A stretch of DNA of 64,000 nucleotides, taken from positions 3,834 to 67,833 of the forward strand of contig CAZYWJ010000002.1 in assembly GCA_964651785.1 (NCBI GenBank), given 5' to 3'. Origin of the DNA: an uncultured Cryomorphaceae bacterium. Its GTDB lineage: Bacteria; Bacteroidota; Bacteroidia; Flavobacteriales_D; Cryomorphaceae. Positions 1 to 64,000 of this stretch are shown here, piece by piece. Numbering within the stretch: the first letter of the stretch is position 1; each line of letters opens with the position of its first letter. The notes under the pieces were generated by a model, which was not told the origin of the DNA, made no database searches, and worked only from the letters and a program-made list of their open reading frames with translations. A program made the translations under genes and the position numbers.

Positions 1-477
1 GAATTGCCCTAAATAATCACTTCGATTTATCAGCAAATGCCAAATCAATAAAAGGCAAAGCAGTGAAAAGGTAGTAAAGGTGTAAAGTCGATCAACAAAA
101 AGTACCGACAATACGAAAGAGACCAAAATCAGCAGCGATGTGACTTTATCCTGAACGGGTTTAAGCGGTGAATTGGGTAGGAAATAGTTGAGAACCTCAT
201 AAATAAAGGCGCAGGCAAAGGGAACCACTATGAAAAAAAGCCATTCTTCTACGGGAAGATTGGCTATTTTAATTCCCGAGATAAAACGCTCATTAAAGCC
301 CCAAACTTCTTTGGATGTAAACCAAACATCCCAAGGGATGAAAAGCAATGACATGACGGCGATTCCCAGAAAAACACCCGGCCAAAAACGCACAAACTTT
401 ATCCGGCTCTCAAAGCTTCTGACCAAAGGGAATGAAAGGGTAAGCAGATCGAGAAGTAGATAATAGTAGTGCTCCAA
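1..477 (-). CDS. crtY: lycopene cyclase domain protein (CrtYc/CrtYd type); 3' end lies beyond the window
   Basis: Own minus-strand translation. It is absent from the ORF track because it runs off the window and starts at TTG 475-477. Sequence: (M)EHYYYLLLDLLTLSFPLVRSFESRIKFVRFWPGVFLGIAVMSLLFIPWDVWFTSKEVWGFNERFISGIKIANLPVEEWLFFIVVPFACAFIYE... The protein is polytopic and carries the P-x-EE-x-LFF motif typical of lycopene-cyclase domains. It lies directly downstream of crtZ. Confidence 0.7.
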   Translation of the reverse strand, partial: MEHYYYLLLDLLTLSFPLVRSFESRIKFVRFWPGVFLGIAVMSLLFIPWDVWFTSKEVWGFNERFISGIKIANLPVEEWLFFIVVPFACAFIYEVLNYFLPNSPLKPVQDKVTSLLILVSFVLSVLFVDRLYTFTTFSLLCLLLIWHLLINRSDYLGQF

Positions 478-497
478 ATGCTTTATCTAATGATGGT

Positions 498-962
498 TTA
501 AGAGGTTTTCATCGATTGCCTGGCCTCGCGAAAATACTTCATTGGTACGAAGAGCATACCGAAGCATTCTCCCTCTTCTTTTCCCAAATGCTTGTGATGA
601 ACTTTATGGGCCTTGCGAATCGCTCTGAAATATACGTTATCAGTTCGCTTAAACCAATCAAATCTTCGGTGAATAAAAACGTCGTGTACCAAGAAATAGC
701 AGAGACCGTAAAGTGCGATTCCGAGACCGATAAAAAGCATCCAAGAAAATCCATTCATCATACCGAACATGATAAAAAGCCAAGACGGTATGGCGAATAT
801 CAGAAAGAACACATCGTTTTTTTCAAAGAAACCGGGCTCGGGTCGATGGTGATCGCGGTGAAAATACCATCCCAAACCATGCATGACATACTTGTGTGTA
901 AACCAAGCCATGAACTCCATGAAAAAGAAGGTAGTAAGTAGGATGATAAAGTTTAGGAGCAT
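498..962 (-). CDS. crtZ: beta-carotene 3-hydroxylase (fatty-acid hydroxylase superfamily)
   Basis: Histidine boxes HRDHH, HDVFIHRRF and HKVHHKH within a four-TM protein. The ORF track starts at TTG 971; I prefer ATG 962 (MLLNFIILLTTFFFMEF...). Confidence 0.85.
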   Translation of the reverse strand: MLLNFIILLTTFFFMEFMAWFTHKYVMHGLGWYFHRDHHRPEPGFFEKNDVFFLIFAIPSWLFIMFGMMNGFSWMLFIGLGIALYGLCYFLVHDVFIHRRFDWFKRTDNVYFRAIRKAHKVHHKHLGKEEGECFGMLFVPMKYFREARQSMKTS

Positions 963-967
963 TGAAA

Positions 968-1462
968 TCAAGCAGTTTTAGCGACTTGCGTAAAGTCGGG
1001 ACGATCAGACACGTACTTGTAGACAAAGTTATTAATAACCTTTGTCTTGTGAAATAAGATCACGCCGGGCATTTGAAAAGGATCGCCTGCAGGTTTACCG
1101 ATTAGATGACCTTTGATAATTCCGGCAACAAACGCTCGCCACCAATTTTTAACTCCAAAAAGTGATCTGAAGCTTACTTTATACAAACCAAACCGGTTGT
1201 AGAGTTTTTGATGCGGATCAGAAATGTGTCGAATATCTTCCAAGTTATACAGACTTAAGATATCCGTGGCGGTTTGAGCATCCACCATGTGAACGATGAC
1301 AATTTTTACACCGATGTATTCGATTTCATCTCTCTTCTCAGCCAAATCAGCCATGGTTTCCCGACAAAAAGTACAACCGAAATGTCGCAGAAAAACCAAT
1401 AGGACTTTGTGCTCCCCGGCCAGCTCAGCTAGGTTTTCACCTCTGTTCGTTACAAAATTCAT
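968..1462 (-). CDS. thioredoxin-fold AhpC/TSA-like redox protein (CxxC)
   Basis: 164-aa ORF with VLLVFLRHFGCTFCRE, a redox-active CxxC in a peroxiredoxin-like context. Its stop overlaps the crtZ region. Confidence 0.6.
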   Translation of the reverse strand: MNFVTNRGENLAELAGEHKVLLVFLRHFGCTFCRETMADLAEKRDEIEYIGVKIVIVHMVDAQTATDILSLYNLEDIRHISDPHQKLYNRFGLYKVSFRSLFGVKNWWRAFVAGIIKGHLIGKPAGDPFQMPGVILFHKTKVINNFVYKYVSDRPDFTQVAKTA

Positions 1463-1521
1463 TTAAACCTTTTCTAGTGGGCCTTAATAAAACAAGGCGC
1501 AATTAATATTGTTTAATTTCC

Positions 1522-2076
1522 GTGCACAACGCTCAACTCGTTAAATGGTTTATTGCTTGGGCTATTGCCATGATTATCTTGGTGCTTCTCACCTTGCCTG
1601 ATGAAAGACCGGCTAAAATTGATACTATCGGTTTTAGTACAACTGAATCAGCCGAACTCTATTTCAAAAACGTTCGTTCGTTCTACTACCTGCACAATCC
1701 TGAGGCTGCCGGCATACTCGACGTTTATAGGCTTCAAAGCATTTTTGCAGACTCAATTGATGCTTTACCGTTTGCTATATACAACAATTGGCGAACGAAC
1801 GAAACATTTATTCGACTGGATACGGCATATCTCAATACACGAAAATTTCGCGGAGTAGTGACTGACTCAGCAGGAACAATCCTCGATCCGATCCGCTTTC
1901 CGGAACTCACCAATGAGTCCCAGTACTCGTTCGCTCGGGACATATACCTAGCTTTGGCAAAACAACAGAAAATAGGATTGGCAGCTTCAGACACCATTAT
2001 ATGGTTTTCGGAGAGTACAAATCGTTCGATTAGAAGAACACTTACAGACTATTTCACCCTCTTGGGCAAACTTTAA
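1522..2076 (+). CDS. hypothetical membrane-anchored protein
   Basis: 184-aa ORF with a GTG start and an N-terminal hydrophobic helix (WFIAWAIAMIILVLLTL). No family recognised. It is convergent with the cryptochrome gene. Confidence 0.45.
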   Translation: MHNAQLVKWFIAWAIAMIILVLLTLPDERPAKIDTIGFSTTESAELYFKNVRSFYYLHNPEAAGILDVYRLQSIFADSIDALPFAIYNNWRTNETFIRLDTAYLNTRKFRGVVTDSAGTILDPIRFPELTNESQYSFARDIYLALAKQQKIGLAASDTIIWFSESTNRSIRRTLTDYFTLLGKL

Positions 2077-3486
2077 TCACCACTTTTCATTGACAAAAAG
2101 CGGCTTGGAAAACACGGAATTACTCAAACCAAATTCTTTTAATTCCTTGTTATTCACAGTCCAAGGTTTATGAACAAACTCTTGTGGCACCTCAGTTAAT
2201 TCAGGCAACCAATGCTTTACGTACTCACCCTTTTTATCGTATTTATCGGCTTGACTGAGAATATTGAAATACCTGTTTTGACGCGGGTCATTTCCTACAC
2301 CTGCCACGTAGGCCCAATTGCCCCAATTGCTCGTCACGTCATAATCTATCAGCTCTTGCTCGAAATAGGCCGCTCCGTAACGCCAGTCCTGCTTTAAATC
2401 TTTAGTGAGATACGATGCCACCAATTGACGGCCGCGATTGCTCATAAATCCCGTTTCGTTTAACTCCCTCATATTTGCATCGATCATCGGTACTCCCGTC
2501 TTTCCCGTCTTCCAAGCGGTCAAAACTTTTTGGTCTTCTTGCCAGTCAGTCTCATTATTCTTAATCCCTTCCGGGAAAAAAAGCTTGTTGCCATATTTCA
2601 TCGCGACGTATCGAAAATAATCTCTCCACACCAATTCGAAAACCAACCAATAAGTTGATGAGTTCTTTTTGATCGACTTTTCGTAGCGTTTTACCTCGCG
2701 TTGAATCATTCGCGGTGAGATGCATCCGTGTGCCAGCCACGCAGAGAATTTTGAGGAGTAGTTCAAACCCAGCAAACCGTTCCGCGTGTATTTGTAAGTG
2801 CTCAGGTTTTCGGTTTCCCAAAAATAGTTTTCCAATCGCTGCCTTGCCTCTCGTTCACCGCCTTTGTATTGTATGGCTGCCTTATCGGAAATCGGGTTTT
2901 CTTTAAATCCTAAATCTTTTAATTCGGGAAGGTCAATTTCGGGAAGACCCTGAGGAGCTTTCATCTTTTCAGGAATAGAGAAGATTTCTCGCATTTCAGC
3001 CTGCTTTTCGCATTTCTTTCGAAAATCAGAAAAGACATCAGGGATTTTTTCAATCTCAAACGGAATATCTTCCGGATGGTACAGGGTGTGCCCGTGAAAA
3101 AAGTTGACTTGAACTTTTTCACCGAGACTTTCCGTTACCCGATTTTCCATTTCCAACTCTTCGCTTGTCACCTCTTTTTGAGCGTAAACTTGACTTACTT
3201 CAAATTCTTCCGCCATTTGCGAAAGCACTTGGTCCGCCCTTCCGATTTTAACTTGCAAAGAAGTCCCAATGCTATCTAAGGATTTTTTCAAGTCATTCAG
3301 ACATTCAAGGATGAAATGAATTCTTCTTGCACCGAATTTCTTGCTCCCGTATTGCTCGCCGTGCAAGTACTCCTTGTCAAAAACATAGACTGTTATTACC
3401 TCATCGCATTCTTGAAAAGCACGATATAACGCTTCATTATCGGTAACTCTCAGATCATTTCTAAACCATACTATTCCTCTTTTCAT
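2077..3486 (-). CDS. cryptochrome DASH family protein
   Basis: 469 aa. N-terminus is photolyase-like ([16 protein letters not shown]). The C-terminal FAD domain reads [45 protein letters not shown], characteristic of CRY-DASH. Confidence 0.85.
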
Positions 3487-3625
3487 TCTTATTTTTCATT
3501 CTACATCGATCGCTACAGTACTTAACCTCGGCCCAATTCTTTTCCCACTTCTTTCTCCAAGTCATAGGCTTGCCGCAAACTTTACAGAGCTTTTGAGGCA
3601 GATATGACTTGTTTCCCTTGTGCAT
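3461..3625 (-). CDS. DUF2256 zinc-ribbon protein
   Basis: [42 protein letters not shown] matches the DUF2256 pattern. The ATG at 3625 is preferred over the track's GTG at 3679. Its 3' end overlaps the CRY-DASH start by 26 nt. Confidence 0.7.
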
Positions 3626-3681
3626 CAATGTGATTTGTTTTTCGATAATAGGAACAGCAAGCTCCTCGGCTATGTTCACAT

Positions 3682-3712
3682 AAAAAAAGCCGCCTGCAAT
3701 AAGCAGACGGCT
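3682..3712 (-). terminator. rho-independent terminator after the FAS1 gene
   Basis: The minus-strand transcript reads AGCCGUCUGC-UUAUU-GCAGGCGGCU followed by U7. This is a 10-bp stem with one G-U pair. Confidence 0.7.
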
Positions 3713-3737
3713 TTCGCTATACTTTCAATCTGATTTG

Positions 3738-6509
3738 TTATCGAACCACTTGGATTTTGTGCGTCAATTGGTCATTTCCTATAGTGATGTTCATCAAGTA
3801 GAATCCATCAGCCATATCCTGAACGTTGATAACCTCGCGGTTCAATCCGATACTTCGTTGACCTAAGTCAACACTTTTCACAACCTGACCTAACATATTT
3901 ACAAAATCAACGGTAATTCTCTCACTTGAAACCATATTCATCTCCAAGTTCATCACATTGTTTGATGGGTTGGGAAATACAGAGAATGATTCGATAGAAG
4001 AAATTTCGACAACGCTAAGCGTGGTAGGAATAAGAACGGCATCGATTACGTGAACCACACCGTTGATTGCCACTAAATCCGTAACGGTAACCATGGCATC
4101 GTTTACCATAATGTCATCTCCTGAAATGGTAATCTCTACTTCTTCACCAAAAAGCGTCATCACATTTCCGGCAGAAATATTTGCTTCAATATTGAATCCT
4201 TCGATTACATGGTAAAGCAGTACTTCGGTAAGATCTCCATCGGGATCATCTAACAATTCATTTAACAATCCGGCAGGAAGTGCATCAAAAGCAGCATCAG
4301 TAGGAGCGAATAATGTGAGTTCTTCCGACTCATCACTCAGCACACCATCGAGCCCTGCAGTGTTTATTGCCATTTCTAATGTTCCATGATCTTCGCTATT
4401 CACGACAATATCATAAACGGTAGTGAGTTCTGTTGGCAGAAGAACGGCATCTATTACATGAACAACTCCATTATCCGTTTCCAAGTCAGCCACACTGATC
4501 AACACACCATTTACAAACAGGTCACCACCTGCTTCTGAAATAGTAACATCCTCCCCGTTGATAGTCGTTACCATATCGCCATCATTTAAATCACCGGATA
4601 AGAGTGTTTGATCAGCAACATGATAAGTGAGAATATCTGCTAAGAGATTAGTCGGATCAGCGAGAAGCGCTTCTAGCAAATCAGCATCAAGAGCATCGAA
4701 GGCAGCATCAGTAGGAGCGAATACGGTAAATGTACCTTCCCCTGAAAGGACTCCTGCCAATTCAGCGGCCACAATAGCCGTTTCCAACGTTTCGTGATCC
4801 TCGCTGTTCGAAATTACGGTGAAAACGGTGTTGGCAGAAGTACATGATAATGTCGGGAAACCATTATTCGTTCCCAGGTTTTCCGAACTACCATCACATT
4901 CTCCGACTTCTTGAATACCTATTTCATAAGTTCCGTCTACGGGAGCCGTCCAAGTAATTTGACAATCTTGAGCTATGGCAACCAAATTTCCTTCAGGATC
5001 CAACACGGTAAGTTCCGGATCCCATGATCCTGCTCCGGGGCCATCACAAATGGAAAAAGTATATTCCTGACCCGCGACGAAATTGTCTACAGTATATGAC
5101 TCACTCGCCCATGCTTCAAATGTGGTAATTTGATTGGTTGGACAGACTCCGAAAGTTGAAACCGGTGCGCCACCAAAATTTGTGTTAAAATTAGTGTAGG
5201 GGCCTTCGGCAAAGGTGGTACATACGGCATCAGAAGGCACCAGCACGGCATCAATCACGTGTACCACTCCGTTAATCCCAACTAAATTAGTTATAGTAAC
5301 CTGAGCATCATTTACAAATACATTTTCGTCAACTATGGATATTGTTATCTCTTCGCCCAGTTCTGTAGTGTAAGTATTGCCATCTGCAAGATCGCCGGCC
5401 AACTCTATTGAGCCCACAACATGATATAAAAGCACATCGGCCAGTGCTCCGGTAGGATCGGACAGTAAAATATTTAAGAGACCGGCGGGAAGAGCAGCAA
5501 ACGCATCATCGGTAGGCGCAAAGAGAGTGAAGGTTCCGGGGCTTCCTAAAGTTGCATCAAGGTCAGCGGCAATAACGGCAGTTTCCAGCGTGTTATGATC
5601 ATCACTGTCCGTTACAATGTCAAGAATGGTGGTGGCCCCGGTCGGAACCAATACAGCGTCAATTACATGCACTACACCATTGATCGTAGGAATATCAGCA
5701 ACGGTAACTTGAGCACCATTTATAAAAACACCATCGACTAAGTCTACAACGACATCTTCTCCGAACAATGTAGTAATCGCCTGATCTTGTGAAAGAGAAC
5801 CTGACGGAGCGATTCCTTCCGCCACATGATTCAGCAGTACTTCTGCCAAGGTGCCCGTCGGATCTTCAAGTAATGCATTCACCAGATTCTCCGGTAAGGC
5901 GTCAAATGCTGCATCCGTAGGAGCAAATACGGTAAGTGCGTCACCATTTTGAAGATCATCATCCAGTTCAGCGGCATTAATGGCGGCCTCCAATGTATTG
6001 TGATCCTCACTTTCTACAATTATATCATAAACCGTAGGAGCATTTGACGGAATAAGCACTGCATCAACTACATGAATAACGCCATTGGATGCGCCCACAT
6101 TAGGTGACGTAATGGTAGCCATATCTATCATAATGGTACTGCCGTCATTGGAAACAGTGGTTTGCTGACCGGAAAGAAGAGTCGTCAACATTTCTCCATC
6201 GTCTAAACTGCCTGTCAATTGAGCGTTTGGTGTAACATGATACAGGAGAATATTTCTAAGTAATCCCGTGGGATCTTCAAGCAGAGTTTCCGTTAAGTTT
6301 TCCGGAAGGGCATCGAAAGCTGCATCTGTAGGAGCAAACATGGTAAGCGGACCGGGGCCTTGCAGCGGGCCTGCTAAGTTTGCGGCATCAATGGCAGCTG
6401 CTAGAGTAGTGTGATTCGGACTATTCTGAATCAAAGTGTATATCGTCTGAGATTGAGCAGAAAAGCTCAAAATAACAGCCGACATGACTAAAAGTAAAAA
6501 TTTCTTCAT
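3738..6509 (-). CDS. secreted protein with five fasciclin (FAS1) domains, a Cys-rich central insert and a T9SS C-terminal sorting domain
   Basis: Signal peptide MKKFLLLVMSAVILSFSAQS. Five repeats carry FAPTD(A/D)AF..LP and NGVVHVIDAVL(I/V)P. The C-terminus (FSVFPNPSNNVMNLEM...LTHKIQVVR) looks like a Por/T9SS CTD. Confidence 0.85.
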   Translation of the reverse strand: MKKFLLLVMSAVILSFSAQSQTIYTLIQNSPNHTTLAAAIDAANLAGPLQGPGPLTMFAPTDAAFDALPENLTETLLEDPTGLLRNILLYHVTPNAQLTGSLDDGEMLTTLLSGQQTTVSNDGSTIMIDMATITSPNVGASNGVIHVVDAVLIPSNAPTVYDIIVESEDHNTLEAAINAAELDDDLQNGDALTVFAPTDAAFDALPENLVNALLEDPTGTLAEVLLNHVAEGIAPSGSLSQDQAITTLFGEDVVVDLVDGVFINGAQVTVADIPTINGVVHVIDAVLVPTGATTILDIVTDSDDHNTLETAVIAADLDATLGSPGTFTLFAPTDDAFAALPAGLLNILLSDPTGALADVLLYHVVGSIELAGDLADGNTYTTELGEEITISIVDENVFVNDAQVTITNLVGINGVVHVIDAVLVPSDAVCTTFAEGPYTNFNTNFGGAPVSTFGVCPTNQITTFEAWASESYTVDNFVAGQEYTFSICDGPGAGSWDPELTVLDPEGNLVAIAQDCQITWTAPVDGTYEIGIQEVGECDGSSENLGTNNGFPTLSCTSANTVFTVISNSEDHETLETAIVAAELAGVLSGEGTFTVFAPTDAAFDALDADLLEALLADPTNLLADILTYHVADQTLLSGDLNDGDMVTTINGEDVTISEAGGDLFVNGVLISVADLETDNGVVHVIDAVLLPTELTTVYDIVVNSEDHGTLEMAINTAGLDGVLSDESEELTLFAPTDAAFDALPAGLLNELLDDPDGDLTEVLLYHVIEGFNIEANISAGNVMTLFGEEVEITISGDDIMVNDAMVTVTDLVAINGVVHVIDAVLIPTTLSVVEISSIESFSVFPNPSNNVMNLEMNMVSSERITVDFVNMLGQVVKSVDLGQRSIGLNREVINVQDMADGFYLMNITIGNDQLTHKIQVVR

Positions 6510-6804
6510 GGGGTTTAGTTTAAGTTTTTAGTTAAGGTTATTGACAAATTTAACTTTGTAGTTGAAATTCATCGAGTAAAAAAACAGAAGTATTTGATGA
6601 TTGTTGATTTATCAATCCTTCGGACTAAGCTAAGAAATTCTCTTTCGAGTAAGCCTTTCGCGAAGATTTTCTGTCACTTTATGTCAGCTTTGGGTGGAAT
6701 TGGATTTTTAGAAACCTTTTTATCAAATACTTAAACACCGCAAGCCGTCATTCCTCAAACTGAATATAATTGGAGTCGAATGTGATAAATAAACGGTTGG
6801 CGTT

Positions 6805-8106
6805 TTAGCCAAGCGCCTTTTTGTAAGTATCGATCGCCCGATTTCTGGCCATTTTATGATCTACTATCGGTTTGTAGGTCACTTCTTGAAATTCAGGCAC
6901 CCATTTCCTGATGTAATTCAAATCGGGATCGAACTTTTGGGTTTGCAATTCGGGATTGAAAACTCGAAAGTAAGGTGCGGCATCACAACCGCTGCCGGCC
7001 GCCCATTGCCAACCGCCTACATTCGAAGCCAACTCGTAATCCAATAACTTTCCGGCAAAGTAAGCTTCTCCCCATCGCCAGTCTATCAAGAGGTGTTTGG
7101 TGAGAAATGAAGCCACAATCATGCGAACGCGATTGTGCATAAATCCGGTCGCATTGAGCTCACGCATCCCCGCGTCGACAATGGGATATCCGGTTTTGCC
7201 TTCACACCAAGCTTCAAAATCTTTTTCATTATTACGCCACGGGATGTGATCATATGCAGGACGAAAGCTGTCTTTTGCAGAATGGGGGAAGTGCCAAATG
7301 ATCATTTGATAAAAATCTCTCCATATCAACTCTTTGAGCCAAACCATATTTTGGTGACGAGCTAAGAAAACGAGCTTTCTAATGCTAACCGTACCAAATC
7401 GCAAGTGAAGACTAAGTCTGCTGGTTCCTCTGACACTCGGAATGTCTCGGCGCTTATCATATTGACCTATGACCTCTAACGGAATTTCTCGTGGCGGATA
7501 ATCAAAATCAAAAGATTGAAATCCCATCTCAGTCAGTGATGGTAAAGAGTCCGCTTCGAACTGATGAAATGAATCAAAAAAGTGTTCGCTTTTATACGTT
7601 TGAAGGTTCTCTTCCGTCAGTTTAGCCAGCCATCTTTTACTATAAGGCGTAAATACCACATAAGGCTGACCGTCATCTTTCACTATTTCCGATTTCTCGA
7701 AAATGACGTGATCTTTAAACCGATGAAAAGAAATACCTTGACCCTCGAGAAGATCAGCGATTTTTTTATCGCGAGCTCGGGCATATGGTTCATAATCGTC
7801 ATTGGTGTAAACCTTAGAAACGGGATATGTCTTAATGAAATCGCTCCAAATATCGAAAGGCGCCCCATATTTGACTATCAGATCCGAACCGAATGAATTA
7901 AGTTCTTCTTTCAAACGATTAAGCTCCTGATGAATGAACTGAACCCGCGCATCCATTTCATCTTCAAGCTTATCCAGTATTTCCCGATCAAATATAAAAA
8001 ACGGAATTACCCGAAAATTTTGTTTTAACGCGTGATAAAGCGCCGCATTATCCTCCAATCGCAGGTCGCGCCTGAACCAGAAAATTGCCACGCTTTGCTC
8101 ACTCAT
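6805..8106 (-). CDS. phrB: deoxyribodipyrimidine (CPD) photolyase, class I
   Basis: 433 aa with IFWFRRDLRLEDNAAL at the N-terminus and GGWQWAAGSGCDAAPYFRVFNPELQTQKFDP in the FAD domain. Confidence 0.9.
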   Translation of the reverse strand: MSEQSVAIFWFRRDLRLEDNAALYHALKQNFRVIPFFIFDREILDKLEDEMDARVQFIHQELNRLKEELNSFGSDLIVKYGAPFDIWSDFIKTYPVSKVYTNDDYEPYARARDKKIADLLEGQGISFHRFKDHVIFEKSEIVKDDGQPYVVFTPYSKRWLAKLTEENLQTYKSEHFFDSFHQFEADSLPSLTEMGFQSFDFDYPPREIPLEVIGQYDKRRDIPSVRGTSRLSLHLRFGTVSIRKLVFLARHQNMVWLKELIWRDFYQMIIWHFPHSAKDSFRPAYDHIPWRNNEKDFEAWCEGKTGYPIVDAGMRELNATGFMHNRVRMIVASFLTKHLLIDWRWGEAYFAGKLLDYELASNVGGWQWAAGSGCDAAPYFRVFNPELQTQKFDPDLNYIRKWVPEFQEVTYKPIVDHKMARNRAIDTYKKALG

Positions 8107-8738
8107 TTTTGCAAATTGGTTACGGATTCATTCGGTCGAGCATACGTATAGCGAGTAGCCCCGCCCACCTCGTGATAGCCGTCCATTCCTGAAATAGCTG
8201 CCACGCCTGCAGTTGACATATCATAGTAACCGTCCTCTCTCAAGAAGCGCGGGTCTATTTTTACATGTCTTACCTGTCCGATTATCAATCGGGCTTGGTT
8301 TAGCTCGATCAGCATATCTGACTTGAGCTCACAGGTTATTGCCACAGGTGACTCCTTAACATATGGGACATCAAACTCATTTGGTTCGGCAGTAAAATCA
8401 GTCTGATCAAATTCAGAAATTTCGGCACTATATTTCGCTGAAGTACGATGCCCGTCTTTCTGCATTTTAAGAGGAAGAGAGTTTATCGTATAGAACTTGC
8501 GATCGATGATATTGGTGTAGGTGTGCCTTTCGACGGTAATTGGCCGCATAATCATTCCGATCATAGGCGGATTGGCTCCAATGTGAATGACGGATGAAAA
8601 AATAGCCAGGTTGGCAACGCCCTCGGAGCTTATAGTTGCGATGAGGTTGGCACTTTTGAAACCGGAAATACTGTTGATGAAATTCGCTCTGAAGCGTCGA
8701 TCCATGCTTTCCAATTCATGAGTAGAGATATCTCTCAT
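8103..8738 (-). CDS. flavin reductase-like domain protein
   Basis: 211 aa with general resemblance to the FMN-binding split-barrel flavin reductase family (FRANFINSISGFKSANLIAT...). It has 4-nt overlaps with both neighbours. Confidence 0.55.
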   Translation of the reverse strand: MRDISTHELESMDRRFRANFINSISGFKSANLIATISSEGVANLAIFSSVIHIGANPPMIGMIMRPITVERHTYTNIIDRKFYTINSLPLKMQKDGHRTSAKYSAEISEFDQTDFTAEPNEFDVPYVKESPVAITCELKSDMLIELNQARLIIGQVRHVKIDPRFLREDGYYDMSTAGVAAISGMDGYHEVGGATRYTYARPNESVTNLQK

Positions 8739-9436
8739 AAGTTCTGAATGGTTCCCATTCCACCGTCAACTCCGAGAACTTGTCCCGTAACCCAGCTCGA
8801 TTTTTTACTGAGTAAAAACAGCGCCGCCTCAGCGGCATCTTCTGGCTGACCATATCGGTTCAGCGGGTGACGGCTCTTTCCTGACTCCTGCTTCTTCTCA
8901 TTATTTAGCAATTGCTCTGCTAACGGAGTATCGGTGAGCGACAGTGCTACGGCGTTTACGCGAATATCAGGGGCCAACTCTGCGCTGAGTGCTCTGGTAA
9001 GTCCTTCCACTCCACCTTTGGCAGCCGCGATACTGGTATGGAAATTCAAGCCTCTATCGGCTGCTACCGAGCTGAACATAACCACGGATGGCTGATCAGC
9101 ATTTTTCAATGATTTCAATGAGGCTTGAATGGTATTGACGGCCCCCACCACATTTATATTAAAGTCGTGAATGAAATCTTCGGCTTTTAAGCGTTTAAAT
9201 GGTTTGAGATTTATCGTTCCTCCGCAATACACCACTCCGTCAAGGGTTTCCGGCAGAAATGACCAATCAGCATTCTGATCGGTTGCGTCAATATCGACGA
9301 CCTTACGCTTATCCTTCGATTCTAATCGTGAAGTTGCATTTCGAGAGGCCACAATTACTTCATTCCCTTCATCGAGCAGGCGTTCGGAAATTTTCGAACC
9401 AATACCCGTACTTCCACCTATCACTAAATACTTCAT
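8735..9436 (-). CDS. SDR family oxidoreductase (atypical active site)
   Basis: Rossmann motif VIGGSTGIGSKI. The position of the classical YxxxK reads SIAAAK, so there is no Tyr. Confidence 0.75.
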   Translation of the reverse strand: MKYLVIGGSTGIGSKISERLLDEGNEVIVASRNATSRLESKDKRKVVDIDATDQNADWSFLPETLDGVVYCGGTINLKPFKRLKAEDFIHDFNINVVGAVNTIQASLKSLKNADQPSVVMFSSVAADRGLNFHTSIAAAKGGVEGLTRALSAELAPDIRVNAVALSLTDTPLAEQLLNNEKKQESGKSRHPLNRYGQPEDAAEAALFLLSKKSSWVTGQVLGVDGGMGTIQNL

Positions 9437-9609
9437 AATTCTTTCGATTTTAATTCATCAATCTCTTTTCGCACTTCTTCTGCCTCCGCTTGCAGTTTGT
9501 CAGCTTCGGCTCGGTTAGTATGAGATAATTGATACGATCTTTCCAACAGCTTCTTATGCTTTGCATATAGCTTATCTAAAGGCGATTTCTTCTTGAATAA
9601 CCCAAACAT
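9433..9609 (-). CDS. small Lacal_2735-family protein (58 aa), not in the ORF track
   Basis: Own translation: MFGLFKKKSPLDKLYAKHKKLLERSYQLSHTNRAEADKLQAEAEEVRKEIDELKSKEL. It fills the folE-SDR gap exactly, and its stop overlaps the SDR ATG (ATGA). It resembles the small helical Lacal_2735/DUF6435 family as I recall it. Confidence 0.6.
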   Translation of the reverse strand: MFGLFKKKSPLDKLYAKHKKLLERSYQLSHTNRAEADKLQAEAEEVRKEIDELKSKEL

Positions 9610-9610
9610 A

Positions 9611-10297
9611 TCAATCCAAATAAGTTAAAAATTCGTTTCTCACATCTTTATCTGAAAATGAGCCGTGAAAACTCGTGGTTACCGTACTGCTGGCATCATC
9701 CTCAACTCCACGCATCGATACGCACATATGTTTAGCATCAATCATTACTGCCACATCATTCGTTTTCAACAGACGCTTTAGTTCTTCTGCTATCTGTATG
9801 GTTAGTCTTTCCTGTACTTGAGGTCGCTTGGCGTAATACTGAACTATGCGATTGATTTTAGAAAGCCCGATAACCTTACCGTTCGATTTATATGCTACAT
9901 GTGCCCTGCCTACGATGGGAACAAAATGGTGCTCACAGAAAGATTTGACCGTAATGTCCTTTTCGACCAACATTTCCCGATATTGATATTTATTTTCAAA
10001 GAGCGCTACTTTGGGTTTATTCCTAGGATTCAATCCACTGAATACCTCATCTACGTACATCTTTGCAACTCTACCGGGAGTTCCTTTCAAACTATCATCC
10101 GTCAGATCTAATCCAAGGACCTTCATTATTTCAGCAAAATGCTGAGTAATCTTTTTCTTCTTCTCGTCATCTGAAAGGTCAAATGCATCTGACCTCATCG
10201 GGGTTTCCGTCGATGTCATGACATGTTCATCCCCTATCATCTCATTGATATCAATGAGATCATCCTTCACATTCGACGAAATTCCGTTCAGTTTCAT
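9611..10297 (-). CDS. folE: GTP cyclohydrolase I
   Basis: 228 aa with SLKGTPGRVAKMY, FCEHHFVPIVGRAHVAY and QERLT motifs. Confidence 0.9.
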   Translation of the reverse strand: MKLNGISSNVKDDLIDINEMIGDEHVMTSTETPMRSDAFDLSDDEKKKKITQHFAEIMKVLGLDLTDDSLKGTPGRVAKMYVDEVFSGLNPRNKPKVALFENKYQYREMLVEKDITVKSFCEHHFVPIVGRAHVAYKSNGKVIGLSKINRIVQYYAKRPQVQERLTIQIAEELKRLLKTNDVAVMIDAKHMCVSMRGVEDDASSTVTTSFHGSFSDKDVRNEFLTYLD

Positions 10298-10667
10298 ACA
10301 GTGTTATTTTTAAATCCAACTTTTTATTCAACTCTTCCCTCAAAATTTTCCAGATCACTGCCGCAATATTCTCGGCAGTCGGATTCAAATTCTTAAACTC
10401 TTCCGTTTCAATATTTAAGTTTTTATGATCAAATCGGTCTTCTATTTTTTCCTTTATCAAATCCTTAAGGACCTTCATGTCGATAACATAGCCTGAATCG
10501 GGATTGATCTCCCCTTTTACACTTACGATCAAATTATAATTATGGCCGTGGTAGTGCGGGTTGTTGCATTTTCCAAAAACCTCTTGATTTTTTTCGGCAC
10601 TCCAATCAGGATTGTGAAGCCTGTGGGCTGCATTAAAATGTGCCTTTCGAGAAACGGTAACTTTCAC
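10260..10667 (-). CDS. 6-pyruvoyl-tetrahydropterin synthase / QueD-family protein (eukaryote-like PTPS type)
   Basis: 135 aa with a GTG start. FNAAHRLHNP, FGKCNNPHYHGHNY and the C-terminal LYETERNFVECEG closely resemble animal PTPS as I recall it. Confidence 0.8.
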   Translation of the reverse strand: MKVTVSRKAHFNAAHRLHNPDWSAEKNQEVFGKCNNPHYHGHNYNLIVSVKGEINPDSGYVIDMKVLKDLIKEKIEDRFDHKNLNIETEEFKNLNPTAENIAAVIWKILREELNKKLDLKITLYETERNFVECEG

Positions 10668-10724
10668 TTAATTCTATTGGTTATATCAGTCGGCTTATGT
10701 AACAAGTGCGAATAGCGATTGTTG

Positions 10725-11252
10725 CTAAGCTCTTTCTAAGGAAGAGTAATATTCCGACATCCTTTCAAATAAAAGTTTGAACCATGGGGTAAATGTCTCC
10801 GGACGATTACGTACTTCATCACGTATCTCATTAAGCGACATATAGCGGTATTGCTGCACTTCGGAGGGATTTGGCTCTAACTTTCCCTCGTAAATTCCGA
10901 AAAAGACCTCGTCGTATTCATGTTCGATAAGCCCGTTTTCTAAAATAGCCCGATAGCTGAAGTCAAATGCTTTTTTTACTTCAGTGTAAAAACCCATTTC
11001 CTGGATCATTTTTCTTCGAAGCGCCTCTTCGTGTGCTTCTCCCGGTCTGGGGTGTGAGCAGACCGCATTTGTCCAGAGTCCGCCGCAGTGATATTTCGAA
11101 TCTGCCCTCTGATGAATGAGCATTTCGCCTTTTGTATTAAATATGAAAATTGAAAATGCTCGATGCAACAGGCCCTTCCTATGGACTTCCATTTTTTCCA
11201 TGGTACCCACTTGCCTGTTTTCAGTGTCAACCAGGATAACCCGTTCAATCAT
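10725..11252 (-). CDS. idi: isopentenyl-diphosphate delta-isomerase, type 1 (Nudix)
   Basis: 175 aa with LLHRAFSIFIFN, CSHPRPGE and EHEYDEVFFG. Confidence 0.9.
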   Translation of the reverse strand: MIERVILVDTENRQVGTMEKMEVHRKGLLHRAFSIFIFNTKGEMLIHQRADSKYHCGGLWTNAVCSHPRPGEAHEEALRRKMIQEMGFYTEVKKAFDFSYRAILENGLIEHEYDEVFFGIYEGKLEPNPSEVQQYRYMSLNEIRDEVRNRPETFTPWFKLLFERMSEYYSSLERA

Positions 11253-12088
11253 TACAATAGATTAAAACTGTGGCGAACATAGCTGCTAAAGAAAAGAGCA
11301 AATTTTCGCTTATTGCTTATGCGCACCCGGTATGTCAAGATGTCTTGGGTAGACTTGTTTTTAATTTTTTTGAAAAGCTTGAAATAATAGACATAGGCTA
11401 CAAATACGCCGAATCTCGCGTCTTTAGGCAATTGCTTAATTCCTTCATAGCCCTTGGCAAAATCTTCTTCAATATCCGCCTCAATTGCTCGACGTTCTTC
11501 TTCTCCGAATTTTTGGAGATCGACACCCGGAAAATAGGTGCGACCTAAAGCTTTAAAATCAGCGTGTAGGTCTCTCAGGAAGTTGATTTTTTGGAAAGCA
11601 GCACCCAGCTTCATCGCGAAAGGCTTTAATTCTTCATATCTTTCCTTATCGCCTCGCAAGAACACGCTAAGACACATTAAACCTACTACTTCGGCTGACC
11701 CGAGAATGTATTCTTCGTACTCTTCTCTACTATAAGAATCTTTGTACAGATCCATCTCCATGCTCTTGAGGAAAGTTTGGATGCAATCGAGATCGATACC
11801 ATAATTTCTTACTACCTGCTGAAAACTATTCAGAATCGGATTCAGACTGATTCCTTCATCGATAGCGCGATAGGTGTCTGACTTAAATTCATCGAGCAAT
11901 TTTTTCTTGTCATAGCCGTGAAAGGTATCTACGATTTCATCAGCAAATCGTACAAAGCCATAAATTGAATAAATCGGATTTCGAAGATCGGGAGCTAAAA
12001 ATCTAATTCCCAGCGAAAAAGAAGTGCTGTAAGCTTGGGTAGTTAGCTTACTGCATTTTACTGAGACATCGTCAAAGAGTTCTTTCAT
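11252..12088 (-). CDS. crtB: phytoene synthase
   Basis: 278 aa squalene/phytoene synthase family protein: SFSLGIRFL, YGFVRFADEIVD, NFLRDLHAD. Confidence 0.9.
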   Translation of the reverse strand: MKELFDDVSVKCSKLTTQAYSTSFSLGIRFLAPDLRNPIYSIYGFVRFADEIVDTFHGYDKKKLLDEFKSDTYRAIDEGISLNPILNSFQQVVRNYGIDLDCIQTFLKSMEMDLYKDSYSREEYEEYILGSAEVVGLMCLSVFLRGDKERYEELKPFAMKLGAAFQKINFLRDLHADFKALGRTYFPGVDLQKFGEEERRAIEADIEEDFAKGYEGIKQLPKDARFGVFVAYVYYFKLFKKIKNKSTQDILTYRVRISNKRKFALFFSSYVRHSFNLL

Positions 12089-12096
12089 GGTTCTGA

Positions 12097-13569
12097 TTAA
12101 CCGGCTTTCATTACTTCTTTAGCCACTACCGCTCCCGAAATCAGCGAAGGAGGTACACCCGGTCCGGGCACCGTCAATTGACCTGTATAAAACAAGTTTT
12201 TCAATCGCTTATTTCTCAATGATGGCTTCAGCACTGCCGTTTGATTTAATGTGTTCGCGAGGCCATAAGCATTGCCTTTAAACGAGTTGTAATCTCGCAT
12301 GAAGTCGCTACAGGCAAAATCTCGTCTGAAAATAACATGTTCTCTAATATTTTGTTTGAAGGTATTCTCCATCCGTTTGATTACCAAATCAAAATAGCGA
12401 TCTTTCACTTTTTGATCGTCTGCCAGACCCGGTGCAGTAGGAATCAAGATAAAAATATTCTCGCAGCCGACGGGCGCCACATTAGGATCCGTCACGGATG
12501 TGGCCGATACATAAAACAATGGTTCATCGGGCCATTCAGGGTCGTCATAAATCTGTTGAGCATGCTTTTCAAAATCAGTGTCAAAAAACAAATTGTGGTG
12601 AAGAATTCCATCAATTTTTTTGTCAAGCCCTACATAATACAAAATACTGGATGGCGCCATAGTTCTGGTTTCCCAATATTTTTGAGAATAGTTTCGCACC
12701 TTTTCCGGCAATAACATCGACTCGGTATGGTGATAATCGGCACCGGACACGATAAAGTCTGCGCTGAAATTTTTTCCGTCACTCAATTCTATCCCCGTCG
12801 CTTTGCCATTTTCAAATCTTATTTGTTTCACGTTGGCTGAAGTGTGAAACTTCACACCATACTCCTCAGCCAACGAAACCATCGCTTCTACGATTTTGTG
12901 CATCCCTCCCATGGGATACCATGTTCCGAGAGCGATATCGGCATAATTCATTAAACTATACAGGGCAGGAGTATGCGATGCTTTTGCTCCCAAGAAAAGA
13001 ACGGGAAACTCAAGGAGTTCAATCAGGTATGGATTTGTAAAATACTTTCGAACGTGAGAAGACAGAGAGCTGAACAACTGCAGTCGGAAGGCACTTTTTA
13101 TCACGCGCCAATCAGCAAACTCAGTCAAACTCTGACCGGGTTTGTATACCAAGTCATTCATTCCGACTTCGTATTTATACGCTGCTTCGGTCATAAACTT
13201 CTTCAAGGCTGAACTGCTACCCGGCTCATATTTTTCAAATAGCTCATACATGCCTTGCATTGAAGCGGGCAAGTCCATTTGGTGATCCTCTGAAAAGTAA
13301 ATGCGATAAGACGGATCCAAGCGGATCAAATCGTAGTAGTCGCTAACGGATTTTCCGAATTTATTAAAGTACCGTTCAAAGACATCGGGCATCCAATACC
13401 AGCTAGGCCCCATATCGAAAGTGAAGCCATCTTGTTCAAATTTTCGGGCGCGTCCGCCCAAAGAGTCATTCTTTTCAAACACTTCTACTTCGTAGCCCTG
13501 ATGAGCCAAATGTGTAGCAACAGAAAGTCCGGCAAAGCCGGACCCTATGACAATAACTCTATGTTTCAT
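12097..13569 (-). CDS. crtI: phytoene desaturase
   Basis: 490 aa. N-terminal FAD fold VIVIGSGFAGLSVATHLAHQGYEVEVFEKNDSLGGRA and C-terminal TVPGPGVPPSLISG. Confidence 0.9.
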   Translation of the reverse strand: MKHRVIVIGSGFAGLSVATHLAHQGYEVEVFEKNDSLGGRARKFEQDGFTFDMGPSWYWMPDVFERYFNKFGKSVSDYYDLIRLDPSYRIYFSEDHQMDLPASMQGMYELFEKYEPGSSSALKKFMTEAAYKYEVGMNDLVYKPGQSLTEFADWRVIKSAFRLQLFSSLSSHVRKYFTNPYLIELLEFPVLFLGAKASHTPALYSLMNYADIALGTWYPMGGMHKIVEAMVSLAEEYGVKFHTSANVKQIRFENGKATGIELSDGKNFSADFIVSGADYHHTESMLLPEKVRNYSQKYWETRTMAPSSILYYVGLDKKIDGILHHNLFFDTDFEKHAQQIYDDPEWPDEPLFYVSATSVTDPNVAPVGCENIFILIPTAPGLADDQKVKDRYFDLVIKRMENTFKQNIREHVIFRRDFACSDFMRDYNSFKGNAYGLANTLNQTAVLKPSLRNKRLKNLFYTGQLTVPGPGVPPSLISGAVVAKEVMKAG

Positions 13570-13574
13570 TGAAA

Positions 13575-14081
13575 TTAATGGTAATCAGGTAAGGCAAGCA
13601 TTAATTTCTTGCGAGCGAGAAATATACGACTTTTGATAGTTCCGATGGGCAAATTTAATTTTGCTGCTATCTCTTTGTACTTAAATCCACGATTATACAT
13701 CTGAAAAGGAACGCGGTATTCATCTTCCAATCGATCAATTTCTTTTTTGATCTGATCGTGTGAAATAACACTTTCGGGATTTGTATTGCCCTTGGTGGTC
13801 GCCGCAGTATTGATGTAATACTGTTCATCGGTTTTGTCAATAATCGTATTAGCACGAACCGCCTTGCGATAATTATTGATAAAGGTATTGCGCATAATTG
13901 TGTACAGCCATGCCTTCAGATTGGTGCGAGCTTGAAATTTATCGCGGTAGGTAAGTGCTTTCAGGTAGGTCTCCTGCAAAAGATCATTCGCAGCTTCATC
14001 ATCATTTGTGAATCCGTAAGCGAAAGATTTGAGAGACTTTTGGTAGGTTATAAGTAGTTTGTCGAAGTCGTAATTGCTCAT
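13575..14081 (-). CDS. ECF-type RNA polymerase sigma-70 factor
   Basis: 168 aa. Region 2 reads DLLQETYLKAL...WLYTIMRN and region 4 reads YKEIAAKLNLPIGTIKSRIFLARKKL. It lies 6 nt upstream of crtI, and no anti-sigma gene is adjacent. Confidence 0.85.
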   Translation of the reverse strand: MSNYDFDKLLITYQKSLKSFAYGFTNDDEAANDLLQETYLKALTYRDKFQARTNLKAWLYTIMRNTFINNYRKAVRANTIIDKTDEQYYINTAATTKGNTNPESVISHDQIKKEIDRLEDEYRVPFQMYNRGFKYKEIAAKLNLPIGTIKSRIFLARKKLMLALPDYH

Positions 14082-14105
14082 GGTCTTTTATTTTTGATGG
14101 CGATT

Positions 14106-14135
14106 TGTTTAACAAATGTAGAAAATAGTTAAACA
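14106..14135. promoter_or_regulatory. inverted repeat TGTTTAAC-N14-GTTAAACA (candidate operator, IR-a) overlapping a putative promoter of the sigma/crt operon
   Basis: Perfect 8-bp arms at 14106-14113 and 14128-14135. The spacer contains, on the minus strand, TACATTTG (14113-14120), which matches the Bacteroidota -7 box TAnnTTTG about 32 nt upstream of the sigma-factor ATG. Confidence 0.5.
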
Positions 14136-14240
14136 AAACCAAACTCATGTTGAACCATTTCCAAGACGTAGTAAACGACTTCGCAATTATTGTACCACCT
14201 AAAATATTGATTTACAATAACGATTACCCTGAAAAGAGGG

Positions 14241-14270
14241 CGTTTAAGAATAATCGAATAGCGTTAAACA
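14241..14270. promoter_or_regulatory. inverted repeat CGTTTAAG-N14-GTTAAACA (candidate operator, IR-b)
   Basis: It has the same GTTTAA/TTAAAC core and the same 14-nt spacer as IR-a. It lies immediately 3' of the MerR/LitR gene stop. Confidence 0.4.
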
Positions 14271-14274
14271 GAAA

Positions 14275-15156
14275 TTACGCGCTCTCCAAGTGCGCTTTAA
14301 AATCTGAAAGAGATTGATTGTAATACAACTTCTCAGATCGGATAATCCCGGATGTATCCTCCAGCCTGTTTACCAAGAAAATTTGCTGAGAAGGAAATAA
14401 GTTAAGTAAGTCTTGCAACAACTTATTAATGCTTATGGGATCGCTGATGCTCAGTGAAGATGTTATAATATAATCCGCAGGATTCTGTGCATTTACCGTA
14501 ACAACGTCATTTAAAGGAACGGATTGACCAAGATATATGACGTGATGACCTGCCTTTTGAATTAAATAGCTGTAGAAAAGAAGTCCCAACTCGTGCAATT
14601 CACCCTCGGGCAAAAAGAGTAGAAAGCGTTTAGCATTCTGCTTAGCCATTAATCCTTGGCTATCAATAGCGACAATCAGTTTTTGACGTATCAGGTTGCT
14701 AATGAAATGTTCTTGTGCGGGATTGATCGCACCGGCTTGCCACAAGACACCCACCTTTTTAAAAAACGGGTAGATTATCTTTAATACCGTTTGTTCGAAG
14801 CCCAATCTCAACGTGCAATTGGCAAGTATTTTTTCAAATCTGGACTCATCCACCTCAACCATAGCCACCACTAGAGATTCTATCTGAAGATTTTCTTCTA
14901 CCTCTTCTGAGGAAATTTCAATGACTTTCTGTCGCAGTTCCTCCGCAGATAGGCCAACAATTTTGGAAATCTTAATCCCATAATTGTTTAAGATGGCGAT
15001 ATTGAGGATCTTCTTGAGCTGCTCATTTGTGTAATACCGTATATTCGTATCCGTTCGGTTAGGCTCAATTATCCCGTAGCGTTTTTCCCAAATACGAAGG
15101 GTGTGGGCCTTGATACCCGAAATTCGTTCGATGTCTTTAATTGAATAACTTCCCAT
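14275..15156 (-). CDS. MerR-family, B12-binding light-responsive regulator (CarH/LitR type)
   Basis: N-terminal MerR HTH (YSIKDIERISGIKAHTLRIWEKRYGII). The C-terminal domain carries W-x9-EH (WQAGAINPAQEH) and E-x-H-x-x-G (ELHELG), the AdoB12-binding signatures of CarH. Confidence 0.8.
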   Translation of the reverse strand: MGSYSIKDIERISGIKAHTLRIWEKRYGIIEPNRTDTNIRYYTNEQLKKILNIAILNNYGIKISKIVGLSAEELRQKVIEISSEEVEENLQIESLVVAMVEVDESRFEKILANCTLRLGFEQTVLKIIYPFFKKVGVLWQAGAINPAQEHFISNLIRQKLIVAIDSQGLMAKQNAKRFLLFLPEGELHELGLLFYSYLIQKAGHHVIYLGQSVPLNDVVTVNAQNPADYIITSSLSISDPISINKLLQDLLNLFPSQQIFLVNRLEDTSGIIRSEKLYYNQSLSDFKAHLESA

Positions 15157-15200
15157 AACTAATCTTCTGCCCGATTATTCAACACCGTGATTTTTAATAT

Positions 15201-15231
15201 TGTTTAATTTTTGATCGCCAAACATTAAACA
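15201..15231. promoter_or_regulatory. inverted repeat TGTTTAAT-N15-ATTAAACA (candidate operator, IR-c) in the litR-uvrC divergent region
   Basis: Perfect 8-bp arms at 15201-15208 and 15224-15231, with the same half-site core as IR-a and IR-b. Confidence 0.45.
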
Positions 15232-15296
15232 AAGCTACAAAAGGGTCGTCATATAATCTACTACCCTTTATATTTTGAAAACTATCCTCCTTAATT

Positions 15297-17090
15297 TTGA
15301 ACGTGGATTTAACGGAAAAAATTAAACTGCTCCCGCAAAAACCCGGCGTGTATCAATTCAAGGATTCCACCGGTAAGATCATTTACGTAGGTAAAGCAAA
15401 AAGCCTTCGAAATCGCGTTAATTCTTATTTCATGAAACACGGCGGTCACTCCGGAAGGACCCGCGTCATGATCAAGAAAATCGCGGATTTTTCTTTCATC
15501 GTTGTGGAGTCTGAGTTAGATGCACTTCTTCTGGAAAATAACCTCATTAAAAAATACAATCCTCGCTACAACGTTGCGCTCAAGGATGATAAGACGTTTC
15601 CGTGGCTATGCATTAAAAACGAACGCTTCCCTTCCATCTTTCCTACCAGGACTAAGATTAAGGACGGATCGGAATACTTCGGGCCTTATGCTTCGGTGAA
15701 GACCATGAAAACCCTCTTGAAACTGATCAGGCGGATTTACAAAATCAGGACTTGCAAGTATGACTTGAGCCAATCAAATATTGAGAAGGGGAAATTTAAG
15801 GTTTGCCTGGAATACCATATCGGAAACTGCCTGGGACCTTGCGAAGGAAAGCAGACCGAAGAGGATTACATGTCCCAAATTAGCGACATCAGAGAAATCA
15901 TAAAAGGGAACGTCTCCGGAGTCATTTCCCATCTGGAGTCGCGGATGAAGTACTATTCAGAAAAATTAGAATTCGAACTTGCGCAAGACATTAAAGACAA
16001 AATTGACCAACTCAACTCTTACAAAAGCAAAAGCACCATCGTAAATCCTTCGGTGGGAAATGTCGACGTGTTTGGTTTGGTCACGGACCTTCACAACGCT
16101 TATGTGAACTTTATGAAAGTGGTGGACGGATCGATTATCCAAAGCCATACCATGACGTTTAAGAAACGGCTTGATGAGAGTGATGCCGAACTCATCACAC
16201 AAGGAATTGCGGAAATCAAAACGGAGTATGATACGCTTTTCCGAGATATCATCGTCGGGACAAAACCCGAAATCAATACAGACGAATACCGTTTCACCAT
16301 CCCTCAACGCGGCGATAAGAAAAAGCTGCTGGAACTATCAGAACGCAACGCGAAATATTTCATGATGGATCGCCACAAACAAACCAAATTTGCCGATCCT
16401 GAAAAGCATACCGAGCGACTGATGGAGCAAATGAAAAAAGATTTGCGCCTGAGCGAAGCACCTACTCACTTAGAATGTTTTGACAACTCAAACTTCCAAG
16501 GAACCAATGCCGTGGCGGCCTGTGTTGTATTTCGCAACGGTAAGCCGAGCAAGAAAGAGTACCGCCATTTTAATATCAAGACCGTTCAGGGACCCGATGA
16601 TTTTGCCAGCATGAAGGAAGTGGTTTATCGTCGGTACAAAAGATTGATTGATGAAGGAGAAGATTTGCCTCAGCTCATCATCGTAGACGGCGGTAAAGGT
16701 CAACTAAGTTCAGCACTGGAAAGTTTGGATCAACTAGGGATACGCGGAAAGGTGGCTATCGTAGGAATTGCCAAGCGATTGGAAGAGGTGTTTTATCCGG
16801 GAGATACGGCGCCGCTGTATATCGATAAGTCGAGCGAAACGCTCAAAGTTATACAGCACGCACGAAACGAGGCTCACCGATTCGGGATAACCCACCACCG
16901 AAACAAGCGCAGCAATACAGCCATCCAAACTGAGCTCACGTCCATTCCGGGAATCGGAGAGGCTACGGCCAATCAACTACTTAAGCGATTTACTTCCGTG
17001 AAAAGAATTAAAGAGACTTCGCTGGAAGATATTGCCAATGAAATAGGGCCCTCGAAGGCGAAAGCCGTAAGAACTTGGTTTGACGCCTAG
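15297..17090 (+). CDS. uvrC: excinuclease ABC subunit C
   Basis: 597 aa. N-terminal GIY-YIG (PGVYQFKDSTGKIIYVGKAKSLRNRV), UvrBC domain, and C-terminal RNase H-like and HhH domains. Start is TTG or GTG. Confidence 0.9.
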   Translation: MNVDLTEKIKLLPQKPGVYQFKDSTGKIIYVGKAKSLRNRVNSYFMKHGGHSGRTRVMIKKIADFSFIVVESELDALLLENNLIKKYNPRYNVALKDDKTFPWLCIKNERFPSIFPTRTKIKDGSEYFGPYASVKTMKTLLKLIRRIYKIRTCKYDLSQSNIEKGKFKVCLEYHIGNCLGPCEGKQTEEDYMSQISDIREIIKGNVSGVISHLESRMKYYSEKLEFELAQDIKDKIDQLNSYKSKSTIVNPSVGNVDVFGLVTDLHNAYVNFMKVVDGSIIQSHTMTFKKRLDESDAELITQGIAEIKTEYDTLFRDIIVGTKPEINTDEYRFTIPQRGDKKKLLELSERNAKYFMMDRHKQTKFADPEKHTERLMEQMKKDLRLSEAPTHLECFDNSNFQGTNAVAACVVFRNGKPSKKEYRHFNIKTVQGPDDFASMKEVVYRRYKRLIDEGEDLPQLIIVDGGKGQLSSALESLDQLGIRGKVAIVGIAKRLEEVFYPGDTAPLYIDKSSETLKVIQHARNEAHRFGITHHRNKRSNTAIQTELTSIPGIGEATANQLLKRFTSVKRIKETSLEDIANEIGPSKAKAVRTWFDA

Positions 17091-18088
17091 GGTGCCAGTC
17101 GGTCGGCTAAGATTCTAATCTCTACCACCGGGGAGATTTTCTGATAAATAATGTTGTAAACCGCCTCTGCTATCGGCATATCGACTTCCATTTTGCGATT
17201 GAGCTCGTAGACACTTTTCGTGGCAAAATAGCCCTCGGCGATCATGTCCATCTCAAGTTGGGCGGTTTTCACCGAATACCCTTTTCCCAGCATATAACCG
17301 AAAGATCTGTTTCGTGAAAATTTGGAATAGCCCGTTACCAAAAGGTCTCCGAGGTAGGCCGGTTCTTTTACATCGCGGTGAAAAGGATTCAGCTTGTCCA
17401 AGAAGCGCTCCATCTCCATAATCGCAGCCGACATGAGTATGGCTTGAAAATTATCGCCGTAACCGAGGCCACCGCAAACTCCCGAAGCAATAGCGTATAT
17501 GTTTTTCAAAACGGCGGCAAGCTCAGCTCCAAAAAGGTCTTCACTGATGCTGGTTTTCATAAATCTCGCCGAAAGCATCTCAGCCATCATGCGTGCATTC
17601 GACTCATCCATACAGGCCAAGGTCAAATAAGACAACCGTTCCATAGCTACCTCTTCTGCGTGGCACGGGCCGCATATCACCCCGATATCATCATAAGCGA
17701 TTTCAAACTCCTTATTGAAGTATCTGGCGGGAATCGACTCAGTTTCGGGAATAATTCCTTTAATGGCTGAAAAAACGATCTTGTTTTTGAAATCTTTCGC
17801 CGATAAATCCTGCAAAGAATTGTGAACGAACGCGGAAGGAATGGCCACAATCAGTACGTCAGATTTACTCACGATTTCCGCGACATCAGTCGATAGATGA
17901 ATCTTCTCCGTGTCGAACTGCACGGCTCTGAGGTAATTCGGGTTGTGATTGAATTTTCTGAGGTGATCAACGGCATCCTGATTTCTCATCCACCAATTGA
18001 TATGGCTGTTTTTCTCGGAGAGAACCTTCGCCAGAGCGGTAGCCCATGAGCCTCCACCGATTACACCTATCCTTTTTTCGTTTGCCAT
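17087..18088 (-). CDS. gpsA: NAD(P)H-dependent glycerol-3-phosphate dehydrogenase
   Basis: 333 aa with IGVIGGGSWATALAKVL and the typical GpsA C-terminal domain. Confidence 0.9.
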   Translation of the reverse strand: MANEKRIGVIGGGSWATALAKVLSEKNSHINWWMRNQDAVDHLRKFNHNPNYLRAVQFDTEKIHLSTDVAEIVSKSDVLIVAIPSAFVHNSLQDLSAKDFKNKIVFSAIKGIIPETESIPARYFNKEFEIAYDDIGVICGPCHAEEVAMERLSYLTLACMDESNARMMAEMLSARFMKTSISEDLFGAELAAVLKNIYAIASGVCGGLGYGDNFQAILMSAAIMEMERFLDKLNPFHRDVKEPAYLGDLLVTGYSKFSRNRSFGYMLGKGYSVKTAQLEMDMIAEGYFATKSVYELNRKMEVDMPIAEAVYNIIYQKISPVVEIRILADRLAP

Positions 18089-18147
18089 TATTTCGCGGTC
18101 GATAAAGATAGGAATGTTCTTAGATTCGAATTTTCAAATAATAGTTT

Positions 18148-20043
18148 ATGCGCTTCCCCAAGTATTTGTTTTTCGTCTTAATCACAACTTTAGGATTTTA
18201 TTCCTGCGGTAATGATGAATTAAAAAACCAAAGACAAAGTTTATTTGATGATCAGGGTTTGGTAGAGGTTTACAATGCCGCACATCGCGGTGACACCGCT
18301 ATCCTACTCGGATACGCTGAATCTGAGAATGCCGCGTATCGCATGGCTTACGCCCGACTGATGGGGTCAGTTCTTCCTGAAAGAAGTCCGGAAGAACTGG
18401 AAGATTTGCTGACCGACCCCATACCTTATGTCAGGCTTTATGCCGCCTTTGCAGTTGGCCAAATCGGAAATGAAAAGTCGCTTTCCGCGCTGGAAAAAGC
18501 CTTTAAAAAATCCACCATACCCGAGATCAAAGCCGAACTCTTGGAAGCCATCGGAAAATGTGCCGATGTAAATGCCATGGAGTTTTTAGTCTCTCATAAT
18601 CCAAACACGGCTATTGAAGAAGCGGGAAAGATCTGGGGAATTTACCGCGGTATGCTCGCGGGAAAACTTCAGGAGAAGGATTTACCTGTGGTGGTAGCAC
18701 ATCTCAATTCGGGAGAATCCGAAACCCGTTTGGCTGCAGCCAATGTTCTGTCTCGACAACGCCAATTCGACTTAGAGCCTTTTTCCAAAGAAATCCTTCA
18801 GAAAGCTTTTGAAGAAGAAAATAGCGACATTAAGGCAACACTAGGTTACGCACTGAACGGTACTTCCGCAGCCGGCGCCTTTTCCGAAGAAATTTTGAAA
18901 ACTTCTGATGATCCGCTCTTGCGTTCGGTCGCTCTCTTAATTCTTCCCGAACCTGATAAGAAAATTTCGTTGTTAGAGAACTCCCTGATCAGCGGCTCGC
19001 CATGGGAAGCGATGACTGCCGCAAAAAGAATTGCTCAAATAGATTCATTTACTCCGACCCCATCCACCATCGCGGCGGCTCGAACTACATCCATTCCCGA
19101 AGTTGCTGCCGTGGTGTCTCAATCTTTATTGAATTCGGACCAAGCCAAAGGTGAGGAATTCTACAATCAAGCTTGGAAGCGAATGGATAATCCTGTAAAA
19201 CGTGCCGTGTTGTTGGGAGTGTGGACCAACTTTGACGATGGTCTCGATACGCTCGAACGATACATTTTCGATGATGGTCCGTTGGGCACTGCCGCAGCTG
19301 ATGCCTACATTTCAGGAATGCAAAAATTTCCCGAATGGGGTGAGAGCTTCTCTGACTATGCAAAACGCATTTACCAAGAAGGACTTCTCTCTCAGAGTGT
19401 AGTTTTCTCTCTTTCTTTAAGTAATTCCGGAAAAGCTGATTCAATTTCAGAAGAGCTCTTATTGCAAGCTCTCGATTCCTTTAGCCGTCCGGAATATATT
19501 GAGGCTTATCAGGCAATCGCCTCGGCCTTGAAAGAAATTCATGGAATCGAAAAACCTCCGCTCGAAATCGAACATCCGCCCATAGATTGGGAAATGGTCA
19601 AATCACTTGGGGAATCGCCTTCTCTCATTCTTTTCATAAATGGCAGTGAGTACGAAATTAAGCTGGTTCCGGAAGATGCGCCATCAAGTGTGTCTCGTTT
19701 GGCCAATTTAGCTGAAGAGGGTTTTTATGACGGGACGTACTTTCATAGAATAGTGCCGGGGTTTGTAAGCCAGGGTGGCGGTCCGCGTGGCGATGGCTAC
19801 GGTAGCGACGACCACATCCTCCGTTCGGAATTCTCCCCACTTAAGTATGGCCGGGGAGTGGTGGGATTGGCTTCAGCCGGAAAAGATACCGAGAGCTGTC
19901 AATTCTTCATAACCCATATGCCCACCCCGCATCTTGATGGCCGCTACACTATAGTTGGTGCAAGCGAGGATGATTTTTCGGATATCGAAACGGGAGCGCA
20001 AATTGATTCGGTGAGGGTTTTCTCTTCCCGAGCAGAGATGTAA
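18148..20043 (+). CDS. HEAT-repeat protein fused to a C-terminal cyclophilin-type peptidyl-prolyl isomerase
   Basis: 631 aa with a lipoprotein-like N-terminus (LGFYSCGN) and HEAT-like segments (PYVRLYAAFAVGQIG; ETRLAAANVL). The C-terminal 160 aa reads FHRIVPGFVSQGGGPRGDGYG...SCQFFIT. Confidence 0.75.
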   Translation: MRFPKYLFFVLITTLGFYSCGNDELKNQRQSLFDDQGLVEVYNAAHRGDTAILLGYAESENAAYRMAYARLMGSVLPERSPEELEDLLTDPIPYVRLYAAFAVGQIGNEKSLSALEKAFKKSTIPEIKAELLEAIGKCADVNAMEFLVSHNPNTAIEEAGKIWGIYRGMLAGKLQEKDLPVVVAHLNSGESETRLAAANVLSRQRQFDLEPFSKEILQKAFEEENSDIKATLGYALNGTSAAGAFSEEILKTSDDPLLRSVALLILPEPDKKISLLENSLISGSPWEAMTAAKRIAQIDSFTPTPSTIAAARTTSIPEVAAVVSQSLLNSDQAKGEEFYNQAWKRMDNPVKRAVLLGVWTNFDDGLDTLERYIFDDGPLGTAAADAYISGMQKFPEWGESFSDYAKRIYQEGLLSQSVVFSLSLSNSGKADSISEELLLQALDSFSRPEYIEAYQAIASALKEIHGIEKPPLEIEHPPIDWEMVKSLGESPSLILFINGSEYEIKLVPEDAPSSVSRLANLAEEGFYDGTYFHRIVPGFVSQGGGPRGDGYGSDDHILRSEFSPLKYGRGVVGLASAGKDTESCQFFITHMPTPHLDGRYTIVGASEDDFSDIETGAQIDSVRVFSSRAEM

Positions 20044-20110
20044 CCTGATCTACCGATTAATCGTTAAAGTCAGTCTCCCCTTATCTATCTAATGCTTAAA
20101 AGATAGGTAA

Positions 20111-20347
20111 ATGAACATCTCGGAACTCGCAAAGCTCTCCCCCGCTGAACTACGAATGGTGAGTAAGAAAAATCTCTTCTTATTCATTTTTCTGACCCTC
20201 TTGGATTTGACCGTATTTTATTACAGTCTCTTTAGGGATCAGTGGATAATGATGTTTGTTTCGCTCGGCTTCTTCATAGCCTGCCTGGCATTGTACGACA
20301 ACTATAAGTTTACTCAAGACTTATTGGTAGAAGCGGAAATCAGTTAA
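20111..20347 (+). CDS. hypothetical small membrane protein
   Basis: 78-aa ORF with two hydrophobic helices. No family recognised. Confidence 0.4.
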
Positions 20348-22074
20348 TTGCCGGCCCAGCCCTTAACCTCATCCAACTGCAAAGCCGGAATATCCAGCTT
20401 ATTCTTCTTTCTGAAGCCATTCAGCTTTTGATGCAATACGGTCGGTTTCTCTTCTACCAAATCTGAAACTTTTTCGTAGCCTGCTTGCATAGCTACTTCT
20501 GCCCAATTTGCGGGAACTCCTGCTTTCACAAAATCTTCAACGGAGTCCGTTTTCTTAACCTGCTCCGGACGCATTTGCGGGAAGAAAAGCACCTCTTGAA
20601 TGGATACATTGTCGGTCAATAGCATGACCAAACGATCTATTCCGATACCCAGTCCTGAAGTCGGGGGCATACCGTATTCCAAAGCTCTTAGAAAGTCATG
20701 ATCGATGAACATCGCCTCGTCGTCTCCCTTTTTCGATAGACGAAGCTGCTCTTCAAATCGCTCGCGCTGGTCGATCGGATCATTCAACTCGGTATAGGCG
20801 TTGGCAATTTCTTTTCCGTTTATGATCAGCTCAAAACGCTCAGTGAGTTCAGGATTGTCGCGGTGCTTTTTGCACAATGGCGACATCTCTACGGGGTAAT
20901 CAATGATGAAGGTGGGCTGAATCAAATTGCCCTCGCACTTCTCTCCGAAAATCTCATCGATCAGCTTTCCTTTACCCATCGAAGGATCGGTATCGACACC
21001 GATGTTGGCGCAAACTTCCCGCAGTTGAGATTCATTCATTCCGGTAATGTCAACTCCCGTGTATTCTTTAATCGCATCGATCATGGTCAACCTTCGGAAA
21101 GGTGCTTCGAATGAAATGGTCTTATCCCCCACCTTCAAATCGGTGCTCCCGTTCACTTCCAAAGCCACCTTTTCCAAAGTCTTTTCGGTGAACTCCATCA
21201 TCCACTTGTAGTCTTTGTAGGCTACATAGATTTCCATGATGGTGAATTCGGGATTATGGGTTCGATCCATACCCTCATTTCTAAAGTCTTTCGCAAACTC
21301 ATAAACTCCTTCAAATCCACCTACGATCAACCTCTTAAGGTAGAGCTCATTGGCAATACGCAAGTAGAGCGGAATGTCCAGCGCATTGTGATGCGTTACG
21401 AAAGGACGCGCCGAAGCTCCTCCGGGAATGGCCTGCAAAATGGGTGTTTCCACTTCCAAATAACCTGCATCATTAAAAGCGCGACGCATGGTGTCCACCA
21501 CCTTGGTTCTTTTGACGAAAGTCTCCCTAACCTTCGGATTGAGCGTCAAATCCACATACCGCTGACGGTAGCGCAATTCAGGATCGGTAAAGGCGTCGTA
21601 AACCTTACCGGTATCATCGGTTTTGGGAAATGGAAGTGGTTTGATCGATTTACTCAAAAGGGTAAATTTCTTTACGTGTACCGAAATTTCTCCCACCTGC
21701 GTTTTGAAGACAAATCCCTCAATGGAAATATAGTCACCACGGTCAATGAGCTTCTTGAAAAGATCATTGTACAGGGATTTGTCCTCGCCGGGACAGATTT
21801 CATCCCGATTGAAATACGCTTGAATCTTTCCCGATTGATCCTGAATTTCGGCAAAAGAGGCTTTACCCATTATACGCTTTCCCATCAGGCGGCCCGCCAG
21901 CTTAACCTCCTGCCACTTTTCACTTTCTTCTTCGTTAAAGTTGCTCTTAATTTCCTTCGCTGTGTGGGTAACTTCCACCTCTTCGGGCGGGTAGGGATTT
22001 ATCCCCATTTTGCGAATTGCATCGAGCGATTGACGACGAATTATTTCCTGTTCACTGAGTTGCTGTGCGGCCAT
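20344..22074 (-). CDS. lysS: lysine--tRNA ligase (class II) with Bacteroidota-type C-terminal extension
   Basis: Class II core motifs are present (GFLEVETP-like [10 protein letters not shown]; FRNEG; [13 protein letters not shown]). ATG 22074 ([10 protein letters not shown]) is preferred to the track's TTG at 22092. Confidence 0.9.
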
Positions 22075-22168
22075 TTGAAAAAATTTGGGCAAAGATAATG
22101 AATTGACTTACCGACGAACATTGGTATCTTCGTGGCTGCAAATAAATAAGGGTATCCAAGTAAGCATC

Positions 22169-23179
22169 ATGACAAAGCAAGAAGCAATTCAGGAAATGGA
22201 GAGATTGATAGATGTCTTTCCTGACAATATGGTTGAGGCGATAGAAATTGGTAAGCAAGCTGCTGAACGATTTAAAACGCGACCGGTCAAAAATGTTTTG
22301 ATTTCGGGATTAGGCGGCTCGGGAATTGGTGGAAAATTTGCTTCTCAGCTCGTTTGGGATCAATGTACGGTTCCCGTTCAAATTGTCAATGACTACCGCA
22401 TACCGGCTTGGGTAGGTGAAGATACTTTGTTTGTGGCATGCAGCTACAGCGGAAATACGGAAGAAACCTTGAGCACATTGGCGGAAGCCATGACAAAGGG
22501 AGCTTCTATCTCATGCGTAACTTCCGGCGGAAAGCTTGAATTATTGGCTCGAGAAAACGGCTTCAATATGATCAAGATTCCCGCGGGACAACCTCCGCGA
22601 ACCAGCTTTGGCTACAATGCCATGCAGCAACTCTTCATCTTGTCTGCCTACGGATTGATTGAAAAAAACTTTATCACCGATCTTTCGGCTGCTGCCAAAT
22701 TATTGAAAAGTGAGGCCGGATTGATTAAAACAGAAGCGGCTGCCATAGCCAATAAGATTGGCAACCTTATTCCGATCGTTTATGCAGAAACGTATTTTGA
22801 AGCGGTAGCCATTCGTTTCCGCCAACAGATTAACGAAAACGCGAAAACCCTTTGTTGGCATCATGCCCTTCCGGAAATGAACCACAACGAGCTGGTCGCT
22901 TGGGCGGGCGGAAGCAAGGAATACGCCGCTTTAATTATCCGCACACCTGAAGATCATCCCGGGACGGCAAAACGAATGGAACTGAGCAAGGAGATCATTT
23001 CCCGCTACACGGACACCATCATCGAAATAAAGCCAAAAGGAGCATCTCGTATTGAAATGGTGTATTACCTCATCCATCTGGTAGATTGGATATCTTACTA
23101 CATGGCGGTAGAAAAAGACGTTGATCCGATAGAAATTGAAGTGATTGATTACTTCAAAGCCGAACTCGCAAAAAGTTGA
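22169..23179 (+). CDS. bifunctional phosphoglucose/phosphomannose isomerase (SIS domain)
   Basis: SIS motif ISGLGGSGIGGKF and SYSGNTEET. The start is taken at ATG 22169 (MTKQEAIQEM) because the upstream extension overlaps the lysS promoter region. Confidence 0.75.
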   Translation: MTKQEAIQEMERLIDVFPDNMVEAIEIGKQAAERFKTRPVKNVLISGLGGSGIGGKFASQLVWDQCTVPVQIVNDYRIPAWVGEDTLFVACSYSGNTEETLSTLAEAMTKGASISCVTSGGKLELLARENGFNMIKIPAGQPPRTSFGYNAMQQLFILSAYGLIEKNFITDLSAAAKLLKSEAGLIKTEAAAIANKIGNLIPIVYAETYFEAVAIRFRQQINENAKTLCWHHALPEMNHNELVAWAGGSKEYAALIIRTPEDHPGTAKRMELSKEIISRYTDTIIEIKPKGASRIEMVYYLIHLVDWISYYMAVEKDVDPIEIEVIDYFKAELAKS

Positions 23180-23889
23180 AAAACCCTCTTCCGAAAGTTC
23201 AGTTAATTGACCTCGGCCAGAAAGGCTATAAGGAAACTTGGGACTATCAGGAAGAGTTGTTTTCGGGAGTGGTACAGCGCAAAATCGAGTTGCGAAAAGC
23301 TGAACAAAAATTTCCGCTACCTGACAATTATCTGATCTTCGTTGAGCATCCCCATGTTTACACTTTGGGAAAAAGCGGCAAGATTGAAAATTTACTTTTG
23401 GGCCAAGAAGAGCTTGATCAAAAAGGAATTGAGTATTTCAAAATCAATCGTGGCGGCGACATCACCTACCACGGCCCCGGACAAATCGTGGCCTATCCTA
23501 TTCTGGATTTGGATCAGTTTTTCACCGATATTCACAAATACCTTCGCTACTTGGAAGAGGCAGTGATTTTGACCTTGGCTGAATACGGAATAAAAGGCGA
23601 CCGCTACGAAGGGCTTACGGGCGTTTGGCTTGATCCCCACATTCCTGAAAAGGCTCGAAAAATTTGTGCCTTGGGCGTTCGCTGCAGCAGATGGGTCACC
23701 ATGCACGGTTTGGCCTTCAATGTGAATTCGCAGCTCGAGTATTTCGATAACATCATCCCCTGTGGAATTGATGATAAGGCGGTGACCTCCATGGAAAAGG
23801 AATTGGGGCGCAAACTCGATTTCGGAGAAGTAAAGAAGAAGCTTCAAATCCATCTTTCCGAGCTGTTCGAATGGGAGCTTATTTTCTAA
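23176..23889 (+). CDS. lipB: lipoyl(octanoyl) transferase
   Basis: 237 aa with HPHVYTLG, RGGDITYHGPGQ and KICALGVR. TTG start overlaps the preceding stop. Confidence 0.88.
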   Translation: MKNPLPKVQLIDLGQKGYKETWDYQEELFSGVVQRKIELRKAEQKFPLPDNYLIFVEHPHVYTLGKSGKIENLLLGQEELDQKGIEYFKINRGGDITYHGPGQIVAYPILDLDQFFTDIHKYLRYLEEAVILTLAEYGIKGDRYEGLTGVWLDPHIPEKARKICALGVRCSRWVTMHGLAFNVNSQLEYFDNIIPCGIDDKAVTSMEKELGRKLDFGEVKKKLQIHLSELFEWELIF

Positions 23890-23910
23890 TTTTGCCGCAA
23901 ACTGCAATTT

Positions 23911-24318
23911 GTGATTAAAGACATTGATGACCCCAAAGTCGAAGACATCGCTCTGGCCGCAGTGCCCGAGACCAATTCTGAATCAGGGGAAGACGAGTGG
24001 TACGTTTACTTAATCAACATGAAAGACATCGAGATAACGAATGTCTTGGTGGCATCCAGAGGTTATGGCCAAGTGGACAAAGAGAAAGTAGAAACTTCTC
24101 AATTGCGCCATTTCGTTGAAACCATTCCGCCGCAAAGCTACGTGAAGATTGAGCCGATAATGGATAACCTGTTCCCTTTGAACAACCAATATTGGGTGAG
24201 TTTTTACATCGATCGAAAAATCTTCGACAAAAAATATGTCTTTTTGGCCGAGACCATCAAGAGAGAGAATGTAACGGAGGTCCCCTTGATGGGAAAGAAA
24301 GGAGTTCTGCTGAAATGA
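23911..24318 (+). CDS. hypothetical protein
   Basis: 135-aa ORF with a GTG start, translationally coupled (ATGA) to the cvpA-like gene. No family recognised. Confidence 0.45.
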   Translation: MIKDIDDPKVEDIALAAVPETNSESGEDEWYVYLINMKDIEITNVLVASRGYGQVDKEKVETSQLRHFVETIPPQSYVKIEPIMDNLFPLNNQYWVSFYIDRKIFDKKYVFLAETIKRENVTEVPLMGKKGVLLK

Positions 24319-24854
24319 TTCTCGATATTTGCATTCTCATCCCCGTTTTATGGGGAATGTTCAAAGGATTCAAGCGCGGGCTGATCATCGAGCTCTGCAC
24401 CTTGATGGCATTGATTTTAGGTGTTTACGGAGCCGCCACTTTTGGTGAAATGGGCGGAGAGTACCTCCGCGACAATTTCAACACGGATGCCAGAGTGAGC
24501 AGCGTTTTGGGATTCGCTTTGCTCTTTATACTAATCGTGGTTTTGGTCTTCATTTTCGGAAAAATCCTCGAAGGCTTAATCAAACTCGTGGCGCTAGGAT
24601 TGGTAAACAAGCTGTTCGGAATGCTCTTTGGCGGCTTCAAATTCTTGCTGATCGTAAGCGGAATCCTTTATTTGATCAATGGATTTCCTTTGACGGATGA
24701 CCTGATTCCCGTCAAAGAAAAAGCCGACTCATATCTTTATGAGCCGGCTTCAGAATTGCTTCCCGCAATCTATCCTACCCTGGCTGAGAAGGATTGGCGG
24801 GAAAAATTGGAAAATACACTGGAAGATTTCCGAGAGGGAATTGAATTCAATTAA
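24315..24854 (+). CDS. cvpA: CvpA-family membrane protein
   Basis: MILDICILIPVLWGMFKGFKRGLIIEL... with four TM helices, the typical colicin V production protein architecture. The start is corrected from track position 24192. Confidence 0.7.
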   Translation: MILDICILIPVLWGMFKGFKRGLIIELCTLMALILGVYGAATFGEMGGEYLRDNFNTDARVSSVLGFALLFILIVVLVFIFGKILEGLIKLVALGLVNKLFGMLFGGFKFLLIVSGILYLINGFPLTDDLIPVKEKADSYLYEPASELLPAIYPTLAEKDWREKLENTLEDFREGIEFN

Positions 24855-26041
24855 TCCTTAATAGCCGCGATTCCCGGTAGTGTCTTGCCCTCTAGATACT
24901 CAAGCATCGCTCCTCCGCCAGTGCTCACATAACTTACCTGATCGCTCAGGCCGAATTTGTTAATCGCTGCGACCGAGTCGCCACCTCCTACTAAAGTGAA
25001 AGCTCCGTCTTTCGTGGTAGCTGCTAATGATTTGGCCACTTCGATGGTGCCTTTGGCAAAGTTCTCCATTTCAAAAACGCCCATCGGTCCGTTCCAAAGT
25101 ACCACCTTTGCCGCCCTGATCAGTTTATCAAAATTCTCAATCGTTTTCGGACCAATGTCCAAGCCCATCCAGCCATCGGGAATTTGAGTGGTGGCGCATA
25201 CATCGGTACTTGCGTCGTTTCGAAATTCATCAGCTATTACGGTATCTTCAGGAATATGGAGCGTAACGTTTTTCTCCTTCGCCTTTGAGATCAGATTCTT
25301 GGCCGTGTCCAAAAACTCTTCTTCGTAAAGCGAGTCTCCGATGCTTCCTCCTTTGGCTTTCGCCAATGTGTAAGCCATCCCGCCTCCGATGATAATGTCG
25401 TTCACCTTATCCAAAAGATTTTCGACTACGGTGATTTTAGTGCTGATTTTGGCCCCGCCGATTATTGCCAATACAGGTTTCCTTTCGCTGTAAAGCGCAC
25501 GGTCCATACTTTCAATTTCCTGCTGCAGCAGAAGTCCGAACATCTTGTCAGTTGGAAAAAACTTTGCAATGGAGGTAGTCGAAGCATGGGCGCGGTGAGC
25601 GGTACCAAATGCATCGTTTACGTAGCAATCGCCGTGCTCGGCCAATTGTCCCGCAAAGAATTCATCCCCTTCCGTTTCTTCCTTGTGGAATCGCAAATTT
25701 TCCAAAAGGAGAACCTGACCAGACTTGAGTTGCGAGGATTGGTCTTTGGCCTCATCGCCGATGCAGTCATTGGCAAACTCCACTTTCTTTCCCAACTTAT
25801 CTTCGAGAGTTTTGAGAATGTGCTTCAGCGAAAACTTCTCATCCGGCTCGCCCTTGGGCCTGCCGAGGTGAGACATCAGCACCACGCTTCCACCACCTTC
25901 CAGCACTTTCTTGATGGTCGGAAGGGCTGCCTCAATTCTCGTGGCATCGGTTACTTCCATTTTATCGTTCAAGGGCACGTTGAAGTCCACACGAATTAAG
26001 GCTCTTTTATCTTTAAAATCGTAGTTGTCTATTTGAATCAT
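24851..26041 (-). CDS. pgk: phosphoglycerate kinase
   Basis: 396 aa with RVDFNVPL, SHLGRPKG and STGGGAMLEYLEGK. Confidence 0.95.
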   Translation of the reverse strand: MIQIDNYDFKDKRALIRVDFNVPLNDKMEVTDATRIEAALPTIKKVLEGGGSVVLMSHLGRPKGEPDEKFSLKHILKTLEDKLGKKVEFANDCIGDEAKDQSSQLKSGQVLLLENLRFHKEETEGDEFFAGQLAEHGDCYVNDAFGTAHRAHASTTSIAKFFPTDKMFGLLLQQEIESMDRALYSERKPVLAIIGGAKISTKITVVENLLDKVNDIIIGGGMAYTLAKAKGGSIGDSLYEEEFLDTAKNLISKAKEKNVTLHIPEDTVIADEFRNDASTDVCATTQIPDGWMGLDIGPKTIENFDKLIRAAKVVLWNGPMGVFEMENFAKGTIEVAKSLAATTKDGAFTLVGGGDSVAAINKFGLSDQVSYVSTGGGAMLEYLEGKTLPGIAAIKD

Positions 26042-26138
26042 TTGATTTGGCTTTGCCGCAAAATTAAGAATCTTCGCTCCCCGATGAGATAAATAGCGGA
26101 ACGAATATTTCTACCTTTGATCCCCTTAAAAAACATCA

Positions 26139-27275
26139 GTGTATTTTAAAGAAATCGTCGGACACAGCGAGCTGAAAGGTGCTTTGACAAGAATGGTCAA
26201 AGACGACCACGTAAGCCATGCGTTGATGTTTGCCGGAAAAGAAGGAAGCGGAAATTTGGCATTAGCCATTGCTTTCGCCTCTTTTCTGCTTTGCAAGAAC
26301 AGAGGAGCGGAAGAGCGCTGCGGCGTATGCCCTGACTGCAAACAGTTGGATCAACTGGGTCATCCGGACCTCCATTTTTCCTTTCCTTTTGTAAAAAAAG
26401 AGAGCGTCAAAACGTCGGATAGTTTTCAGCGGGATTTTAAGAATCAGTTGAGACTGAATCCCTACATTTCCCTGAAAGATTGGGAAATAGAGATGGCGGG
26501 AGAGAATAAGCAATCGATCATTACGGTAGATGAAAGTTCTGAGATCGTCAAAAAGCTTTCGCTGAAATCGTTCGCGGGCGGGTATAAAATCATGATCATC
26601 TGGCGACCTGAAAAACTCAATCAGGCTGCCGAAAACAAGTTGCTCAAAACCTTGGAAGAACCCAATCCGAGAACGGTGATTATTTTGGTGCCAACCCAAG
26701 CAGAAGAATTGTTGCCTACAATTATTTCGCGGGTTCAAATGGTCAAGTGTCGACCATTAACCAATGCGGAAATCCAAGAGGGCTTGATCAAGCAAAACAC
26801 AACACCTGAAGTAGCTGCGATGGCGGCGCGCATGGCAGAAGGAGACTACAATCTGGCGATGAAGACGGCCAAAGATCCTGAAGCTGAAAATGCTTATTTT
26901 GCCTTGTTCAGAGATTGGATGAGAACCTGCGTAGCCCCGCATAAAAACGACGTGGTTGAGGTTACCGAAAAGATCTCTGCTTTGAGTCGAGATCAACAAG
27001 GTTATTTTTTAGACTACTGTCTCAACTTTTTGCACGAAGCCGTGATGTTTGCCTATTTGGGAAAAGACAAAGCGCGATATACGGGAGCGGCTGCCGAATT
27101 CGCAGAAAAGTTTGCCCCGTACATGGCTGATAAAGACTTAGGCGCTTTTCACGATACGTTAAGCAAGGGGCATCGATTGGTAGAACGCAATGTCAATCCT
27201 CGCTTGCTCTATATGAAACTCAGCGCCGAAATGATTCGCATTTTCATGGGCAGAAGGCCGGAACCGATTTCTTAA
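26139..27275 (+). CDS. holB: DNA polymerase III subunit delta'
   Basis: 378 aa. Contains HALMFAGKEGSGNLALAIAFASFLLC, the zinc module CGVCPDCKQ, and an AAA+ box (KIMIIWRPEKLN, SRVQ). Confidence 0.85.
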   Translation: MYFKEIVGHSELKGALTRMVKDDHVSHALMFAGKEGSGNLALAIAFASFLLCKNRGAEERCGVCPDCKQLDQLGHPDLHFSFPFVKKESVKTSDSFQRDFKNQLRLNPYISLKDWEIEMAGENKQSIITVDESSEIVKKLSLKSFAGGYKIMIIWRPEKLNQAAENKLLKTLEEPNPRTVIILVPTQAEELLPTIISRVQMVKCRPLTNAEIQEGLIKQNTTPEVAAMAARMAEGDYNLAMKTAKDPEAENAYFALFRDWMRTCVAPHKNDVVEVTEKISALSRDQQGYFLDYCLNFLHEAVMFAYLGKDKARYTGAAAEFAEKFAPYMADKDLGAFHDTLSKGHRLVERNVNPRLLYMKLSAEMIRIFMGRRPEPIS

Positions 27276-27300
27276 CTTTACACCAAAGAAAAGCACGCCA

Positions 27301-28602
27301 ATGGGATGTGAGAGTTGTACGAAAGGAAGTAACGGAACGCCTGCAGGGTGCAGAAACAATGGTACTTGCTCCACCGGCGGGTGTAGCAAATTGGCCGTTT
27401 ATGACTGGCTGAGCAATATGGAGCTTCCGGGCAATGTGAAACGCTTTGCCTATGTAGAGATAAGATTTAAAAACAGCCGAAAAGATTTTTACGAAAATAC
27501 CTCATCACTCAGCCTCAATCCGGGCGATTGTGTTGTAGTAGAGGGTAGCCCCGGATTTGATTTGGGTGTGGTTTCTGCCGAAGGAGAGCTGGCTCGTCTT
27601 CAAATGGATAAGAAGAAGCTCAGTAAAAACACACGCGACATCAAGCGTATATTGCGAAAAGCTACCACCGAAGACCTGACTCTTTGGCGTGAAGCTCGTG
27701 CTTTAGAAGAAGAAGCCATGTTCAAAGCCAGAGGCATTTCTTCTTCGCTCGGCTTGGAGATGAAAATATCCGACGTGGAGTATCAGGGAGATAAAACGAA
27801 GGCTACATTTTACTATACAGCCGATGGCAGAGTAGACTTTCGGGAGTTGATCCGAAAATTTGCCGATACTTTTCGGGTACGGATTGAAATGAAGCAAATT
27901 GGCGCGCGCCAAGAAGCCGGTCGCTTAGGCGGAATAGGTTCTTGCGGACGAGAGTTGTGCTGCAGCACTTGGCTTACCGATTTTCGATCGGTTTCCACCA
28001 GCGCGGCTCGTTATCAGCAGCTTTCGCTGAATACACAGAAGCTCGCGGGCCAGTGCGGAAAATTGAAATGCTGCCTCAATTACGAGCTCGACTCCTACCT
28101 CGACGCTTTAAAAGATTTGCCGAAGAGCAATATAAAATTGCGCACCAAAAAAGGAATGGCCTTCCACATTAAGACCGATATATTCAAAGGGATTATGTGG
28201 TATGTCTATGAAGAAGGTTCGAGTGGCCCGATCCCTCTCGCTGCGGAACGCGTGAAGGAAATTATAGCGATGAACGAATCCAAAAAGTTTCCGGAAGACC
28301 TCAAAGATTTCTCAGAAGTAGAAGCACCCCAAGAAGAGACATATTCAAATGTGGTGGGGCAGGATAGCTTGACCCGTTTTGATCGGCAACCCTCGAAGCG
28401 GAAGAAGAAGAGAAAACCTCGAGGAAAAGGACCCAAACCTGCTCAGGCCAAAAGCAGCGGCGGAGGTGGAAAACCTCAAAGCGGAAATAAGAGCCGATCG
28501 GGAAATAAGAGTCAAGGCGGAAACAAACCAAAAGCCTCAGGTAATCCTAAATCAGGAAAGCGGCGCTCATCGGGAAAGAGAAGCAACTCCAATAAAAAGT
28601 AA
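27301..28602 (+). CDS. PSP1 domain protein (RicT/YaaT-like) with a K/G/S/N-rich C-terminal tail
   Basis: Cys-rich N-terminus (GCESCTKG...GCRNNGTCSTGGC), PSP1 core, and CGRELCCSTW...CGKLKCCLNYE. The tail is KRKKKRKPRGKGPKP...SGNKSRSGNKSQGGNKPK. Confidence 0.8.
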   Translation: MGCESCTKGSNGTPAGCRNNGTCSTGGCSKLAVYDWLSNMELPGNVKRFAYVEIRFKNSRKDFYENTSSLSLNPGDCVVVEGSPGFDLGVVSAEGELARLQMDKKKLSKNTRDIKRILRKATTEDLTLWREARALEEEAMFKARGISSSLGLEMKISDVEYQGDKTKATFYYTADGRVDFRELIRKFADTFRVRIEMKQIGARQEAGRLGGIGSCGRELCCSTWLTDFRSVSTSAARYQQLSLNTQKLAGQCGKLKCCLNYELDSYLDALKDLPKSNIKLRTKKGMAFHIKTDIFKGIMWYVYEEGSSGPIPLAAERVKEIIAMNESKKFPEDLKDFSEVEAPQEETYSNVVGQDSLTRFDRQPSKRKKKRKPRGKGPKPAQAKSSGGGGKPQSGNKSRSGNKSQGGNKPKASGNPKSGKRRSSGKRSNSNKK

Positions 28603-29084
28603 TGCAGCGATTTCTCTTTTGGTTAGTTGTGATTTCAGCACTTACGGCCTGCACGGACGAGAATCGCGTATTTGAAGAAAACGTAGAAATTCCGAACGAA
28701 AAGTGGACCGTGGCCGAGAAAGCCATTTTAGAAGCAGAAATTACCGATACGGTTTCAAGTCATAATTTCTTGATTAACGTGCGGAATACCGAGCGCTACC
28801 CCTACCGAAATCTTTACGTTTTTGTAAAAACGATTTTCCCTAACGGTAAATCTTCAAAGGATACCGTAGGCATTGTTCTAGCCGATCCCACCGGCAGATG
28901 GCTGGGTAGTGGTGGCGGCTACCTGAACAGCAGCAGCCATTTGTCCAACACCATCATGTATCAATACAATCGGAGGTTTCCGCTCTCGGGAATGTATCGA
29001 TTTGAAATCGAGCAAGCCATGCGAACTGACACACTGGTGGGAATAAAAAACATTGGCTTGCGCATAGAGAAGACCAACAAATAA
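28602..29084 (+). CDS. gldH: gliding motility lipoprotein GldH
   Basis: 160 aa with lipobox LTACT. The pattern RVFEE...W...NVRNTERYPYRNLYVFV...EIEQAMR...GIKNIGLRIEK matches GldH as I recall it. The PSP1 - gldH - PBP1A neighbourhood is typical of Flavobacteriia. Confidence 0.7.
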   Translation: MQRFLFWLVVISALTACTDENRVFEENVEIPNEKWTVAEKAILEAEITDTVSSHNFLINVRNTERYPYRNLYVFVKTIFPNGKSSKDTVGIVLADPTGRWLGSGGGYLNSSSHLSNTIMYQYNRRFPLSGMYRFEIEQAMRTDTLVGIKNIGLRIEKTNK

Positions 29085-29138
29085 GATCTTCGAGCAAGGT
29101 ATTTTGGTCAATTACGTTTTAATTCGAAATATTTTCAG

Positions 29139-31559
29139 ATGACAGAAACTCCTCCGGAAAAAAAGAAAGTGAGAAAAAGAACTATTTTTTTGCTTTGGCT
29201 TTTGGGCCTTTCTCCGATTATTTTGCTCGCGGCCCTTCTGTACTTTGCGGCCAATAGCGATTTGCCGGATACAACGGCATTGGCCAATCCGCGAACCAAT
29301 TTGGCTACTCAAGTCATTTCTGCAGATGGAGAAATCTTAGGTCGCTTCTATTTGGAAAATCGAACCAATGCAGAATTTGAAGAATTGTCGCCGGATTTGG
29401 TAAAAGCCCTTATTGCTACAGAAGACGAACGCTTTTACGAGCATTCAGGAATTGATTTAAGAGGAACGGCCAGAGCGGGAATTTATCTCGGATCTAAGGG
29501 TGGAGCGAGCACCATCACCCAGCAGCTCGCCAAAATGCTTTTTACCGAAGAGCCGGGAAATGGTGTGAAACGAGTTTTCCAAAAATTTCAAGAGTGGATC
29601 ATCGCGGTAGAGCTGGAAAAACGCTACACCAAGCAAGAAATTCTGACACTTTACCTGAACAAATTTGATTGGATAAATCAAGCAGTCGGAATCCGATCGG
29701 CAGCCAATATTTACTTCAACACTACACCCGATTCACTAAAAATCGAAGAGGCTGCCATGCTGGTAGGAATGGCTAAAAATCCCTCACTTTACAATCCACT
29801 TCGACGACCCGAACAAACGCGCGATCGGCGAAACGTTGTGCTCGGTCAAATGGTGCGTAACGAATTCATAACGCGAGCCGAATTTGACTCGCTGACCGCT
29901 CTTCCACTTGAGCTGGACGTGCAGAGCATTGACCACCAAGAAGGTTTGGCGCCTTACTTTCGTGAAATTCTTAGAGGTGAGGTGAAAAATCTCTTAGCCG
30001 AAACGGATCAGAACGGAAAATTGGTTTACGCAAAGTCTGACGGCTCACCCTATAGCATCTATAGTGACGGATTGAAGATTTATACCACGATCGATTCGCG
30101 AATGCAGCGCTACGCAGAAGAGGCGGTGGCAAAACACCTGGGCGGCGAGCTCCAAGAGGAGTTTTGGAATGATATTGCGAAATACAATAATCCGCCCTTC
30201 TCCAACGACCTGAGCTCTGAAGAGATTAAGAATATTGAAAGAGCTGCCATGCGCCGTACGGAGCGCTACCGCATATTGAGCGGGAAAGAGTGTCCTAATT
30301 GCAATCGACGAGTAAATATCGAAGAAACGATGGTAGACGGTGAGCCACACTATCACTGCACGGCTGATGATTGTGAAGAAAAATGGGAAGCTGTGCCGCA
30401 AGACAGCGTTGAAAGCATCTTCAGAAATCAGAAGGTTAAGATGTCCGTTTTTTCCTGGCAAGGAGAAATAGATACGTTGATGACACCCATGGATAGCATC
30501 CTTTACTACAAAAGCATCTTGCAGTCGGGTTTGGTAAGCATCGATCCTAAAACGGGTTTTGTAAAAGCCTGGGTAGGCGGAAATAACTACAAGCACTTTC
30601 AATACGACCACGTAAAGCAGGGAAAGAGACAGGTCGGGTCTACTTTCAAACCTTTCGTTTACGCCACGGCCATTCGGGAAGGGTACTCGCCTTGTTATGA
30701 AGTGCCTAAAGTGCCCACCACTTTCCGCAAAGGAACTTTTAATCTTTTGGAAGATTATACACCTCACGATCCGGGCAGAGATTATGGTTATTTGGTTTCC
30801 CTGAAATGGGGATTGGCAAATTCCGTGAATACGGTCACTGCGTGGGTGATGAAGCAATTCGGCCCTGAAGCGGTCATCAAGTTGGCCAAGGACTTAGGTA
30901 TTGAAAGCGAGATGGAACCGGTCGTTTCTCAATGCTTTGGCGTGGCAGATCTTTCCTTGATGGAAATCACCTCAGCCAATGCCACATTTGCCAATATGGG
31001 GGTTCACATCAAACCGATTTACATTTTACGCATCGAGGACAAAAACGGCAAGACGATCTACAGTATGGAGCCCGAAACCAACGAGGCAATGGACGAGAAG
31101 ACGGCTTACACGATGCTGAGCCTGATGCAAGGAACGGTTGATGGCGTTTACAACAAGCACGAGGGACGAAGCTTGGGAACCGCCGTTCGTTTAAAAATGG
31201 ATCTTCCGAACAGGGATTACGATGGGTTTGACCGTGATCTGAAGATTGCAGGTAAAACGGGAACGACACAGAATCAATCGGACGGATGGTTTATCGGCTT
31301 AACGCCCGATTTGGTCACCGGAGTTTGGGTGGGTGCAGAAGACAGAAGTGTGCATTTTCGATCACTACACTTAGGAATGGGAACCAATATGGCTTTGCCG
31401 ATTTGGGGTTTCTATATGAAAGCCGTCTATGCGGATGAAAACCTTCAAATATCCCAAGGCGATTTTGAAAAACCCGAAGGGTTGAACATAGAACTGGATT
31501 GTAAAAGCTACGCCAAAAACCAAAACATTTTTGATTCTTCAGAAGGCTTATCTTGGTAG
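29139..31559 (+). CDS. mrcA: penicillin-binding protein 1A (bifunctional glycosyltransferase/transpeptidase)
   Basis: 806 aa. GT51 motifs (EDERFYEHSGID, GASTITQQLAK, RKxxE-like) and transpeptidase motifs STFKP, SVN, KTGTT. Confidence 0.9.
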   Translation: MTETPPEKKKVRKRTIFLLWLLGLSPIILLAALLYFAANSDLPDTTALANPRTNLATQVISADGEILGRFYLENRTNAEFEELSPDLVKALIATEDERFYEHSGIDLRGTARAGIYLGSKGGASTITQQLAKMLFTEEPGNGVKRVFQKFQEWIIAVELEKRYTKQEILTLYLNKFDWINQAVGIRSAANIYFNTTPDSLKIEEAAMLVGMAKNPSLYNPLRRPEQTRDRRNVVLGQMVRNEFITRAEFDSLTALPLELDVQSIDHQEGLAPYFREILRGEVKNLLAETDQNGKLVYAKSDGSPYSIYSDGLKIYTTIDSRMQRYAEEAVAKHLGGELQEEFWNDIAKYNNPPFSNDLSSEEIKNIERAAMRRTERYRILSGKECPNCNRRVNIEETMVDGEPHYHCTADDCEEKWEAVPQDSVESIFRNQKVKMSVFSWQGEIDTLMTPMDSILYYKSILQSGLVSIDPKTGFVKAWVGGNNYKHFQYDHVKQGKRQVGSTFKPFVYATAIREGYSPCYEVPKVPTTFRKGTFNLLEDYTPHDPGRDYGYLVSLKWGLANSVNTVTAWVMKQFGPEAVIKLAKDLGIESEMEPVVSQCFGVADLSLMEITSANATFANMGVHIKPIYILRIEDKNGKTIYSMEPETNEAMDEKTAYTMLSLMQGTVDGVYNKHEGRSLGTAVRLKMDLPNRDYDGFDRDLKIAGKTGTTQNQSDGWFIGLTPDLVTGVWVGAEDRSVHFRSLHLGMGTNMALPIWGFYMKAVYADENLQISQGDFEKPEGLNIELDCKSYAKNQNIFDSSEGLSW

Positions 31560-31577
31560 CCAAAATTTGAAATCCTC

Positions 31578-32270
31578 ATGAACAAAGTAGTAAAGAACGC
31601 CGCGGAAGCTATAAAAGGCATTGATTCAAACATGACGATTATGTTGGGCGGATTTGGCCTTTGTGGCATTCCCGAAAATTGCATTGATGCGCTTTCAAAC
31701 ACATCTATAAGTGGTCTAACTTGTATCTCAAACAATGCCGGAGTAGATGATTTCGGCTTGGGGCTACTTTTGAAGAAGAAGCAAATTAAGAAGATGATCT
31801 CTTCTTATGTGGGAGAGAATAAAGAGTTTGAGCGGCAAATGCTCAGCGGTGAGCTCGAGGTGGAGCTGATTCCGCAGGGTACCTTGGCGGAAAGATGTCG
31901 CGCCACCGGAGCCGGTATCCCTGCATTCTTTACCCCGGCAGGATACGGCACCGAAGTAGCGGAAGGAAAAGAGGTACGAGAATTTAACGGGAAAATGCAC
32001 ATTCTCGAACATAGTTTTGACCCTGATTTTGCCATCGTAAAAGCCTGGAAAGGCGACACGGAAGGAAATCTTATATACAATGCGACCGCACGAAATTTTA
32101 ATCCCATGATGGCTATGGCGGGAAAAATCACCATAGCCGAAGTGGAAGAACTGGTGCCTGCCGGCGAATTGGATCCCAATGAAATCCACACACCCGGCAT
32201 TTTTGTCCAGCGAATTTTCCAAGGAGAAAAATTCGAGAAAAGAATCGAGCAAAGGACGGTTCGATCATAA
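31578..32270 (+). CDS. scoA: 3-oxoacid CoA-transferase subunit A
   Basis: 230 aa with [34 protein letters not shown] and TARNFNP. Confidence 0.9.
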
Positions 32271-32276
32271 ATTCAA

Positions 32277-33755
32277 ATGAGGTTCGATAAGAAGGATTTT
32301 TTCGTAATATTTTCGGTATTAACTGCCGTAGTTATCTCATACTTCATTTTTGGCGCTCCGTATAGTTTTCGATTTAATACGGATAATGCCGTCCACGTAT
32401 TAATGGCGGCAGATTTTGATTGGACTGAAGATTTTTACTATTGGGCACAGAATAGACTGGGAAGTTTCTCAGCTCTTTTGGGTTCGTGGTTGGTAAAAAT
32501 CGGAGTTGCGCCAATTCATGCGGTAACCATGGTGAAATATGGTTGGATTATTTCAATTATTTTCTTTGCCGGAAAGCTGATAAAAAATAGATGGCTAACT
32601 ATTATCCTCGCTTTAACACTACTCTTTCCTTCAGTCTATCATTTCAGACTTTTGCAATTGGCTCATCCTTATCCGGAGCAGATCAGTGCTATTCTGTTTG
32701 CAGCAGTATTCTTTAAATCGGCAATAGAAAATCGAAGTGATGTCGGAATTCTACGCATGGCCGGTATAGGCATTTTTTCTGCCTTAGCTTTATGGGTTAA
32801 TGACGCCACCTTTGTTTTTATCGGAATTTTCATCGTCGCTCTTAGTATAGCTCAATGGCAAAAACTCATCAAGCTTACCCGGGGCTCGGTTTTAAGCTTT
32901 ATTTTAGGATTAGGCATTCCCGCAGCATATATCATATATCGAAAAGTCACCACTATTGATTATACGGGATACGGTCAGCAATCCGTCAATTCGCTCTCTG
33001 TTTTCGCCGGCTCACTAGTGTCGTGGTACAAAGAATATCTGCCTTTCTTTTCAAACGATGAACCGATTTTTCTATCAACCTACTTTGCCGCTTTGCTTCC
33101 CATATTCGTGTTTGCGGGTTTTGTATTTATTGGATATATACTGGTTAAAAGAAAAAGCACATTATCTGAGCTACTTATTCCGGCTCTCCTAATCGCAACG
33201 GCTACGACCCTATACGTGTTGGTTTGTTTATCCGAATGGTATATTAAAAATGAATCAAACAGTCGATACTTGATTTCTTCTTTTTATTTGTTCTTAATCG
33301 GAATATTCATTTTAATAAATCAGAGGAAGCAAGATACGAAGACACCTGCTGCATCACTGATTCTTCTCTCATCAGTCTTAGTGGTTATCGGGGCTATAAC
33401 CGGGCTAACCATGACTAAAACAAGTAGATTCTCAATTGACGAGGACCAAAAAGATGAGTTAAAGCAGCTTTACGGAAAGGGATTGATAAGCAATTATTGG
33501 TTTAGCTATGCCATTTCAGCGCATGCCCCTGATAAAATAGCTGCCACTCCTCGAGCAGGTGATTGGATGCGGAGCCATGAGGAAAAAAATAAAGTTTTGG
33601 AATCTGATACGATCTATATTGTAAAAACCCAATGGTTAGAGAGCTACCCCGACACTATTGAGCAATGGGGAGTTTACATGAAAAAAATGGAACCTTTGCA
33701 CGAGATTTCCGTCGGAAACGCTACGATGGCGGGATATAAAAGAATATACAATTAA
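32277..33755 (+). CDS. polytopic membrane protein (possible GT-C-fold glycosyltransferase) inserted between scoA and scoB
   Basis: 492 aa with about 10 or more hydrophobic helices, an acidic first loop (NTDNAVHVLMAADFDWTEDFYYW) and a soluble C-terminal domain of about 110 aa. The family assignment is inferred, not recognised with certainty. Confidence 0.5.
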   Translation: MRFDKKDFFVIFSVLTAVVISYFIFGAPYSFRFNTDNAVHVLMAADFDWTEDFYYWAQNRLGSFSALLGSWLVKIGVAPIHAVTMVKYGWIISIIFFAGKLIKNRWLTIILALTLLFPSVYHFRLLQLAHPYPEQISAILFAAVFFKSAIENRSDVGILRMAGIGIFSALALWVNDATFVFIGIFIVALSIAQWQKLIKLTRGSVLSFILGLGIPAAYIIYRKVTTIDYTGYGQQSVNSLSVFAGSLVSWYKEYLPFFSNDEPIFLSTYFAALLPIFVFAGFVFIGYILVKRKSTLSELLIPALLIATATTLYVLVCLSEWYIKNESNSRYLISSFYLFLIGIFILINQRKQDTKTPAASLILLSSVLVVIGAITGLTMTKTSRFSIDEDQKDELKQLYGKGLISNYWFSYAISAHAPDKIAATPRAGDWMRSHEEKNKVLESDTIYIVKTQWLESYPDTIEQWGVYMKKMEPLHEISVGNATMAGYKRIYN

Positions 33756-33770
33756 ATCTAAATTTAGACC

Positions 33771-34430
33771 ATGAGCTTGAGTAAAGAACAAATTGCAAAA
33801 CGAATAGCCCGAGAACTGGAAGACGGATTTTATGTGAATTTGGGTATCGGTATTCCGACGCTTGTGGCCAATTATGTACCTGAAGGAATTTCCGTCGAAT
33901 TTCAATCTGAAAACGGAGTATTGGGAATGGGACCTTTCCCCACGGAGGAAGAGGTAGACGCCGACCTGATAAACGCAGGAAAACAAACCATCACCGTTAA
34001 GAAGGGTGCCTCTTTTTTCGATTCTGCCACAAGCTTTGCCATGATCAGAGGGCAGCACGTTCAGTTAACCGTTTTGGGAGCGATGGAAGTTTCCGAAAAC
34101 GGTGACATAGCCAATTGGAAAATACCCGGGAAAATGGTGAAGGGAATGGGAGGAGCGATGGATTTGGTAGCCTCTGCAGAGAATATAATCGTAGCCATGA
34201 CTCATACCAACAAGCACGGACAAAGTAAATTATTGAAAGAATGCAGTCTGCCACTTACCGGAGTACGGTGTGTGAAAAGAATCATTACGGACCTTGCCGT
34301 ATTAGACATTCATCCTGAGGGAGGATTTGTATTAAGGGAATTAGCACCCGGAGTAACAGTGGAGGAAGTAAAAGAAAAGACGGAAGGAAAACTCCGAATT
34401 ATTGACGATCCTATAACGATATCCGTTTAA
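33771..34430 (+). CDS. scoB: 3-oxoacid CoA-transferase subunit B
   Basis: 219 aa with YVNLGIGIPT, SENG (catalytic Glu region: FQSENGVLGMGP) and GMGGAMDL. Confidence 0.9.
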   Translation: MSLSKEQIAKRIARELEDGFYVNLGIGIPTLVANYVPEGISVEFQSENGVLGMGPFPTEEEVDADLINAGKQTITVKKGASFFDSATSFAMIRGQHVQLTVLGAMEVSENGDIANWKIPGKMVKGMGGAMDLVASAENIIVAMTHTNKHGQSKLLKECSLPLTGVRCVKRIITDLAVLDIHPEGGFVLRELAPGVTVEEVKEKTEGKLRIIDDPITISV

Positions 34431-34441
34431 ACTGATTTTGA

Positions 34442-35851
34442 ATGAAACAGAATCCCGTAAGCCTTGCCGTTGTTTTAATAGGTATTGTACTAGGCTATCT
34501 TTCGTTCAGTTCCTTTGGAAATGGCATTTCCATGTCTTGGGATGCGTTTGGATATTACTATTATCTCCCATTGGCTTTCCTCCAGGACTCGATGATTATC
34601 GATAGTCTGGCAGAAGTCAAGAACATTTTTGATCAATACAATCCCAGCTCCACAATTTATCAATTTACCGCTACGGACAATGGTAAGTTTATCGTTCTTT
34701 ATACCGCCGGGCAGGCGTTACTCTATTTACCCTTCTTCCTGCTTGGCCATTTGGGAGCTCTCTTATTTGGATTTGAACCGGATGGATTTTCAGCTCCTTA
34801 TGATTTTGCGATCAGACTTGGAGGTGTCTTTTACCATACCGCAGGTTTTTATTTTATCGGCAAATTATTAGCACGACGATATAGCAGAAAAGTAGTGGCG
34901 ATCTCTCTTATCGTTCTTTTTTTTGGTACCAATGAATTGCTAACCCTACAATCGCCACTTAATGCTCACGGATCGCTCATTTTCCTGCTCTCCATTCTAT
35001 TTTATTCTGCTGAGAAATATTTTTCGGAGAGAAAATTTAGTGCCGTGGTGGCTATGGCAATCACTTTCGGTATAGCCCGCCTGAGCAGACCAACCGATAT
35101 TATTGCCATTATTCCAATCATCCTTTGGCCTTGGATTATGGGCAAGGAACTCAAACCGGAATGGAATGATATCTTAGAAAATCATAGAAAAGATTTGATA
35201 ATCGGAGCAATGATAGTTGCAATCATAGGCTCCATTCAAATGCTTTATTGGAAGTATGCGGGAGGAAGTTTCATAATTGACAGCTACAGCAATGCCGCTG
35301 AAGGCCTCGACTTCTTTTCACCTCATACCATACCATTTTTATTTGGCTTTAAAGTCGGCTGGTTTGTGTACACACCTCTCATGATTTTTGTAATGGCTTA
35401 TCTCATCAGCCAAATCATAAAAGGAGACAGGGCAATGAAGGTTGTAGGAGTATATCTTGTCATCTTCATATATCTCGCCTCTTCATGGACCAACTATTGG
35501 TATGGAGGATCTTTTTCGCAGCGAGCAATGGTACAATCATACGTACTCATCAGCTTCGCTTTGGCGGGACTCATTCAATGGATTTTTGAGATTAATTCAA
35601 CCGGTTACAGGAGGCTTGCTTTTACGGGGATAGCCACTTTATGTCTTTTGAATCTATGGCAATCGGGACAATATATGAGGAGTGTATTTAAGCCGGATAC
35701 GATGACTAAAGAGTATTATTTTGCCGCTTTCTTTGATTATCATTTTGATCCGTCAAAGGCTCATCTTCTTTCGATTGATCGCACTTATTATCAAATCAAT
35801 CCTGTGAGCGAAGTGCCCGAAGGCTACCATCTATCTCGTAAACGAGTTTGA
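34442..35851 (+). CDS. polytopic membrane protein (GT-C / ArnT-PMT-like candidate), apparently truncated by a frameshift
   Basis: 469 aa with many TM helices. The first loop reads SMSWDAFGYYYYLPLAF. The ORF stops at 35851, but another frame stays open from 35808 to 36209. Confidence 0.55.
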   Translation: MKQNPVSLAVVLIGIVLGYLSFSSFGNGISMSWDAFGYYYYLPLAFLQDSMIIDSLAEVKNIFDQYNPSSTIYQFTATDNGKFIVLYTAGQALLYLPFFLLGHLGALLFGFEPDGFSAPYDFAIRLGGVFYHTAGFYFIGKLLARRYSRKVVAISLIVLFFGTNELLTLQSPLNAHGSLIFLLSILFYSAEKYFSERKFSAVVAMAITFGIARLSRPTDIIAIIPIILWPWIMGKELKPEWNDILENHRKDLIIGAMIVAIIGSIQMLYWKYAGGSFIIDSYSNAAEGLDFFSPHTIPFLFGFKVGWFVYTPLMIFVMAYLISQIIKGDRAMKVVGVYLVIFIYLASSWTNYWYGGSFSQRAMVQSYVLISFALAGLIQWIFEINSTGYRRLAFTGIATLCLLNLWQSGQYMRSVFKPDTMTKEYYFAAFFDYHFDPSKAHLLSIDRTYYQINPVSEVPEGYHLSRKRV

Positions 35852-36209
35852 TTATCCATTACCGGAAGGTTCAAAAATTGACGGGCTGGAATTTGCTGCA
35901 ACTTTTGAGGAGGAGTACCGGAATATATGCCCTGAAGAACATTGCTGGATTCGAATTCAGGTAGAAATGGCTGAGCCACTGACGGGCGAACTCCTATTGG
36001 TCACTCATTTTTCTAATAGCCAAGGAAATTATTACTACTTCGCTCACGATATTTCGCAAGATGATCCTCAACGTCTTGATCAGTTTCGCATCACTCCCCA
36101 CGTCAGAAGCAGTTCCGATAAGTTTAAGACGTATCTCTGGAATCGAGCGGGCACCAACGGAACGGTGAAAAAGGCATGGCTTGAAGTTTACGCTCCAACG
36201 GAAGAATGA
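35808..36209 (+). pseudogene. downstream reading frame that continues the preceding membrane-protein gene after a frame change (track ORF 35967..36209 is its tail)
   Basis: Own translation upstream of the 35967 ATG stays open back to 35808: AKCPKATIYLVNEFDYPLPEGSKIDGLEFAATFEEEYRNICPEEHCWIRIQVEMAEPLTGELLLV... There is no plausible separate start or promoter. Confidence 0.5.
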
Positions 36210-36252
36210 AAATTGTTTCTTATAAATTACCTTTGTGGGCTATTTTGAAAAC

Positions 36253-36978
36253 ATGACTTTACCTATCTCCAAATTATCGATTGCCATCCCGGCTTATAAT
36301 GAGGGTGCTACCATTCACCTCATACTTAATAGGATAAAGGATGTAACTCTTATTGGAAATATCGAAAAGGAATTGGTTATTGTCAATGATTTTTCTACGG
36401 ATAATACTGCCGCAGCAGTGAGAAAATACATGGCGGAAAACCCTGACTTGAATATTCAATTCTACGAGCAACCGAAGAATATGGGAAAAGGAGCAGCATT
36501 GCACCGCGCCATTAAGGAATCAACGGGAGACTTTATCATCATTCAAGACGCAGACTTGGAATACGATCCGAGAGAGTACAATGACCTCTTGAAACCTGTC
36601 GTTGAAGGAAACGCCGACGTGGTATATGGCTCCAGATTTTTGGGTGGTAACCCTCACCGAATTCTCTTCTTCTGGCACAGCATCGGAAATAAATTTTTGA
36701 CCACGCTTTCCAACGCCTTTACCAATTTGAACCTAACCGATATGGAAACGTGCTATAAATTGATGCGGGCCGACCATATCAAATCATTGGACCTTAAGGA
36801 AAAACGTTTTGGATTCGAGCCTGAAGTTACTGCCAAACTTTCTCGAATTGAGAAAATTCGTTTTTATGAGGTGGGCATATCCTATTACGGAAGAACTTTT
36901 GAAGAAGGTAAGAAGATTGGTTGGAAAGATGGCTTTCGCGCGATTTACTGTATAATGAAATACAACCTCTTCCGCTAG
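36253..36978 (+). CDS. family 2 glycosyltransferase (polyprenol-phosphate sugar synthase / DPM1-ArnC-like)
   Basis: [43 protein letters not shown] and VVYGSRF. ATG 36253 is preferred to GTG 36235. Confidence 0.8.
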
Positions 36979-37712
36979 ACCTTTTTTCCCACTGCGATTA
37001 CAGAGAGTCCGACTCGTTTCATCAACAACTTATCTAATATTTTGAAAACGGGCACTCCCATATTGTAGAGTTTCATCTGGCCACCGCCTACCGTTCTCTG
37101 ACGAGTAACCAACCCGGCAGCAAACCAACCCGGTATCCCCATAAAGTTAAAGTATTGCTTGTGCTCTATTTTCAAATCAGCTCCCTCGAGCAATTTTGTT
37201 AGCGAGTTTTTGGTGTAACGACGATAATGGTCCAGGCCTTTATCTATGCTGTTGAATAAGGTCTGATAGGCGGGCACCAGAATAGTGATTTGACCACCGG
37301 GCTTCAGGAGTTTCGTAGCATTTATGACCGCTAATTGATCATTAGCGATATGCTCTACAACATTCAACGAAAAAACCGAATCATATTTACCGATATGTTC
37401 AGAATAAAGGTTGTCAAAATCGGGATGTTCGGCATCCATTTTAACTATTCCGACGAGATTATCATACGAAGAGAATTTTTCCTCCAAGTAGCCACAGTAG
37501 TTTTCACGAATGTCTGATAGTGTGATATCAGCACCGTCGTTAAGGAAAAATTCGGAGATATTCCCTACGCCGCTGCCAATTTCAAAGACTTTCCCTTTGT
37601 TGTAAGGAAGTATTTCACTGTACATCCATTTATTAAAGAGCTGCGCCTCTCCCACTGACTTTAAGGTGTCCTCTCCTTCTTGATCTATTTCTTTAAATTC
37701 AAACTTGGCCAT
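36975..37712 (-). CDS. class I SAM-dependent methyltransferase
   Basis: Motif [13 protein letters not shown] and post-[16 protein letters not shown] 37712 ([10 protein letters not shown]) is preferred to TTG 37763. Confidence 0.8.
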
Positions 37713-37811
37713 GATTTTTTTTGTTGAAGGGTGTAAAACTACTCGATATAAATAAGAGGCCAACAGTTTTGACCTGTATACCTAAAGAGGAAGCACTATC
37801 AGAATTGTATT

Positions 37812-39491
37812 TTAGATTTGAGGCACGGAATCAATAAGCGTTTTCGAGTACTCCGATTTCGGATTTGCATAGATTTCCTCTGATTCTCCCATTTCTTCGA
37901 TTCTCCCTTTCCGCATTACAATCATCCGATCCGCCATATATTTTACTACCGACAAATCATGAGAAATGAAAATATACGTGAGATTCATTTCCTCTTTGAG
38001 ATCATTGAGTAGGTTGAGAACTTTAGCTTGAACTGATACATCCAATGCCGAAACGCTCTCATCACAAATTATAAACTCAGGCTCAACCATCAGTGTTCGT
38101 GCTATGCAAATGCGTTGCCTCTGCCCACCCGAAAACTGATGCGGATATTTTGAGGCTGCTTCAGAAGGAAGACCTACTTTATCGAGAATATCGAGAACTC
38201 TTTTTCTTCTTTCGTTGCGTGTATTCGCTAAGCGGTGAATCTTCAGAGGTTCTGATAAAGCTTCCTCCACCGTTTTGCCGGGGTTAAGTGAAGAATAAGG
38301 ATCTTGAAAAATGACCTGAATCTTCCGACGAAAATCTCGCGGAAACGAAATTCCTCTTCCCGCAATGGGAGTATTTTCGTACTGCACATTTCCTAAACTC
38401 GCCTTTTGTAGGCCAACTAAAACACGTCCCAGTGTGCTCTTTCCGCAACCTGATTCGCCTACCAGTCCCATGGTTTCACCTCTCCGTACTTCAAAACTTA
38501 CGTCATCCACAGCCTTGAGGTAAGCCTTCACTCCTTTCTCTTTATTCTTCAATGGAAAGTGAACGCTTAAATCCTGAACCGATAAAATGATGTCGTTTAA
38601 GTCGTGGCGCTCCTTAGTGGATTCGGACAGCGTACCCGAGATCCTCTCCGTTAACATCTCCCCTACTACCGGAAGTCGCACAGGATTTCCCGATAGCTTT
38701 GGCCTACACGCAATAAGCGCTTTTGTATAAGGCTTCTCGGCAAATTTTAAGATATGGTTTACATCTCCCTCCTCAACCACTTCACCTCGATACATCACCA
38801 TCACCCGATCGGCAATTTCATTTACCACTCCCAAGTCGTGCGTGATGAATATCAACCCGGTATTGTTTTCGGCACATAGCTCCCGCAAAAGCTGAAGAAT
38901 CCGTTTTTGCACGGTGACATCAAGGGCCGTGGTCGGTTCATCGGCAATGATTAATGATGGTTTACACGCCACCGCCATGGCTATCATAACCCGTTGCTTT
39001 TGCCCTCCTGAAATTTGGTGAGGATAGCTATGGTAGAGCTCTTCAGGTCTTGGTAACTCAACTTTTTCAAAGAGATCAATGACTGCTTTTCGTGCTGCTG
39101 AGGATGAGCACTTCTGATGCAAGCGAATAATCTCGGCCACCTGATCACCACATTTTTGCACAGGATTTAGTGAGGTCATCGGCTCCTGAAAAATCATTGA
39201 AATCGCTTTCCCTCGAATTTTCTGAAATTCCTTCTCCGATCCTTGCTTTATCAAATCGGAATTGCCAAAAAGAATTTCTCCTTTTTGAATAATTGCATTG
39301 GAAGGAAGTAAACCCATGATCGCAAGTGAGGTAAGGCTTTTGCCTGAACCCGACTCTCCAACGATGCCAAGAGTTTCGCCTTGCTTTAACTCTAAGTTTA
39401 TTTCTTTCAGTACCGTTATCGGGTTTCCATCCTGATCCGGAAAGGCTACCTGAAGATTCTTAATTTCCAAAAGCGTGTTAGTACTCGTCAT
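37812..39491 (-). CDS. ABC transporter ATP-binding protein with two fused ATPase domains (Dpp/Opp D-F type)
   Basis: Two Walker A motifs (GESGSGKS; GESGCGKS), two signature motifs (ISGGQKQR; FSGGQRQR) and two Walker B motifs. The start is taken at ATG 39491 ([13 protein letters not shown]). No permease or binding-protein gene is adjacent. Confidence 0.85.
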
Positions 39492-40008
39492 CCAGTGTTT
39501 CGAGATAATTGAGGCTAATGAATGGTTCGCTTTGAGGAGTTCGGTCAAGACTTAAGGTTATCTCAACCAAATTATTTGATGCGCTCATGGTTGTCCATCG
39601 ACGGGCTGTAACCAAATCTTCGGGCTCTCCGAATGACTCGGTAAGCTTTTTACTCCAGGTTTCAATTATTCCTTTTGATAACGAATCACCATCAGTAAAG
39701 ACATCAACCTGAACTTCGAACAAGCCGAGTTCATCAAATGCCAAATAAGCATCCAAAGGCAAACTGTCCTCTATAATTATTACCGATTGATGATATTCTA
39801 TCACGCTATCATTAGATAGAACAGGTGTCCACGATTCTTTTGTTAATACACTATCCGTAGACCAGCCGAGCTTGTATCCTCTGAAAAAACCTGATTCTTC
39901 AATCAGGATTTCATCCTTATTCCTAATACTCCTGCTTTGGTCACTTTGGCTACAGCCGAAGCAAAACAATAAAGTAATAAGGCTAAACCATTTCAATGTA
40001 GTCATCAT
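39478..40008 (-). CDS. hypothetical lipoprotein
   Basis: 176 aa with lipobox LLFCFGCSQ. No family recognised. Confidence 0.5.
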   Translation of the reverse strand: MMTTLKWFSLITLLFCFGCSQSDQSRSIRNKDEILIEESGFFRGYKLGWSTDSVLTKESWTPVLSNDSVIEYHQSVIIIEDSLPLDAYLAFDELGLFEVQVDVFTDGDSLSKGIIETWSKKLTESFGEPEDLVTARRWTTMSASNNLVEITLSLDRTPQSEPFISLNYLETLDDEY

Positions 40009-40702
40009 GTATGATGTCAGTATTTCTAAATCGCTGCATTAATCGTGCAACGGTTATCGTATCTTTTTCGCAATAAACCCTGATTCTCTCCACATCATCT
40101 TCTTCCCAAAAAACTCTACCCACATCCGCGCCTGAGATATCTCCCTTGGGAGTGGGCACATTAAAAAGTTTTGCCAATAAATTGAGTGAAGTATAGTGTT
40201 TGTAATCTCCGAATTTCCATAAATCCATCGTATCCAAATGTCTCACCTCCCAAGGCTTTTTTCCTGCCAGGTTTATCATATTCGGTAAGGCAAGTCCATT
40301 GATTAAAGACCTTCGGGCAATGTAAGGTATATCAAATTCCTTGGAATTATGACCACATAAGAATTTTTCACCCCCTCTATCGAAACGGCCGATCATGCTT
40401 AAAAAATCATTTAATAACGCCTTCTCGTCTTTACCATAAAAACTCGTAACGCGAAGCTTTTGCTCGCTTCCGGATTGATAGAAAAGTGCCGTCGAGATAC
40501 AAATGATCTTTCCGAATTCAGCATATATTCCTGCCCTATCATAGAGCTGTTGGGCAGATTTCTCCTCGCGCTCTTGCAAGTATCTGGTTTTATCTGACCA
40601 AAGTTGTTTCCAGTCGTCATCCAGCTTATCAAAATCATACACGGCGGGAACGGTCTCAATATCGAGAAAGAGGATGTTCTCTAGATCAATCTCAGTTAGC
40701 AT
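39983..40702 (-). CDS. RNase H-fold 3'-5' exonuclease-like protein (PolB-exonuclease-related)
   Basis: 239 aa with LFLDIETVP (Exo I-like DxE), CGHNSKEFDIPYI (Exo II-like) and YCEKDT (Exo III-like). Confidence 0.65.
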   Translation of the reverse strand: MLTEIDLENILFLDIETVPAVYDFDKLDDDWKQLWSDKTRYLQEREEKSAQQLYDRAGIYAEFGKIICISTALFYQSGSEQKLRVTSFYGKDEKALLNDFLSMIGRFDRGGEKFLCGHNSKEFDIPYIARRSLINGLALPNMINLAGKKPWEVRHLDTMDLWKFGDYKHYTSLNLLAKLFNVPTPKGDISGADVGRVFWEEDDVERIRVYCEKDTITVARLMQRFRNTDIIHDDYIEMV

Positions 40703-40757
40703 CTGTCTAAATTAAGACTTTCAATGAAACACGGCATCAATAGGCTAACTTTGCATT

Positions 40758-41120
40758 ATGGATTTTGAGTTCGAAAATAAGTGGAGAGAATTGATCACCA
40801 AATTAGAAGAAAATTTTGGTGAAGAAATTGATTTAGAAGCGATTCTGTTTTTAATAGGAGTGCAGGAATTGGGAAAAGGAATTCGAAAGTTTTCGAAAGA
40901 TGAGAAGCTCAATTTGATGCACATTGCCATATGCACGGTTTTGGAGCCCTTTGGCTATTATTCATTTTCTCATCTGGATAAAGAAGGATGGCCACATTTT
41001 CATAAAGAAAGAGATCTGCCTTACTTGACTGATAAGGAACAAAAGGAACTAATGCGAAGAGCGGTGGTAGACTACTTCGAAAGTGAAGGACTGGCTAAGA
41101 GCCCAGAACAAAAACTTTAG
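40758..41120 (+). CDS. hypothetical protein
   Basis: 120-aa ORF with no recognised family. Its 3' end overlaps the convergent 41095..41484 gene by 26 nt. Confidence 0.45.
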   Translation: MDFEFENKWRELITKLEENFGEEIDLEAILFLIGVQELGKGIRKFSKDEKLNLMHIAICTVLEPFGYYSFSHLDKEGWPHFHKERDLPYLTDKEQKELMRRAVVDYFESEGLAKSPEQKL

Positions 41121-41484
41121 TAGTTTTCTCTTCTTCGACTACCTTCATAATACCATTCACAAAAGAGGTGCTATCGGGACTTTCAAAAGTGATTTCTACA
41201 TCAAGTATGGCAAATCCGCTTTGTCCCGGCTCATATTGATCCGTGTAATCAAATTCGGCTACGCCGTTTGAATTGGTAAATTGAGTTCTGTCTATGGCAA
41301 TATCACCAACCTGGTTATCATCTACCGTACCTTGACCGAACATTCTGACTTCAGCGCCACCTACTCGTGAGCCTTCGGGTGTTTCAACAATAATTTCAGC
41401 AATCGTATCCTCTTCTCTGTTACAAGAAATGAACGCCAATCCGAAAACTATAAGGGTTAATAAATATGTAAGACGAATTTTCAT
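41095..41484 (-). CDS. hypothetical lipoprotein (small beta-rich domain)
   Basis: 129 aa with signal and lipobox LAFISCN. It is Gly/Val/Asp-rich and looks like a carboxypeptidase-regulatory-like fold, but this is not certain. Confidence 0.5.
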   Translation of the reverse strand: MKIRLTYLLTLIVFGLAFISCNREEDTIAEIIVETPEGSRVGGAEVRMFGQGTVDDNQVGDIAIDRTQFTNSNGVAEFDYTDQYEPGQSGFAILDVEITFESPDSTSFVNGIMKVVEEEKTTKVFVLGS

Positions 41485-41526
41485 TTGTTCTTTATTATTT
41501 TCGCGGATTACACCACAGCCAAATGT

Positions 41527-42258
41527 ATGAAATTTATAAATAGAGATTCTCTTTTTCGTAGCTACCTATTGCCGATTATAGTAATGGCAACCTGCCTGTT
41601 GACCCTCTCATTTGTTTTAGACAAAAACGCAAAGAAAGAAGAAATGGTCATCATTTCAACGAAATATGGTGATATGGTTGTACGACTTTACGATGACACA
41701 CCGTTACACAAGGAGAATTTTTTGAAGCTGGCCAATGAAGGATATTATGACGGTCTACTTTTCCACCGAGTGATTCAATCATTCATGATACAAGGCGGAG
41801 ATCCGGATTCTCGTGAAGCTATAAAAGGTATGGCTTTGGGAAAAGGAGGTCCCGGATATACTATTCCCGCTGAGTTTAATCCGAACCATATTCACAAGAA
41901 GGGAGCTTTATCGGCAGCGCGCATGGGCGATGCCGTTAACCCTGAGAGGGAGTCCTCGGGTTCGCAATTTTATATTGTCCAAGGCAGAATAACCGATGAG
42001 ATTAGCCTGGAAAGAATGGCTTCACAAAGAGATATGAAAGAAGGGGAAGAGCCCTTCTCTTACACGGAAGAGCAAAAGCAGATATATTCTGAACTAGGGG
42101 GAACTCCTCACTTAGATGGACAATACACGGTATTTGGAGAAGTGGTGGAAGGGATAAATATCATCGATTCTATCGCTGCGGCAAAAACGGATGCTCGGGC
42201 CAGACCCTTGGAAGACATATCTATGTCTATGAAAATTACAAAGAGAAAATGGCAGTAG
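41527..42258 (+). CDS. cyclophilin-type peptidyl-prolyl cis-trans isomerase (secreted)
   Basis: FHRVIQSFMIQGGDP, GSQFYIV and YTVFGEVVEG. The start is taken at ATG 41527 (MKFINRDS...), which is followed by a signal-like helix. Confidence 0.88.
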   Translation: MKFINRDSLFRSYLLPIIVMATCLLTLSFVLDKNAKKEEMVIISTKYGDMVVRLYDDTPLHKENFLKLANEGYYDGLLFHRVIQSFMIQGGDPDSREAIKGMALGKGGPGYTIPAEFNPNHIHKKGALSAARMGDAVNPERESSGSQFYIVQGRITDEISLERMASQRDMKEGEEPFSYTEEQKQIYSELGGTPHLDGQYTVFGEVVEGINIIDSIAAAKTDARARPLEDISMSMKITKRKWQ

Positions 42259-43268
42259 AAACGGAAAAAATTCTCAAGGAGATTGAGGAATTCACCGCAT
42301 CGAGCATCGATGAAGTAGAAGCTTTCAGAGTAAAGTATTTGGGCAAGAAAGGATTGATCAAAGACTTATCGTCAAAGATTAAAGATATTCTTCCCGAAGA
42401 TCGCAAAGCTTATGGCCAATCGTTAAATCAAATTAAAACTGCAGTTGCTTCAAGAATTGATGAGATAAAATCTTCCCTAGCGGACAATGATCAAAGTAAT
42501 GATTATAGAAGCGATACAACGAGGCCATCAGGCGCAGAGATAATCGGATCACGTCACCCGGTGAGCTTGGTCAGACGGGAGATCGAAGAAATTTTTCAAC
42601 GCATTGGTTTCACCATAGCTTCAGGACCCGAAATTGAAGACGATTGGCACAACTTCTCAGCCTTAAACTTTCCTGAAAATCATCCTGCCAGAGATATGCA
42701 GGATACTTTTTTTATTGAAAAGGATCCTGACATCGCTCTCAGAACGCATACCAGTAGTGTACAGGTGCGCGTAATGGAAAACAATAAACCTCCGATCAGA
42801 ATAATTTCTCCGGGGCGTGTCTATAGAAACGAAGCCATATCAGCGAGGTCACATTGCATCTTCCATCAGGTAGAAGGATTATACATCGATAAGGGCGTCA
42901 CATTTGCCGATATGGTTCAGACCATAAAGTACTTTGCTCAAGCATTTTTTGGCAAAGCTAAAATCCGACTCCGTCCTTCTTATTTTCCGTTTACCGAGCC
43001 AAGTGCCGAAGTTGATGTGTATTGGGGGCTGGAAAATGAAAATGACCATCGTATAACAAAAGGAACGGGATGGTTGGAAATAATGGGATGCGGGATGGTA
43101 GATCCGGATGTGCTGAAATCTTCGGGCATTGACCCTGACGAATATTCAGGTTATGCTTTCGGAATGGGCATAGAGCGCATTGCGATGAACCGCTATCAAA
43201 TCAACGACATTCGAATGCTCTTCGAAAATGACATTCGGTTTTTAAACCAACTGAAAGGGGCTTGGTAG
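42249..43268 (+). CDS. pheS: phenylalanine--tRNA ligase subunit alpha
   Basis: 339 aa with HPARDMQDTFF, FRNE-like YRNEAISARSH, and GFAFGMGIERIAM-like GYAFGMGIERIAM. Confidence 0.93.
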   Translation: MAVETEKILKEIEEFTASSIDEVEAFRVKYLGKKGLIKDLSSKIKDILPEDRKAYGQSLNQIKTAVASRIDEIKSSLADNDQSNDYRSDTTRPSGAEIIGSRHPVSLVRREIEEIFQRIGFTIASGPEIEDDWHNFSALNFPENHPARDMQDTFFIEKDPDIALRTHTSSVQVRVMENNKPPIRIISPGRVYRNEAISARSHCIFHQVEGLYIDKGVTFADMVQTIKYFAQAFFGKAKIRLRPSYFPFTEPSAEVDVYWGLENENDHRITKGTGWLEIMGCGMVDPDVLKSSGIDPDEYSGYAFGMGIERIAMNRYQINDIRMLFENDIRFLNQLKGAW

Positions 43269-44687
43269 TTACACCTTCCCCAGCTTCAGCATATTCGTCA
43301 TTCCTTGCTCATTCATCGGCATACTGGCCAAATGAATGATCATATCTCCGTTATTGACTAATTCTTTCTTCTTCAAGATGTATTTAATGTCGGCGATGGT
43401 ATGATCCGTGCTCACCATTTTATCATAAAAGAATGACTTAACCCCCCAAACCAAGCTCATCTGAGTGAGTATATTTTTATTTCCGGTGAACAAGTATATG
43501 TTCGCTTTAGGACGCTGACTGGAAATCTTAAAGCCGGTGTAACCACTGAATGTCATGGTTACTATAGCGGAAGCCTTAACGCGATTTGACAGTCGAGTAG
43601 CATTAAAACAAATGGAATCCGTGACATATCTGTCTTCATGGCTTTCTGCAGGCGGCTCCTCGTGGTGATAAATGGTATCAGAGCCTTCAATCTCTTTTAC
43701 AATGGCCGACATTACCTGAATGACTCGCACGGGGTGTTTTCCCACCGAAGTCTCAGCACTAAGCATTACTGCGTCTGCGCCATCAAGCACGGCATTAGCA
43801 ACATCGTTTACTTCAGCTCGTGTAGGCGTAATGTCATTAATCATGCTTTCCATCATCTGCGTTGCCACGATGACCGGTTTACTGTTTTTCAGCGCTTTTG
43901 TAACCAGCATTTTTTGAACCAACGGAACATTTTGAAGTGGAATCTCAACACCCAAGTCTCCTCGGGCTACCATCAAAGCATCCGTTTCGCGGATGATATC
44001 ATCAATATCATTAATCGCTTCCGGCTTCTCAATTTTAGCCACTACACGAGCATGCTTTTCTCTGGATCTGATGATGTGCTTAAGTTCTATGATATCTCTG
44101 GCAGATCGCACGAAAGAAAGCCCGACCCAATCGATATCCATATTTAAGACAAAATCCAAGTCTGCCAAGTCTTTCTCCGTAAGGCAAGGCAGAGATATTC
44201 GGGTATTCGGAAGATTCACTCCTTTTTTATTTTTGAGCAATCCACCGTGTTTAACCTTAGCTACCACTTCATCCGTTCCGTTGGTCGATAGAGCTTCGAG
44301 AATTAGTTTACCATCATCCAACAGTATTTTTTCTCCGACTTTTACATCCTTGGCAAATTGAGGATAAGTAATGTAAATTTTCCCTTTACCTCCTTCTTTC
44401 GTGGTAAACGTAATTTCTTCTCCATCCCTCAGCTCCAGACCTTCGCCTTCAAATTCTCCCACCCTGAGTTTGGGTCCTTGCAAATCAGCTAAAATAGCGG
44501 TATTCGTGCCCAGCTCTTCATCGGCTTGGCGAATGTTCTTAATCGTTTTGGCGTGATCCTCATGAGAGCCGTGCGAAAAATTGATGCGACAGACGTCAAG
44601 GCCTTGCTTAATCATTTCCATGATGGTTTCTTGGCTGTCAGAAGCCGGACCCATGGTGGCTACTATCTTGGTTCTCTTATTTATCAT
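43269..44687 (-). CDS. pyk: pyruvate kinase
   Basis: 472 aa with KIVATMGPAS, RINFSHG, MVARGDLGVEIP and ATQMMESM. Confidence 0.93.
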   Translation of the reverse strand: MINKRTKIVATMGPASDSQETIMEMIKQGLDVCRINFSHGSHEDHAKTIKNIRQADEELGTNTAILADLQGPKLRVGEFEGEGLELRDGEEITFTTKEGGKGKIYITYPQFAKDVKVGEKILLDDGKLILEALSTNGTDEVVAKVKHGGLLKNKKGVNLPNTRISLPCLTEKDLADLDFVLNMDIDWVGLSFVRSARDIIELKHIIRSREKHARVVAKIEKPEAINDIDDIIRETDALMVARGDLGVEIPLQNVPLVQKMLVTKALKNSKPVIVATQMMESMINDITPTRAEVNDVANAVLDGADAVMLSAETSVGKHPVRVIQVMSAIVKEIEGSDTIYHHEEPPAESHEDRYVTDSICFNATRLSNRVKASAIVTMTFSGYTGFKISSQRPKANIYLFTGNKNILTQMSLVWGVKSFFYDKMVSTDHTIADIKYILKKKELVNNGDMIIHLASMPMNEQGMTNMLKLGKV

Positions 44688-45103
44688 GCTGCTAGCAAAA
44701 TGTTTTGTTTCAATCTCAATGATTCCAAATCTATTTCGAAAGCCATAAGAATAGTTTCAGTGGCTCTTAATTTCTCTATCACTTTGTCCGTTGCAATTTC
44801 TTCCGAAAGATCGATCACCATTAAATAATCTGCCGTTTTTACTTCAGGTAAAAACAGGCTTACTCCTTTCTTGTTCTCAATGAGTCGATACTTCACTTGG
44901 AGGTTATCATCATAAAAACTGAAGAATGCATGGTGGCGCGAGGTTTTGCGTTTCGAAAAAATCTCAATATCAGAATCGCGCTTTAATTCCAATCGTAAAG
45001 CCTTGTTTAGCATATAGCACACTCTATGACTGCGGGAGGTGGAAACGATACCGAAAGCTAAAAAAGCGTATTCATCTTCGATATCAAGGGTAAGCTTGGC
45101 CAT
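44684..45103 (-). CDS. IPExxxVDY family protein
   Basis: It contains LPEVKTADYLMVI, matching the IPExxxVDY signature. It sits between rnc and pyk, as is usual in Bacteroidota. ATG 45103 is preferred to TTG 45115. Confidence 0.65.
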   Translation of the reverse strand: MAKLTLDIEDEYAFLAFGIVSTSRSHRVCYMLNKALRLELKRDSDIEIFSKRKTSRHHAFFSFYDDNLQVKYRLIENKKGVSLFLPEVKTADYLMVIDLSEEIATDKVIEKLRATETILMAFEIDLESLRLKQNILLAA

Positions 45104-45137
45104 AGTTGTTGTCAAAGTAACACGAAGCTAAAAAATA

Positions 45138-45866
45138 TTAATCAGCTAATTCCGAAATGTGGCTTAAAGCTTCTTCGGCAGCTCGCTGCTCAGCTCTTTT
45201 CTTGGAACTCCCTTGGCCGGTCCCCGCTTTAGCTCCATTCCAAAAAACCAGCGCTTGAAACTTATGAGTGCCTTTTTCTGAATTCAGAGGTGATGTTTTG
45301 AAGAATATTTTTGCATCTAATCGATGCGCTTCTTCATGTAGCCGACTTTTAAAATCACTTTCAATTTTCTCTATTTTCGTGAGGTCAGCGTATTTCGTCA
45401 AAGCATTTAAAATTGCGGTCTTGGCCTTGCGATATCCTCTATCCAAATATATGGCACCTACTACCGCTTCAAACGCGTTTCCCGAAATGGATCTTCTCGA
45501 ATTTGCTGCCTGAGCATCCGTTTCTATTATCAGATGAATGCCCATCTCAACGGCCGTTTTGCTCAAGTTTGCTCTACTTACTACTCTACTCTTCATTTTT
45601 GTCATCTCGCCTTCCTCAGCATCCGGATGATTTTCATAAAGGTATTCTGCTACAACGGAATCGATAATTGCATCTCCAAGAAATTCCAGCCGCTCGTTAC
45701 TCAAGCGCCGATCATTGTGAATATTGCGAGCTGCCGATTTATGACAGAGAGCCTGTCTGTAGAGCTTAATCTTTTTTGGCTTTACGCCAAAGGATTGAAC
45801 CATAAGTCTGCCAATTTCCCGGTCTCTGGCAGATTTTATCTGAAAAAAAAATGATTTGAAATCCAC
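45138..45866 (-). CDS. rnc: ribonuclease III
   Basis: ERLEFLGDAIIDSVVAEYLY and a C-terminal dsRBD (GSSKKRAEQRAAEEAL). GTG start. Confidence 0.9.
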   Translation of the reverse strand: MDFKSFFFQIKSARDREIGRLMVQSFGVKPKKIKLYRQALCHKSAARNIHNDRRLSNERLEFLGDAIIDSVVAEYLYENHPDAEEGEMTKMKSRVVSRANLSKTAVEMGIHLIIETDAQAANSRRSISGNAFEAVVGAIYLDRGYRKAKTAILNALTKYADLTKIEKIESDFKSRLHEEAHRLDAKIFFKTSPLNSEKGTHKFQALVFWNGAKAGTGQGSSKKRAEQRAAEEALSHISELAD

Positions 45867-45877
45867 GAGGAACGGAT

Positions 45878-47131
45878 TTACTCCTCGAATTTTTTCAATA
45901 CGATAGAAGCGTTATGGCCACCGAACCCAAAGGTGTTGCTCAAAGCAACCTTTACTTCTCTCTCTTGTGTCTTATTCAGTGTCAGATTTAACTTCTCATC
46001 GATCTCCGGGTCGAACTCTTCATGGTTGATGGTGGGAGGTACCAAACCCTTATTTATCGCTGCAATGCATGCGATTGACTCTACGGCACCTGCAGCGCCT
46101 AAGAGATGACCCGTCATAGATTTTGTGGAGGAAATATTCAATTTGTAGGCGTGATTTCCAAAAGCAGCTTTGATAGCCAATGTTTCAGCAATATCACCCA
46201 AAGGGGTAGAGGTACCATGAACATTTACATAATCAACGTCTTCCGGGTTTAATTGAGCATCCTCCAATGCTTTTTCCATAACCTCAATGGCACCCAAGCC
46301 TTCAGGATGAGGTGCCGTCATGTGATGAGCATCCGCAGACATTCCGCCACCCATAACTTCGGCGTAAATTTTTGCTCCTCGTGCCTTGGCACTTTCGTAA
46401 GATTCTAAGATAAGAGCTCCGCCACCTTCACCCATCACAAATCCATCACGATTTTTATCAAATGGTCTGGATGCAGTTTTGGGACTATCGTTTCTTTTGG
46501 AAAGTGCGTTCAATCCGTTAAAACCACCCAACCCCGCTTCATTTACTATAGCCTCAGAACCACCCGCTACCATAATGTCAGCCCTTCCGGCCTGTACATG
46601 GTAGAAGGCATCAATCAAGGCGTGAGTAGAAGACGCGCAGGCTGATACCGTTGCATAATTGGGGCCTCTGAAACCATATTTTATGGAAATCATACCGGCC
46701 ACAATGTCAATAATGGTTTTAGGTATGAAAAAAGGATTGAATCGAGGAGTACCATCGCCCATGAAAAAGTCCTTCATTTCTGCCATGGAAGTTTGAAAAC
46801 CTCCTACGCCGGAACCCCAAATAACCCCGCACCTTCGAGGGTCAACGTTTTCCACATCAAGCCCTGAATCTTCCAGTGCTTGAATAGCACTAACCATCCC
46901 GTATTGCGTAAAGAGGTCCATTTTACGGGCCTCTTTACGCTCAAAGAAATCTTCGGGATTAAAACCTTTGACTTCACAGGCAAACTGCGTTTTAAATTTT
47001 GAAGCATCAAAATGTGTTACAGGTCCGGCACCACTTACTCCGTTAAACAGGTTTTTTTCAAACTCTTCGACCGTATTGCCGATTGGAGTTATAGCGCCCA
47101 TTCCTGTAACTACTACGCGTCTACGCTGCAT
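45878..47131 (-). CDS. fabF: beta-ketoacyl-ACP synthase II
   Basis: 417 aa with active-site ACASS, HGTSTPLGD and GFGGHNASIVL. Confidence 0.95.
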   Translation of the reverse strand: MQRRRVVVTGMGAITPIGNTVEEFEKNLFNGVSGAGPVTHFDASKFKTQFACEVKGFNPEDFFERKEARKMDLFTQYGMVSAIQALEDSGLDVENVDPRRCGVIWGSGVGGFQTSMAEMKDFFMGDGTPRFNPFFIPKTIIDIVAGMISIKYGFRGPNYATVSACASSTHALIDAFYHVQAGRADIMVAGGSEAIVNEAGLGGFNGLNALSKRNDSPKTASRPFDKNRDGFVMGEGGGALILESYESAKARGAKIYAEVMGGGMSADAHHMTAPHPEGLGAIEVMEKALEDAQLNPEDVDYVNVHGTSTPLGDIAETLAIKAAFGNHAYKLNISSTKSMTGHLLGAAGAVESIACIAAINKGLVPPTINHEEFDPEIDEKLNLTLNKTQEREVKVALSNTFGFGGHNASIVLKKFEE

Positions 47132-47148
47132 TTACGGGAAAATTAAAA

Positions 47149-47385
47149 TTAGTTGGTGTTTTTCTCGATGTACTCAACCGCTTGTCCCACGGTTCCGATC
47201 TGCTCAGCTTGATCGTCGGGAATAGCAATGTTAAATTCTTTTTCGAATTCCATGATGAGCTCGACTGTATCCAATGAGTCAGCACCCAAATCATTTGTGA
47301 AGCTGGCTTCCGTGGTTACTTCAGATTCGTCAACGCCTAGTTTGTCAACGATTATCTTGGTTACTTTCGACTTAATGTCCGACAT
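47149..47385 (-). CDS. acpP: acyl carrier protein
   Basis: 78 aa with the phosphopantetheine site [16 protein letters not shown]. Confidence 0.95.
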
Positions 47386-47454
47386 TTCAGTGCAGTTTAG
47401 TTTAGAAATTTTAGGAGTGCAAATAAATGAATAATGATCCTATTGGCAAAATAG

Positions 47455-48153
47455 TTAAAAATATTCAGTTGCCACCTCATGGTAAGCCTTTCTGTAAATC
47501 TTTGGCACTTTCGCATTTTCCTTCGGATATCCTACAGGCAGCAGGAGATAGGCGCGTTCATTTTCAGGCCGCTCAAGCAATTCATGAAGAAAATTCATCT
47601 GGCCGGGTGTGTGAGTCAATGTGGCCAAACCTGCGTTTTGCAGAGCTGTAATTAAAAAGCCGGCGGCTATTCCAACACTTTCGTTCACATAATAATTCGG
47701 TGTTTGTTTACCATTCACCACCTCATAAGGCTTCTTGAAAATCACAATCAGGTAAGGAGCTTCTTCTAAAAATGGTTTGTTGTGATCCGTGCCCAATGGT
47801 TCTAAATCTTTGAGCCATTGTTCGCTCATTCTTCCTCCATAGCTTTTTCTTTCTTCTTCTTCCGCTGCTTCTCTGATTTTCTTCTTGAGCTCTGCATTTT
47901 TTATCAAACAAAAATGCCAAGGTTGTTTATTGGCTCCTGATGGGGCAGAACACGCCGTCTTTATGGCATTCTTTATTATTTCGACAGAAACTTCTTCCGA
48001 GCTAAAATCTCTCACACTTCTCCTTCTCTCCATCCTGTATCTGAAATCTTCTGAAAGGTGGTGCATATGATCTTCCTTAAACCTTTCAGTCTCATACTTA
48101 ACGAATTTAGGCGAAGGATTGGAAGAATCTATTTTAGGTTCATTTATTGGCAT
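47455..48153 (-). CDS. nitroreductase-superfamily protein resembling iodotyrosine deiodinase (IYD)
   Basis: RRSVRDFSSEEV...TACSAPSGANKQPWHF...EEEERKSYGGRM...LITALQNAGLATLTHTP...LLLPVGYP aligns by eye along its whole length with animal IYD as I recall it. Confidence 0.7.
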   Translation of the reverse strand: MPINEPKIDSSNPSPKFVKYETERFKEDHMHHLSEDFRYRMERRRSVRDFSSEEVSVEIIKNAIKTACSAPSGANKQPWHFCLIKNAELKKKIREAAEEEERKSYGGRMSEQWLKDLEPLGTDHNKPFLEEAPYLIVIFKKPYEVVNGKQTPNYYVNESVGIAAGFLITALQNAGLATLTHTPGQMNFLHELLERPENERAYLLLPVGYPKENAKVPKIYRKAYHEVATEYF

Positions 48154-48185
48154 GAATTAGCTTTGACGATTAGATAAGATTTCAA

Positions 48186-48764
48186 ATGATCAAGATAGCC
48201 ATTTTCGCTTCGGGGGCAGGAACGAATGCCGCAAAAATCATCGATTATTTCCGTAGTGATGACGACATAACCGTGGATTTAGTTATTAGTAATAAACCGG
48301 AAGCGGGAGTTTTAACCGTTGCTCAGGAAAGTTTTATTGCATCAGAAATCTTTACTCGGGAGAGTATTAATACTGACCACTACTCCCTTCTGAACCTATT
48401 GCAGTCAAGGGATATTGACTTCATTGTCTTGGCAGGCTTTCTCTTAAAATTGCCTGAAAATATCGTGGCAGCCTATGAAGGCCGAATTCTCAATATTCAT
48501 CCATCTCTTTTGCCAAAATATGGAGGTAAGGGAATGTATGGTGATAATGTGCATCGCGCTGTTTTGGAAGCTCGAGAGTCAAAATCGGGAATTACCATTC
48601 ACCAAGTCAATAATGAATATGACCGTGGTGAAATCGTCTTTCAAAAAGAAATAAGCATCGACCCGAGTGAGACTCTTGAATCATTGAAAAGAAAAATTCA
48701 GGAATTGGAACACCGCTATTTTCCGAAAGTCATAGAAGCTGAAGTAAAAAAGATGCCAAGATGA
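48186..48764 (+). CDS. purN: phosphoribosylglycinamide formyltransferase
   Basis: 192 aa with IAIFASGAGTN, LAGF and ILNIHPSLLPKYGGKGMYG. Confidence 0.9.
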   Translation: MIKIAIFASGAGTNAAKIIDYFRSDDDITVDLVISNKPEAGVLTVAQESFIASEIFTRESINTDHYSLLNLLQSRDIDFIVLAGFLLKLPENIVAAYEGRILNIHPSLLPKYGGKGMYGDNVHRAVLEARESKSGITIHQVNNEYDRGEIVFQKEISIDPSETLESLKRKIQELEHRYFPKVIEAEVKKMPR

Positions 48765-49243
48765 AGGTTGTGATATATACAGACGGGGCTTCTCGCGGCA
48801 ATCCGGGACCGGGAGGTTATGGTGCCGTTTTAATTTCTGAAAAAGGACATCAGAAAAAGATTGCTGAAGGCTTTAGAAAAACAACCAACAACAGAATGGA
48901 GTTGCTCAGCGTGATTAAGGCACTCGAAGCGCTTAAAAAACCCTGTGAGGTGATCGTTTTCTCTGACAGCAAATATGTAGTAGACGCAGTAGAAAAGGGT
49001 TGGGTGCATGCATGGCAGAAAAAGGGTTTTGCTAAAAAAAAGAATCCCGATTTATGGAAACGGTTTCTGAATGTGGCTAAAAACCACAAAATTTCATTCG
49101 AATGGGTTAAAGGTCATGCAGGAAACAAGTTCAATGAAATGTGTGACAAAATGGCTGTGGCCGCGGCTCAAAAATCAAATTTACCGCCAGACCAAGGCTA
49201 CGAAAATACGACTGAAGACAATGGAATGTTTTCTACTGAGTGA
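48761..49243 (+). CDS. rnhA: ribonuclease HI
   Basis: 160 aa with IYTDGASRGNPGPGGYG, TNNRMEL, SDSKYV and WVKGHAG...NE.CD. Confidence 0.92.
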   Translation: MKVVIYTDGASRGNPGPGGYGAVLISEKGHQKKIAEGFRKTTNNRMELLSVIKALEALKKPCEVIVFSDSKYVVDAVEKGWVHAWQKKGFAKKKNPDLWKRFLNVAKNHKISFEWVKGHAGNKFNEMCDKMAVAAAQKSNLPPDQGYENTTEDNGMFSTE

Positions 49244-50162
49244 GCAGAATATCAAAGTCAACTAAATCCACGAATCGTTGAATTCGAACATCGATTTCAT
49301 TTTCATCAAGAGAAAGTAGTCTTTCCGTACCGAATTCCTCAACCGTAAAACTGGCCATGGCCGATCCGAGCACCACCGCTCTTTTCATGTTTTCAAAAGA
49401 TAAATCGCCTGACTGAGCCAGATATCCGATAAATCCTCCGGCAAAAGTGTCGCCTGCGCCCGTCGGGTCTTTAACCTCCTCGAGAGGTAATGCAGGAGAA
49501 AAAAACATGCTGTCTTCATTTACCAGCAAAGCACCGTTTTCTCCTTTTTTTATAACGAGATGCGATGGGCCCATCTTTAAAATTTTCTGAGCCGCCTTTA
49601 CCAAAGAGTATTCTTCACTGAGCTGACGTGCCTCTTCATCATTAATAGTAAGTACATCAACTTTTGAAATCACCTCTTTCAGCTTATCCATGGCAATGTC
49701 CATCCAAAAATTCATCGTGTCCAAGACAATGAGTTTTGGTCGTTCATTTAATTGATTGATAACACTCAATTGGACGGCGGGATCCAAATTTCCCAACATC
49801 AGGTATTCGCAATTTTTATAGCTCTGGGGCAAGACGGGGTTAAAATCGGCCAATACATTCAGCTGAGTATCCAATGTATCTCGTGAGTTCATATCGTAGT
49901 GATACCTTCCGGACCAAAAAAATGATTTCTCACCTTTTTTCACTTGCAATCCTTCCTGATGGATTCCTCTTTCCTTTAATTTTTCCAAAAAGTCTTTGGG
50001 GAAATCATCTCCGATAACAGATACAAGGTTAACATCCATCCCTGTAAGATATGATGCTGCCAGACTGATGTACGAGGCTGCACCCCCTACTATCTTGTCT
50101 GATTTTCCGAAAGGGGTGGCAATTTGGTCAAAGGCTACTGTTCCTACTACGATAAGACTCAT
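49233..50162 (-). CDS. PfkB-family carbohydrate kinase
   Basis: It carries DPTGAGDTFAGGF, the PfkB signature 2. ATG 50162 (MSLIVVGTVAFD) is preferred to track position 50243. Confidence 0.8.
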   Translation of the reverse strand: MSLIVVGTVAFDQIATPFGKSDKIVGGAASYISLAASYLTGMDVNLVSVIGDDFPKDFLEKLKERGIHQEGLQVKKGEKSFFWSGRYHYDMNSRDTLDTQLNVLADFNPVLPQSYKNCEYLMLGNLDPAVQLSVINQLNERPKLIVLDTMNFWMDIAMDKLKEVISKVDVLTINDEEARQLSEEYSLVKAAQKILKMGPSHLVIKKGENGALLVNEDSMFFSPALPLEEVKDPTGAGDTFAGGFIGYLAQSGDLSFENMKRAVVLGSAMASFTVEEFGTERLLSLDENEIDVRIQRFVDLVDFDILLTQ

Positions 50163-50292
50163 TTTGTACAGAAAATTTTGCGCAAAGATATTGGTAATTC
50201 CCAACTTTTGCTGTAATCTTGCACTCCGATTTTCAAAAAGCACCTGAACGAAGGTTGAGATTTCTGAATAATCGAAGTTAAAAGATATTTAT

Positions 50293-50366
50293 TCCTCCTT
50301 AGCTCAGCTGGTTAGAGCATCTGACTGTTAATCAGAGGGTCCATGGTTCGAGTCCATGAGGGGGAG
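50293..50366 (+). tRNA. tRNA-Asn (anticodon GTT)
   Basis: Hand-folded cloverleaf. Acceptor is TCCTCCT/AGGGGGA, D arm AGCTCAGCTGGTTAGAGC, anticodon stem TCTGA/TCAGA with loop CT-GTT-AA, 5-nt variable loop, and T arm CATGG-TTCGAGT-CCATG. No CCA is encoded. Confidence 0.9.
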
Positions 50367-50404
50367 CTTTAAAAGGGGTGGCACTGGCCATCCCTTTTTT
50401 GTTT
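50343..50404 (+). repeat. direct repeat copy 1 (62 bp: tRNA T arm, acceptor 3' strand, terminator)
   Basis: Identical by eye to 50726-50787. An additional 20-bp block at 50316-50335 (anticodon arm) equals 50689-50708. Confidence 0.85.
50375..50400 (+). terminator. rho-independent terminator after tRNA-Asn (copy 1)
   Basis: GGGGTGGC-ACTG-GCCATCCC hairpin (one G-U pair) followed by T6. Confidence 0.75.
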
Positions 50405-50704
50405 ATGAAATATTACGTTTACATACTGAAGTCAAAAAGTACTGACACGTTTTATATTGGTCAGTCTTCCGATATTGAACAACGAATGGATTTTCACAAT
50501 TTTGGTACTGCTGATAAATTCACTCTTCGCCACAGACCTTGGGAGATTTATCTTTTAATTAATTGTTCAGACAGGACTCAAGCACGAAAAGTTGAGAACC
50601 ATTTAAAGAGGATGAAGTCCAAAACATATCTAAGAAATCTGAAAAAGTTTCCTGAAATGCAAAGTAAGCTTTTACAAAAATATTCTCAAGCATCTGACTG
50701 TTAA
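50405..50704 (+). CDS. GIY-YIG nuclease family protein (short, URI-domain only, COG2827/YhbQ-like)
   Basis: MKYYVYILKSKSTDTFYIGQSSDIEQRMDFHN...ARKVENHLKR carries the GIY...YIG, Arg and Glu motifs. The ATG directly abuts the terminator T-tract. The last five codons and the stop (CAA GCA TCT GAC TGT TAA) are encoded by the duplicated tRNA anticodon arm. Confidence 0.85.
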   Translation: MKYYVYILKSKSTDTFYIGQSSDIEQRMDFHNFGTADKFTLRHRPWEIYLLINCSDRTQARKVENHLKRMKSKTYLRNLKKFPEMQSKLLQKYSQASDC

Positions 50705-50749
50705 TCAGTCCCGATAGCTATCGGGATGGTTCGAGTCCATGAGGGGGAG
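50689..50749 (+). pseudogene. partial second copy of tRNA-Asn (anticodon arm to 3' end), with the variable loop replaced by an 18-nt palindrome
   Basis: AGCATCTGACTGTTAATCAG + TCCCGATAGCTATCGGG + ATGGTTCGAGTCCATGAGGGGGAG. No acceptor 5' strand or D arm lies upstream, and the first T-stem base pair is disrupted. Confidence 0.8.
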
Positions 50750-50787
50750 CTTTAAAAGGGGTGGCACTGGCCATCCCTTTTTTGTTT
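50726..50787 (+). repeat. direct repeat copy 2 (62 bp), including a second terminator hairpin at 50758-50783
   Basis: Identical by eye to 50343-50404, at an offset of 383 bp. Confidence 0.85.
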
Positions 50788-50884
50788 TCAGTAAAATAAT
50801 GAAGAGTTTCCAAAAGTCCGACGGAATTTTGGTGATTCCTCTATCTTTAGCCCCAAAATTTATCACATTTCAACCCTATCATAA

Positions 50885-51724
50885 ATGGAAAAGAAACTCT
50901 TTCTGGTCCCAACGGACTTCAGTAAAGTAGGTGACTGTGCTTTAAATCATGCAGTAAGAGTTGCCGAAATAACCAAAGCCTCGATCACTCTACTTCATGT
51001 GGTGGCAAAGCAAGAAATGTTGGAGGATGCAAGAATGAAGTTGAAGTTGGCAAAAGAGCGCACGTTGGAAGAATATAATTTCGAAGTGAATACAGTAGCC
51101 CGAGTGGGTTCTATTTTTGAAGATATCGGCGATCTGGCTGAAGAACTTGAAGCTACTTTAGTAATCATGGGTACGCACGGGTTAAGAGGTATGCAATTCA
51201 TTACCGGAAGCCGTGCCTTGAAAATCGTCACCAGTGCACCTACTCCATTTATTATAGTTCAAGAGAAAGAGATTCAGGAAAACGGATACGATGATATCGT
51301 GGTACCTCTGGATTTGCATAAAGAAACCAAGCAGAAATTGTCTTTGGTGGCTGATATGGCAAAGTATTTTGATTCACGTGTTCATATAATTGTGCCGGGG
51401 GAGTCCGATGAATTTTTGAGGAATCAAATCGCCAGGAACCTCAATTACGCGGAAAGCTTTTTTGAACAGATGAACATCCCTTACACCTCAAGAATTGCAT
51501 CCGGCAAAAAAGATTTTGACGACACCATTATTGATTATGCAGCGGAAATTGATGCGGACTTAATTTCCTTGATGAATCTTCCCGAGATAAGTCTGGCCAA
51601 CTTGATCGGTGGAAATTACGTGCAGAATATCATCACCAATAAACCTCAAATCCCGGTATTAATCATGAATCCGAGAGAGGTTTCAAACATCAGTATTTTC
51701 GGTGCTTATGTCGGAGTGGGTTAG
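50885..51724 (+). CDS. universal stress protein family protein (tandem Usp domains)
   Basis: 279 aa. The first domain reads LVPTDFSKVGDCALNHA...VIMGTHGLRG, and a second Usp-like half follows. Confidence 0.75.
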   Translation: MEKKLFLVPTDFSKVGDCALNHAVRVAEITKASITLLHVVAKQEMLEDARMKLKLAKERTLEEYNFEVNTVARVGSIFEDIGDLAEELEATLVIMGTHGLRGMQFITGSRALKIVTSAPTPFIIVQEKEIQENGYDDIVVPLDLHKETKQKLSLVADMAKYFDSRVHIIVPGESDEFLRNQIARNLNYAESFFEQMNIPYTSRIASGKKDFDDTIIDYAAEIDADLISLMNLPEISLANLIGGNYVQNIITNKPQIPVLIMNPREVSNISIFGAYVGVG

Positions 51725-51732
51725 CGTGAAAT

Positions 51733-53535
51733 TCAGACCTTAACCGCCATTACCAAAATATCGTCTATTTGCTCCTGTGGAGTTTCACCTGCATGGAGCC
51801 ATTGATACATGGTCTCGTCCAGCACCTTATACCGCGTCTCGGCGTTTTCTGTAGATATGGATAAGAGCAATCGGCGGAAAGGTTCATACATAAATTTTCT
51901 TCCTTGTACTCCGCCAAATTGATCTACGTATCCATCACTGAAAATGTAAATCATATCGCCTTTTCTTAAATTTATTCGATATGGAGTAAATTCTTCATGC
52001 ATCGACTCTGTAGATCCTATGCTTATTTTATCTGCACGATAGATTTCAATTTTTTTGTCACGCACTAAATAAAGCGGATTATAAGCGCCGGCGTAGTCCA
52101 GCGTCATGCTTTCTCTATCCAATACACAAAGGGCTAAATCCATTCCATCACGGACTCCAAACTCTGTATTTTGGTCTGAATTGAGTGCTTTTGATGAAAG
52201 TCGATTCAAATCGCGAAGTATGTCTGCGGGATTCAATCCCGGATTCAATCGAATTGCGCTATTCAAAGCATTATGACCCACCAAACTCATAAATGCGCCT
52301 GGCACCCCATGCCCGGTGCAGTCTACTGCTGCAAAAACTACCTTTCCGTTGTACTCATTCACAAAATAGAAATCACCGGAAACAATATCTTTCGGCTTAA
52401 AGTATATACTACTTTCCGGCAATAAGTTTCTGACCCGCCTTTTTGACGGAAGAATATTCTCTTGTAATCTTCGAGCATATTTGATAGAAGCCGTGATATT
52501 TTCCAGCAGTTCTTTTCGCTGTTCGTTCTGCTCTTGAATTTTATCCTTTTGCTCATTCAGGTCTCTCGTCGCTTCAGCAAGATCCTTTTTGTAATCTTCA
52601 TCCCGTTTTTTCAATTCTCTTCTCATCTCCAAGAGAGCCTTTCCCAGTGTATCTTCGTTAGAAAGTGGTTCGTACTCGGTGTCGTACTTGCCATCACGTA
52701 CATTGTTGGAAAATTCCGTCGTACGTTTTAGCCCTTGAACCAATTGCTCCAAGGCCAAACTCATCTCTCCTATCTCGTCTCCGGTATCTACTGTAGCTTT
52801 TTCCGGAAATTTTCCCTTCCCCAAGATCAATAAGGTTTCTCTCAGGCTTCTTACGGGAACCACAATGCTTTTTACGGTTAAATAGGCAATAATGAGCCCT
52901 ACCACGAAAAGTCCGACTCCGAGAATGATCAAATACGTCTCTAACTTATTAAAGGCATCAATCATGGTTACACTATCCGTTGTAATGTTGATCCGTTGAT
53001 CGGCTATTAATGAACTCAACTCATCAATCACAACCTGAGATTGTTGATCTATACTACCACCCTCTTCCACTAATTCTATCATGGCAAAACGAGCGAAAGG
53101 CATGTCATAACTTTTCATGTCGACCATGGTCCTCTGCACATTGTCATATAGTTCGAACATTTCGTCCAATTCGGAGTAAACCTTCTCCTTTTGGCGGCGT
53201 TCGCTTTCACTCCAGTGAAAACTCAATGAATCAATATTCTGCTTTACCCCGGGAATTTCATCTCTTATGAGTTTTTTCAAAGAGATTTTTTCTTTGGTAT
53301 CCTCTCTGGATTGAACCAGAGCCCACATGGAAATGAGTGTTTTCGATCGAAGGATATCACTCTTTAGTTTTTCCAAAGAAGAAACCGACGGATTGTAGAT
53401 ATCATTAATATTATTGTTCATCTCCCTCCCGGTAGAAAGGGTCTGATAGGTAAGAAAGGCAAGGATGAGGGTAGTCAGTATCAGCATACCAAAACCAACT
53501 CCGATTTTTCGACTAATGGTAAAGCGGAAACTCAT
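51733..53535 (-). CDS. transmembrane HAMP-domain PP2C-type (SpoIIE/RsbU-like) serine phosphatase
   Basis: 600 aa. Architecture is TM1, a periplasmic segment of about 170 aa, TM2, HAMP (VPVRSLRETLLILGKGKF...GDEIGEM), a coiled coil, then a PP2C domain (SGDFYFV...AVDCTGHGVPGAFMS...FSDGYVDQFGG). Confidence 0.8.
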   Translation of the reverse strand: MSFRFTISRKIGVGFGMLILTTLILAFLTYQTLSTGREMNNNINDIYNPSVSSLEKLKSDILRSKTLISMWALVQSREDTKEKISLKKLIRDEIPGVKQNIDSLSFHWSESERRQKEKVYSELDEMFELYDNVQRTMVDMKSYDMPFARFAMIELVEEGGSIDQQSQVVIDELSSLIADQRINITTDSVTMIDAFNKLETYLIILGVGLFVVGLIIAYLTVKSIVVPVRSLRETLLILGKGKFPEKATVDTGDEIGEMSLALEQLVQGLKRTTEFSNNVRDGKYDTEYEPLSNEDTLGKALLEMRRELKKRDEDYKKDLAEATRDLNEQKDKIQEQNEQRKELLENITASIKYARRLQENILPSKRRVRNLLPESSIYFKPKDIVSGDFYFVNEYNGKVVFAAVDCTGHGVPGAFMSLVGHNALNSAIRLNPGLNPADILRDLNRLSSKALNSDQNTEFGVRDGMDLALCVLDRESMTLDYAGAYNPLYLVRDKKIEIYRADKISIGSTESMHEEFTPYRINLRKGDMIYIFSDGYVDQFGGVQGRKFMYEPFRRLLLSISTENAETRYKVLDETMYQWLHAGETPQEQIDDILVMAVKV

Positions 53536-53551
53536 AAGTTTTAAGCTGATA

Positions 53552-54454
53552 CTACTTTTTTAGTCCGCTATCTTGTTTTTCGAGTATTCCTTGATAGTGC
53601 TCACTTTCTTCCTCCTTATTTAAGTTGAAGGTGATAATCTTAAGCGCTTTGATAACGTCTATTTTTGTGGAATCAATTTCATATGCCTTAAGCATGAATG
53701 GCAAAGCCATCTCAATACTTCTCATACTTTCGGACTGAATTTCGACCAAATCATAGACATCTACATAAGGCAATCGCTCCAGATTGTACGCACCCCTGTT
53801 GTAATAGGATACTCCCAGCGAAAACCAAGCTTCAAAACTATTGGGATCCAAGTCCAAAACTTTGTCCATAAAGTCATTGGATACTTGCCAATGTTGATCA
53901 TAACGTTCCCTGTTCGATTCATAAATTTTCCGATGAGCGGTAGACATGGCCAAGAAATATTCCACATCTTTATCGGTAAGGGTCGTGTCGGGTCTCAAAC
54001 TTATGACTATGTCTTTATAATTTGCGTATTGATCTTCAGCCAATGACATCCGATCGGGGTCATGAGCTTTTATCAAATCAGATGCATCATTGAAGTAAGA
54101 AATGGCTAAGTATTTCAATGCTTTTTCGTTTTGATCTTCCAGCACTCCCTTTTTATCGTATTTGCGAGAATTAATGAATGAGCTTACTGACTCACTTCTG
54201 TATTTTGAGGCAGATTCATTTTGCCTGTTCTTCACAAACAAATCCTTGTAGATGAAGCCACGAATATGCCATACCGTTTCATCCTTGCTGCCGTTATCCA
54301 ATTCCACAGCTTTGTTGATAACGGATTTGGCTTGCTCATGATCTCCGGCTAATTGAAGTTTATATGCAGTTTGAATCAATTCATTTACTGATTGCCCAAA
54401 TGAAGTCATTTGGAAAGCGGAAAAGAGCAGTATTATTAAAACACGAACTATCAT
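53552..54454 (-). CDS. secreted TPR-like repeat protein
   Basis: 300 aa with a signal peptide and helical repeats (AYKLQLAGDHEQAKSVINKAVELD; WFSLGVSYYNRGAY). The family call is weak. Confidence 0.5.
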   Translation of the reverse strand: MIVRVLIILLFSAFQMTSFGQSVNELIQTAYKLQLAGDHEQAKSVINKAVELDNGSKDETVWHIRGFIYKDLFVKNRQNESASKYRSESVSSFINSRKYDKKGVLEDQNEKALKYLAISYFNDASDLIKAHDPDRMSLAEDQYANYKDIVISLRPDTTLTDKDVEYFLAMSTAHRKIYESNRERYDQHWQVSNDFMDKVLDLDPNSFEAWFSLGVSYYNRGAYNLERLPYVDVYDLVEIQSESMRSIEMALPFMLKAYEIDSTKIDVIKALKIITFNLNKEEESEHYQGILEKQDSGLKK

Positions 54455-54455
54455 A

Positions 54456-54980
54456 TCATTCGACCTTTCTGGCTAGACTTTTTAATGTTGCGCCGATATA
54501 AAGTGACTCGGCATTGGAGGTTTTTAAGTCAAAAAGCCAATTAGTTTCATTCCAAACAAATGCAATGGCAGATCCATCTTTTAAAGTAGATTCACCGTCG
54601 CTTACAATAAGTGTTGGCGTATTTTGAAATTTTTCTGCAATTTGAGGAAGCAAATCGAGACTCTCCTTTCCGACATAAATTATATGACAATCGCTGATTT
54701 TCAGCGTCTGAGAAAGTTTTCTGATTTCTATTTGTTGTAAACCAATTTGCTTGGAGTTATAATTCTTAACCAATTCCTGATACAGATTGTCTCCACCCAT
54801 AACGGAAATCACGAAGTTTCCCGTTTTTTCACTCTCCGGCCAGTCGATGTACTTTCCGAAATTGTATAAATAACTTGCCTTCACGAGTGCTCCCGTGTCT
54901 TTTTCATTCATCTCAGGCAACTGAGGATCCTGAAAGAAAATGGACAAGAATATTGAAAGAAACAGGGTAAATTTCTTCAT
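54456..54980 (-). CDS. YfiR-family (DUF4154) periplasmic protein
   Basis: 174 aa with a signal peptide. LVKASYLYNFGKYIDWPE...FVISVMG...CHIIYVG...TLIVSD...GSAIAF matches the YfiR/DUF4154 pattern. Confidence 0.7.
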   Translation of the reverse strand: MKKFTLFLSIFLSIFFQDPQLPEMNEKDTGALVKASYLYNFGKYIDWPESEKTGNFVISVMGGDNLYQELVKNYNSKQIGLQQIEIRKLSQTLKISDCHIIYVGKESLDLLPQIAEKFQNTPTLIVSDGESTLKDGSAIAFVWNETNWLFDLKTSNAESLYIGATLKSLARKVE

Positions 54981-55327
54981 ATGGTTTCTTTGCCAAAAGA
55001 ATGGCGAAGTATAGCCTTAAAAATCACGCTTAGCGAAGAGAAGTTTAAGGAGTTATTAAGTATTGAGAGTTACTTAGTGCGTTTCTACGTTAAACACACA
55101 ATTTTGTTCTGATTTTTACTACTCGTTTTTTATGGACTCATCTGACAAAATTCTGTGACCGAGTATCTGTTTTATTTTTTAATAAACACTCGCCATACAA
55201 ATCGGTTGCCGTAATTTATCATATCGCGTTTTGAATTACAGCAAATATAACTGAACACACAGATGATAAAACTATCATGTACCATCATAAAAAGGACGGT
55301 TGAATAATAGCTATCTTCACCGAATTC

Positions 55328-57484
55328 ATGGGAAAAAAGAAGAAAAAAAAGCATACTCGAAAAAGTTCTCAATCTTTTAAGAAGGGAGAATTAAGAGGCA
55401 GCGTTATGACCCTTTTAAGGGGAATGCCAATGAAGTCATTGAATTACAAACAAATTTCTGCGCGGCTGGGAATTAATAATTCGAACGATCGAAAAGCCGT
55501 AGTTCAATTGCTGGAAGAATTGGTTACATCGGAACTGCTTATACAAGAAACGCAAGGTAAGTATGCGGTGCACCCCTCACAAATGGCACAATTGCATGCA
55601 GTTATGGATTTCACTAAATCAGGGTCGGCATATGCCATTCCTGAAGCAGACGAAAAAGACATATTCATTTCAGAAAAGAATACCGGAAAAGCTCTTCACG
55701 GCGATACGGTTGAGGTGGCAATAATCGGATCAAAAAGAGGTCAAGCTGAGGGAAAGGTGATTAATGTATTGAAGCGCAGTGCAGAAAACTATGTCGGAGT
55801 GATTGAGCTATCGAAAAACCATGCTTTTTTCGTTCCTACAAATTCGCGTATTCACGTTGACTTTTACATTGATAAAGCGAAAACCAAAAATGCCAAAAAC
55901 GGGCAGAAAGTGGTGGTGAAGCTATTAAATTGGAAAGACGATGAAAAATCACCGGAAGCAGAAGTCGTCAGTGTTTTGGGAGATCCGGGAGTGAATGAAG
56001 TGGAAATGCATGCTATCCTTGTAGAGTTCGATCTTCCGTTCGAATTTCCGGATGAGGTAGTCAATGCGGCTGAAAAAATTGATGTAACCATATCCGATGA
56101 AGAGATAAAGAGAAGGCGAGATTTCAGAGAGCATAAAACTTTCACCATAGATCCGGATGACGCGAAAGATTTTGACGATGCCCTCAGCATTAATCAGAAT
56201 TCCGATGGTACATACGAAGTTGGTATCCACATAGCCGACGTTTCGCATTATGTAAAGCCGGGTTCCGTATTGGAAGAAGAGGCTTTTAAAAGAGCTACCT
56301 CGGTATACTTGGTAGATCGAGTAGTACCTATGCTACCTGAAGTCTTATCAAATTTCGTATGTTCTTTAAGACCGAATGAGGAAAAGCTTTGCATGTCTGC
56401 CGTTTTTCAAATTTCCGAAGAGGGCAAAGTTTTGAAAGAGTGGTTTGGTAAGACGATAATCAATAGTGATCATCGCTTTACTTATGAGGAAGCACAAGCC
56501 ATCATTGAAGGGTCAGATAAAAAGCATCCGTTTACAGATGAAGTTCTTCTTTTTCACAAATGGGCCCTTAAGTATCGAAAGCAAAGAATAGAAAACGGAG
56601 CTTTAGAATTCAGTGGCACTGAAGTGAAGTTTAAGTTGGACGACCAAGGAAAACCTATCGGTGTCTACGAAAAGAAAATGAAGGAGGCTAATCATTTGAT
56701 TGAAGAGTTTATGCTTCTTGCCAATCGTCGAGTTGCGGCCTTTGTCGGTAAACCTGAAAAGAATAAAGAAGTTAAGACATTCGTATACCGGGTTCATGAT
56801 ACACCTGATCAAGACAAGCTTATTTCTTTACGGGATTTTGTGTCACGGCTTGGATATAAATTGAAAAGCGTACAACCCGAGAAGGCTTCTTTCGCAATAA
56901 ATGATTTATTAAAGCAAGTAAAGGACCAACCCGAAGAAGATGCTATAAAAGTTATGGCCATTCGCTCCATGGCTAAAGCCGTATATACCACTGAAAATAT
57001 AGGCCACTATGGATTGGCTTTCGATTTTTACACACACTTTACCTCACCCATACGGCGCTATCCTGATGTAATGGTTCATCGCTTGATTGAAGCTTATTCA
57101 GATGGAGCTAAATCAGCAAAAAAAGAAGAACTGGAAAAGAAGTGCAAGCATTCTTCTGAACGTGAAAAGAAAGCTTCTGAGGCAGAAAGAGCTTCCATTA
57201 AATACAAGCAAGTGGAATTCATGCTCGATAAAATCGGTGAGAACTTCGAAGGTCACATCAGCGGTATAGCGCGATGGGGAATCTTTGTAGAATTGGTTGG
57301 AACTAAAGTAGAAGGAATGGTACCTTTAAATTCTATGGACGACGATATTTACCGATTTGATGAAAAGAAGAATCAAATAGTAGGTCAACGCTACAAAGAG
57401 GTTTATGAATTCGGAGATAAGGTTAACGTAAAAGTCCACGGAGCAGACCTGATTCAGAAACAACTGGACTTTCGCCTGATTTAA
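55328..57484 (+). CDS. rnr: ribonuclease R
   Basis: 718 aa with a Lys-rich N-terminus, cold-shock-like domains, an RNB domain (TIDPDDAKDFDDALS; HYGLAFDFYTHFTSPIRRYPD) and a C-terminal S1 domain. Confidence 0.92.
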   Translation: MGKKKKKKHTRKSSQSFKKGELRGSVMTLLRGMPMKSLNYKQISARLGINNSNDRKAVVQLLEELVTSELLIQETQGKYAVHPSQMAQLHAVMDFTKSGSAYAIPEADEKDIFISEKNTGKALHGDTVEVAIIGSKRGQAEGKVINVLKRSAENYVGVIELSKNHAFFVPTNSRIHVDFYIDKAKTKNAKNGQKVVVKLLNWKDDEKSPEAEVVSVLGDPGVNEVEMHAILVEFDLPFEFPDEVVNAAEKIDVTISDEEIKRRRDFREHKTFTIDPDDAKDFDDALSINQNSDGTYEVGIHIADVSHYVKPGSVLEEEAFKRATSVYLVDRVVPMLPEVLSNFVCSLRPNEEKLCMSAVFQISEEGKVLKEWFGKTIINSDHRFTYEEAQAIIEGSDKKHPFTDEVLLFHKWALKYRKQRIENGALEFSGTEVKFKLDDQGKPIGVYEKKMKEANHLIEEFMLLANRRVAAFVGKPEKNKEVKTFVYRVHDTPDQDKLISLRDFVSRLGYKLKSVQPEKASFAINDLLKQVKDQPEEDAIKVMAIRSMAKAVYTTENIGHYGLAFDFYTHFTSPIRRYPDVMVHRLIEAYSDGAKSAKKEELEKKCKHSSEREKKASEAERASIKYKQVEFMLDKIGENFEGHISGIARWGIFVELVGTKVEGMVPLNSMDDDIYRFDEKKNQIVGQRYKEVYEFGDKVNVKVHGADLIQKQLDFRLI

Positions 57485-58239
57485 ACCAGATTGATTCTAC
57501 GCTGCAGTTCATCTTTAAATGAGCCTCCGATCGGAATGACCTTTTTATCATTTTCCAATATGAGATTTGGTTGCTCAATAGCAGCTATTTTATCTAGTCG
57601 TACGATATAAGATCTGTGCACTCTGATGAACTCTTCAGATGAAAGTTTCTTTTCAATATCCTTCATAGTAGAATGAATGGTATATCGAGTATTTAAAGCA
57701 TTAATAACTACATAGTCTTTCAAAGCTTCTACAAAGTAAATGTCAGAAGTTTTTAAACGAACCAAGCGAGAGTTAGACTTGACGAAAATAAAATCATCAC
57801 CGTCTTTATCTTTCTTATCGACAATGGAATACAGCAAATCCCTTTCCGTCCGTAGTTCTCTTTCCTTTTGGTGTTTGTATACCGCCATTTCGATGGAGGT
57901 ATGAATGTCAATCTCCTTAAAGGGTTTTATGATATACCCATACGGCTCCGTAACCTTAGCTTTTGCCAGCGTACCCTCATCGGCATAAGCAGTGAGAAAA
58001 ATTACGGGTATATTCAAGGATTCCTTAATTTTCTCGGAGGCATCTATTCCTGTTAATTCACCTTTGAGCATAATGTCCATTAAAACCAAGTCAGGCTTAA
58101 GCTCCAAGGCCAATTCGATAGCTTTTTCTCCCGTCGAAGCTGCCCCTACCACATTGTATCCGAGCTTCTTTAAACTATGCTGAATATCTTTGGAAACGAT
58201 ACTTTCATCTTCGACTACAAGAATGTTTGTTTTGGCCAT
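57481..58239 (-). CDS. LytTR-family response regulator
   Basis: Receiver domain (ILVVEDE...DLVLMDIML...) plus a C-terminal LytTR domain (IYFVEALKDYVVI...HRSYIV). Confidence 0.88.
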   Translation of the reverse strand: MAKTNILVVEDESIVSKDIQHSLKKLGYNVVGAASTGEKAIELALELKPDLVLMDIMLKGELTGIDASEKIKESLNIPVIFLTAYADEGTLAKAKVTEPYGYIIKPFKEIDIHTSIEMAVYKHQKERELRTERDLLYSIVDKKDKDGDDFIFVKSNSRLVRLKTSDIYFVEALKDYVVINALNTRYTIHSTMKDIEKKLSSEEFIRVHRSYIVRLDKIAAIEQPNLILENDKKVIPIGGSFKDELQRRINLV

Positions 58240-58253
58240 TGTATCTTGGTTTT

Positions 58254-60704
58254 TTACTGTCTTTCAAAAGTAATTAAATATTTTGTACCGCCTTTTGTGC
58301 TCACTTCAATGGAGGCATCCAATTGGTCTTTGAGGGTATATACCAATTGTAATCCTAAAGAATCGCTGTTTTCATAATCAAAACCTTCAGGCAATCCGCG
58401 ACCATTGTCAGCAATAGTCAACGAAACCTTTGAGCCTTTATGCTTAGCCGAAACAAATATTTCTCCCGGTTGACCTTTATCGAAGGCATATTTAAGAGAG
58501 TTAGAAATCAGCTCATTTGCAATAAGCCCGCACGGAATTGCTTGATCGAGTGATAAGTACGTGTCGTCCAGATCCGTTTTTAAATTTACCATACCCACTT
58601 CCAAACTGTACGAATGCACCAGATTATTCGCCAGTGATAAAATATATCCACTAAATTCTATTCCTGAAAAGTCTTTCGTTTGGTAAAGTGATTCATGAAT
58701 GAAACTCATTGATTTTATCCGGTTTTGGCTTTCGCGCAAAATGTTCAATGAATTTTCATCTTTGACGTATGAAGACTGAAGATTCAAAATACTACTTATA
58801 ACCTGAAGATTATTTTTTACCCGATGATGGACTTCCTGCAAAAGAATCTCTTTTTCAGACAATGATTCCTTCATCTTCTTTTGGATGATTTTTTTATCCG
58901 TCACATCGTAAGACATGCAGGAGATTTCTTTGATTTTACTATCCTCTCCTACAATGGGGCTCAAAAAAACTTCCATCCACACTTCATTTCCATCTTGTCC
59001 CGGTAAACGCCCTTCAAATTGTTGCATTTTTCCTTTAAAGGCTAACTTGAAATAATTGTCCAATTCACCATGTGCCTCTTCATTCAGATGATTTTTAAGC
59101 AGTTCTATAAAATTGCTTCCTATACTTACTTCTCTATCGAGAAGCTTGAAATGCTGATCAGCAAAAATTCTGTTGTAAGAAACAATATGGTAATCTGTAT
59201 CTACTGTCCAGATAAGCATAGCAGTGCTGTCAAAAATAGCTTGAATCTTAGCCGCCTGAGCTTTCAATTTTTTTTCGGCTGCCTTCTTATAGGTTACGGC
59301 CTGACTTATTCCCGCTACTTCAATTATATTGCCTTCATCATCAAAAATGGGATTGAACGAAACCTCTGCGGTATGTTCTTTTCCCATCGCATCCTTATAT
59401 TCAGACTCAAATCTGAGCTGCTCGCCCTGAAAAGCCCTTTGATACCTCTCCTTCCAAATTGCCCGTCTTGATTTGGAAATGCTGTTTCCCATTTCATAGA
59501 CCTTTTTTCCCAAAGCCACTTCCGTATTGAATCGTTTGGAGACACCTTGCTCGTAAAATTCATTAAAAAAGGTTAATTCAAATTTTTCATTCACAGACCA
59601 AATCATATGATTCGTAGCATTGAAAATGGTGTTGATTTTCTTAGATTGATCCTGAATATTCTTAGCTGCCACTTTTTGTTCGGTTACATCCAGGGCTAAC
59701 CCCGCTACTTCTTTTACTTCTTCGTTTATGAGAATCGGATTTAAATAAATATCTCTGTAAGAAGTCTGACCTTTGAGATCGGTTGTCTTGGAAGTGAAAT
59801 TTATTCCTTCACCGTGACGAAAAACATAATCATATTTTTCATCCCAAAAAGAATGATATTCTTTTGAGGCAAATTTTTGCTTCGGTTTGGAGAGATCCGT
59901 ATTTATCTCAGGAACTACCCCATACAAATCTTTAATAGTGTGAGAATATGCATCGTTGAAGGATGTCAGCGACTTGTTTCTGTTCACGCTCCAAAAGAGA
60001 ATATTACCCGTTCGAAAAAAAGCTTTAATCCGAGCCGATTGATCGTTTACTTGACGAATGGTGGAAATGTCATCGGTTATGTCTTTCATCAAACATAGAA
60101 ACGATTTCTTACCATCAATCATTTTCAACTCATGTTTGCACTCGAGAAAGACTTGCTGTCCTGACTCTGCTTCAAGACCGATTAAAAGATCATCTCCTGA
60201 ATCAGAAGGTTTGAGATTACTCAAAAAATTTTGATAGCTAACCTTGTATTCAGGAAGAATTAAATCATTGAAATTCAAATTCTTTTCCCTATACCCTATC
60301 CTGTCATTCCATGCCTTATTTCTGAACAGAATGTTACCATCATCATCTATAATTTTAATGATTGCCGGATCAGTATCATCAAACAGGGCAGTGCGCCCTC
60401 CGTAAATTTCGGAATGCAAAAGCACTAAGATATCACTGCGCCTTCCCATGAAGGTAAGCATGGATAATTTTCCCGAATTTCCGATAAAATAGGACTCTAA
60501 CCCTATCGTATCCTCCGAATCTATTACATCTAAGAATGCTTGAAAAGCATGTAAATCGGATTGCTCCAAAATATCGTTTACTGCCTTCGCTTTATATTCA
60601 CAATTAGTACCAAAGCAATTGGTTATGTTACCATCCCGAGTAACTTCCAGAATGCTCTGATAAAGAATAGATTCATTCTTTTTAGGGCCGTAAGAACTGT
60701 CCAA
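58254..60704 (-). CDS. multi-PAS sensor histidine kinase (HisKA_2 / HWE-related type)
   Basis: 816 aa. Several PAS/PAC-like modules are followed by EVHHRVKNNLQVISSILNLQ (HisKA_2 H-box) and an HATPase domain (ELISNSLKYAF...DNGRGLP...SLGLQLV). TTG start. Confidence 0.85.
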   Translation of the reverse strand: MDSSYGPKKNESILYQSILEVTRDGNITNCFGTNCEYKAKAVNDILEQSDLHAFQAFLDVIDSEDTIGLESYFIGNSGKLSMLTFMGRRSDILVLLHSEIYGGRTALFDDTDPAIIKIIDDDGNILFRNKAWNDRIGYREKNLNFNDLILPEYKVSYQNFLSNLKPSDSGDDLLIGLEAESGQQVFLECKHELKMIDGKKSFLCLMKDITDDISTIRQVNDQSARIKAFFRTGNILFWSVNRNKSLTSFNDAYSHTIKDLYGVVPEINTDLSKPKQKFASKEYHSFWDEKYDYVFRHGEGINFTSKTTDLKGQTSYRDIYLNPILINEEVKEVAGLALDVTEQKVAAKNIQDQSKKINTIFNATNHMIWSVNEKFELTFFNEFYEQGVSKRFNTEVALGKKVYEMGNSISKSRRAIWKERYQRAFQGEQLRFESEYKDAMGKEHTAEVSFNPIFDDEGNIIEVAGISQAVTYKKAAEKKLKAQAAKIQAIFDSTAMLIWTVDTDYHIVSYNRIFADQHFKLLDREVSIGSNFIELLKNHLNEEAHGELDNYFKLAFKGKMQQFEGRLPGQDGNEVWMEVFLSPIVGEDSKIKEISCMSYDVTDKKIIQKKMKESLSEKEILLQEVHHRVKNNLQVISSILNLQSSYVKDENSLNILRESQNRIKSMSFIHESLYQTKDFSGIEFSGYILSLANNLVHSYSLEVGMVNLKTDLDDTYLSLDQAIPCGLIANELISNSLKYAFDKGQPGEIFVSAKHKGSKVSLTIADNGRGLPEGFDYENSDSLGLQLVYTLKDQLDASIEVSTKGGTKYLITFERQ

Positions 60705-60774
60705 GGTGTTATCTTAAATAAATACGATGATATCTGATATTTCACCGTTGTAGATCAAAGGTCGCTATTTAAGA

Positions 60775-62367
60775 TCAATTTGAAAGTTCTTCCTCAACTT
60801 CTGTTTCAGATTCACTATATACTTTTCTACCGTTAATTTTTACCTCCTGCCCGTTCTTATATTTAACCACCAACTCCTGCACTCCGTTTTCATCATACGT
60901 TTTCCACGTACCGACTCTAACCCCGCTGGAATATTTCCCTTCTTTCTTCAACTGACCGTTCGGATAGTACCACTTGTGTTTTCCGATAGCCAAGCCCATG
61001 GCATATTCTCCTTCATAATTCAGCTCACCCTCCGGATACTCGTATATCCACTCCCCGTTCCGCTCGCCATCCAAGTATGATCCCTTTTCCGTATGATCAC
61101 CCACATTATAAAACCACTCTCCGTCTTTGTAACCGCTCACATATTCGCCTCTTGAAATCTCATTTCCTTCAATGTCATATTCAATTGACTCCCCATCTTC
61201 TTTTCCCCTGCGGTAATATTCTTCGCGTCGTAAATTTCCATTATCAAAATACCAAGTCCATCTGCCTTGAGGCAATCCATCGACATATTTGGCCCGGTGT
61301 TCAATCTCACCGTTTTTATGGTAAAAAACCCACTCTCCTATTCGGTTACTGTTTTCAAATTCCCCCTCAGCTTTTAATTCTCCGGTGTCGTAATACAATT
61401 TCCACAATCCTTGATAATCACCCTTCTCATCAATAATTCCTGCCGCCGTTTTTTCCCCTCTGTGGTAAATTTCAGCTCCTTCTATATTTCCTTCATTATC
61501 ATAATAGCGATGCGTCCCCTCTTTTTTTCCGTCTACATATCCGCCCGTCGATTTAATTTCCCCATTGGGATAATAGCTGTTGCGCAGATCCAAAATGACC
61601 GATTCCTCTGAATCTACCACAAGTTGATCATCCCGATACTTCTCTAAACTGATGAGATCGCCATCTTTATCAAAGGTTTTAAAAATCCCGTTCTTCTTAT
61701 CATTCATGTAAGTCCCTTCTACATGAATGTTACCATTAGGATAAAATGTAATCCACTTTCCTCTTTTTTTACCTCTGTCATCATATCTGTTTATACGTTC
61801 AGCAGATTTCAAATATCCTTCGCGATACTTTAATAAAGTTATGACTCTGCCATCTCTCGCATACTCAAATCCTTCTCCCTCTTCCAGATCATCTTCGTAT
61901 GGTATTTCCTTCTGAACTTCACCTGTCGGAAAATATATCTCTGCTACTCCCGTACGCTTGTCATTTTCTAAGATAGCCTTTTCATAGAGTGCTCCGTTAT
62001 TGTAAGTAAGTACCTCCCCGTTTTTGATGCCATTTTCATAAGTTATCTTACTGGTGATCAAACCTTCTTCATCATAGAAAACCCATATGCTATCCAATTG
62101 AAATTTCTCTCGGTTTCCTTCACTCTTAATTTGCCCGGAAGGATAGTATGTGGTCCAGTATCCGTTAGGTTTGCCATCGAGTAAATAGCCTTCGGAAGAA
62201 ACTTTTCCATCATCATAATAGTACACGGTATACTCGCCATCCTGAGCACTAAGGTCAGCAATTTGAACCATTGTCAAAATCAGAGTCAAGCCTATCATTA
62301 TATTCTTCTTTAGATAAAATAATGAATATGTAATAGGTCTGTTCATTCTGTTTAAATTGAAATTCAT
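60775..62367 (-). CDS. secreted MORN-variant (YwqK-like) repeat protein
   Basis: About 20 repeats of the type G.W..YY.NGQ(I/L)K.EG.Y..G...G.W..Y...G. The start is ambiguous (ATG at 62367 or 62346; track start 62457) and precedes a signal-like helix IMIGLTLILTMVQIADLSAQ. Confidence 0.75.
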   Translation of the reverse strand: MNFNLNRMNRPITYSLFYLKKNIMIGLTLILTMVQIADLSAQDGEYTVYYYDDGKVSSEGYLLDGKPNGYWTTYYPSGQIKSEGNREKFQLDSIWVFYDEEGLITSKITYENGIKNGEVLTYNNGALYEKAILENDKRTGVAEIYFPTGEVQKEIPYEDDLEEGEGFEYARDGRVITLLKYREGYLKSAERINRYDDRGKKRGKWITFYPNGNIHVEGTYMNDKKNGIFKTFDKDGDLISLEKYRDDQLVVDSEESVILDLRNSYYPNGEIKSTGGYVDGKKEGTHRYYDNEGNIEGAEIYHRGEKTAAGIIDEKGDYQGLWKLYYDTGELKAEGEFENSNRIGEWVFYHKNGEIEHRAKYVDGLPQGRWTWYFDNGNLRREEYYRRGKEDGESIEYDIEGNEISRGEYVSGYKDGEWFYNVGDHTEKGSYLDGERNGEWIYEYPEGELNYEGEYAMGLAIGKHKWYYPNGQLKKEGKYSSGVRVGTWKTYDENGVQELVVKYKNGQEVKINGRKVYSESETEVEEELSN

Positions 62368-62790
62368 GAATAGTTGTATATGTAACTTTTCCAAAGTTAA
62401 TAACAGAGTCTTAACGGTTTTTATGTCAGAATATCTTTGGAGAGAAGGCCTTATCATTTAATTAACAATTTCAACTTCTTTTTCCCTCTTGATACAATCC
62501 ATGTGTGAGAATGAATCATATTGTTGATGAAACGGTGTTGAAATTTTGAAATCTGCTCGCAACTTTTTCTTGGATATGATGATGAGGTTATTGCTTAATC
62601 AAATTCTCTTTCAAAGGTGAAATACTTCCGGCAATGTTTACACATTGTTTCTCTTCTATTAACATATTGACCGGTGAAAACTGATAATTAAGAAATCAGT
62701 ATTTACAGGGTTTTTGATACATTCATTTTCTTACTTGTTGAAAAAAATGATCATGACTTCTGATGCGTATCTTTGTTGAAAACGGAACAA

Positions 62791-63219
62791 ATGAAGATTG
62801 CAATTGGCGGCGACCATGCCGGATATTCATTAAAAAAGGAACTGATCAGTTATTTGAAAGAACTCGGTCATCAATTAAAAGATTGCGGAACTCATAGTGA
62901 TGAAAGTACTGATTATCCACCTTTTGCACATGCCGTAGCAGAAGCTGTCGCTGATAATGATTTTGAAGCAGGTATTCTTATTTGTGGAAGTGCTAACGGG
63001 GTGGCGATGGCGGCTAATAAACATAAATCCATTCGATGTGCTATTTGTTGGGACGTTGAATTAGCAGAATTAGCAAGAGCTCACAATGATGCGAACGTAA
63101 TCGCTCTTCCTGCCCGATTCATTTCGAAAGAAAAAGCATTTGAGATAGCTCGGACCTTTTTATCTACTTCTTTCGAAGGGGGACGTCATAAAAGACGGGT
63201 GGATCAAATTCCTTGTTAG
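62791..63219 (+). CDS. rpiB: ribose-5-phosphate isomerase B
   Basis: MKIAIGGDHAGYSLKKEL... and GILICGSANGVAMAANK. ATG 62791 is preferred to track position 62773. Confidence 0.9.
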   Translation: MKIAIGGDHAGYSLKKELISYLKELGHQLKDCGTHSDESTDYPPFAHAVAEAVADNDFEAGILICGSANGVAMAANKHKSIRCAICWDVELAELARAHNDANVIALPARFISKEKAFEIARTFLSTSFEGGRHKRRVDQIPC

Positions 63220-63222
63220 AGT

Positions 63223-64000
63223 TTAGTATTCCTCCTCAACCAGACGGGCAATTAGCTCTTTTTTTTCTTGAATGAATTCAGAGTAATGCTCCCCTGTTCC
63301 CGGTCCGTAGAAGCCCGTGTAAATTTCGGAGACCCGGCGATCTTTTCCTATAAAGATTAATGTAGGAAATGAACTTATGGAGCTAAGCATGGGAAATTTT
63401 TCATTGGCGCCTTTCTTACTGGCCTTTCCGCCGAATAGAAATCGATTCGGAATATCGAGTCGATGAGCATATTCGGAAAAAGCATTTTTTGCAGATTCAA
63501 GGTCATCTTTATATTCAAACAGTACAGGGAGTACAACCAATTCGCTATTGGAATAAGGTTGTGCCAATTCGGCTAAAGCTCTCGAAGCATCCATACAATT
63601 AGGGCACCACGTTCCCATGATGTCAAGAATTACAACCTTACCATCCAGATCGGCTTTATTCCAATTGACTTCTTCTCCTTTCTCATTTATCAGATTAAAA
63701 TCAAAAGGTTTTTGAGATGTTATAGTAGTGATGCTTTCAGGCTTTGCCAGGGAAGTTAATGAATCGGTCAGCCCGATCCATTCAGCTTCGTAATGAGTTC
63801 CTGATTTGAAAATTCCGTTAACTAATGAATCACCTTTTATACTGGCTTTGAAAAAGAAAGCATGGCTGCCATCAAAAGTGCTGAGATAAATAGAGTTATT
63901 CATAATGTTTCCCTCCAGAAATCTATAATCACCCGTTTCAGTCAGAAACGTACCTTTCAATCTGCCTGACCGGTTTTCCAATTCCAAGATTGCCGGATAT
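63223..64000 (-). CDS. TlpA-family thiol:disulfide oxidoreductase (thioredoxin fold); 5' end beyond the window
   Basis: It carries WCPNC, a redox motif in a thioredoxin fold (VILDIMGTWCPNCMD). The frame stays open to position 64000, so the N-terminus is missing. Confidence 0.8.
   Translation of the reverse strand, partial: YPAILELENRSGRLKGTFLTETGDYRFLEGNIMNNSIYLSTFDGSHAFFFKASIKGDSLVNGIFKSGTHYEAEWIGLTDSLTSLAKPESITTITSQKPFDFNLINEKGEEVNWNKADLDGKVVILDIMGTWCPNCMDASRALAELAQPYSNSELVVLPVLFEYKDDLESAKNAFSEYAHRLDIPNRFLFGGKASKKGANEKFPMLSSISSFPTLIFIGKDRRVSEIYTGFYGPGTGEHYSEFIQEKKELIARLVEEEY

Follow-up and report, generated by a model that had tools for sequence, protein, structure and literature searches.

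Genes and repeats at the tRNA-Asn locus

The DNA analysed here (the window) is a 64,000-nt stretch of a contig from an uncultured Cryomorphaceae bacterium. At one of its loci, an intact tRNA-Asn(GTT) gene is followed by a short GIY-YIG nuclease ORF and a partial direct duplication of the tRNA gene. The features are as follows:

50170-50235, no strand assigned: conserved block between the PfkB kinase gene and the tRNA (near-invariant columns in the alignment with relatives)
50293-50366, plus strand: tRNA-Asn(GTT), the intact, functional copy (ARAGORN and Rfam RF00005), composed of the native 5' part A-B-C1 (50293-50342) and repeat block D
50316-50335, plus strand: repeat B, copy 1, the end of the D stem and the anticodon stem-loop
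50343-50404, plus strand: repeat D, copy 1, comprising the T arm, acceptor 3' strand, discriminator, terminator hairpin (50371-50398) and T tract
50405-50704, plus strand: GIY-YIG (UPF0213/YhbQ-like) ORF of 99 aa (ORF list; PF01541; matches to PDB 1zg2 and 1ywl)
50405-50688, plus strand: unique cassette DNA, 284 bp, delimited by the repeat boundaries and missing from relatives in the alignment with empty sites
50689-50708, plus strand: repeat B', copy 2, the anticodon arm of the redundant tRNA fragment, identical to copy 1 (20/20 nt)
50709-50726, plus strand: signature hairpin TCCCGATAGCTATCGGGA, which in the redundant fragment stands in for the variable loop and the first T-stem base (tRNA positions 44-51)
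50726-50787, plus strand: repeat D', copy 2, comprising the T arm, acceptor 3' strand and second terminator (50754-50781), identical to copy 1 (62/62 nt); distal end of the duplication

The ARAGORN call of tRNA-Asn(GTT) spans 50293-50367, and the tRNA model RF00005 matches 50293-50366 with 67.3 bits against a gathering score of 29; Rfam gave no other match at the locus, even at E<=1. Terminator-like hairpins were found by a terminator scan at 50371-50398 and 50754-50781. The elements follow each other in the order tRNA, D, ORF, B', hairpin and D', and the GIY-YIG ORF is the only gene encoded in the cassette of approximately 380 bp. No tandem repeats were found in the window. ARAGORN, Rfam, the repeat comparison and the ORF list reproduced every position that the first-pass annotation had given for the tRNA, the repeats, the ORF, the terminators and the 284 bp of unique DNA, and both repeat pairs that it had called identical proved so on comparison. 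That annotation had placed tRNA, ORF and repeats exactly but overlooked the 18-nt hairpin at 50709-50726, the most unusual feature of the locus. Here, the spare copy reads TCCCGATAGCTATCGGG(A) where the tRNA reads AGGGTCC(A). The hairpin has a 7-bp stem and a tetraloop and occurs only once in the 64 kb, and the same hairpin class is present at homologous loci.

The ORF has neither a promoter nor a stop codon of its own. The last base of the first repeat D directly precedes its ATG (50405) and, as had been supposed from the lack of space, the promoter scan of the window found no sigma-70-like site between the terminator and this ATG. Judging from its conservation, the block at 50170-50235 is the probable site of the promoter(s) and the sole plausible source of transcription for the cassette. 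The final five codons and the TAA stop (50702-50704) are supplied by the tRNA-derived repeat B'; the stop, already attributed to the duplicated anticodon loop, is a copy of tRNA bases 50329-50331 (the last anticodon base and AA).

The 99-aa protein matches the Pfam GIY-YIG domain PF01541 over residues 2-73 (E=3.1e-14, 53.5 bits against a cut-off of 22.6). Its best PDB matches are the UPF0213 structures 1zg2 (E=4.8e-5) and 1ywl (E=9.6e-5) over residues 1-83, with BH0048 and EF2693 named as nearest. YVYIL, FYIG, EQR and VENH align with the GIY/YIG/R/E motifs of these two structures; the catalytic motifs are intact, and the protein is predicted to be functional. The catalytic domain is the only part with a match, no C-terminal linker and DNA-binding module is present, and the intron-endonuclease model TIGR01453 stayed below threshold (16.6 bits against a cut-off of 56). 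Likewise, the cassette carries no integrase or transposase, in agreement with the first reading, and the neighbours are syntenic housekeeping genes. No HUH (Y1) transposase domain was matched in the cassette by Pfam, and a transposase identity via PDB 2f4f (putative transposase) was dismissed as non-significant (E=0.77). No further GIY-YIG copies were found in the window. To our knowledge, no UPF0213 member has a demonstrated function. The family belongs to the bacterial Slx1-like branch of GIY-YIG proteins (2006 GIY-YIG survey; PDB matches). The survey recorded an Slx1-like/TrmH fusion, a hint of RNA metabolism, and did not mention tRNA genes.

Empty sites and exchange between repeats

Five close relatives, in which the neighbouring kinase is 82-91% identical, have the same gene order (SpoIIE/Usp/tRNA-Asn/PfkB/RNase H) and no cassette. 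Their intergenic region measures 367 nt, compared with 722 nt in the window. Because these five relatives carry only the tRNA and its terminator, the cassette is an insertion/deletion polymorphism. The first-pass annotation had described an inserted mini-cassette that leaves its tRNA whole, and both the empty sites that it proposed to look for and the family-wide adjacency to tRNA genes (see below) bear this out. As the gene portion distal to the junction is present in two copies, the tRNA remains intact. It equals the tRNA of the five relatives except at T-stem pair 50:64, where 50343 (A) and 50357 (T) form a compensatory flip relative to all of them. The pair is A50-U64 in the window and U50-A64 in the relatives.

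A second allele of the cassette in the same host group (L168) is 61% identical and has the same junctions as the window. Additionally, a second set of occupied and empty sites was found in Marivirga, with two occupied loci (L007 and L005) and one consisting of tRNA-Met and terminator only (L172). A collapsed or chimeric repeat has to be considered with metagenome-type data, in which repeats can mis-assemble. However, two JGI metagenome contigs from different samples (L081 and L082; 99.9% identity over 6.2 kb) show the same structure, so the arrangement is no assembly artefact, and the architecture recurs in more than 100 unrelated genomes, isolates included; an assembly or annotation error is practically inconceivable.

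The two repeat copies in the window are identical, and both depart from the relatives at pair 50:64 and in the terminator stem. This comparison suggests two native or homogenised copies, not a foreign one beside a native one. The inner and outer terminators are unrelated at three other loci (L002, L010 and L007). The inner terminator is approximately 90% conserved between L005 and L007, as predicted by the model of mitochondrial mobile-ORF (mORF) elements, and no empty-site relative close enough for a native or foreign assignment was found. The paralogous positions 50384 and 50767 carry a C/T variant, which contigs 99.9% identical to each other show as C/C, T/T and T/C. Moreover, of the five differences in L081, three fall inside the 124 nt of repeats. 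Judged from these sequences, the two repeat copies exchange sequence and recombination is active.

L006 and L080 contain tandem arrays of units, and the contig of L168 is cyclic with a length of 384 nt; cassette units exist as tandem arrays or possibly as circles. The empty sites could reflect loss via recombination between the repeats instead of sites that were never invaded. Unrelated flanks of L005 and L007 were considered as proof of transfer, and this argument was withdrawn, as the upstream gene is 78% identical and the two loci are syntenic.

Homologous loci and the hairpin in the spare tRNA fragment

A library search with the 99-aa protein yielded 2777 protein clusters (50% identity, E<=1e-3). 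Two independent sets of approximately 80 homologous loci each, one from GTDB and one from metagenomes, were compared. As anticipated from the single locus, the homologous ORFs lie overwhelmingly beside tRNA genes with tRNA-derived flanking repeats. Specifically, a same-strand tRNA adjoins the ORF in 51/77 GTDB and 50/79 metagenome loci (approximately 65%), at a background density of 0.05-0.09 tRNAs per kb, and repeats of tRNA pieces bracket the ORF in approximately 50/78 and 52/79 loci (approximately 65%). An adjoining tRNA on the opposite strand was found in neither set: all of the approximately 100 adjacent tRNAs are co-oriented with the ORF. In a mirror-image type of cassette, the 5' part of the tRNA is duplicated and the ORF lies between promoter and tRNA. 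The tRNA-embedded architecture characterises certain clades (Bacteroidota, Patescibacteria and others), and related cassettes occupy many tRNA types in this way. Target specificity is heritable, in that the protein clades of the tree correspond to tRNA type and arrangement. Cassettes from different classes of Bacteroidota, with proteins approximately 47-55% identical, target one and the same tRNA type. In one clade of the family, no link to tRNA genes exists. The median dN/dS over 107 pairs of homologous ORFs was 0.13, indicating purifying selection; degenerate copies of the ORF exist too. Because phage, plasmid and viral collections hold essentially no members of the family, a phage or plasmid vehicle is unsupported. 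PADLOC and PHROGs, searched with a defence system in mind, gave only marginal homing-endonuclease-like matches and no PADLOC system.

A cellular UPF0213 gene might have landed or been duplicated repeatedly at tRNA recombination hot spots, with duplications and arrays arising by slippage or unequal exchange and the nuclease playing no part in its spread. The purifying selection, the long ties of clades to one tRNA type (compatible with vertical descent), the syntenic pair L005/L007, the clade devoid of tRNA links and the absence of mobility genes all suit such a passive resident. Chance landing, however, would leave unexplained that the two ends of the ORF fall exactly on the duplication boundaries, that co-orientation is strict, that the hairpin recurs, and that an allele as diverged as L168 has the same junctions. 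The patchy presence among close relatives and the targeting of one tRNA type across classes also speak against it, and we regard this explanation as improbable.

In more than half of the homologous loci, GC-rich hairpins occupy the place of loops, or of the entire anticodon arm, in the spare fragment. We placed 40 hairpins on tRNA loops or the anticodon arm, and CCCG...CGGG hairpins are enriched 11-fold within 300 nt of the ORF. The hairpins replace 3-17 nt of the tRNA fragment. Their sequences depend on the clade and look generically GC-rich. Stem pairs covary and the loops are variable: complementarity at the two outer pairs holds in 30/34 and 33/34 hairpins, against 5/34 at the next pair out. 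A T-G combination occurs at one stem pair in four hairpins. The hairpin accompanies the ORF when a clade changes its tRNA type (Asn, Met and Leu). In three Chitinophagaceae loci (L069, L071 and L072) there is no tRNA, and the same hairpin lies 8 nt upstream and 7 nt downstream of the ORF. Conversely, arrays of hairpin-bearing tRNA fragments exist that contain no ORF. No dispersed hairpin copies away from cassettes were seen in 0.4 Mb of flanks. We know of no precedent for a hairpin that replaces loops or exactly swaps an anticodon arm. The idea that the hairpin marks one fixed cleavage site was rejected, as its position differs even between close relatives.

These features might indicate mobility centred on the hairpin. 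A structure-specific (Slx1-like) nuclease would act on DNA hairpins or on the extruded cloverleaf of a tRNA gene, the hairpin would be a functional end or recognition module, and insertion into loops would be transposition-like or break-and-copy instead of sequence-specific homing. The placement of the hairpins, always at tRNA loops or as exact anticodon-arm swaps, fits this idea, as do the covarying stems, the company that the hairpin keeps with the ORF across tRNA types, its presence on both sides of the ORF where no tRNA exists, the ORF-less arrays and the Slx1-like affiliation of the family. However, GIY-YIG enzymes hydrolyse DNA and are not known to carry out strand transfer. In addition, the hairpins replace nucleotides and are not inserted with a target duplication, their sequences are clade-specific and generically GC-rich, and dispersed copies were absent from the 0.4 Mb of flanks. 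We regard hairpin-centred mobility as unlikely.

A further explanation operates at the RNA level: the nuclease would act on tRNA or tRNA-like RNA, and the hairpin-closed fragment would be a co-transcribed mimic (decoy, antitoxin or regulator), reminiscent of type III toxin-antitoxin modules with their repeat RNA, terminator and nuclease. The layout (promoter, tRNA, terminator, nuclease gene and tRNA-like RNA) and the tandem arrays of tRNA-like units at some loci resemble such a system. Exact anticodon-arm swaps preserve the cloverleaf outline, and ARAGORN called some of these remnants tRNAs; the T-G stem pair would be tolerable as an RNA wobble, and the TrmH fusion also hints at RNA metabolism. 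By contrast, GIY-YIG domains are, as far as we know, DNA nucleases. The remnant stems other than the hairpin decay, with 81 one-sided disruptions against a handful of compensatory changes, a noisy count because swapped anticodon arms align onto the old arm; structural maintenance of a tRNA-like remnant was rejected on this ground. Furthermore, the closed loop differs among close relatives, most loci carry a single partial fragment unable to fold as a tRNA, and neither a ToxN/AbiQ-like match nor a PADLOC system was found; unlike ToxIN-like systems, the cassette encodes a GIY-YIG protein and the window has no tandem antitoxin repeats. An RNA-level system is very unlikely. An RNA-guided nuclease, with the hairpin as handle and the tRNA pieces as guide, was rejected as a leading idea, as it would target the intact tRNA of its own locus and the flanks are of irregular length.

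A proposed minimal mobile cassette and its relation to known systems

The best explanation of the locus is a minimal mobile cassette, in which a promoterless, stand-alone GIY-YIG gene of the UPF0213/YhbQ type (approximately 100 aa) and an 18-nt hairpin are set in a partial direct duplication of a tRNA gene. On balance, we lean towards regarding it as a bacterial counterpart of the mitochondrial mORF elements that has settled in tRNA genes, preserves an intact tRNA through partial duplication and spreads by recombination via tRNA homology.

Under this mobile-cassette reading, the ORF would be transcribed from the tRNA promoter, in the window by read-through of the terminator; the strict co-orientation of the approximately 100 adjacent tRNAs lends this indirect support. 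The nuclease would break a cassette-free tRNA gene, and the occupied copy would then serve as the repair template. As tRNA sequence would be present in both homology arms, a conserved tRNA would suffice as a landing site. Free-standing homing endonucleases and mORF elements follow this break-and-repair logic. The cassette would be excised precisely when the direct repeats recombine, leaving empty sites, circles or arrays. A hairpin in the loops of the spare fragment would render this fragment neither a tRNA nor a target, and by interrupting the homology it would keep the functional copy from being overwritten. The functional tRNA may be protected likewise by its compensatory T-stem flip.

Several observations weigh against homing. 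An intact tRNA, a potential target, stays beside the nuclease gene, the protein is a catalytic domain only, which does not account for the recognition of one tRNA type, and the hairpin position varies among close relatives in a way that one fixed cleavage site would not produce. The combination of a foreign end and a native remnant that marks mORF elements is not seen in the window. A function for the host would account just as well for the strong purifying selection and for the long-lasting ties between clades and one tRNA type.

The first-pass annotation knew of no described mechanism, which was overstated: mORF elements, which bring a replacement 3' end for their host gene, are a described analogue (PMC3630166). 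Such endonuclease elements occur in fungal mitochondria, in atp6 of Allomyces macrogynus and in atp6, atp9, cox2 and nad3 of Glomus, and endonuclease-driven mobility was shown biochemically for Allomyces (PMC3630166). Like the cassette, they place a free-standing endonuclease ORF in an essential gene, duplicate its 3' part, leave the gene whole with a displaced remnant downstream, and vary in presence between close relatives (PMC3630166). The architecture has this precedent; within the open-access literature, no description of tRNA-embedded bacterial GIY-YIG cassettes was found. The host of mORF elements is a mitochondrial protein gene, whereas that of the cassette is a bacterial chromosomal tRNA gene. 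The cassette further differs in its ORF of approximately 100 aa that lacks a DNA-binding domain, in its mirror-image forms that duplicate the 5' part, in the conserved hairpin that replaces remnant loops, and in the identity of the two window copies, of which mORF elements have one foreign and one native.

SegB of phage T4 sits in the T4 tRNA gene cluster and cuts a tRNA gene region. SegB, the Seg family and the I-TevI relatives share with the cassette a GIY-YIG catalytic domain and the character of promoter-poor selfish genes. They are phage-borne enzymes of 200-250 aa with linker and DNA-binding modules, whereas the cassette protein has 99 aa, falls short of TIGR01453 and belongs to a family almost absent from phage collections; the cassette also has a target-gene duplication and a hairpin, which Seg and Tev enzymes lack. 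In a 2026 paper, SegB breaks are linked to segmental amplification (PMC13096335), which resembles the tandem arrays of the cassette. Free-standing homing endonucleases similarly show presence/absence polymorphism at one conserved site among close relatives.

As in tRNA-integrating islands and prophages, direct repeats of the tRNA 3' part (62 nt here) bracket the insert and leave the tRNA intact; recombinase lineages track the tRNA type in islands, as nuclease clades do among cassettes. Unlike islands, the cassette has no tyrosine or serine integrase, its cargo is approximately 0.3 kb, its repeat also includes a short piece upstream of the hairpin, and mirror-image 5' duplications exist. UPF0213/YhbQ/YazA proteins (PDB 1zg2 and 1ywl) resemble the cassette protein in size and domain and are its best sequence matches. 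The members in E. coli and B. subtilis are not known to be linked to tRNA genes. IS200/IS605 and REP-RAYT systems also combine short conserved hairpins with a small nuclease gene, as seen on both sides of the ORF in the three Chitinophagaceae loci, but the cassette lacks their HUH/Y1 transposase, no dispersed hairpins were seen, and its hairpins replace loops of a gene fragment. In contrast to a group I intron in a tRNA gene, no ribozyme core appeared in the Rfam search and the tRNA is uninterrupted.

The replacement of loops or the swap of an anticodon arm by a hairpin calls for a mechanism. As a bolder and rather doubtful conjecture, a structure-specific GIY-YIG nuclease of 80-100 aa and its cognate 16-20-nt hairpin would enter loops in the cloverleaf DNA of tRNA genes (as well as other hairpins), with the hairpin as a functional recognition or end module, not a scar, and tRNA genes as a universal, essential and structured landing pad repaired by partial duplication; this would be an unrecognised class of minimal prokaryotic mobile element.

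If the mobile-cassette reading is true, tRNA genes of Bacteroidota, Patescibacteria and other phyla would host a large, overlooked population of selfish cassettes of approximately 0.3 kb, for which partial gene duplication, instead of splicing or integrase chemistry, makes life inside an essential gene possible. Many odd "pseudo-tRNA" and "suppressor tRNA" calls would be explained, as would N-terminally over-extended "GIY-YIG" gene models beside tRNAs. The cassettes would also be a natural system of tRNA-type-specific targeting by an extremely small nuclease, of interest for nuclease engineering, and would provide the first biological context for the widespread orphan family UPF0213/YhbQ.

The tRNA-Asn cassette and its cassette-free relatives

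The layout of tRNA, terminator, GIY-YIG ORF and repeats described in the first-pass annotation was recovered with the features below, all on the + strand.

50293-50366/7, + strand: tRNA-Asn(GTT) (ARAGORN, Rfam)
50371-50398, + strand: terminator-like hairpin, with a T tract that continues to 50404 (terminator scan)
50405 (ATG) to 50702-50704 (TAA), + strand: GIY-YIG ORF of 99 aa (ORF list)
50316-50335 = 50689-50708, + strand: exact direct repeat of 20 nt (repeat comparison)
50709-50726, + strand: hairpin TCCCGATAGCTATCGGG(A), between both repeat blocks of the second copy
50343-50404 = 50726-50787, + strand: exact direct repeat of 62 nt (repeat comparison)

The ORF encodes a genuine GIY-YIG domain (Pfam PF01541, E=3e-14), and its stop codon, proposed to derive from the anticodon loop, is indeed the copied last anticodon base followed by AA. 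Both repeats proved exact on computational comparison. A hairpin between the repeat blocks of the second copy, absent from the earlier description, consists of a 7-bp stem and a tetraloop, with TCCCGATAGCTATCGGG(A) taking the place of AGGGTCC(A) at tRNA positions 44-51. Because two JGI contigs of different samples carry the identical arrangement at 99.9% identity, an assembly artefact was ruled out.

The stretch separating the divergent PfkB kinase gene from the tRNA contains a block (50170-50235) that is near-invariant in all relatives and probably represents the promoter region; it includes TAATCTTG, a sequence similar to the Bacteroidota -7 element. Gene callers start such ORFs wrongly, as seen in the window (50378-50704), in P0001 and in many database homologues. 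The GTG at 50378 gives a product of 108 aa that starts within the terminator, and the JGI call is a 72-aa truncation. Many database homologues have 120-135 aa with the GIY-YIG domain beginning at residue 30-40, and therefore probably read through tRNA or terminator DNA.

Placement by the adjacent PfkB kinase showed that the host group is Cryomorphaceae-like. Five relatives with a kinase identity of 82-91% share the gene order of the window (SpoIIE-HAMP, Usp, tRNA-Asn, PfkB, RNase H and formyltransferase). Their intergenic region is 367 nt, compared with 722 nt in the window, and holds the tRNA and a homologous terminator alone; neither the ORF nor the second tRNA half was found in it. The cassette is thus an insertion/deletion polymorphism, inserted relative to close relatives, and its ends line up with a partial tRNA gene duplication that leaves the tRNA intact. 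These empty sites support the earlier reading of a mobile cassette.

The sole difference between the window tRNA and those of the five relatives is a compensatory flip of T-stem pair 50:64, which is A-U in the window (50343, 50357) and U-A in the relatives. The flipped base 50343 is the first base of the 62-nt repeat, and the flip, together with an identical terminator variant, is present in both repeat copies (second copy: 50726, 50740). The tRNA bearing it is otherwise invariant among these relatives, and the flip begins precisely at the repeat boundary, adjoining the hairpin position.

A second cassette allele was found in L168, a short ENA contig (ERZ27317847 k141_482005, 1-525), whose ORF is 61% identical to that of the window. 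Its junctions (after TTTTTTGTT, before AGCATCTG) and hairpin position match the window, and in T stem and terminator it agrees in type with the relatives. This 525-nt contig holds exactly one unit (ORF, anticodon arm, hairpin, T arm and terminator) and is self-closing with a period of 384 nt and an end overlap of 141 nt (k-1), and it therefore represents the cassette unit either as a tandem array or as a free circle.

The repeats recombine. At the paralogous sites 50384/50767, located in the terminator loop, a C/T variant is C/C in the window, T/T in the near-identical JGI metagenome contig L081 and T/C in its counterpart L082; position 50759 belongs to this pattern as well. Of the five positions at which L081 differs, three are in the 124 nt of repeats. 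We read these patterns as ongoing gene conversion between the repeat copies.

Association of the protein family with tRNA genes

Two separate sets of homologues were compared, each of 80 loci, one with one genome per species and the other from metagenomes; some loci of both sets were left out for want of a clean ORF. As the first-pass annotation had anticipated, a same-strand tRNA (at most 200 nt upstream, or overlapping or abutting the ORF 3' end) was found in 51/77 and 50/79 loci, and direct repeats containing tRNA pieces flank the ORF in about 50/78 and 52/79. No adjacent opposite-strand tRNA occurred in either set (77 and 79 loci), and the background elsewhere in those loci was 0.05-0.09 tRNAs per kb.

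The cassettes are of two mirror-image types. In the "tRNA upstream" type, found in the window and mostly in Bacteroidota, an intact tRNA is followed by terminator, ORF and a redundant 3' fragment. The "tRNA downstream" type, which many Patescibacteria and other bacteria carry, has its redundant 5' fragment immediately 5' of the ATG; here the ORF extends into the start of the intact tRNA and often ends at the TAG of U8-A9-G10. The 5'-duplication form also occurs once in the window's clade, in L004, where the junction lies near the tRNA position used in the window (around 26). The ORFs generally lack a stop codon of their own and read into tRNA-derived sequence; in L088 and L096, the ORF enters or crosses the hairpin.

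At least two tandem ORFs occur in 28/163 loci, suggesting successive insertions or unit amplification. Tandem GIY-YIG ORFs follow a single tRNA in L003 (3258-3518), L005 (3378-3695) and L006 (2056-3555); L006 contains at least 3.5 identical units of 414 nt, whereas the tandem ORFs of other loci have diverged.

A second occupied/empty lineage was found in Marivirga. Marivirga lumbricoides (L007) and a related MAG (L005) both carry tRNA-Met and the cassette behind a GAF-domain gene; this gene is 78% identical between them, which makes the loci syntenic. In Marivirga sp. S37H4 (L172), the homologous upstream region is followed by tRNA-Met and a terminator, with the cassette absent. Two relatives of L007 (L170 and L171, ~4040-4330) have the syntenic locus without either tRNA-Met or cassette, and therefore the whole tRNA-plus-cassette unit can be present or absent. 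Nucleotide similarity between L005 and L007 runs from the tRNA through the inner terminator (~90%), ORF and remnant and extends no further than the remnant's acceptor 3' end, indicating that the inner terminator belongs to the conserved unit.

By sequence, the closest structural relatives of the window protein are the UPF0213 proteins BH0048 (1zg2) and EF2693 (1ywl), with which its GIY, YIG, Arg and Glu motifs align. The alignment assigns it to the stand-alone bacterial Slx1/YhbQ-like branch, for which no known function was found in the literature examined. A profile search of the protein detected neither a DNA-binding module nor agreement with the intron-endonuclease model. The family comprises 2777 clusters (50% identity, E<=1e-3) and has almost no members in phage, plasmid and viral collections. 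Median dN/dS was 0.13 (107 pairs), and truncated and frameshifted copies also exist.

In a neighbour-joining tree, clades match tRNA type and arrangement, including Val(TAC), Met(CAT), Cys(GCA), Leu(CAA), two Asn clades and others, and one clade has no tRNA link. The cassette design, strict co-orientation and hairpin are hereditary in this large family. A small Chitinophagaceae clade (L069, L071 and L072, ~2970-3310) has no tRNA nearby and carries the same hairpin on both sides of the ORF; its 93-aa ORF is preceded at 8 nt and followed at 7 nt by ATTCCCGCGNACGCGGGAAT hairpins, an arrangement that recalls REP/RAYT.

The hairpin in the redundant tRNA fragment

GC-rich hairpins, mostly with TCCCG...CGGGA stems, lie about 25 nt or less from the ORF end facing the redundant fragment. 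CCCG...CGGG hairpins were found in 42/78 and 42/79 loci; up to 300 nt from the ORF their density was 0.97 per kb, versus 0.086 per kb elsewhere. Forty hairpins were mapped to tRNA coordinates. In at least 11 loci (Met, Pro, Ala, Lys, Val and Gly) the hairpin is exchanged exactly for the 17-nt anticodon stem-loop, and the remainder stand in for 3-8 nt of a D, anticodon, variable or T loop. Some remnants bear more than one hairpin; L014 has one in each of all four loops.

With the core CCGAT-N4-ATCGG fixed, complementarity extends to the next two outward pairs in 30/34 and 33/34 distinct instances, with varying pair types, and to the third in just 5/34; the conserved thing is therefore a hairpin of defined length. 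Tetraloops comprise 17 different sequences. The other remnant stems are decaying (81 one-sided disruptions, from an analysis that is noisy). ORFs of the window's clade come with the same hairpin whether they sit at tRNA-Asn, tRNA-Met or tRNA-Leu(CAA), and therefore it travels with the ORF. Its position differs even among close relatives: variable loop (window, L168, L001, L002), T loop (L088, L090, L010), anticodon loop (L005, L006, L096) and D loop (L004).

Some loci carry ORF-less tandem arrays of hairpin-bearing tRNA fragments. In L023 (2060-2880), about 11 units of 75 nt, made of tRNA-Met fragments, lie upstream of the intact tRNA. In L049, tRNA-Met fragment arrays (2560-2720, 2790-2930 and 3290-3545) surround a degraded ORF, with 3 x 49 nt upstream and 2 + 4 x 66 nt downstream.

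ARAGORN calls some remnants tRNA-SeC(TCA) or tRNA-Stop(TTA) (L080 2871-2948 and 3237-3314; L028 3237-3314). These are tRNA-Val copies with a hairpin in place of the anticodon arm, and the loop of that hairpin, 7 nt long, mimics an anticodon loop. Suppressor tRNAs could be annotated falsely from such loci, or their products might be real tRNA-like RNAs.

Proposed mechanism and precedents

A homing mechanism is plausible. The ORF would be transcribed from the tRNA promoter, and the nuclease would trigger copying of the cassette into cassette-free tRNA genes, with tRNA sequence providing both homology arms. Recombination between the repeats would give rise to excision and arrays. The hairpin would neutralise the spare fragment as a target or recombination partner, and the T-stem flip may do so for the functional copy. 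Of the rival readings, a mechanism directed by the hairpin or by structure more generally is unlikely, as is a passive resident gene, and a mimic system acting at the RNA level is very unlikely.

Phage SegB is the nearest precedent for a GIY-YIG protein linked to a tRNA gene. Breaks made by SegB are linked to segmental amplification in PMC13096335. Among described architectures, that of the mitochondrial mORF element comes closest: an endonuclease ORF brings along a replacement 3' end, and the native remnant lies downstream of it (PMC3630166). We rate the window cassette as a free-standing endonuclease element whose host gene is repaired by duplication. No description of such cassettes was found in the searchable literature, and there is a real chance that the combination of a hairpin and a mini-nuclease constitutes a new kind of element.
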